Below, piece after piece: positions 1 to 27,268 of a stretch of 27,268 bases of DNA. Both the position numbers and the translations under genes were made by a program. Numbering within the stretch: position 1 is the stretch's first letter; every line of letters starts with the position of its first letter. The stretch comes from Rhodospirillales bacterium (GTDB taxonomy: Bacteria; Pseudomonadota; Alphaproteobacteria; Bin95): positions 1-27,268 of the forward strand of contig JAYQLI010000020.1 in assembly GCA_038143065.1 (NCBI GenBank), read 5' to 3'. The notes under the pieces are model-generated. The model was not told where the DNA came from, did no database searches, and saw nothing but the letters and a program-made list of their open reading frames with translations.

Positions 1-641
1 TAACGTCGTAATCGAAATCAAACTCTGCGTATAAATCTGTCAAAATTTCGAAATCAACAGCATCATCAAGTGTTAGGCGATATTCTGAAAAATCATCACT
101 ATCCTCGAGACTAAAGTACCTTATGGTATCAAGATTTTCGTAACAATACGGGGTAACGTGCTCGAGTTGGTGCGGTTTTGAGCAATAGGAATTCATTTTT
201 TCCAAAAGTTCATATGTGAAACACTCTACGTCAATTCCTTCTTGCAAACGATTTGCTAATGATATTAGAACTAAAATCATATCTACTGGATAGCAGAGGC
301 TGAACACATTGATCTATTATTTGAGGGTCTTTGAACGGATCATCGCACGTGATCCGAACAATTAAGTCTGCATTAAATAGGTTGGCAGCTTTGAAAAATC
401 GGGAAAGAACATTTTCTTTGCTACCACGCATATATTTTATATGCATATTCTCCAATTGATTACAAAGCTGGTCATCTAAACGGCTGTCTGTGGTAGCAAA
501 CACAATATCGTCGACTGTCTTTGCTTTGGAAATGCGATCGTAGATAATTTTAAATACTGGCTTTACGCCAATTTTTCGCATTATTTTTCCAGGAAGACGA
601 CTAGAACCCATGCGTGCCTGAACTATAGCGACTGTATTCAT
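1..641 (-). CDS. SpsF-like cytidylyltransferase (nonulosonate CMP-transferase family); frameshifted near 235, 3' end runs off the window
   Basis: N-terminal AIVQARMGSSRLPGK, RGSKENVLSRF, IVRITCDDPFKDP; continuation in another frame contains LEHVTP and RLTLDDAVDFE. ATG at 641 overlaps the upstream TGA (ATGA). Confidence 0.85.
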
Positions 642-1488
642 CTCAACTTCCAATTCATTGGTATGCATAAATTCTCGTTAAAATTAATTTTTCGATAAGA
701 GTGGTCGTTAGCTGGGTTTGTGCTGCGGTTCAAAAACGAATGTATTTCATAAAGCTGTGAGATGGTCTCGACGCCAAGTGCACTTTAGAGAAATCCGAAA
801 CGGATTTTATAAATTCCAATATTGAACTGTAATAGAGATTTGAATGGTGATGCCGAAAAATCGGAAAAATACTTCTTTATCTCATTGAAATTTTGAAAGT
901 ATGGATGCAAAAAATCAAACTCGCACAATAATTTGCCCTGCAAAAAAATTGATCTGTAATTAATTTCAATATTATTGATACTGCAGAGCTCTAGAAAACT
1001 ATCTGACACAAATCGACGATCTAGATAATTCAATGGAGCCTCGCACAATTGCAATGTTTTCAAAAGATTTAGCGCTATATCAAGCTCATCTTCATTATAA
1101 ATAGAAATCCCCAATTTTATATTTCTCTCGCTTGTATATTTTTGCAAAAATCTATGGGCTCATTTTGTACCTCACGCAAAAATTGAGAGTCGTGCAACAG
1201 TATATAATTTGTTTTTTCTTCAAATTGTCTTTCTATATTACTCAGGCAATCAATGATTGCATCTAAACTTAATAGTTTTTTACTTTCTATTTTAGTTCCC
1301 ACATTAAAATTTAAATCATTCAGCCCTTGCAAAATATGTGTTGCATCCCCATAAGCATCTGCCGTATCCAGTTGATACCCACCAAGTTTAGTAAATTCCT
1401 GGACTAAATTATGTGCACCTTGCGTCTCGATTACTTGTTTCGACCCTTGATATACATTTCCAAAATTCGCAGTACCGAGTATGAACAT
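638..1488 (-). CDS. Aldo/keto reductase of polysaccharide loci (frameshifted)
   Basis: ILGTANFG, DTADAYG, ILLHD, KLGISIY, PLNYLDRR, RSIFLQG motifs across ORFs 1117-1488 and 785-1147; C-terminus ...IPMNWKLR* ends at 638. Confidence 0.85.
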
Positions 1489-1641
1489 CAGATTTGTCAG
1501 GGCTCATGTTTGATCGCTTCAGAACAAGACTGAAGTTCTAAAATTTCCAGCGAACCAATGTTACCGACGCTATTATAGCGAATGTTAGATACGGGATAAG
1601 CGTTGCTGAAGGTAGCAAATTCACGAATAAACATTTAAATC

Positions 1642-2638
1642 TTAAGAAAAACTTGATTTGTTCGCATTAACCCACGAACGTAAATATTCGACGCTCATCC
1701 ATTCATCATTAGTTATCGGATGAGTACACAAAATCATTAGCGACTTTTTGAACCGCCTTTTATGTGATCAACATCCTCAGACCAATCGTTAATAGCTGGT
1801 AGGATTTTGAAGTACTCAGGGTACTTAAATGTAAAGGGCGCGTCCTCTGAACCAATCATTTGTTCATGCAATTTCTCGCCAGGGCGAATGCCAATTATAT
1901 CTACCTCAACGTCTTCCCAATAGCTTTAGCAATATCAACAATATTCATTGACGGAAATCGCTTGACATAGATTTCACCTCCCAAAGAGTCGTCAAATGCA
2001 GTGAAAATTAGATCAACTCCCTGGTCTAATGTGATCATGAAACGGGTCATTCGCTGGATCCGTGATCGTGAATTTTCCAGATTCCATCTGCTGCAAGAAA
2101 AGAGGGAATCACCGAACCCCTAGAACCCAGAACATTCCCATATCTTACAACAGAAAAACTGTTCCTCCGCCCCCAGAATAGGCGTTCGCTGCCACAAAAA
2201 GTTTGTCTGATGCTAACTTTGTTGCGCCGTATAGATTGGATTGGGCTTGAAGCCTTATCAGTCGACAAAGCCACAACTTTTTCAACATTATTGTCAATGC
2301 TGGCGTCAATAACATTCATAGCACCGTGGATATTGGTTTTAATACATTCGAACGGGTTTGTATTCAGCCGTTGGAACAATCTTGTAGCAGCCGCATGAAT
2401 TACCAAATTCCATTCTGTTTAAAGCTCGACAAAGACGATCCTTGTCTTTACGTCACCAATAAAAAATCGTACTCGAGAGTCACAATGGTATTTCTTCTGC
2501 ATTTCCCACTGTTTCATTTCATCTCGAGAGTAAATTATAACTTTCTTTCGGAGAATGTTCATTTAGTATTCGTAGCAGAATAGTTTGACCAAGAGACCCT
2601 GTTCCTCCCGTTATTAATATAGTCGCATTACTTTTCAT
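1642..2638 (-). CDS. pseB: UDP-N-acetylglucosamine 4,6-dehydratase (inverting), PseB/FlaA1 family (frameshifted)
   Basis: MKSNATILITGGTGS, IIYSRDEMKQ, VIHAAA, NPFECIKTNIHGA, VVALSTDKA, VVRYGNVLGSRGSVIP, TRFMITL, GIRPGEKLHEQMI. Confidence 0.9.
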
Positions 2639-2841
2639 TTCACAATTCTTGCCATTTGCTGGTCACCCACCTACTAGCAGGCAACATATTGATATTAATA
2701 TTTAAATTCATTTTATTTTCCTTTGAAACTAGGAAGCCGATAGTTGATGCCACTAAGCTTTCCGCTCTGAAATGGGTGTGTTTGATTGAACCTATCATTT
2801 GAAAATCAGCATTAACCCGGGATAAGCAACGCGAGCCGAGG

Positions 2842-3967
2842 TCAAGACAGTAGCAACTTTATTTTCTCGCAAATTTTGTCAACATCCTTGAGATAAGGAT
2901 GCATCGGCAAACTCAGTACTTTTTGCAGATAAAGCTTCTGAAACTGCAACACCCGATGAGACAACCGGAAAAGAAGAATAACCAGCCTGTTGAGTAAGAG
3001 CCTTTGGATAGTAGACCACGGAGGGAACACCCCCTGCACTTAATTTGGCTTGCAAACCCGAACGATCTTCAACGATCATTGTATATTGCGCCCAAGAACT
3101 TGTAAGTCCGTCCGCCACTCTTGGCGTTTTGAATTTATTGCCCAGGTGATGCTCAAGTAGGCTTCTGCAACCTTATCGCGCAACAGCAGCTCTTCAGGAA
3201 ATATTCTAAGCTTCTCGATTAGAATAGCCGCTTGGACCGTATCCAGTCGCGAGTTAACGCCAATGCGTATATTGTCATATTTTCGCTCCTTGCCATGCAG
3301 ACGAATTGAATTCACTGTTTCCGCCAGCGTATTATCATTAGTAAATACCGCCCCACCATCTCCATAACAGCCAAGCGGTTTGGCAGGGAAAAACTCGTCG
3401 TAGTCGCATCACCCATCGCACCAACGCGGCGACCATAGCTCGACGCGCCAAAACTTGCGCGCCGTCAACAAGAACCTTTATGCCTGCCGGCCAAGCAACC
3501 TCGGTTATAGCGTCGATATCGGCGGGCTGGCCGAACAAATCGACGGGAATAACCACAGCCGGCCTTAATCCCTGCTCTTTTGCATCATAAACTGCTTGCC
3601 TAAAGCTGGCGGAATCAATGTTGAAGCTATCTTTCTGCTACATCGACAAAAAAGGCGTTGCTCCAAGTTGCGCTGGCGACTCAGCTGTCGCAACATAAGT
3701 GAAGCTTGAAACAAAAACCGCATCACCTGGACCAATGCCCCACGCCATCAACACCAAAGTTAGAGCATCAGTGCCGTTAGCGCAGGTAAGTGCATGACTA
3801 GCTCCTGTGAAAGCCCGCAAGTCGCTCTCAAACTGCTTGACCTCTGGGCCCATAATATATTGGCCGTGGTCAAGAACGGCCCCAATAGCGGCATCAATCT
3901 TGTCACGAATTTGAGCCTGCTGAGCCGCCAGGTCAATGAATTGTATCGATGCAGAAGACTCACTCAT
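2842..3967 (-). CDS. DegT/DnrJ/EryC1/StrS PLP-dependent sugar aminotransferase, WbpE-like (frameshifted)
   Basis: QFIDLAAQQ, YIMGPEV, CANGTDAL, VDLFGQPAD, KPLGCYGDGGAVFT (direct translation of about 3340-3382), NSRLDTVQAAIL, SSWAQYT, LSLPMHPYL. Confidence 0.9.
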
Positions 3968-4549
3968 TCTCAATTTTCTCAATAACGTTGTCCGATATTA
4001 GCCGATATCGCGCTCCGTCAATCGGGCAAATCAAATCTTCGTCTAAGACCACCCGCCTCGCTCATCCATCCTACACGCCGTGCCGGTGTGCCAGCCACCA
4101 ACGCGTGAGGGGCCACTTCTTTTGTTACTGTTGCGCCGGCCGCTATGAAACAGTATTCACCCAAATCATGACCGCATACGATGGTAGCATCGCCCCGATG
4201 GACGCCCCGCGCCTAACCAATGTTTTACGATATTCGTCTTTGCGTATTATTTCCGAACGTGGGTTGTGTACATTGGTGAAAACGCAAGATGGACCGCAAA
4301 AACACCATCTTCTAGCGTTACCCCATCATAGACGCTCACATTATTCTGTATTTTAACATTATTGCCGATGGAAACATTAGGCCCAATCATAACATTCTGC
4401 CCCAAAGAACAATTTTTACCAATTGCGTATTACCTAGTATATGGCTGAAATGCCATATTTTCGTACCTGGTCCAATTTCAACGCCCGCATCGATATAAAG
4501 ACGTCTCATGCACAAAAACGTCATTAAACCGTTTAGAATAATCAGGCAT
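3960..4549 (-). CDS. Hexapeptide-repeat sugar N-acetyltransferase, WbpD-like (frameshifted; missing from the ORF track)
   Basis: Manual minus-strand translation: [70 protein letters not shown]-terminal ICPIDGARY; overlaps both neighbours. Confidence 0.9.
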
Positions 4550-5512
4550 TAATTGCTTCTCCGCTTTCGATAGACGCGCTGGCCGCCGACAGAACCTGCA
4601 AGACACGACGCCCTTCAAATCCGTCTGTCAGCGGCATCACTCGCCCAGCCATCAGATCCAAAAATATTTGCATTCGACCTTCAAAGGTTCACTTTCTGCA
4701 ACAGCGATATAAGCAACCTCTGCTTTTTCTGGCATTGGTGGTTTTTGACTCACATTGATATTGTGTCGATATAAAGCCAGTTTTTGCCCCCAAGTCTGCA
4801 TATCATCAAATACGGCCATCGCGGAAGAGCCTATAACCACCAGTTTTTGCTCTTTTGTAAGGGTGCATCCATGAACAGTAAACATGGCCATTCAAACCAC
4901 CTTCAAAACCAATATGAAGACTAGCTGTGTCACTAATACCCGCCTGCAGACTAGACGATGCCTCGCAGCGGACAGATTTTACATTTTGTCCGGTAAGAGA
5001 CAGAATCATCGAAATATCATGAGGCGCGAAACTCCAAATCACATCCTCTTCGGCCCTTACTTTGCCCAGCGATAGCCGGTTGGAATAAACATATTGAAGC
5101 TGGCCCAGTTCGCCCTGCCTTACCATTTCTTGCAAACGGACAAACACCGGATGATATTGCATCAAATGCCCAACCATGAGATGGCGACCAGTTTTTTGTC
5201 CCATTGCAATCATCTTATCAGCCTCGTTCAGCGTGATGGCTAATGGCTTTTCAACAAAAACATGCTTGCCAGATGCAAATGCTCTTATGGCCAAATCCGA
5301 GGAAGAGGCAGGCGCAGCAATAACCACGCCGTCGCACTCACTGGCAAGAACGGTATCATAATCAAATGATGGAACGTCGTATTGCAAACTCATTTCAGCT
5401 GCTAAAGCCTCACTCGTGTCGCTGACAGCGAACAAGGCACCAAGTTCTGAAAAACTCGCACAAGATTTTTGCCCCAATGCCCGCATCCGATTACGGCAAC
5501 TTTCATCATCAT
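4542..5512 (-). CDS. Gfo/Idh/MocA oxidoreductase, WbpB/WlbA-like (frameshifted)
   Basis: MMMKVAVIGCGHWGKNLVR, GKHVFVEKPLA, LMVGHLMQYHP, YSNRLSLG, WSFAPHDIS, EPLKVEC, PLTDGFEG. Confidence 0.88.
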
Positions 5513-6825
5513 GCTTTCACCACGATAGCTTGACCGGAGACTCCTCTCATTGCATTTCGCGTGTCAATAATGAGCTTGGCATTATCCGCCAGCATTTGAT
5601 AATCGACATTATCATGGTTTGTACTGATCAAAACTGCGTCAAACTTCGAAATTGCTTCAGGCGTCAAATCAAGGCTCTCTCGCCCGGCTAGTTCAAATGT
5701 TTCTCGCGTATGCGGGATAATCTGAACAAAGGGGTCATGGAAAGCCACGGCGGCACCCTCATTTTCTAGTAATTCCATTAGAACCAGAGACGGGCTCTCG
5801 CGCATATCATCAACATTCTTTTTTATAGGCCATCCCAACAATGAGAACGGCCGAACCATTTAGTGCTTTTTGCAATCTAAGGCTCAGGGCTTGGCCGGCC
5901 TTAGCAACTACCAATTGTGGCATTTTGGCATTAATTTCTCCGGCCAATTCGATAAAAAACGTCGGAACATCATATTCGCGTGCCTTGTAGCTCAAATAAA
6001 ACGGATCAATCGGAATGCAATGCCCCCTCAAACCGGGGCCTGGATAAAACGGCATAAAGCCGAAAGGTTTGGTCGCAGCTCCGTCAATAACTTCCCACAC
6101 ATCAATGTCCATGGCGTCGTAAATGACCTTTAATTCATTCACCAGGGCAATATTAACCGACCGAAAAATATTCTCCGTCAGTTTGATGGCCTCGGCTGTT
6201 CTCGAAGACGCTACTGGTACAACCTGAGAGATGACCCCTTTGTAAACAGCAGCTACCATTTCTCGCGCTTGCGGTGTGTCGGCACCAACAATTTTCGGAA
6301 TGGTCGAGGTCGAAAATGTTTCATTGCCTGATCCTCCCGTTCAGGCGAATAAGCGAGATAGAAATCCTCATCTTTTTTCAGGCCTGACTCCTCCAGCACG
6401 CCGGCCAATTCCGTGTCTGTAGTGCCCGGATAGGTGCTTGATTCCAAAATTACTAACTGGCCTTTTTGCAGGTGCGGCATAATCGTCCGACCGGTATTGA
6501 GAACTGGCGCCAAATCGGGTTCGCGGTGCTTAGATAAGGGCGTCGGCACACAAATAATGATGACATCGACATTGGCAATTTTGGTAAAATCGCTGGTAAT
6601 ATCAAATAAACCGTCCGCGCGCATTTTTTGAATAACATCATCACCGATATGTTTGATGTAGGAACGTCCGGCTTTAATCGCATCGATTTTAGTTTGGTCA
6701 ATGTCAAAACCGACAGTATTGATGTTTTGCTGACAAAAAGCCTGCGCCAAAGGCAACCCGACATACCCAAGACCTACAATACCAACGACAGCCTGCTTGG
6801 ACTTTATTTTTTCTAATCTACTCAC
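5509..6825 (-). CDS. wbpA: UDP-N-acetyl-D-glucosamine 6-dehydrogenase (nucleotide-sugar dehydrogenase), WbpA-like (frameshifted)
   Basis: GLGYVGLPLA, ICVPTPL, LESSTYPGTT, YSPERED, KLTENIFRSVNIALVNE, PFYPGPGLxGHCIPIDP, AYKKNVDDMRESP. Confidence 0.88.
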
Positions 6826-6842
6826 CCCCCATCCTTTCCCAA

Positions 6843-8263
6843 TTAACGCCCATAAACATCATCCAGCCTGACGATATCATCTTCGCCCAGATAATCGCCG
6901 ACCTGCACTTCTATCAACACAAGTTCGTCGTCGCTAATATTTGTAAGCCGGTGTTTCTCCCCCAGTGGAATAAACGATATTGTCCCGGCCCAGTTTCAAA
7001 CTCTTTATCGCCGACTTGCACGGTGGCTTTCCCACTGGTCACCACCCAATGCTCAGCACGTTTGTGGTGATATTGCAGGCTCAATTTTTGCCCTGGCGCG
7101 ACAGTAATGCGTTTAACTTGGTAGCCTTTTTCCTTTATGAGCGTAGTATAAGTTCTCAAGGCCTTTGTACTGTGGCAGGGAGCTCTGTAAATTCGGAATT
7201 TTCACTTTACTTAATGCTTCGACCACCAGCTTCACATTCTGCGATTTAGTGCGATCCGCGACGAGTAGCGCGTCGGGAGTATCAATAACTACCAAATTTT
7301 CAATACCAATAGCGGCAATTGCCTTTTTGGTGAGATGGGGAGCTTTCCACATGTGTGTTTTGCGTCTCAATAAAATACATTGCCTCCGCGCCAACCACGC
7401 TATTGCCATCGGCATCGGCGTCACGTGCATCTGCCACAGCGTCCCAACTGCCTACATCCGACCACCCAAAGCCAGCAGGAACCATGACCACTTTTTCAGC
7501 CTTTTCCATTACCGCATAGTCGACGGAAATATCCGGCTGGTTTCTAAAGCTTGCTTCGGCAAAGCGCGTCACACCCGCCTTTTCAGCTGCCTCCGCAAAA
7601 GCGATTTCAGACAACGACCACACATCGCCCGCATGGAAGCCATGTTTTCGGCCATTACACTTGCCGTGAAACAGAACATGCCACTGTTCCAAAAATAGCG
7701 ACCTTCAGAAAGATATTTTTCGGCTCTCTCGCGGTCGGGCTTTTCAACAAAGGCCTGCACAGGTTGCGGAGCGTCTCCCATCGCGACCGCCTCCAAATAG
7801 CCATAGCCCGTCTCGGGCCCAGTTGGACGAATGCCGAAGACGACGAGATTTCCAGCTTCGGCTTGCTCTACTGCCTGCGCAATGTCCTTTTCAAAAGCCT
7901 CATCACCAGAAATCAAATGGTCCGCCGCCAAGACCAAGCAAACAGCTTCGTCACAATGCGCCTTTTGGATATGCCGAACAGCAAGCGCGATAGCAGGTGC
8001 GGTGTTACGGCCCTCAGGTTCAAGCAAATAAGAGACCTTTAGGGCGTTAGGCGTTTGTTTGAGCAAATTCTCTGTGAGAAAGTAATGGTTCTGATTGGTC
8101 ACAATTAGGGCTTCGTCTGAGATGAGGGCCGCGCGCTCCAACGCATGCGCGAGGAGCGTTTTGGACGCCACCTTCATGAAAGGCTTGGGGTGCATGCGCC
8201 GTGAAACGGCCACAATCGCGCACCAGCGCCGCCCGACAGGATAATCGGAATAACTTTATTCAT
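6843..8263 (-). CDS. manC: Mannose-1-phosphate guanylyltransferase / mannose-6-phosphate isomerase (frameshifted)
   Basis: [65 protein letters not shown], cupin [31 protein letters not shown]. Confidence 0.93.
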
Positions 8264-8360
8264 GGTAATAGTTCTTGCCCAACTCGCCCATTGTAAACAT
8301 CTTTTCACTCATAGTCTTATAGACTGTCTTCTGAGTTCCTTGTTAATTTTGAAGGAGGGT

Positions 8361-8372
8361 CAAGCTGCCGCG
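8361..8372 (-). promoter_or_regulatory. ops-like pause element in the manC leader
   Basis: Minus strand reads CGCGGCAGCTTG versus enterobacterial ops GGCGGTAGnnTG (2 mismatches); lies between the RfaH-like gene and manC. Confidence 0.45.
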
Positions 8373-8483
8373 CTCCTCAGTGAATGACGCAATAATGCAA
8401 TAACGCAATGTGCACCCCTTGGATCACGGTTTGCGAACTTTAGATAGTGTCAATGTTTGATAATCTCCAAAACCAATAAAGCC

Positions 8484-8994
8484 CTAAGCACGCTCCACAT
8501 CCCCCCGTGGGTAAACATCTAAGTGTGTTTTCTGCCCCATGAAATCGAAAAGAATACGCAAACGGTCCGCGGCCACGAAGGTTTCTAACTCACCCACGAA
8601 TTCAGCAAATGACCCCGAAACCATTTTTACAGCCTCGCCAGCTTTAAGATCATCCAGCGGACGCAAAACCGCCTGCTCATCACAGCGTTTCATAAGCGCA
8701 ATCATCAAACCATTCGGAACAGCGGCTGGCTTTTCAGCGCGAAAAGACAAGACGCGCAACACCCAAGGTCGAGTTAATTTTGCGCTAATCACTGTTTTGC
8801 GAGCCGAACCTCACAAAAATATAACCTGGAAAATTGGCCGCAAAACCTCCTTGAGTTGACGTGCATGGCGGATTGTTTTCCGGCGCATAGGCATAAAAAG
8901 TATCAAAATTTTGACGATTTAGGTTGGTAATAGCACGCCTGAAACCATTGGGTTTGAGTTGGGCAACATACCAATCATCATTTTTATCAATCAT
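8484..8994 (-). CDS. NusG/RfaH-family transcription antiterminator (frameshifted)
   Basis: WYVAQLKPN, NLNRQNF, FPGYIFVRF (NGN domain); GEAVKMVSGSFAEFVG...RLRILFDFMGQ (KOW domain); located in a polysaccharide locus. Confidence 0.88.
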
Positions 8995-9396
8995 CACTTC
9001 GTGCGTTCTTTCATCAATTGAGCTTGGAGGTGATTTATTTCTTGCTCTAAAAGACGATACTCAGTTTGCTTACGCCTCAAAAACGAGGCCGTGAGCTTCG
9101 ATTTTTTCCCTAATTCCTCTTGGGGTCAAGAGGTAGGCATAACCAATTTTTTTTGAACTTTTCCGGAAGTTCTCGGCTTTTACCAAACCTCGACCAATGC
9201 CTTGAGGCAATAATTAACACTTCCCAGACTAACGCCAACCTCCGAGGCCAAGCTGCGCTGCGAGACATTGGGCTCGACCTCCAAATGCGAGAGTATTTCA
9301 AGCTCGATTTCCAGCTTTGATTTCGGCTTAAACTCAGTTTCTGAGGGTGTATCTGGGTGGGTGTTCAGTCCACTTCCGGGATTAGTTTTCTTTCAT
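8994..9396 (-). CDS. MarR-family EPS-associated winged-helix regulator (frameshifted)
   Basis: Manual translation: ILSHLEVEPNVSQRSLASEVGVSLGSVNYCLKALVE...AENFRKSSKKIGYAYLLTPRGIREKSKLTASFLRRKQTEYRLLEQEI; stop overlaps the start of the NusG paralogue. Confidence 0.88.
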
Positions 9397-9479
9397 CTGC
9401 CCTTTAGATAAATCTCTCAATAACTTTCAAAAAGAATTTTTCTACGCTACCGCACATCAGGGTGACAGCCCCAATGGTG

Positions 9480-9496
9480 TGTTCATAGTGTGAACA
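9480..9496. promoter_or_regulatory. Palindromic operator candidate TGTTCA-N5-TGAACA
   Basis: Perfect 6-5-6 inverted repeat 84 bp upstream of the MarR-like start, in the divergent marR/wzz intergenic region. Confidence 0.55.
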
Positions 9497-9530
9497 TAAA
9501 AGCTAGCCGCAAGTTAGAAGCGATGCAATT

Positions 9531-9550
9531 GAAATTTTGCGAAATTTTGC
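9531..9550. repeat. Tandem 10-bp duplication (GAAATTTTGC)x2
   Basis: Directly visible in the divergent promoter region. Confidence 0.8.
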
Positions 9551-9750
9551 ACTTAAAAAACTTTAAATATGATATTTTTTAAATTCAAGCGGCATGAGGA
9601 GTTCATTCATGGAAGTTTACTTATTAATTTTTGCCTATGTTTCGATCGTTCTATTTGCAATCTAATAATTTTAAGAACGCGAGTTTTGAAAATTAGCTTT
9701 CATTTTAGTGGTTCACTAGCTATTAACAAAAAAAGTTAAGGAGAGGGCAT

Positions 9751-10851
9751 ATGAGTGAACTACCCAATGACGAAATTGATCTCGTCAAATTGCTTCAGGT
9801 TATCTGGGACGGGAAATGGCTGATTGCCGGGTTCAGCGCATTGATTATTTTACCTACTTTCGCCTTCCTGGCATTTATTTATGAGCCGGGCAAAAGCGAG
9901 CATAAACCTTCTACCCTTAGCGAAACTCAAATGAATCTTTATAGTGGGATTAACTCGGCCTTGCCTATCCCGATGACTTCGGCAGCCTTTCAAGACACAT
10001 TTTTTTCGAGAGTTTTTTACTGGCGAAATACCCGGAAAAATTATTTCAGAAAATGACCGACGGATTCAGAGTTTGAAGGCACGGAAATCAAAAAACGCCG
10101 CGATAGCTGACATTGTTGGTACGCGAGATTATTAAGATATCAGAAACAGCTGTTTTAACGCCAACTGTGATGTCCTTTGAAGCCGGTGACGCGCCCGAAG
10201 CGCAAAAAATTTTAAAAGCGGTTGTTCAAGCCCTAAATAATAAAACTATTTTGTCGGCAAGAAAAATATAGAGAGCGTTCAATCAACACAAAACGAAAAT
10301 TAGATTTCGAAATCCTGAAAACCGAAATAGCTATTGAAAACATCCTCGATGATTATGAAACACGCACTTCAGCCCGCAAGGCATATCTGGCCGAACAACT
10401 TGCTATCGCAGAGACAATAAACATTGTAGAAAATGGATTTTCGGATCTCTTGAGCAAGGGCAGCATCACAGGAATTTCTGGTCAAGATAGTCTGCCATTT
10501 TACATGCGCGGGTCGAAGGCAATTGCTAGAGAACTGTCGCTTCTGAAGGCAAGACGAAACTCAAGAGAGCACTCTAAAACATATCGACATTTACCCTGAG
10601 TTAAAAGCTAAATTACTGGCTCTAAAACAGACCCATCAATCGGGAATCTTGAAACGAGTTTGCCAATTCCCCCTTTCGCAAATGATAACCAAAGAATTAT
10701 GAATTATAATTTGAATTCAATCACAGTAGTATCGACACAGAGTAAGCTCTTAATTCTCATACTTGTTTCCATTCTGGCCGGTATCCTTGCTACGGTTTTC
10801 GTTATGGTGAGACATTTCATGTCAAATCAAAATACCCAAACTGCTCATTAA
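9751..10851 (+). CDS. wzz: Wzz/FepE polysaccharide chain-length determinant (frameshifted)
   Basis: GGAGAGG RBS; DEIDLVKLLQVIWDGKWLI plus TM1; YLAEQLAIA, LPFYMRGSKAI; C-terminal TM LILILVSILAGILATVFVMVR. Confidence 0.88.
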
Positions 10852-10860
10852 GCATCTTTT

Positions 10861-11924
10861 ATGCTCTCGCTAATTTATATTTCAGTTATTGCGACTTTAC
10901 TTGCTACAGCGCTTGTCATTGCTTTTGATCCTCTTTCAAGACGCCTGGGCCTTGTCGATAAGCCGTCGGGGCGCAAGCAGCATGAAGGTGAGATACCGCT
11001 TATCGGGGGTCCGGTAATTTTGCTTGTGCTCATTATTGGGATTTTGATTTTTGTTCCGAACCCCTCCCGAGCGGGATAATGGCGGGAACCATGCTCGTCA
11101 TTCTAGGGGTGGTTGACGACAGACAGCCTGTTCCAGCAATCATAAAGCTTGTTTTCCATGTCGCTGCTGCCACCATTGTTGTAATGGACGAAAACCTAGT
11201 AATTTCTAATATTGGCATTTTTAACGAAACATTTGGTTCACCAGACTTTTCCACATTACATTTTGTCTTAGCTATTTTTGCCATTACAGCGGCCATCAAT
11301 GCCTTCAATATGATCGACGGCATTGATGGCCTAGCTGCTAGTATGGCACTGCTAGCACTCACCCACGCAAACCTTGCCTTCAACCTGATTCACGGCGCAA
11401 CACCTCCCGACTATGCCGTTTTCGTTGTTTTGTTTTCGGGCGCAATCGCAGGGTTTTTAATGTTTAATCTGCAAATTTTTAACGGCCGAAAGGTCTTCCT
11501 CGGTGACAGCGGTTCCATGCTAATCGGCCTAATTGTCTCAAATGCCATCATTGCCGCAAGCCAGGACACTGCAAGGCTGTTGGAAAGTCCAAAAATCCCT
11601 GCATCTTTATGCCTATGGCTTATTGCGATACCAATTACCGACATAACAAGCATTGTAATTGGAGGCTTGCCAGCGGTCGTTCGTTATTGGCGCCGGACCG
11701 AACACATTTACATCATAAAATTATGGACATTGGGTTTTCGGCCCGACGAACTTTACTTATTTTGATCTTATCCGCTGTAGGAGCTTTTTGGCTCGGTTAC
11801 GGCCTGACCATCCAATTCGGCGAAGCGATTAGCATCATTGATTTTAGCATTCATGCCGACCTTTTATCTCTCAATTCAGTGGGTCTGCAAGTGTCTTCGC
11901 GACCTCAGATCGGCAGGGCTCTAA
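10861..11924 (+). CDS. wecA: WecA/MraY-family undecaprenyl-phosphate HexNAc-1-phosphate transferase (frameshifted)
   Basis: GLVDKPSGRKQHEGEIPLIGG, LGVVDD, INAFNMIDGIDGLA, KVFLGDSGS, PDRTHLHH. Confidence 0.88.
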
Positions 11925-11973
11925 ACAATCACCTTTATCAAATTTCTCTAAGTCAGGCGTTTGGCGTCTGGGT

Positions 11974-14075
11974 ATGGGGCAAATAGATATATCTTGCACA
12001 CATGTTTCTGTTAGAGGCGCGATAATCATCTCCTACTCAGCGCAACTGCCTTTTCCGCTCAAGCGCAAACTGGTGGGGCGTGGGAAGCGCGCGAAATTAC
12101 AGCAGATGATAAGCGCAGCATTATCAATGCGAGCGGGGATGTCGAATTTTCTAGTGCGACCAGCCGCCTTACAACCAACAGCCTGACCTATAATCAAAAC
12201 ACCCAGCAATTGGTCCTCGCCAATAGGCTTCGTTTGATTGATGAAAACGGAGACACAATTGTCGCCGATAGCGGTGTCTTGGATAATGCGCTAGAGAAGG
12301 GTCATTTTGTCAACATGCGCTTGAGCACTGCTGCGGCAGCCGCTTGCAGGCTAAATCGGCCGAGCGCAATGGTTCAGAGCTTTGAAGACGCGACTTACAC
12401 GACATGTCGCGAATGCGAAGAACCTGATAGAGCTCCGCTTTGGCAAATTCGAGCTTCTCGCATTGATTATGATCGAGAAGCGCAAAACGTCATATATGCT
12501 CATCCTCGGCTTGAGGTTTATGGCCTGCCGGTATTTTATTTGCCCTATATGGCCCATGCTGGTCCCGAAATTGACAAACGCAGCGGCTTTTTGACCCCAG
12601 CTACGTCCGGTCAAACGACTTCGGCACGGCGGTTGATATGCCATATTTTTTCAACCTCGCGCCCAATTACGACCTGACACTAACGCAGCGTTTGAGCGAC
12701 CAACAAGACCCTTTCATCACCGGCGAATGGCGCCACTTAACTGTTAATGGCAGCTATCGCCTAACCGGCTATGCACACCGACCACAAGATGAATTGGCCG
12801 AGGATAGTAACCAAGAATTGCGGGGGTGGCATTATTGGTGATGGACAGTTCGAGCTAGGCGATTGGTCGCTAAATTTGCGTTGCAAGACGCAACTGATGA
12901 TATGTTTTTCCGCCGCTATAAAATATCCAACGAAGCGCGCCTGAGCAGCAATCTGTTAGCGCAGCGGCGCTTAGGCAATCATCTCATCAGCCTTGAAGCT
13001 TTTCATTTTCGTGAAACATTATCGGTAGAAACGGCCTCGACAGTAGGTGCCGTCTTGCCAAGCCTGACGCATCACTATGACTTTCCCGAGCCATTTTTTG
13101 GCGGCAGCTTGGCCATGACTAACCACCTGACCCATCGTCAGCGAGACCTTGATGTCGATGAGACAAGACTGTCCTCCATGCTCAATTGGTCATGGCGGCA
13201 CAACGCAAGTGGTTTGTGCTTTCAGCCAACAATCGCCTGATACTTGATGCCTATGATTTCACCATTGAAGAAGGCGATGAAAGCAGCAGCGCCGCCGCCG
13301 CCATTGATGAGGTGCTGAGCGCCAATAGCGCCGCCTTCACCTTGGCCTATCCGCTTCAGCGCAGTGCCCAAATGACCGGCAGACATTATCTCCAGTTGTA
13401 GCTCGTCTTGGCCGATGTGGCTGAGGATTATGACGCGATTCCGCACATTGGTCAGACGACGCGTGACCTGACCAAAAGCCAGCTTTTCCAACCGCTCACG
13501 CCAAAAGACGAGGCCAGCCGCATCAATCTCGGCCTTGACCATGAGCTGAGCTTTAAAGACCGGCTGGACATCGCGCTTTTTTATCGGTCAATCCTATAAT
13601 CTGAGAGATGAAAGCTTTGACCTGCGCTCGGGCTTCGAGACGACCGCTCGGCGCTGATTACCGGAAGCGGCGCTTTATGCCGGTGCACTGAGCCTCACCC
13701 AACAAGCGCGCTTCAGCGATGATGGCAGTGCGCTTTGCAGCGACAGCAAAATGGCTTTGGCTTTTGAAGCTTTCAATATTGGCCTCGACCATAGCTTCTA
13801 TGAAGCCGGGCAAACCAGCGCGAATGCCGATGACCCATTGGAAGAAGCGACCGGTCGATTAGGCTGGCAAAATGAGCCGAAACTGGCGCCTTGATGCCAG
13901 CCTGCGAGAAAATCTGAAGAAAAAAGGGTTCGGGCCGATGCGGCTTTTAACGCCTATGAAGATGACTGTACTCCTCATCACAATCAGCTTTGACCGCGAT
14001 TATTCGCGCATAGGCAATATTGAGCCCGATACCAGTATCAATTTCACCTTTTACCCTGAAACCATCGGCAACTGA
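11974..14075 (+). CDS. lptD: LPS-assembly outer-membrane protein LptD (heavily frameshifted; start approximate)
   Basis: ATYTTCREC, PLWQIRASRI, VYGLPVFYLPYMAH...KRSGFLTP, PYFFNLAPNYDLTLT, TDDMFFRRY, YEDDC, FDRDYSRIGNIEPDTSINFTF. Confidence 0.88.
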
Positions 14076-14116
14076 GCCTAACGCCCACCCGCGCCTGACT
14101 TTATAAAAACTGTAAA

Positions 14117-14920
14117 TCAGAACCATTCCGCCACTATAGGCGACATCTTCCTTGAACAGGGGACTGTCCTGATTGGTCGCGCCATCATAAAGCTCGACAT
14201 TGCCTCCAATAAAAACCGCAAACTATCATTAACCGGATAAGATAATCCGAGGCCGATTTCTGCCCCGATATAACCAGCTTCGGCCGCATATAAGGGCCGG
14301 AGCGGTGTGTCATAGGCATCCGTGACCTCAAAGAAATAACGATTGAGACGCTGATTGCCGAACAGCAATTCAAGATCGGCTTGCCAGCTTAAATTAAGAT
14401 GCGTTTTTGATTGCAGCTCATAGACAAAACTCGGCTCAAACAGGAACCCTTTGGTGTCAAAGTCGGCCAGTGAAATGACCGAGCGGGCTCGCAATTTAAC
14501 GTCGAAAAGCCCCTCCCAGTTGCCATAATCGTTACGTCCGGCATGCCAGATAACTTGAGGCCAATCTCGAAAAGGAAATCCAAATCAGGCATGCCTTCAC
14601 GGTCGGCATCATCTTCTGAACTGGCAGGCAGGGAAGCACCCAGCGATAAATCCAATTCAATCGCGGTCATTGGCAAACGCCAAGGCGCGAAAGGCGCCTT
14701 CATCGCCGACAGAGAAGACATCGCCGCGATAAATAACATAGGGCTGATAAAGGCGAGCGGTGGTTTCATCATCAGCTGCCGGATAGGCCGGACCGCTAAA
14801 TAGCGGTTGACGAAACCGGCTTCCCATAGCGGTTCATCAAGTGGTCCTCGGCAACGGCCGCGGAAATCAAACCGGCGCTTATGGCAACAATAGGGCAAAA
14901 TTATTTTTCAGGCCGTTCAT
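14117..14920 (-). CDS. MipA/OmpV-family outer-membrane protein (frameshifted)
   Basis: PLWEAG, ELDLSLGASLPASSEDDADREGMPDLDFLFEIG, NRYFFEV...RPLYAAEAGYIG, aromatic C-terminal residue. Confidence 0.78.
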
Positions 14921-15089
14921 CAATGCTTCTTTGTTGCAGATCTTGCTGCATTTTTTGTGCCACACCGTCTTTTCCAGTCAAGGCCGGCAAAATGATGAAA
15001 ATGCAGCTCCAAACAAAAGCAATAAGAGCAATGGCGATAAATACCATGTGGCTATCGACCGGCTTCTTGGCCGGATTCATCCTCGACAT
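14901..15089 (-). CDS. Small single-pass membrane protein, unknown function (62 aa)
   Basis: Strong GGAGGAG RBS, one hydrophobic helix VFIAIALIAFVWSCIFIILPAL, overlaps the MipA start. Confidence 0.65.
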   Translation of the reverse strand: MSRMNPAKKPVDSHMVFIAIALIAFVWSCIFIILPALTGKDGVAQKMQQDLQQRSIDERPEK

Positions 15090-15201
15090 GAAGTCTCCTC
15101 CAACGCCAAAAACCCTAATCAGATTGCGGTTTTTTTACAAGCGCCAACGCCCTTGCCTTACCCTCATGGCGATTGGCTAGGTTTTCTGTCGGAGGAATTC
15201 C

Positions 15202-15411
15202 ATGCAGGTAAAAAGTGAAATTGCCGGCAGTGTTTGGAAAATCATTGCCGAGACGGAGCCGATTTGGCTGCCGATGATGTCATTGTCATATTGGAATCCA
15301 TGAAAATGGAAATTCCGGTGGTCGCGCCAAAAGGCGGCAAGCTGACGGAACTTCATGTGGCTGAGGGCGATATGGTTGGCGAAGGCCAGTTAATAGCGAC
15401 ATTTAGACTAG
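15202..15411 (+). CDS. Stand-alone biotin carboxyl carrier protein (frameshifted)
   Basis: GGAGG RBS; MQVKSEIAGSVWKI...ILESMKMEIPVVAPKGG...VAEGDMVGEGQLI with the biotinylation motif ESMKM. Confidence 0.9.
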
Positions 15412-15428
15412 CGCATGGGGCGCAACAC

Positions 15429-16984
15429 ATGAGCTGGGACAAAGACATTGACGAGATTAAAGAGCGGCGCAAGCTCGCCAAACGACAAGGCGGTAAAGAT
15501 GTCAAAACTATCATGGTGGCCGCCTGACGGTTCGCGAGTTTACTGATGCGCCGCTGCTCGAGTCAAAACAGCTTGACGAGGTCGGCGAAGGCGCAGGCGT
15601 GCCCGAATATGATGATGCGGGCAAACTGGAAGGGATTTTCAGCCCGCCAATTTTGTGCTCGGATTCGGCCAAATTGACGGCCGCAAGGATTGTCGGCGGC
15701 GAAGATTTCACCGTACGCGGCGGCTCGCCCAATCCGGCGGGTTTGCGCAAAAGCGTTATACCGAGCAATTGGCGCTGCAATATAAAGTGCCGCTTATTCG
15801 CTTGCATGAGGGTGGTGGCGGTTCGGTCGGTGGCACCAATAAGGAGAAAATCGGCGTCCTTTGGGCGAGCCGGTGTTTTCACAATCGCGCTTTGTGCCTT
15901 TGGCCGAAACCCTGTCTGCCGTGCCGGTGGCTTCTGCCGCTTTGGGGCCCGTCGCTGGCCTGCCGGCGGCCTGCCTTGTGGCATCGCATTTCACGGTGAT
16001 GACGCAAAATGCCGCCGTGTTGATTGCCGGACCACAAGTGGTCAAGCGCGCTCGGCCATGATATGACCAAGGAAGAATTGGGCGGCCCGCAGTGCATTTA
16101 AGCTCCGGCGCGATTGATAATTTGGCCGAAGATGAAGACGATGCGATGGGTGCAAATTCGCCGCTTTTTGTCGTTTCTGCCCGATAATGCCTGGGCCTAT
16201 CCTGAAAAATTACCCTGTAAAGACAAAGCCGATCGCTGCGAAGACAGCCTTGCCGATATTGTGCCGACCAATCGCCGCCAGCCTTTTCAAATGCGTAAAA
16301 TCATTGAAGCTGTGGTTGACCGTAACGGGGACGGTTCGAGCTTTTTTGAAATGTCGCGCAAATATGGCCCCAGCCTCATTACCGGCTTAGCCCGTCTTGA
16401 TGGCGAGAGCGTCGGCATTATCGGCAATGATTGTATGTATTATGCCGGTGCCATGACGGCAGCGGCGGCACAAAAACTGCGCCGCTTTGTCGATTTCGCA
16501 ACAGCTTCCATTTGCCGATTGTCAGTTTTGTCGATGAGCCGGGGCTTATGATTGGCCCCGATAGCGAGCAAGCCGGCACCATTCGTCACGGCACGGCTGC
16601 CATTTCCGCCGTATTGCAAAGCCGCGTGCCCTGGGCCAGTGCAAGTGCTGAAGGCTTCGGTGTCGCCGCACAGGCACATTTCGGCCCGACGGCTATGTGT
16701 TGTTCGGCCGAGGGCTGCCAGCGGGGCGCTGTCTGTCGAAGGCGTGGCGTTGCTTTTGCCTTTGCGAGATTGCGGCGGCCGAAGATCCAGCGGCGCGGCA
16801 AAAGGAAATTGGAAGATATGTTGGCGGCCAGCCAATCACCCTTCCCACGCGCGGAAGGCCTGTCCGTGCATGAAATTATCGACTGGCGCGAAACGCGGCC
16901 AAAATTAATTAGCTGGCTACGCCTTTCGCCGTGGCGTTATGCAGACTCAATCGCCTGTCTCATATGACCGGCATGCGGCCTTAA
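15429..16984 (+). CDS. Acyl-CoA carboxylase carboxyltransferase (beta) subunit (frameshifted)
   Basis: MSWDKDIDEIKERR, HGGRLTVRE, VGGEDFTVRGGS, RLHEGGGGSV, GPVAGLPA, AGPQVVKRA, ITGLARLDG, FVDEPGLMIG, EIIDWRETRP. Confidence 0.9.
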
Positions 16985-17002
16985 ATTTCTTGAGGGAAAA
17001 AA

Positions 17003-18116
17003 ATGAGTGGAAATCGCCAAATCGTATCAACCGCCACCGCCAAGGGTGAGCTTATTTTATCGCTTGTCGAAAATGACATGCCAACAACCCAATGATGACG
17101 AGGTCGTTGCTCGAAATCGGAGCCGCACCGATTAATCCATCGGATATGTTTCCGCTCTGGGTTTTGCCGATTACTGCGCGCAAGCTCGTAATCACAATGA
17201 AAAAATGATTGCGCCCGTGCCGGAGCAATTTGTCGATGCTACAGGGCACGGTCGACCAAACCCTGCCGGTCGGCAATGAAGGTGCCGGTCGCGCCGTCGC
17301 GGCAGGGGCCAATGCCAAACATTTGGAAGGCAAAATGGTCTCACTGGTATCCGCCAATGCTATCAGCAATTCGTCAAAGCGCCTGCTTTCATGCGCCTGC
17401 CACATCATGATGATGACGACAGCCGAAGAGGCTGCCTTTCTTACGTCAATCCATTGACCGCGCTCGGCTTTATCGAAACGCTGGAAAGCCGAAGGCCATG
17501 GCTGGGCGGTGCATACTGCCGCCGCTTCCAATCTTTGGGCAAATGGTTTTGAAAATTGGCCTACAAGTAAGGCATTGATTTGATTTGCGTCATTCGTTCG
17601 GACGAACAGGCAAAAATCCTAAAAGATTTGGGCCAAATATGTCATCAATTCAAATGATGATGATTTCAAAGCGCAGTTGGTTGATGCCATGGCTGAAAAC
17701 CGAGGCGACTTTGGGTTTTGACGCTATCGGGGCGGGTGATATGGCTTGATTGACGCTTTATTGGCCTGCATGGAGCGCGCGCTCAGTCGCAATGCGCCGG
17801 GTCTCAATACTTACGGCCTTACCAGCACAAGCAGGTCGGAGGATTTTACGGTCGCTTGGCGCAAGGGCCCGTCACTTTGGGACAAGCTATGGCACATTGG
17901 GGTGTCGGCGGCTGGTTGCCGACGCTGTTTTTGCAGAAAATCGGTTTGAGCGCATGGGCGAATTACAAGCTCCGTGGCCAATGAGATTAAACCACTTTTG
18001 CCAGCCATATCACCGATGAGCTGAGTTGGTGGAAGCGATTTATCCGGAGAATATTGCGCGCTATATGCCGAAAAAACCGGTGAGAAATATCTAATCAAGC
18101 CGCAAAAAGGCTGTAA
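17003..18116 (+). CDS. MDR-family (zinc-binding/quinone oxidoreductase-like) dehydrogenase (frameshifted)
   Basis: AAPINPSD, PVGNEGAGR, VHTAAASNL, LGFDAIGAG, FASHITDEL, TGEKYLIKP. Confidence 0.82.
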
Positions 18117-18120
18117 TCGC

Positions 18121-18632
18121 TCAATCGTTCAATTTATCGAGGCCGAATTTGATCCCCGGCATGGTGAATATAATGGCGTTCATCGGGCGAGATTTGTCCG
18201 TCCGATGTCGCTATCGCCTGCAAATAATCGAAGATTTCCGCTTTGCCTAAGGGCAAAAGCGGCGCCACCGCATCGACCACATATACTGATTGAAACGGCA
18301 ATTGCTTGGCGGCCGAACGACCACTTTCAAAATCCTGATCGTTAAAATTGGAATGAGCCGGGCGCCCAGCTTTTCAGCCATATCAACTCGTTCTGCTCAA
18401 CCTGCCCGTCAGCCAACACCATGGCGGCGGCTAGCCCGTAAACAATATTCAGAAAACTGTTTTCGCGTTGTTTGACCAATTGGCCGAGCCGGTCTTTTCA
18501 TGCGCTTTTTCAACTTTTTTCAAAACCGTGTTGTCGCTACTCTTGCGGCGGCGCAGCAGAAATATAATCAGCAGTAAAACAACAATCAGAGCGCCGCTCA
18601 AAGCGGCCATAACTCCGAATAGGCATAGCCAT
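18121..18632 (-). CDS. TerB-like domain protein with N-terminal membrane anchor (frameshifted; missing from the ORF track)
   Basis: TM segment ALIVVLLLIIFLLRRRK, then two TerB-type motifs AAAMVLADGQVEQxE and LQAIATSDGQISPDE. Confidence 0.7.
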
Positions 18633-18715
18633 AAACCTCTTTATAAGATGACTAATTTACTGCCAGGAACTGTTTATGGCACCGCCGTAGCGGCCGCCTA
18701 TAGTTTCAGGAAGTG

Positions 18716-18744
18716 AAAAGCCGGGCAAAAAGCTCGGCTTTTTT
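18716..18744. terminator. Rho-independent terminator downstream of yghU
   Basis: AAAAGCCGGGC-AAAAA-GCTCGGCTTTT hairpin with A/T tracts on both sides. Confidence 0.8.
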
Positions 18745-19593
18745 ATTTAGCCTCCAGCACGGCATCTATATCGGCCGCACTATGGCGCTCCAGCGCCGTC
18801 TTGTCGCCCCATGGCCGATTGACAATACTGCCGCGCTTCACCGCCGGCCGGTCGGCAATCTGCTTGGCCCAACGATTGAGGTTCTTATATTCCTGTACTT
18901 GCAAGAACTCGGCTGAATCATACAAAAGACCGGATGCCAATGCGCCATACCACGGCCATGTTGCCATATCGGCAATAGTGTAATCTTTACCCGCGAGATA
19001 GTCATGTTCGGCCAAATGGCGGTCCAAGACATCCATTTGTCGCTTCACCTCCATAGCAAAACGGTTAATCGGATATTCCATTTTTAAAGGCGCATAGGCG
19101 TAAAAAAATGCCCGAAACCACCGCCCAAATAAGGGCTGAACCCATTTGCCAAAACAGCCAGTTAAAGGTCTCGGCGCGAGACTGCCCCTCATGCGGTAAA
19201 AAGCGTCAAATTTCTCAGCCAAATGCACCACATGGACGCGCTTTCAAACAACCGCACCGGCTGTTTGCCGCTTCTATCCATCATGGCGGGAATTTTTGAA
19301 TTCGGGTTGATATTGACAAAGCCCGAGCCGAATTGGTCGCCTTCGCCAATATTGATAACATGCATCATATTCTGGCTCCCCTCATGGCCAAGCGCCAAAA
19401 GCTCTTCCAACATCACCGTCACTTTCACTCCATTGGGGGTACCCAGTGAATAAAGCTGATAGGGGTGTTCGCCGATCGGCAGCTCTTTATCATGCGTCGC
19501 ACCGGCAATCGGGCGGTTAATATTGGCAAAACGGCTGCCGCTTTCGGCATCCCATTCCCAGATTTTCGGGGCACATATTCGGTTTTGCCTCAT
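18743..19593 (-). CDS. yghU: Glutathione-dependent disulfide-bond oxidoreductase (GST Nu class) (frameshifted)
   Basis: FANINRPIAGATHDKELP, QLYSLGTPNGVKVT, GDQFGSGFVNINPNSKIPA, YAYAPLKMEYPINRFAMEVKRQMDVLD, ERHSAAD. Confidence 0.93.
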
Positions 19594-19651
19594 CGCTGTC
19601 TCCTCATTTGCGTAAAGCTATGCTTAAACGTCGAGGCAAGCGGAAATGGCG

Positions 19652-20101
19652 CTAACTTTTCGGTTGAATAAAAACACCGGTCATGGAGGTGACCGGCTTC
19701 GTCTCATCATCTTGCCAAAGCTGACAAAACACAGTGCCGGTGCGCCGCCCGACTTTCACACACGCGCCTCGGCATGGCACGCCAAAGCACCGAGCGCTGC
19801 GCAAATATTGCACCGTCACAGATTGACCGGCACCGGCATGGCAGCGTGACCCGCTTCAATGCTGTCAACTTGCCGAATGGCAGCCTGTTCGCGCGCCAAT
19901 TGGTAAAACCGCTGTAATTTCCAAAAGCTGGCGAGGCTGCCGCCATGCAAAGGGTAACACCGTTTATTGCCGGACATGATTTTCACTGAAACGGCATGGT
20001 GCAGACCAGGCGCCCACCATTGTCCAGATGCGCCGTAACGCCCAGTTTGCCCGCATAGGCATGGCCGCCAGCACATTTTCTAGCAGGTCCAAATCACCCA
20101 T
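19652..20101 (-). CDS. PaaI-family hot-dog thioesterase (frameshifted)
   Basis: LHGGSLASF motif, PVPVNL, RRTGTVFCQLWQDDETKPV; overlaps the end of the upstream PaaI gene. Confidence 0.72.
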
Positions 20102-20591
20102 CTTCCTGCGCCTTAAAAGGGCTGCCGAGAATATCGGGCACGGAGGCATTGGCACCAGCATGAATGTGCCGGTGCCGACAGCAATCGGTTTTTTGCGGAT
20201 CATCGTTAAACGCTTGCGCATTGAAAAAAGCGATACGCTCGGTCAGGCGATAAATATGCGCCGCAATAGAGGTTTTGCGCGGCGCGGCTGGACGCATATA
20301 ATCGACCCGCAAGTCGACCGTAGCGACAGAGAATTCATGGTCAGTCGCCAGCACAGATGCCCCACCCGCCGTTTCGTCAATCATTGCGGTGACAACGCCA
20401 CCATGCAGCACATCGGTCTCGGCATTGCCGACTAGGCTTTCATGCCATTTCAAACCCGTGCAAATGCGCTTATCACCAAAGCCCATATAGACGAGGCCGA
20501 TATTTTGCCCCATCGGGCTGCGGCTGTCTTGAAACAGAGGCGAAATGTCGATGCCTTGCAGCGCGGGGAAAACAAGATCTGAATCAGACAT
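20094..20591 (-). CDS. PaaI-family hot-dog thioesterase
   Basis: LVGNAETDVLHGGVVTAMIDETAG, ATVDLRVDYMRPAAP, IAVGTGTFM. Confidence 0.85.
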   Translation of the reverse strand: MSDSDLVFPALQGIDISPLFQDSRSPMGQNIGLVYMGFGDKRICTGLKWHESLVGNAETDVLHGGVVTAMIDETAGGASVLATDHEFSVATVDLRVDYMRPAAPRKTSIAAHIYRLTERIAFFNAQAFNDDPQKTDCCRHRHIHAGANASVPDILGSPFKAQEDG

Positions 20592-20663
20592 GTCGGCAAA
20601 ATAACTGAAATTAGGCCAATGGCAACTATTCGTGCGCCCTTGCCGCCAAGCTGTGTCGCTCGG

Positions 20664-21117
20664 CTCAGCCCTGCCGGCGCGGCGGCGCGCAAGCAAATCG
20701 TCAAACCGCGATTCCTCAATAACCGTGCCGTCTTTATCTAAACTTTCGGCAAGTGAATTATCAATAGCTTTCAGTTTGAACAGCACCAGCGCACTTCAGG
20801 GCCGCCGCGCTCCATATGCACATCGCCAGGCTCTTTATGGGCATAATCACCGGCTTTACGGACTTTTGTCGACAATTCTTCGCCGGTCTCAGCGTCAACA
20901 TCGATAACGTGCAATTCACCGGCCAATACAATGGATGTCGTCTCCGCCGTATGGCGGTGAAAATGGTAATAGCTATTGGGAGCTCAGCGATACAACAAAT
21001 CGACATGGCCATCATCGCGAATGCTCAACAGCGACGCTTCATAATCAATTGATAGTCAAAATTGTCATTGCCGACAAAGCGCTTCCATTTCAAATTTTCA
21101 TCATCGAATAAATTCAT
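20664..21117 (-). CDS. Cupin-fold (ChrR-like) protein (frameshifted; 3' end approximate)
   Basis: APNSYYHFHRHTAETTSIVLAGELHV and GDYAHKEPGDVHMERGGP His-rich cupin motifs read across frames. Confidence 0.7.
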
Positions 21118-21200
21118 AACTCAACCCAAAAATGAAATAACTTTCATTTAACAATATTGGAAATAGAGGGGCGGCGCAAGACCGGACCAGCTTGACGGTT

Positions 21201-21514
21201 TTAGGGCTGGCGGGGCCAGACCATCATCGGACAAAGCTTCTGCGCCGGCGGCGCGCCGTTTTCATTACTTTCTTGGCATTAAAACCCGTTGCTCGCGCCC
21301 CGGCAGAAATAGATTTTGTCTTCATATTTGACCCAAACGCGATGCGGCGGCTGGGCATTTGAAAAAGAAAGATGAGGCAGAACTGGCCGATAACTCGCCA
21401 CCCGCCATGATCTCAGGCGGCTCTGATTTCCATTCGGCACGCGCCACCATATCAAGCGACGTTGTTAATAAAACCAGAACAAAAATCCACAAAAAAGGCC
21501 GATACGCTTTTCAT
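21201..21514 (-). CDS. Small putative secreted Cys-containing hypothetical protein (frameshifted)
   Basis: Hydrophobic N-terminus FLWIFVLVLLTTSLDMVARA; later KCPAA, YEDKIYFCRG, KLCPMMVWPRQP*. Reconstruction needs several indels. Confidence 0.4.
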
Positions 21515-21575
21515 ATTTTAAGCCGTATCGGAATTCGACCCACAGCGCAATGATGAGGCGCATATCTACCGGGGG

Positions 21576-23072
21576 CTAGGCGTTCTGCGCACGCAGTTTG
21601 GCCATATAGGCGGTTAAATCTTTTTTGACATCGGGAGCCAAAATATAGAGCCCAATAAGGTTGGGAATGGCCATGATGAAAATCATCGCATCAGCAAATT
21701 CCAGCACCGTATCCATTTGATAGAGGCGCCAATAACAATGAACAGGCAAAAAATAAGGCCAAAGGTTTTTTCTTTGGCTTTGCTCTCACCGAATAAATAA
21801 GTCCAGCCCTTTATGCCGTAATAGGCCCACGCCAACATGGTCGAAAAAGCGAAAATCATCGCTACAAATGAAAGCGGCACGGGCGCCCAAGAAATATTTT
21901 TTTGAAAAAGCCATCGAGGTCAGCTCGATGCCCGACATACCGCTTCCCATAAGTGCTTCAGTCGGCAGGGTGAGAACCAGCACCAAACCGGTCAACGTGC
22001 AAATCACGACTGTGTCGATAAACGGCTCTAATAGAGCGACGAACCCTTCGCTTAGTGGCTCGTCGGTTTGCACGGCGGAATGGGCAATGGCAGCAGAACC
22101 GAGCCCTGCCTCATTGGAGAAGGCGGCCCGCTGAAAGCCTAAAATCATGATGCCGATAAAGCCGCCCGAGACACCTTCCATGGTAAAGGCCGATTTAAAA
22201 ATCAAGACGAAGGCAGCTGGAATAGCCGTCAAATTCATCGCCAGCACCAGCAAGGCCAGCGCCATATAAATCACCACCATAAAGGGCACGAGGCGGACGG
22301 TGATATTGGCAATCGATTTAATGCCGCCGACAATAATAAGACCGACCATAAGCGCCATGACCAATCCGACAAGCCAACCAAAGCCGATCAAGGCTGGGCG
22401 CTCACCGCCCGAAACTTGCAGCAATTGCACATAGGCCTGATTGATTGGAACATATTGCCCGCGCCGAGACAGCCAATAACAATGCTGACGGCAAAAACTG
22501 CCGAGATATTTGCCGAGACGCGGTAGGCCTTTTTCGGCCAGACCATCGCGCAATAATACATCGGCCTGCCCGAGACGGTGCCGTCTTGATTGATAATGCG
22601 ATATTTGACGCCCAATGTGCACTCGACGAATTTGGTCGTCATACCGACCAACCCGGCGACAATCAGCCAGAAGATTGCCCCGGGCCCACCCAATGAGACG
22701 GTAATGGCCACGCCGGCCATATTGCCGACACCAATCGTGCCCGAGATGGCGGCGGTCAGCGCCTGAAAATGGCTTATCTCGCCATCATGCTTGTCATCAT
22801 AAAGTGCCCCGCGCACCACTTTCACCATAGCCAAAGCCGCGCAAATTGATGAAGCCGAGATAAAAGGTAAAAAGAAAGCGCGACAATCAGCCAGACGACA
22901 ATCAGGGTGATTTCTGGCACCGGCCAAATGGCAATGGGCATAGAAGATAAAACGCCGATAATATATTGTAAGCGGCTGAATCAGTTGATTGATTTTTGCA
23001 TCTATGGATTGCGCGGAGGCAGGAAAAGAAAAAATCGAAAAAGTGTAAGCAGAACATAAAAGTTCGGAACAT
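21576..23072 (-). CDS. Alanine/glycine:cation symporter (AGCS, AlsT family) (frameshifted)
   Basis: GEISHFQALTAAISGTIGVGNMAGVA, GGPGAIFW, TKFVECTLGVKYR, GFQRAAFSNEAGLGSAAIAHS, LEPFIDTVVICTLT, FAFSTMLAWAYYG, MAIPNLIG. Confidence 0.93.
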
Positions 23073-23272
23073 AGGTAAAGATTTCGTTGAAGGTTGATTA
23101 CACTACTTCACTTTTTCCTTTTACAAGCCTAGCTGCTCACAATTAACATTTACTATCCCGCTGAAACAGCGCTCTGACTTTATCTAGAGTCAGTAATTCA
23201 TCAAATCACTAAAATATAGCTAACTACCAACATCTAGTTTAAGGTTTTGGAGTCACTTACAGGGAGGGAATT

Positions 23273-23697
23273 ATGACAGAATTTGAAATCTTTGCTCTTT
23301 CATCAATGAATAGTAGCTCTACGGGCGCCTCACCAAATCGCAATGGCGTTCTCTATTTGGGTCGCTTTCCGTGCAGCAAACCTTACAGGACAGCAATATG
23401 CCGATAATATAATTGCCAAAACAGCGGCAACCGTTTTTGGCTTGGCTACGACACTTTTCATTTCAATATGACTCACATTTTGGTCGTTTAACAAGCTGCC
23501 ACAAGCCATCGCTTAGCTGAACTTAAGGCATCTGGAGGCGAAATTTCGTCTATGGCATCTGCCTTTGTTACCCAGACAGGCGCCACCACAACCCCACCGA
23601 CGTTCTCGCTGGTTCCTAAAAGAATCCCATTATTATTGCCCTGGAACTTGCAATTTTAACAATGATTTTGTACCTGATTTGGGGACCGAAGAAATAA
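23273..23697 (+). CDS. Hypothetical multi-pass membrane protein (frameshifted)
   Basis: GGGAGGG RBS; MTEFEIFAL, MAFSIWVAFRAAN, NIIAKTAATVFGLAT, C-terminal TM ending IWGPKK*; followed by a terminator. Confidence 0.65.
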
Positions 23698-23714
23698 AAT
23701 CAAATAAATTTGGT

Positions 23715-23744
23715 GAAAAAGGGGGGCAAGCGCTCCCTTTTTTG
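23715..23744. terminator. Bidirectional rho-independent terminator
   Basis: AAAAAGGGGGGC-AAGC-GCTCCCTTTTT hairpin between convergent genes. Confidence 0.75.
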
Positions 23745-23748
23745 GTAT

Positions 23749-24913
23749 ATTAGGCAGGTCGCGTGAGCGTCAAAATTGACGCCAGCTTTACCCAAGCGCT
23801 CGACCAAAACCATCCCCAAGCCGCTAGCGCTGGTCAGAACGCCACCATAGGCGCTGCCGCCCGGCAATTTATCGCTATCTTCAACCAAGCATAGCGCATT
23901 CTGAGACCAATTTGAGGTCACTATAACCCGGATCACCTTGCCATGAATGCCGGAGACCAGCTTGTCGCCCTTTCCGTCGTATGATAAACTTGCAATAAAC
24001 CAGCCATTATTGCGTTCTTCTTCCGACGGACCATCGCCCGGCTGTTTCGTAGCGGGCGCACCATTTGCGAGGTGAATAGAACAAAGCCCACATTATCGCC
24101 ATGCCCATTAGCCCTTTAAAGCGCCACCGCGTCGAGTGATAAGAATACCCTGATAGACAAAATCAGCGCCATAGGGTTCCTGGCGCAAGCTCAGCAAGCC
24201 GCTGAACGGCGTACCACGCGCGTGTTGGCGCCGGCCATTATAAATGGAGCGGCAAAACCTTCTAACTTCAGGCTTAGCCGCTATGGAGAAGCCATCGCTA
24301 CTAGCTTTTTTCATTTCAGGCGTTACCGTGCCATCTGGATTGAGCAGAAACGGGTTGGTCAAATCATCACCCAGATCAAGTTCCGGCATTGAGAAAATCG
24401 CCCCCAAAGTGCGCCGAAGCATCGCCCTTATAAGAATGAAAGCTGACGCGCTTAATGGGCGCCTCGATTTTTGAATGGCGAAGAAGCTGCCGAGATCGGA
24501 AGGAATTGAGTCAAAACCGCAAGAAGGAATAATACGCACACTTAGCGGCGGCTTCGGCGTGATGTTTTTCAATCAGCCCTTGACCTGAAAAATTTTCGCC
24601 GGTAATGTCGACATAATGGCTGCCATTTTTAACGCAAGCCGCACCAAATTTGAGCCATAACGATGAAAAGGCCCGGCCGTGGAAAGAACGACTTTGTGCG
24701 CGCCGTCAACGCGTCCAGCGCCGCCATATCGTCTGGAATTTTGGCAATGATGATTTCGAGCTGGCCCCTGCCTCCTGATTGACCGCAGCCAATTTATCGG
24801 CATTTCGACCTGCTATCGCCCATTTTACCGGGCTCATGAAGCCGCCAAATAGGCGGCGCACAACGTCCAGTGAAACCGGTTGCGCCATAGACGATAATAT
24901 CCAAATCCTTCAT
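23749..24913 (-). CDS. Saccharopine dehydrogenase-like / trans-acting enoyl reductase family protein (heavily frameshifted; 3' end approximate)
   Basis: MKDLDIIVYGATGFTG, WAIAGRNADKL, VVLSTAGPFHRYG, HYVDITGE, IIPSCGFDSIPSDLG, GDPGY, YGGVLTSASGLG. Confidence 0.88.
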
Positions 24914-24923
24914 TTCCTGTTCC

Positions 24924-25276
24924 TTATTTCTCAACCTTGTGACCGATACAGAGCGCATAGAAATTGTCAGTAGATTATTCGCAATTCCTCTTATCGCACA
25001 GCGATTGATTTCCATTGGCAGCATTTTCGTGCACCCGGCCGGTTTGAGCCGCGCTTTTGAGGCGAAACGCTCAGCGCAATAATGCTGCGCCATATTGTCG
25101 GCAATGCGCCGCTCCTTATAGAGATATGAGACGGTGATATGATTTCCAGTCGCGGAAAAATGAAGCGCCTCATCGCGCGCGCCCGCATGAGATGGCGCAA
25201 AAGACGACAAAAACATAATGGCGCATGCGAAAAGCGCTTTGCCGCTTAATTTATCGCTTTGGCGGTCGGCACACAT
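24924..25276 (-). CDS. Putative secreted hypothetical protein with several Cys
   Basis: AAGGAG RBS; signal-like ALFACAIMFLSSFAPSHA; likely true end FYALCIGHKVEK* just before the RBS of the next gene (needs one indel). Confidence 0.55.
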
Positions 25277-25382
25277 GACATCTCCTTTTGATATATAATG
25301 GCGCGCGCCTTTAAGGCCGATAAGCCTTTTCTGACAAAAATGCATACAGATGATCAAAATTATGTTACTCAGCCTTCGTCTG

Positions 25383-25479
25383 TCCTTCGCAGTTTAGCCT
25401 TTTAGGTCAGCCCGTCAGCAGATTGATTTCTGCAGCCTAATTCATGCGACGCAAAAGAGGCTAAAATGAGGAAGAGAAA
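25383..25479 (+). promoter_or_regulatory. Structured 5' UTR of the cold-shock gene
   Basis: Nested complementary pairs TTTAGCCT (25393-25400)/AGGCTAAA (25458-25465), TTAGG/CCTAA and GCAGA/TCTGC, ending next to the GAGGA RBS. Confidence 0.55.
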
Positions 25480-25685
25480 ATGCTCACAGGAACTGTTAAA
25501 TGGTTTAACGCCGATAAAGGCTATGGATTTATTGTTGTTGAAGGACAAGACGATGTTTTTGTTCACATTACAGCGGTGCAAGCTAGCGGCCTAACACTCA
25601 AAGAAGATATGAAGATTTCTTTGAAAAAGAGCAAGGCAATGTTAACGGTAAATATTCTGCCGTTAATTTGACTGAAGCCGACTAA
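25480..25685 (+). CDS. cspA: Cold-shock protein, CspA family (one frameshift)
   Basis: [15 protein letters not shown] (RNP1), DVFVHITAV (RNP2); corrected C-terminus [20 protein letters not shown]. Confidence 0.93.
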
Positions 25686-25688
25686 TTG

Positions 25689-25716
25689 AAAGGGCGCATT
25701 TAGATGCGCCTTTTTT
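25689..25716 (+). terminator. Rho-independent terminator of cspA
   Basis: GGCGCAT-TTAG-ATGCGCC stem-loop followed by a T tract. Confidence 0.88.
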
Positions 25717-25818
25717 CATTTCGGAGCGCTGAATCGTAAGGGTTTTAGACGACTCGGTTGGCAGTACGGCGTCTGTCTGACAAAATATTCTCTATAAAGC
25801 CCAGCGCAGGCGGCTTAT

Positions 25819-26027
25819 TTATTGCCCGATCACACTAAAGATTGGAGCAATGACCCTTTATCGCTTTTGCGCTTCTGACAGCCTTAACAAAATCCATGGC
25901 ATCGGTGATGGAGTGGGACAGCGTGTCCAAATGGGCTTTGTCTTCATAAACAACTGAATGAACCTGAGAACCGGCAGCACACAGGCGTCGCAAACAGAAG
26001 CGCGACGATGGGCAGTATGCGGGTCAT
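25819..26027 (-). CDS. Small secreted hypothetical protein, shared-leader gene C (frameshifted; missing from the ORF track; 3' end approximate)
   Basis: ATG overlaps the upstream stop (TGATG); MTRILPIVALLFATPV(W)AAGSQVHSVVYEDKAHLDTLSHSITDAMDFVKAVRSAKAI after restoring a presumed collapsed G run. Confidence 0.65.
25983..26027 (-). repeat. Shared leader-coding repeat, copy C
   Basis: ATGACCCGCATACTGCCCATCGTCGCGCTTCTGTTTGCGACGCCT; 40/45 nt identical to copy A (hand count). Confidence 0.9.
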
Positions 26028-26475
26028 CAATCGCTATGTTCTTCTACGTATTTAGAGAACGCATTTCCTAAATCCCTGAGCTCATCACAGCCTTGGGGAC
26101 ATAGAGCCTCTAGTTTTCTCAAATTAGACTGAGCAGAATTTATATCATGCAGGGTTAGAAAGAGCTCTCCCTGATATTCAAGCGCTAGCTTATGGTCAGG
26201 TTGAATCGCAAGGGCCTCTTTATAGAAAATTTTACTATTTTCGTAGTCGCCGATTTTGCGGTGGGCGAAGCCCAAGTAATTGAAAACATCAGCATTATCA
26301 GGCTCTTCTTTTTTGCCTTTTCAAGCTTTCCAATCGCTCGCTTATATTTTTCTTTTTTGATGAGTTTTTTCGCATCGTTGATTAGCTTGCTAGCACTTGG
26401 CTCATAGCTGTAACTTCCTGCTGCCCAAACGGGCGTTGCAAACAGAAGGGCGATGATTGTCAGTATACGGGCCAT
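26027..26475 (-). CDS. Secreted tetratricopeptide-repeat protein, shared-leader gene B (one frameshift)
   Basis: Leader MARILTIIALLFATPVWA; TPR helices PDNADVFNYLGFAHRKIGDYENSKIFYKEALAIQPDHKLALEYQGELFL; C-terminal LEALCPQGCDE. Confidence 0.88.
26431..26475 (-). repeat. Shared leader-coding repeat, copy B
   Basis: ATGGCCCGTATACTGACAATCATCGCCCTTCTGTTTGCAACGCCC; 37/45 nt identical to each of copies A and C (hand count). Confidence 0.9.
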
Positions 26476-26484
26476 TGGTGTCCT

Positions 26485-26772
26485 CTACTTGCAAAATGTT
26501 TGGTAAACCGCGGTATAATTAGAAGCAACGTCAGTTAACCATTGTATTTCTCCCGCAGGCATGATGCGCTCGGGAGAGTCTTCAGGGAGGGCGTTGAGTT
26601 TTTTCCAACTCTCATCAGCCTCGCCGAGCAAAGCTCCAATGAGCAAAGCAGTTTCAAGACAGTCTGACTTACTTGGTTTATCGTGACTTCCAAGCCTAGC
26701 GTGCATATCTGCGCACGCTGCTAGTATTGGCGTCGCAAACAAAATCGCGATGATGGTCAGTATGCGGGTCAT
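26485..26772 (-). CDS. Putative lipoprotein, shared-leader gene A (95 aa)
   Basis: Intact ORF with GGAG RBS; leader MTRILTIIAILFATPILAAC ends in a lipobox (LAAC); helical body with two further Cys. Confidence 0.8.
   Translation of the reverse strand: MTRILTIIAILFATPILAACADMHARLGSHDKPSKSDCLETALLIGALLGEADESWKKLNALPEDSPERIMPAGEIQWLTDVASNYTAVYQTFCK
26728..26772 (-). repeat. Shared leader-coding repeat, copy A
   Basis: ATGACCCGCATACTGACCATCATCGCGATTTTGTTTGCGACGCCA. Confidence 0.9.
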
Positions 26773-26849
26773 GTTTTGTACTCCGAGAGTTTAAAATCTA
26801 CCTGATACAAATCAGCGTAAACTAAACCTCAATTCAGAGGCAATACACG

Positions 26850-27161
26850 ATGCGCGATAAATCAGGACGTTTTGTAAAAGGCTATAGCGGCAACGCTGGC
26901 GGCAGGCCTAAAGATGAGCACAATATTGCTGCTCTTGCTCGCAGCTATTCAACGGAAGCTATTGAGACGCTGGTGGACCTTATGCGTAATGCTAGAGACG
27001 ATAGAGTGCGTGGCACAGCTGCTCAGGCTTTGCTTGATAGAGGCTTTGGGAAGCCGAAGGTTGAGATAAAGAATACGAATGCTGATTTCAGGGATGCGTT
27101 AGAGCAGGTGCAGAGCAGGCTGTTGAAACGGTCACACTCAGGTCACAACAACGCTGTCTAA
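26850..27161 (+). CDS. Phage-related DUF5681-type / small-terminase-like protein
   Basis: GAGG RBS; N-terminal GRFVKGYSGNAGGRPK motif, helical EAIETLVDLMRN...RVRGTAAQALLDRGFGKP. Confidence 0.75.
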   Translation: MRDKSGRFVKGYSGNAGGRPKDEHNIAALARSYSTEAIETLVDLMRNARDDRVRGTAAQALLDRGFGKPKVEIKNTNADFRDALEQVQSRLLKRSHSGHNNAV

Positions 27162-27268
27162 AGGCCAAAATTCGGGGAAGAGATAATTCGCAGTTGCGTA
27201 ACACCCCTGTCACCTATAATTTTATTATTGTTGTGAAGACAAAGGCTTAGCGTTGTTTTTCTTGAAGC

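Follow-up and report, generated by a model that had tools for sequence, protein, structure and literature searches.

In an abundant marine clade, a single 15-residue signal, near-identical at the DNA level as well, stands at the head of at least 85 families of unrelated, predicted exported proteins encoded on mobile islands. It appears three times in the window, a contig of 27,268 nucleotides assigned to a Rhodospirillales bacterium (GenBank assembly GCA_038143065.1), where consecutive genes begin with almost the same DNA and continue into unrelated bodies. As a rule, a signal peptide is the fastest-evolving part of a protein and moves together with it. Here one leader stands on unrelated cargos, and the DNA identity has sharp edges. 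We consider it reasonably probable that the leader is an ordinary Sec signal, processed by signal peptidase I or II and identical by descent, which serves as a portable joint for cassette exchange.

The three minus-strand ORFs that start at 26772, 26475 and 26027 (genes A, B and C) agree pairwise at 37, 40 and 37 of their first 45 nt, and the hand count of 37-40 given in the initial annotation was exact. The shared block is 44 nt long and runs from the ATG to the Pro15 codon. On the minus strand it occupies 26729-26772 in gene A (ATG to the CC of Pro15, encoding MTRILTIIAILFATP), 26432-26475 in gene B (MARILTIIALLFATP) and 25984-26027 in gene C (MTRILPIVALLFATP). The gene A block matches the commonest form of the leader at 42 of 44 positions, as measured on the copy in locus L009, which is the same over these 44 nt. 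A codon-degenerate leader pattern found three matches in the window and none in 100 dinucleotide shuffles. The tight coupling of the genes that had been described is present, with a 9-nt spacer between A and B and a TGATG overlap between B and C, and the bodies are unrelated as had been claimed: hhalign of the A and B families aligns the leader only, over 20 columns. Gene A (26485-26772, minus strand; cargo family c5) encodes a 95-residue predicted lipoprotein with the lipobox ILAAC, Cys38 and Cys94. Gene B (26027-26475, minus strand; family c1) encodes a 149-residue TPR protein, putatively periplasmic, with a cleavage site placed by eye between VWA and AGS. A fuzzy six-frame search of the 4.63-Mb assembly found the leader in genes A, B and C alone, and a DNA search for the array in 40 relatives of the assembly gave no match because the contig belongs to another, small-genome lineage. 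The host clade comprises small-genome marine alphaproteobacteria related to PS1 and Ca. Micropelagos.

Gene C (25835-26027, minus strand) had been taken for a short unknown protein and is instead a decayed cassette, the out-of-frame deletion remnant of a lipase gene. It reads MTRILPIVALLFATPVCC... and stops after 27 codons, the leader frame ending at 25944. Its body corresponds to the last ~50 codons of a 404-residue LIP-family lipase cassette (family c15) and is 60-71% identical to c15 C-termini in five loci. Leader nt 1-46 are followed, out of frame, by the c15 lipase gene from about nt 1054, the product of a 1-kb internal deletion in a lipase cassette, and the break is identical in L009. 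The AAGS common to B and C, considered as a trace of shared origin, is coincidental and in C derives from the lipase C-terminus. A "duplicate then delete" scheme with gene C as its intermediate is likewise ruled out, since the body is the c15 lipase C-terminus.

Upstream of gene A, the divergent intergenic region between the first cassette and a DUF5681 gene (26773-26849, minus strand) carries a GCCTCTGAATTGAGGT hairpin and looks like a repeated promoter/5'UTR-like module, which we call the P-box. The fetched loci contain 76 copies; 31 of them are followed by a leader, in 28 cases exactly at +58, and the distance in the window is +77. RNA comprising P-box and leader folds better than shuffles (z -2.9), a signal that comes mostly from the P-box hairpin and not from the leader. 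The divergently transcribed DUF5681 gene (26850-27161, plus strand; 103 residues; PF18932, E 6.9e-7) has a weak match to the terminase small subunit family phrog_2538 (E 1.1e-7). The contig ends 107 nt beyond this gene, where L009 has a tRNA-Val (L009 1644-1720); a tRNA search within the window found none, the contig ending before that position. The right-hand border of the array is a cspA-like cold-shock gene (25480-25671, plus strand; CSD, E 6e-15), which has a disturbed frame near its end and a terminator hairpin at 25693-25710. Beyond it lies an ORF (24794-25357, minus strand) with a paralogue of c3-family cargo behind a different signal peptide (…FACAIMFLSSFAPSHA). This paralogue is 35% identical to the leader-bearing c3 of L011 (E 6e-17), and its ORF is fused to the start of the next gene through contig errors.

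The leader is by no means limited to genes A, B and C. With third codon positions left free, the search pattern returned true loci in 9 of 11 cases in species genomes and in 74 of 75 in metagenomes. The leader, MTRILTIIALLFATP, heads 164 ORF starts in these 83 marine loci and the window, and 29 of the 164 head short dead ORFs. It is present in 17 of 57 genomes, at 1-5 copies per genome of 1.1-2.1 Mb. A 30-position leader profile matched 184 of 1,835,955,588 protein representatives at E<=1e-3. No match to the pattern was found in viral contigs, blastn gave no match in a phage collection, and a plasmid collection held no match either. The diversity of cargo types behind the one leader, which the initial annotation had asked to be counted, is large. 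The 130 cargos of at least 25 residues in the fetched loci fall into 51 BLAST clusters, and with global representatives (150 among the matches listed, plus the fetched loci) there are at least 85 BLAST families. SOUL, TPR, lipase, esterase, trypsin-like, MORN and YHYH proteins are among them. The 51 cluster representatives match distinct Pfam or NCBIfam folds, no family being matched by more than two of them and no Pfam family by more than one; NCBIfam YHYH_alt, with two matches, is a cargo family. No curated leader or sorting-signal model in Pfam-A or NCBIfam covered the shared N-terminus of any of the 51.

The cassettes are closely packed. Of 77 junctions, 36 overlap the ATG of the next leader (ATGA or TAATG/TGATG) and 52 lie within 12 nt of it. 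Spacing to the next leader is a trait of the cargo family whatever follows: -4 for c2, -1 for c1, +38 for c4, +9 for c5 and +83 for c9. The arrays are permuted, with cargo-specific tails and frequent decay, as in gene C, and they lie on mobile islands. The initial annotation had proposed comparing array content and order between strains, and genomes do vary at the tRNA-Val/DUF5681/cspA locus in which cassettes they hold and how these are arranged. Arrays adjoining DUF5681 vary from locus to locus, the same samples hold alternative third cassettes together, and the order c3-c4 in six loci (L011, L016, L034, L048, L069 and L056) is c4-c3 in L036. Metagenome contigs could be mis-joined at repeats; the same orders recur in independent assemblies. 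Leaders within one contig differ at 6.4 positions per 45 nt and leaders across contigs at 6.8 (permutation p 0.2), and ongoing local gene conversion was not seen because same-contig leaders are no more alike. In a half-leader linkage test on small, non-independent samples, the leader as a whole, 5' half included, goes with the downstream cargo, and nothing points to the 5' half being linked to the upstream neighbor. The test thus gave no signal of crossovers within the leader.

At most positions from 0 to 43 conservation reaches 0.82-1.0, and it drops to background ahead of the ATG and beyond about +54. For 10 of the 14 leader codons the consensus synonymous codon is used in 82-100% of copies; in cargo bodies nine of these ten have a share of 13-26%, and the tenth (TTT) of 71%. 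Leaders of different cargos use the same codon at 0.68 of conserved residues, a value inside the range of 0.60-0.97 for leaders of orthologous cargos. We interpret the module, on these codon choices, as identical by descent and not convergent. Among orthologues, leader synonymous sites vary as fast as those of the cargo. The amino-acid identity of the leader is 0.87-0.95 in orthologue sets 1-5, where that of the cargo is 0.69-0.91; in sets 6 and 8 the leader falls below the cargo (0.71 and 0.86 versus 0.96). Selection may also act on the leader peptide itself. Its dN/dS cannot be judged because the copies were selected by peptide similarity.

The module probably goes back to the signal peptide native to the TPR gene that resides beside tRNA-Val. 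Among TPR orthologues the leader fades with divergence, and the outgroup locus L114 has the order tRNA-Val, cspA, TPR together with c6, each gene with its own signal peptide. The c6 of L013 carries the house leader, joined so that AWA is followed directly by QSLGNL, and the comparison shows replacement of the cargo's own signal peptide exactly at the predicted cleavage site. Other signal peptides were found on relatives of the cargos, as had been proposed for checking: on distant TPR homologues, on c6 in L114 and on the c3 paralogue of the window. The leader itself is best read as the n- and h-regions of an ordinary Sec signal peptide, with export and cleavage judged by eye. Against the usual features for Sec export and signal peptidase I (a positive n-region, a hydrophobic h-region of about 7-15 residues, and small residues at -3 and -1, AxA), it has R3, the h-region ILTIIALLFA and then TP, followed in gene B by VWA and A. 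By pattern matching, the c-regions among the 150 representatives listed are AWA in 80, VWA in 9 and lipobox-like in 22; the ILAAC of gene A fits the lipobox pattern [LVI][ASTVI][GAS]C.

The arrays look like cargo of small integrative elements that target tRNA-Val or tRNA-Arg and resemble phage satellites. Recurrent neighbors are DUF5681 (12 loci), Prim-Pol (8) and integrase (8). In L072, 79-nt tRNA-Val direct repeats 4112 nt apart bound a 4.1-kb unit that encloses DUF5681, a leader cassette, Prim-Pol and an integrase; in L034 tRNA-Val is present twice, and L051 has a 141-nt terminal overlap. The element size is 4.1-4.8 kb. The Prim-Pol plus PriCT_1 primase is clear (phrog_1156, E 3e-29). Tyrosine integrase (Phage_integrase) genes in the 8 loci adjoin tRNA genes or fragments, most arrays being without one, and att repeats at the tRNA are seen in relatives only. 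The earlier reading had missed both these tRNA-linked, satellite-like islands and the second repeated module, the P-box.

How did one leader come to head so many unrelated proteins? In the reading we favor, each cassette starts with the same 44-nt DNA module, or 54 nt where the AWA cleavage site is also shared, and the leader now heads at least 85 unrelated accessory exported proteins in one marine clade. The c-region would set the enzyme, with AxA (AWA, VWA) leading to signal peptidase I and a lipobox (LAAC, LVAC) to signal peptidase II, the predicted route of gene A. How the leader spread we infer as follows. The repeated leader and the repeated P-box may form a portable homology joint, at which RecA-type recombination that involves islands, copies and DNA arriving from outside would insert, remove and reorder whole cassettes in frame. 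New leader-cargo fusions would come from rare illegitimate joins, and selection would keep them for their start codon, translational coupling and host-adapted export signal. A stretch of 44 nt is short for efficient RecA-dependent exchange, and general recombination by itself does not account for how over 85 independent fusions came about in frame, close to the cleavage site or right on it. The initial annotation had likewise proposed a constant leader with swappable cargo, and every test that it suggested came out favorably, while neither of the two outcomes it named as refuting, homologous mature regions or a leader confined to these three genes with fixed synteny, was borne out. Recombination or capture at the leader, which both proposals include, was never caught directly.

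The annotation went further and cast the leader as a capture anchor. In an integron-like version, the leader, possibly with the P-box or the DUF5681 start, would be the site of a dedicated recombinase, cassettes would move as circles, and each captured ORF would receive a start codon and an export signal. Sharp repeat edges agree with this, as do compact, unidirectional, mostly promoterless arrays beside a divergent gene and promoter module. So do seven leaders truncated from the 3' side against none from the 5' side, the joins in L062 and L067 of the 5' part of the leader to the DUF5681-start/P-box at a shared ATCGCGC, and the tyrosine integrases in 8 loci. But these integrases adjoin tRNA genes or fragments, as is usual for att sites, and most arrays lack one; no dedicated recombinase accompanies the arrays. 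Moreover, no fitting 3' recombination site is present, 36 of 77 junctions being overlaps, the leader has no inverted-repeat architecture visible by eye, and it diverges along with its cargo as ordinary linked DNA does. An apparent clustering of break points at nt 25-31 in the truncated leaders is an artefact forced by the detection criteria. We regard site-specific capture of this kind as quite improbable.

We are about as doubtful of a dedicated sorting route, in which MTRILTIIALLFATP would be recognized by a specific targeting, processing or localization factor and kept by protein selection, as YSIRK or prepilin-type leaders are. Among exported proteins, only the island-borne ones carry the leader, and its identity equals or exceeds that of the cargo in orthologue sets 1-5, which is unusual for signal peptides. 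Yet the same n/h block precedes both signal peptidase I and signal peptidase II sites, so no single peptidase fits; synonymous codons are conserved too, which peptide selection alone does not explain; the leader decays freely in the c6 and TPR lineages; and no candidate factor appeared among the recurrent neighbors (28 of 153 flank clusters scanned). That the 44 nt are a regulatory element, either an mRNA co-regulation or translation-start element or a protein-binding or satellite packaging site, strikes us as very improbable. Conservation at the nucleotide level, a block that begins exactly at the ATG of internal cassettes that are often translationally coupled, the P-box and leader fold and the adjoining TerS-like gene would all suit such an element, but the pace of synonymous change among orthologues leaves no extra nucleotide constraint visible, and the fold belongs mostly to the P-box hairpin. 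Finally, adjacent genes with common 5' ends might be no more than tandem paralogues in which the mature parts have lost all recognizable similarity, an explanation to which we assign almost no chance. The cargos have different folds and Pfam families (SOUL, TPR, lipase, trypsin-like, MORN, YHYH and others), hhalign finds nothing past the leader, cargo relatives with other signal peptides exist, and leader synonymous sites are far from saturated, hence there was no time for such divergence. For cargos with Pfam assignments tandem paralogy is refuted.

The initial annotation did not recognize a described system, and for this lineage that holds as far as the literature searches reach: they turned up no account of this leader, nor of arrays with a common leader in marine alphaproteobacteria. 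There are close conceptual precedents, the closest being the Borrelia Elp/Erp leaders and the phytoplasma SVM signals. Recombination shuffles Borrelia Erp loci, and there the conserved block reaches upstream into the promoter (the "upstream homology box"). In the marine arrays, by contrast, the block of internal cassettes starts at the ATG, and the conserved P-box occurs at first cassettes only. Among the Erp proteins of Borrelia burgdorferi cp32 prophages, different lipoprotein subfamilies (OspE-related, OspF-related and Elp) have one leader peptide, and the Elp family is named for its OspE/F-like leader peptide (PMC12242104). Both systems place a leader common to different proteins on a mobile element. 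The Borrelia leader, from a spirochete pathogen, has no sequence relation to the marine one, and it heads lipoproteins only, in three subfamilies, whereas the marine leader precedes at least 85 families with predicted signal peptidase I and II sites. Phytoplasma SVM effectors are associated with potential mobile units. The accessible text on the sequence-variable mosaic (SVM) motif, PF12113, describes an N-terminal signal common to different secreted proteins of one lineage (PMC8026896), and effectors such as SAP11 and SAP54 follow the same principle of a conserved N-terminal signal-peptide motif. The phytoplasmas are Mollicutes and the motif is not homologous, with none of 51 cargo representatives matching PF12113. 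To our knowledge, tandem in-frame arrays and sharp-edged DNA identity are no part of the SVM description.

Other mobile systems resemble the arrays in layout. Like integron arrays, they are compact, one-directional series of mostly promoterless ORFs with strain-variable content and order, and they have a promoter region beside a divergently transcribed gene. Unlike in integrons, attC is absent (36 of 77 junctions overlap, and the profile has no conserved 3' element), no IntI was found beside the arrays, the divergent gene is DUF5681, and the repeat stands at the 5' end, in frame and translated. In CdiA-CT/Rhs orphan toxin cassettes and pilS-type silent cassettes, a short conserved coding block provides the homology for module swaps. 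Such cassettes are modules from the C-terminus or the interior, and most stay silent until recombination places them in an expression locus; every marine cassette is a whole gene that brings its own start. Tycheposons, in the portion of the report available, carry a tyrosine integrase, a primase and a terS-type gene and integrate at tRNAs, leaving tRNA repeats, and their islands hold successive integrations and decayed remnants (bioRxiv 10.1101/2020.12.28.424599). The marine elements are like tycheposons and PICI-like elements in having an integrase, a primase and tRNA repeats, in islands that likewise show successive integrations and decayed remnants, and their DUF5681 gene matches a terminase small subunit weakly. 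They are small, at 4.1-4.8 kb, their cargo is leader cassettes, and that same portion of the tycheposon text contains no occurrence of "signal peptide" (bioRxiv 10.1101/2020.12.28.424599).

The long-standing notion that short conserved "linker" sequences organize modular exchange in mobile DNA gains here a concrete instance that can be counted, and the leader ties export competence to horizontal gene flow in streamlined genomes. The 30-position profile flags a flexible exported proteome of 184 representative clusters, mostly of unknown function. As predicted by eye, the leader would be a natural plug-in secretion tag for both signal-peptidase routes. It is unlikely, in our estimation, that leader and P-box are the recombination sites of a new gene-capture system on satellite-like islands, with a translated 5' repeat in place of attC. 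If a dedicated capture mechanism did exist, it would be a new kind of cassette system. Any ORF captured at leader and P-box would be expressed and exported at once, and streamlined marine bacteria would have a shared, exchangeable periplasmic and surface proteome.

Some details concern genes A and B in their own right. In an AF2 model (pLDDT 76), the mature part of gene A is a two-helix hairpin with helices at 35-60 and 67-94. The protein has nine metagenome homologues at 78-89% identity and matched no Pfam family; a Foldseek comparison of the model with the PDB returned nothing at E<=0.001, the top rows being generic helical hairpins. Gene B is broken in the window by a 1-nt deletion in a T run at 26308 (T6 versus T7). 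It is intact in L009, which is 98.5% identical to the window, and the extra T is present in 3 of 3 runs covering that place; the frameshift is private to this error-rich contig. The downstream piece of gene B matches TPR_2 (E 7e-9, 35.6 bits against a cut-off of 27), and the intact orthologue in L061 scores 40.6 bits. RNA-library contigs cover parts of A and B in three runs, contigs that do not show transcription. A truncated second TPR copy is present in L026, L061 and L065.

Three minus-strand genes of the window begin with closely similar predicted export leaders: gene A (start 26772, N-terminus MTRILTIIAILFATP), gene B (start 26475, MARILTIIALLFATP) and gene C (start 26027, MTRILPIVALLFATP). 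The pairwise identities counted by hand in the initial annotation (37, 40 and 37 of the first 45 nt) proved exact, and the 9-nt spacer between A and B and the TGATG overlap of the B stop with the C start codon are both present. A codon-degenerate pattern of the leader, the 44-nt block from the ATG to the Pro15 codon, matches three times in the window and never in 100 shuffles, and a fuzzy search of all six frames across the 4.63-Mb assembly recovered only the copies of A, B and C. The bodies of A and B are unrelated, as had been claimed, since hhalign of the two families covers only 20 leader columns. Gene A is a predicted lipoprotein of 95 aa with the lipobox ILAAC. Its mature part was modelled as a two-helix hairpin (pLDDT 76) without a Pfam family or a significant fold match, and nine homologues with 78-89% identity occur in metagenomes. 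Gene B, a 149-aa TPR protein, is split in the window by a T missing from the run of Ts at 26308; it is intact in L009, a locus 98.5% identical to the window, and the extra T is present in all three sequencing runs covering 26308. Gene C had been taken for a short unknown protein. It is instead a remnant of a lipase cassette with a 1-kb internal deletion, because leader nt 1-46 are fused out of frame to about nt 1054 of a LIP-family lipase gene. In the window and in L009 alike, the leader frame runs for 27 codons before its stop, and the frame downstream resembles the last ~50 residues of the 404-aa lipase cargo (60-71% identity, five loci). The AAGS of B and C was rejected as a sign of shared ancestry, since in C it belongs to the lipase C-terminus.

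The leader also occurs elsewhere, at 83 further loci and in 184 representative proteins. The codon-degenerate pattern, in which third codon positions were unconstrained, was applied to three collections. It gave 11 loci in one genome per species (nine in marine Rhodobiaceae, Parvibaculaceae or PS1-clade MAGs and two chance matches), 75 loci in metagenome contigs (one a chance match) and none in viral contigs. With up to four substitutions allowed in 13 leader residues, the 83 true loci and the window together hold 164 leader-bearing ORF starts; at the nucleotide level, 158 copies match at 34 or more of 44 positions. The 184 proteins were matched at E<=1e-3 by a 30-position N-terminus profile among 1,835,955,588 representatives, nearly all from residue 1. 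In the family of the leader-bearing MAGs, 17 of 57 species genomes (1.1-2.1 Mb) hold one to five copies, and a reversed pattern found none in the same 57. One TPR orthologue bears the name Ca. Micropelagos thuwalensis in its source. In 14 marine or estuary runs at least half of the sampled words of the stretch itself are present, and 20 runs from 13 studies hold some part of it. The evidence comes mostly from metagenome contigs, and array orders recur across independent assemblies.

Conservation of the leader is sharply bounded in the DNA. With one representative per cargo cluster, it is mostly 0.82-1.0 at positions 0-43 from the ATG; upstream it lies at background except for an A at -1 and a weak GGAG, and downstream the AxA codons alone exceed background. 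At 10 of 14 leader codons, 82-100% of copies have the consensus synonymous codon, compared with shares in cargo bodies of 13-26% for nine of the ten and 71% for TTT; the remaining four are looser (0.45-0.63). Within orthologous cargo sets the same-codon fraction is 0.61-0.90 for the leader and 0.60-0.97 for the cargo, a similar synonymous rate, and between leaders of different cargos it is 0.68, as for orthologues of moderately diverged genomes. This likeness to orthologues, at a synonymous rate near that of the cargo, points to recent identity by descent of the leader copies. The synonymous-site pattern argues against both convergence and special nucleotide constraint, and we give very little credence to the leader acting as an RNA or DNA element. 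Peptide similarity was the basis on which leader copies were chosen, so any estimate of selection at the protein level is biased.

The claim of many cargo types behind one leader holds. Cargos with a length of 25 aa or more number 130 in the loci and form 51 BLAST clusters; when the 150 listed of the 184 representatives are added, 245 cargos of 40 aa or more fall into at least 85 families. Pfam/NCBIfam matches differ among cargos (SOUL, TPR, LIP lipase, BD-FAE esterase, trypsin/HtrA-like, MORN, HXXEE, NTF2-like and YHYH), and no family is matched by more than two of the 51 cluster representatives, so no curated model spans the leader. The c-region also differs by cargo, with AWA in 80, VWA in 9 and a lipobox-like form in 22 of the 150 listed representatives. 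A prominent group of ~130-aa proteins carries AWAGEVDGNSF[YF]C after the leader (P0135, P0137, P0139, P0140, P0150 and others); it may correspond to the largest of the cargo families, which has 19 members, and none was seen in the window.

Array content and order vary between genomes, as the initial annotation anticipated. Five array types lie beside DUF5681: c5-c1-C, in which c5 is the family of gene A and c1 the TPR family of gene B (window, L009); c5-c1-c1', with a truncated second c1 copy (L026 and L061, and identically in L065, whose contig stops short of DUF5681); c3-c4 (L011, L016, L034, L069); c10-c2-c9-(c1) (L085); and c19 (L072). The order c3-c4 recurs at six loci (these four, L048 and L056) and is reversed in L036. 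The distance to the next leader is constant for each cargo regardless of what that leader heads: always -4 for c2 (before c9, c19, the LIP lipase family c15 or c8), always -1 for c1 (before c3, C, c17, c1' or c13), and +38, +9 and +83 for c4, c5 and c9, respectively. Among 77 such junctions, 52 lie within 12 nt of the next leader, 26 being ATGA overlaps and 10 TAATG/TGATG overlaps. In contigs of one DNA run and one RNA-library run, 25737 is joined to 26210, which gives the third cassette of the L061 type and implies that array variants coexist. This join and 25990/26437 (contigs of other runs) place after B a truncated second B fused to the terminator of cspA, the far border of the array, as in L026, L061 and L065. 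Decay is frequent: in 29 of 164 cases the leader opens a short dead ORF, and truncation, seen in seven leaders, is always from the 3' side. At L062:11379-11440 (+) and at minus-strand offset 7259 of L067, a 28-nt 5' part of the leader is fused directly to the DUF5681 start and P-box at a shared ATCGCGC. The two fusions lie behind different cargos (c41, c8) and may reflect a single old event or a recurring one.

As far as the cited text describes them, tRNA islands of the PICI-like or tycheposon type are known from marine bacteria (bioRxiv 10.1101/2020.12.28.424599), and the setting of the leader arrays resembles theirs in make-up. Flank annotation, which covered 28 of 153 flank clusters, gave as recurrent neighbours DUF5681 (in divergent orientation to the first cassette, 12 loci), an uncharacterised 146-aa protein and an N-formylglutamate amidohydrolase (10 loci each), and Prim-Pol with PriCT_1 and a tyrosine integrase (8 loci each). 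DUF5681 weakly resembles a terminase small subunit. It is adjoined by tRNA-Val(GAC) at 13 or more loci; L009 is among them, so the window contig appears to end just short of this tRNA. In L072, DUF5681, a leader cassette, Prim-Pol and an integrase all lie between 79-nt tRNA-Val repeats spaced by 4112 nt. The ends of L051 (1-4901, 4901 nt) overlap by 141 nt with one mismatch, which implies a 4760-nt unit present as a circle or tandem copy; it carries Prim-Pol, an integrase adjoined by a tRNA-Arg(CCG)-like fragment and a Lambda Bor-like lipoprotein (PF06291, E 8e-21), together with one leader cassette (c4) and one orphan leader. The P-box (26773-26873 in the window) comprises the first eight DUF5681 codons (MRDKSGRF) and a 58-nt divergent intergenic region with a GCCTCTGAATTGAGGT hairpin. 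A leader follows 31 of its 76 copies (loci L007-L092), at exactly +58 in 28 of the 31, and non-exported genes follow the remaining 45; in at least 26 copies DUF5681 is cut or replaced after about eight codons. L068:660-5765, on a 5.8-kb contig, holds four P-boxes, three leaders (one truncated) and a tRNA-Arg beside an integrase fragment, and resembles a tandem stack of several decayed elements.

How did one leader come to head so many cargos? At the level of sequence comparison, these data establish a single leader, identical by descent, on unrelated cargos in permuted and decaying cassettes within a mobile-island context. Among TPR orthologues it fades little by little with divergence, through forms such as MKPLLLATALLFSTPVWA (Micropelagos) and MRMVFILALLFSPPAWA. 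Cargo relatives with other signal peptides, which the initial annotation had suggested seeking, do exist. TPR homologues below 50% identity have signal peptides unrelated to the leader; the outgroup locus L114 (tRNA-Val, cspA, TPR, c6) has a separate one for each gene; and a c3-family paralogue inside the window has another. In L013 the signal of c6 is the house leader, with the joint falling exactly on the predicted cleavage site, and the comparisons document signal-peptide replacement at that site. The gradual fading, the two forms of c6 and the c3 paralogue together make the leader look like the native signal of the TPR gene, grafted onto neighbours and island cargo.

Most likely, the leader serves as an ordinary Sec signal, and its DNA repeat and the P-box would offer homology for general recombination between islands. 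Such recombination would add, remove and reorder cassettes; rare illegitimate joins would produce new leader-cargo fusions, which selection would then retain. Against a homology joint stand the absence of homogenisation among leaders within contigs and of any sign of crossovers inside the leader, its length of 44 nt, which is short for RecA, and the number of precise fusions, which this reading leaves without account. We judge it unlikely that site-specific capture lies behind the arrays. A dedicated sorting route for the leader, which precedes both AWA and lipobox-like c-regions, seems equally doubtful.

Borrelia cp32 Erp/Elp lipoproteins are named for a common OspE/F-like leader (PMC12242104) and, as far as the cited texts go, are conceptually closest, followed by the phytoplasma SVM signal motif (PMC8026896), integron arrays and tRNA-island satellites. 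None is homologous to the leader system, and the SVM model PF12113 is matched by none of the 51 cargo representatives. On the same texts, the leader system alone has a sharply bounded DNA repeat lying in frame at the 5' end, c-regions typical of both peptidase routes and at least 85 cargo families. No description of it was found in the literature searched, supplementary files aside.

The window is full of frame breaks, with one open frame above 300 aa in 27 kb; ordinary genes, among them a Na:Ala symporter and UDP-glucose dehydrogenase, are split. The contig probably comes from a minor small-genome PS1-type organism, not that of the assembly's 2.86-Mb main contig. Same-genus genomes give only short matches to the window, at 65-77%; the 98.5% identity of L009 extends over 1.6 kb, and its genome, G053, belongs to the family of 57 small genomes. 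The stated contamination of the assembly is 5.5%. Another of its contigs, C21, on which the fuzzy search found no leader, carries a gene region equivalent to window 6847-18511, with nucleotide identities of 74-82% (82% across 6 kb), which suggests that one bin holds two related strains or species.
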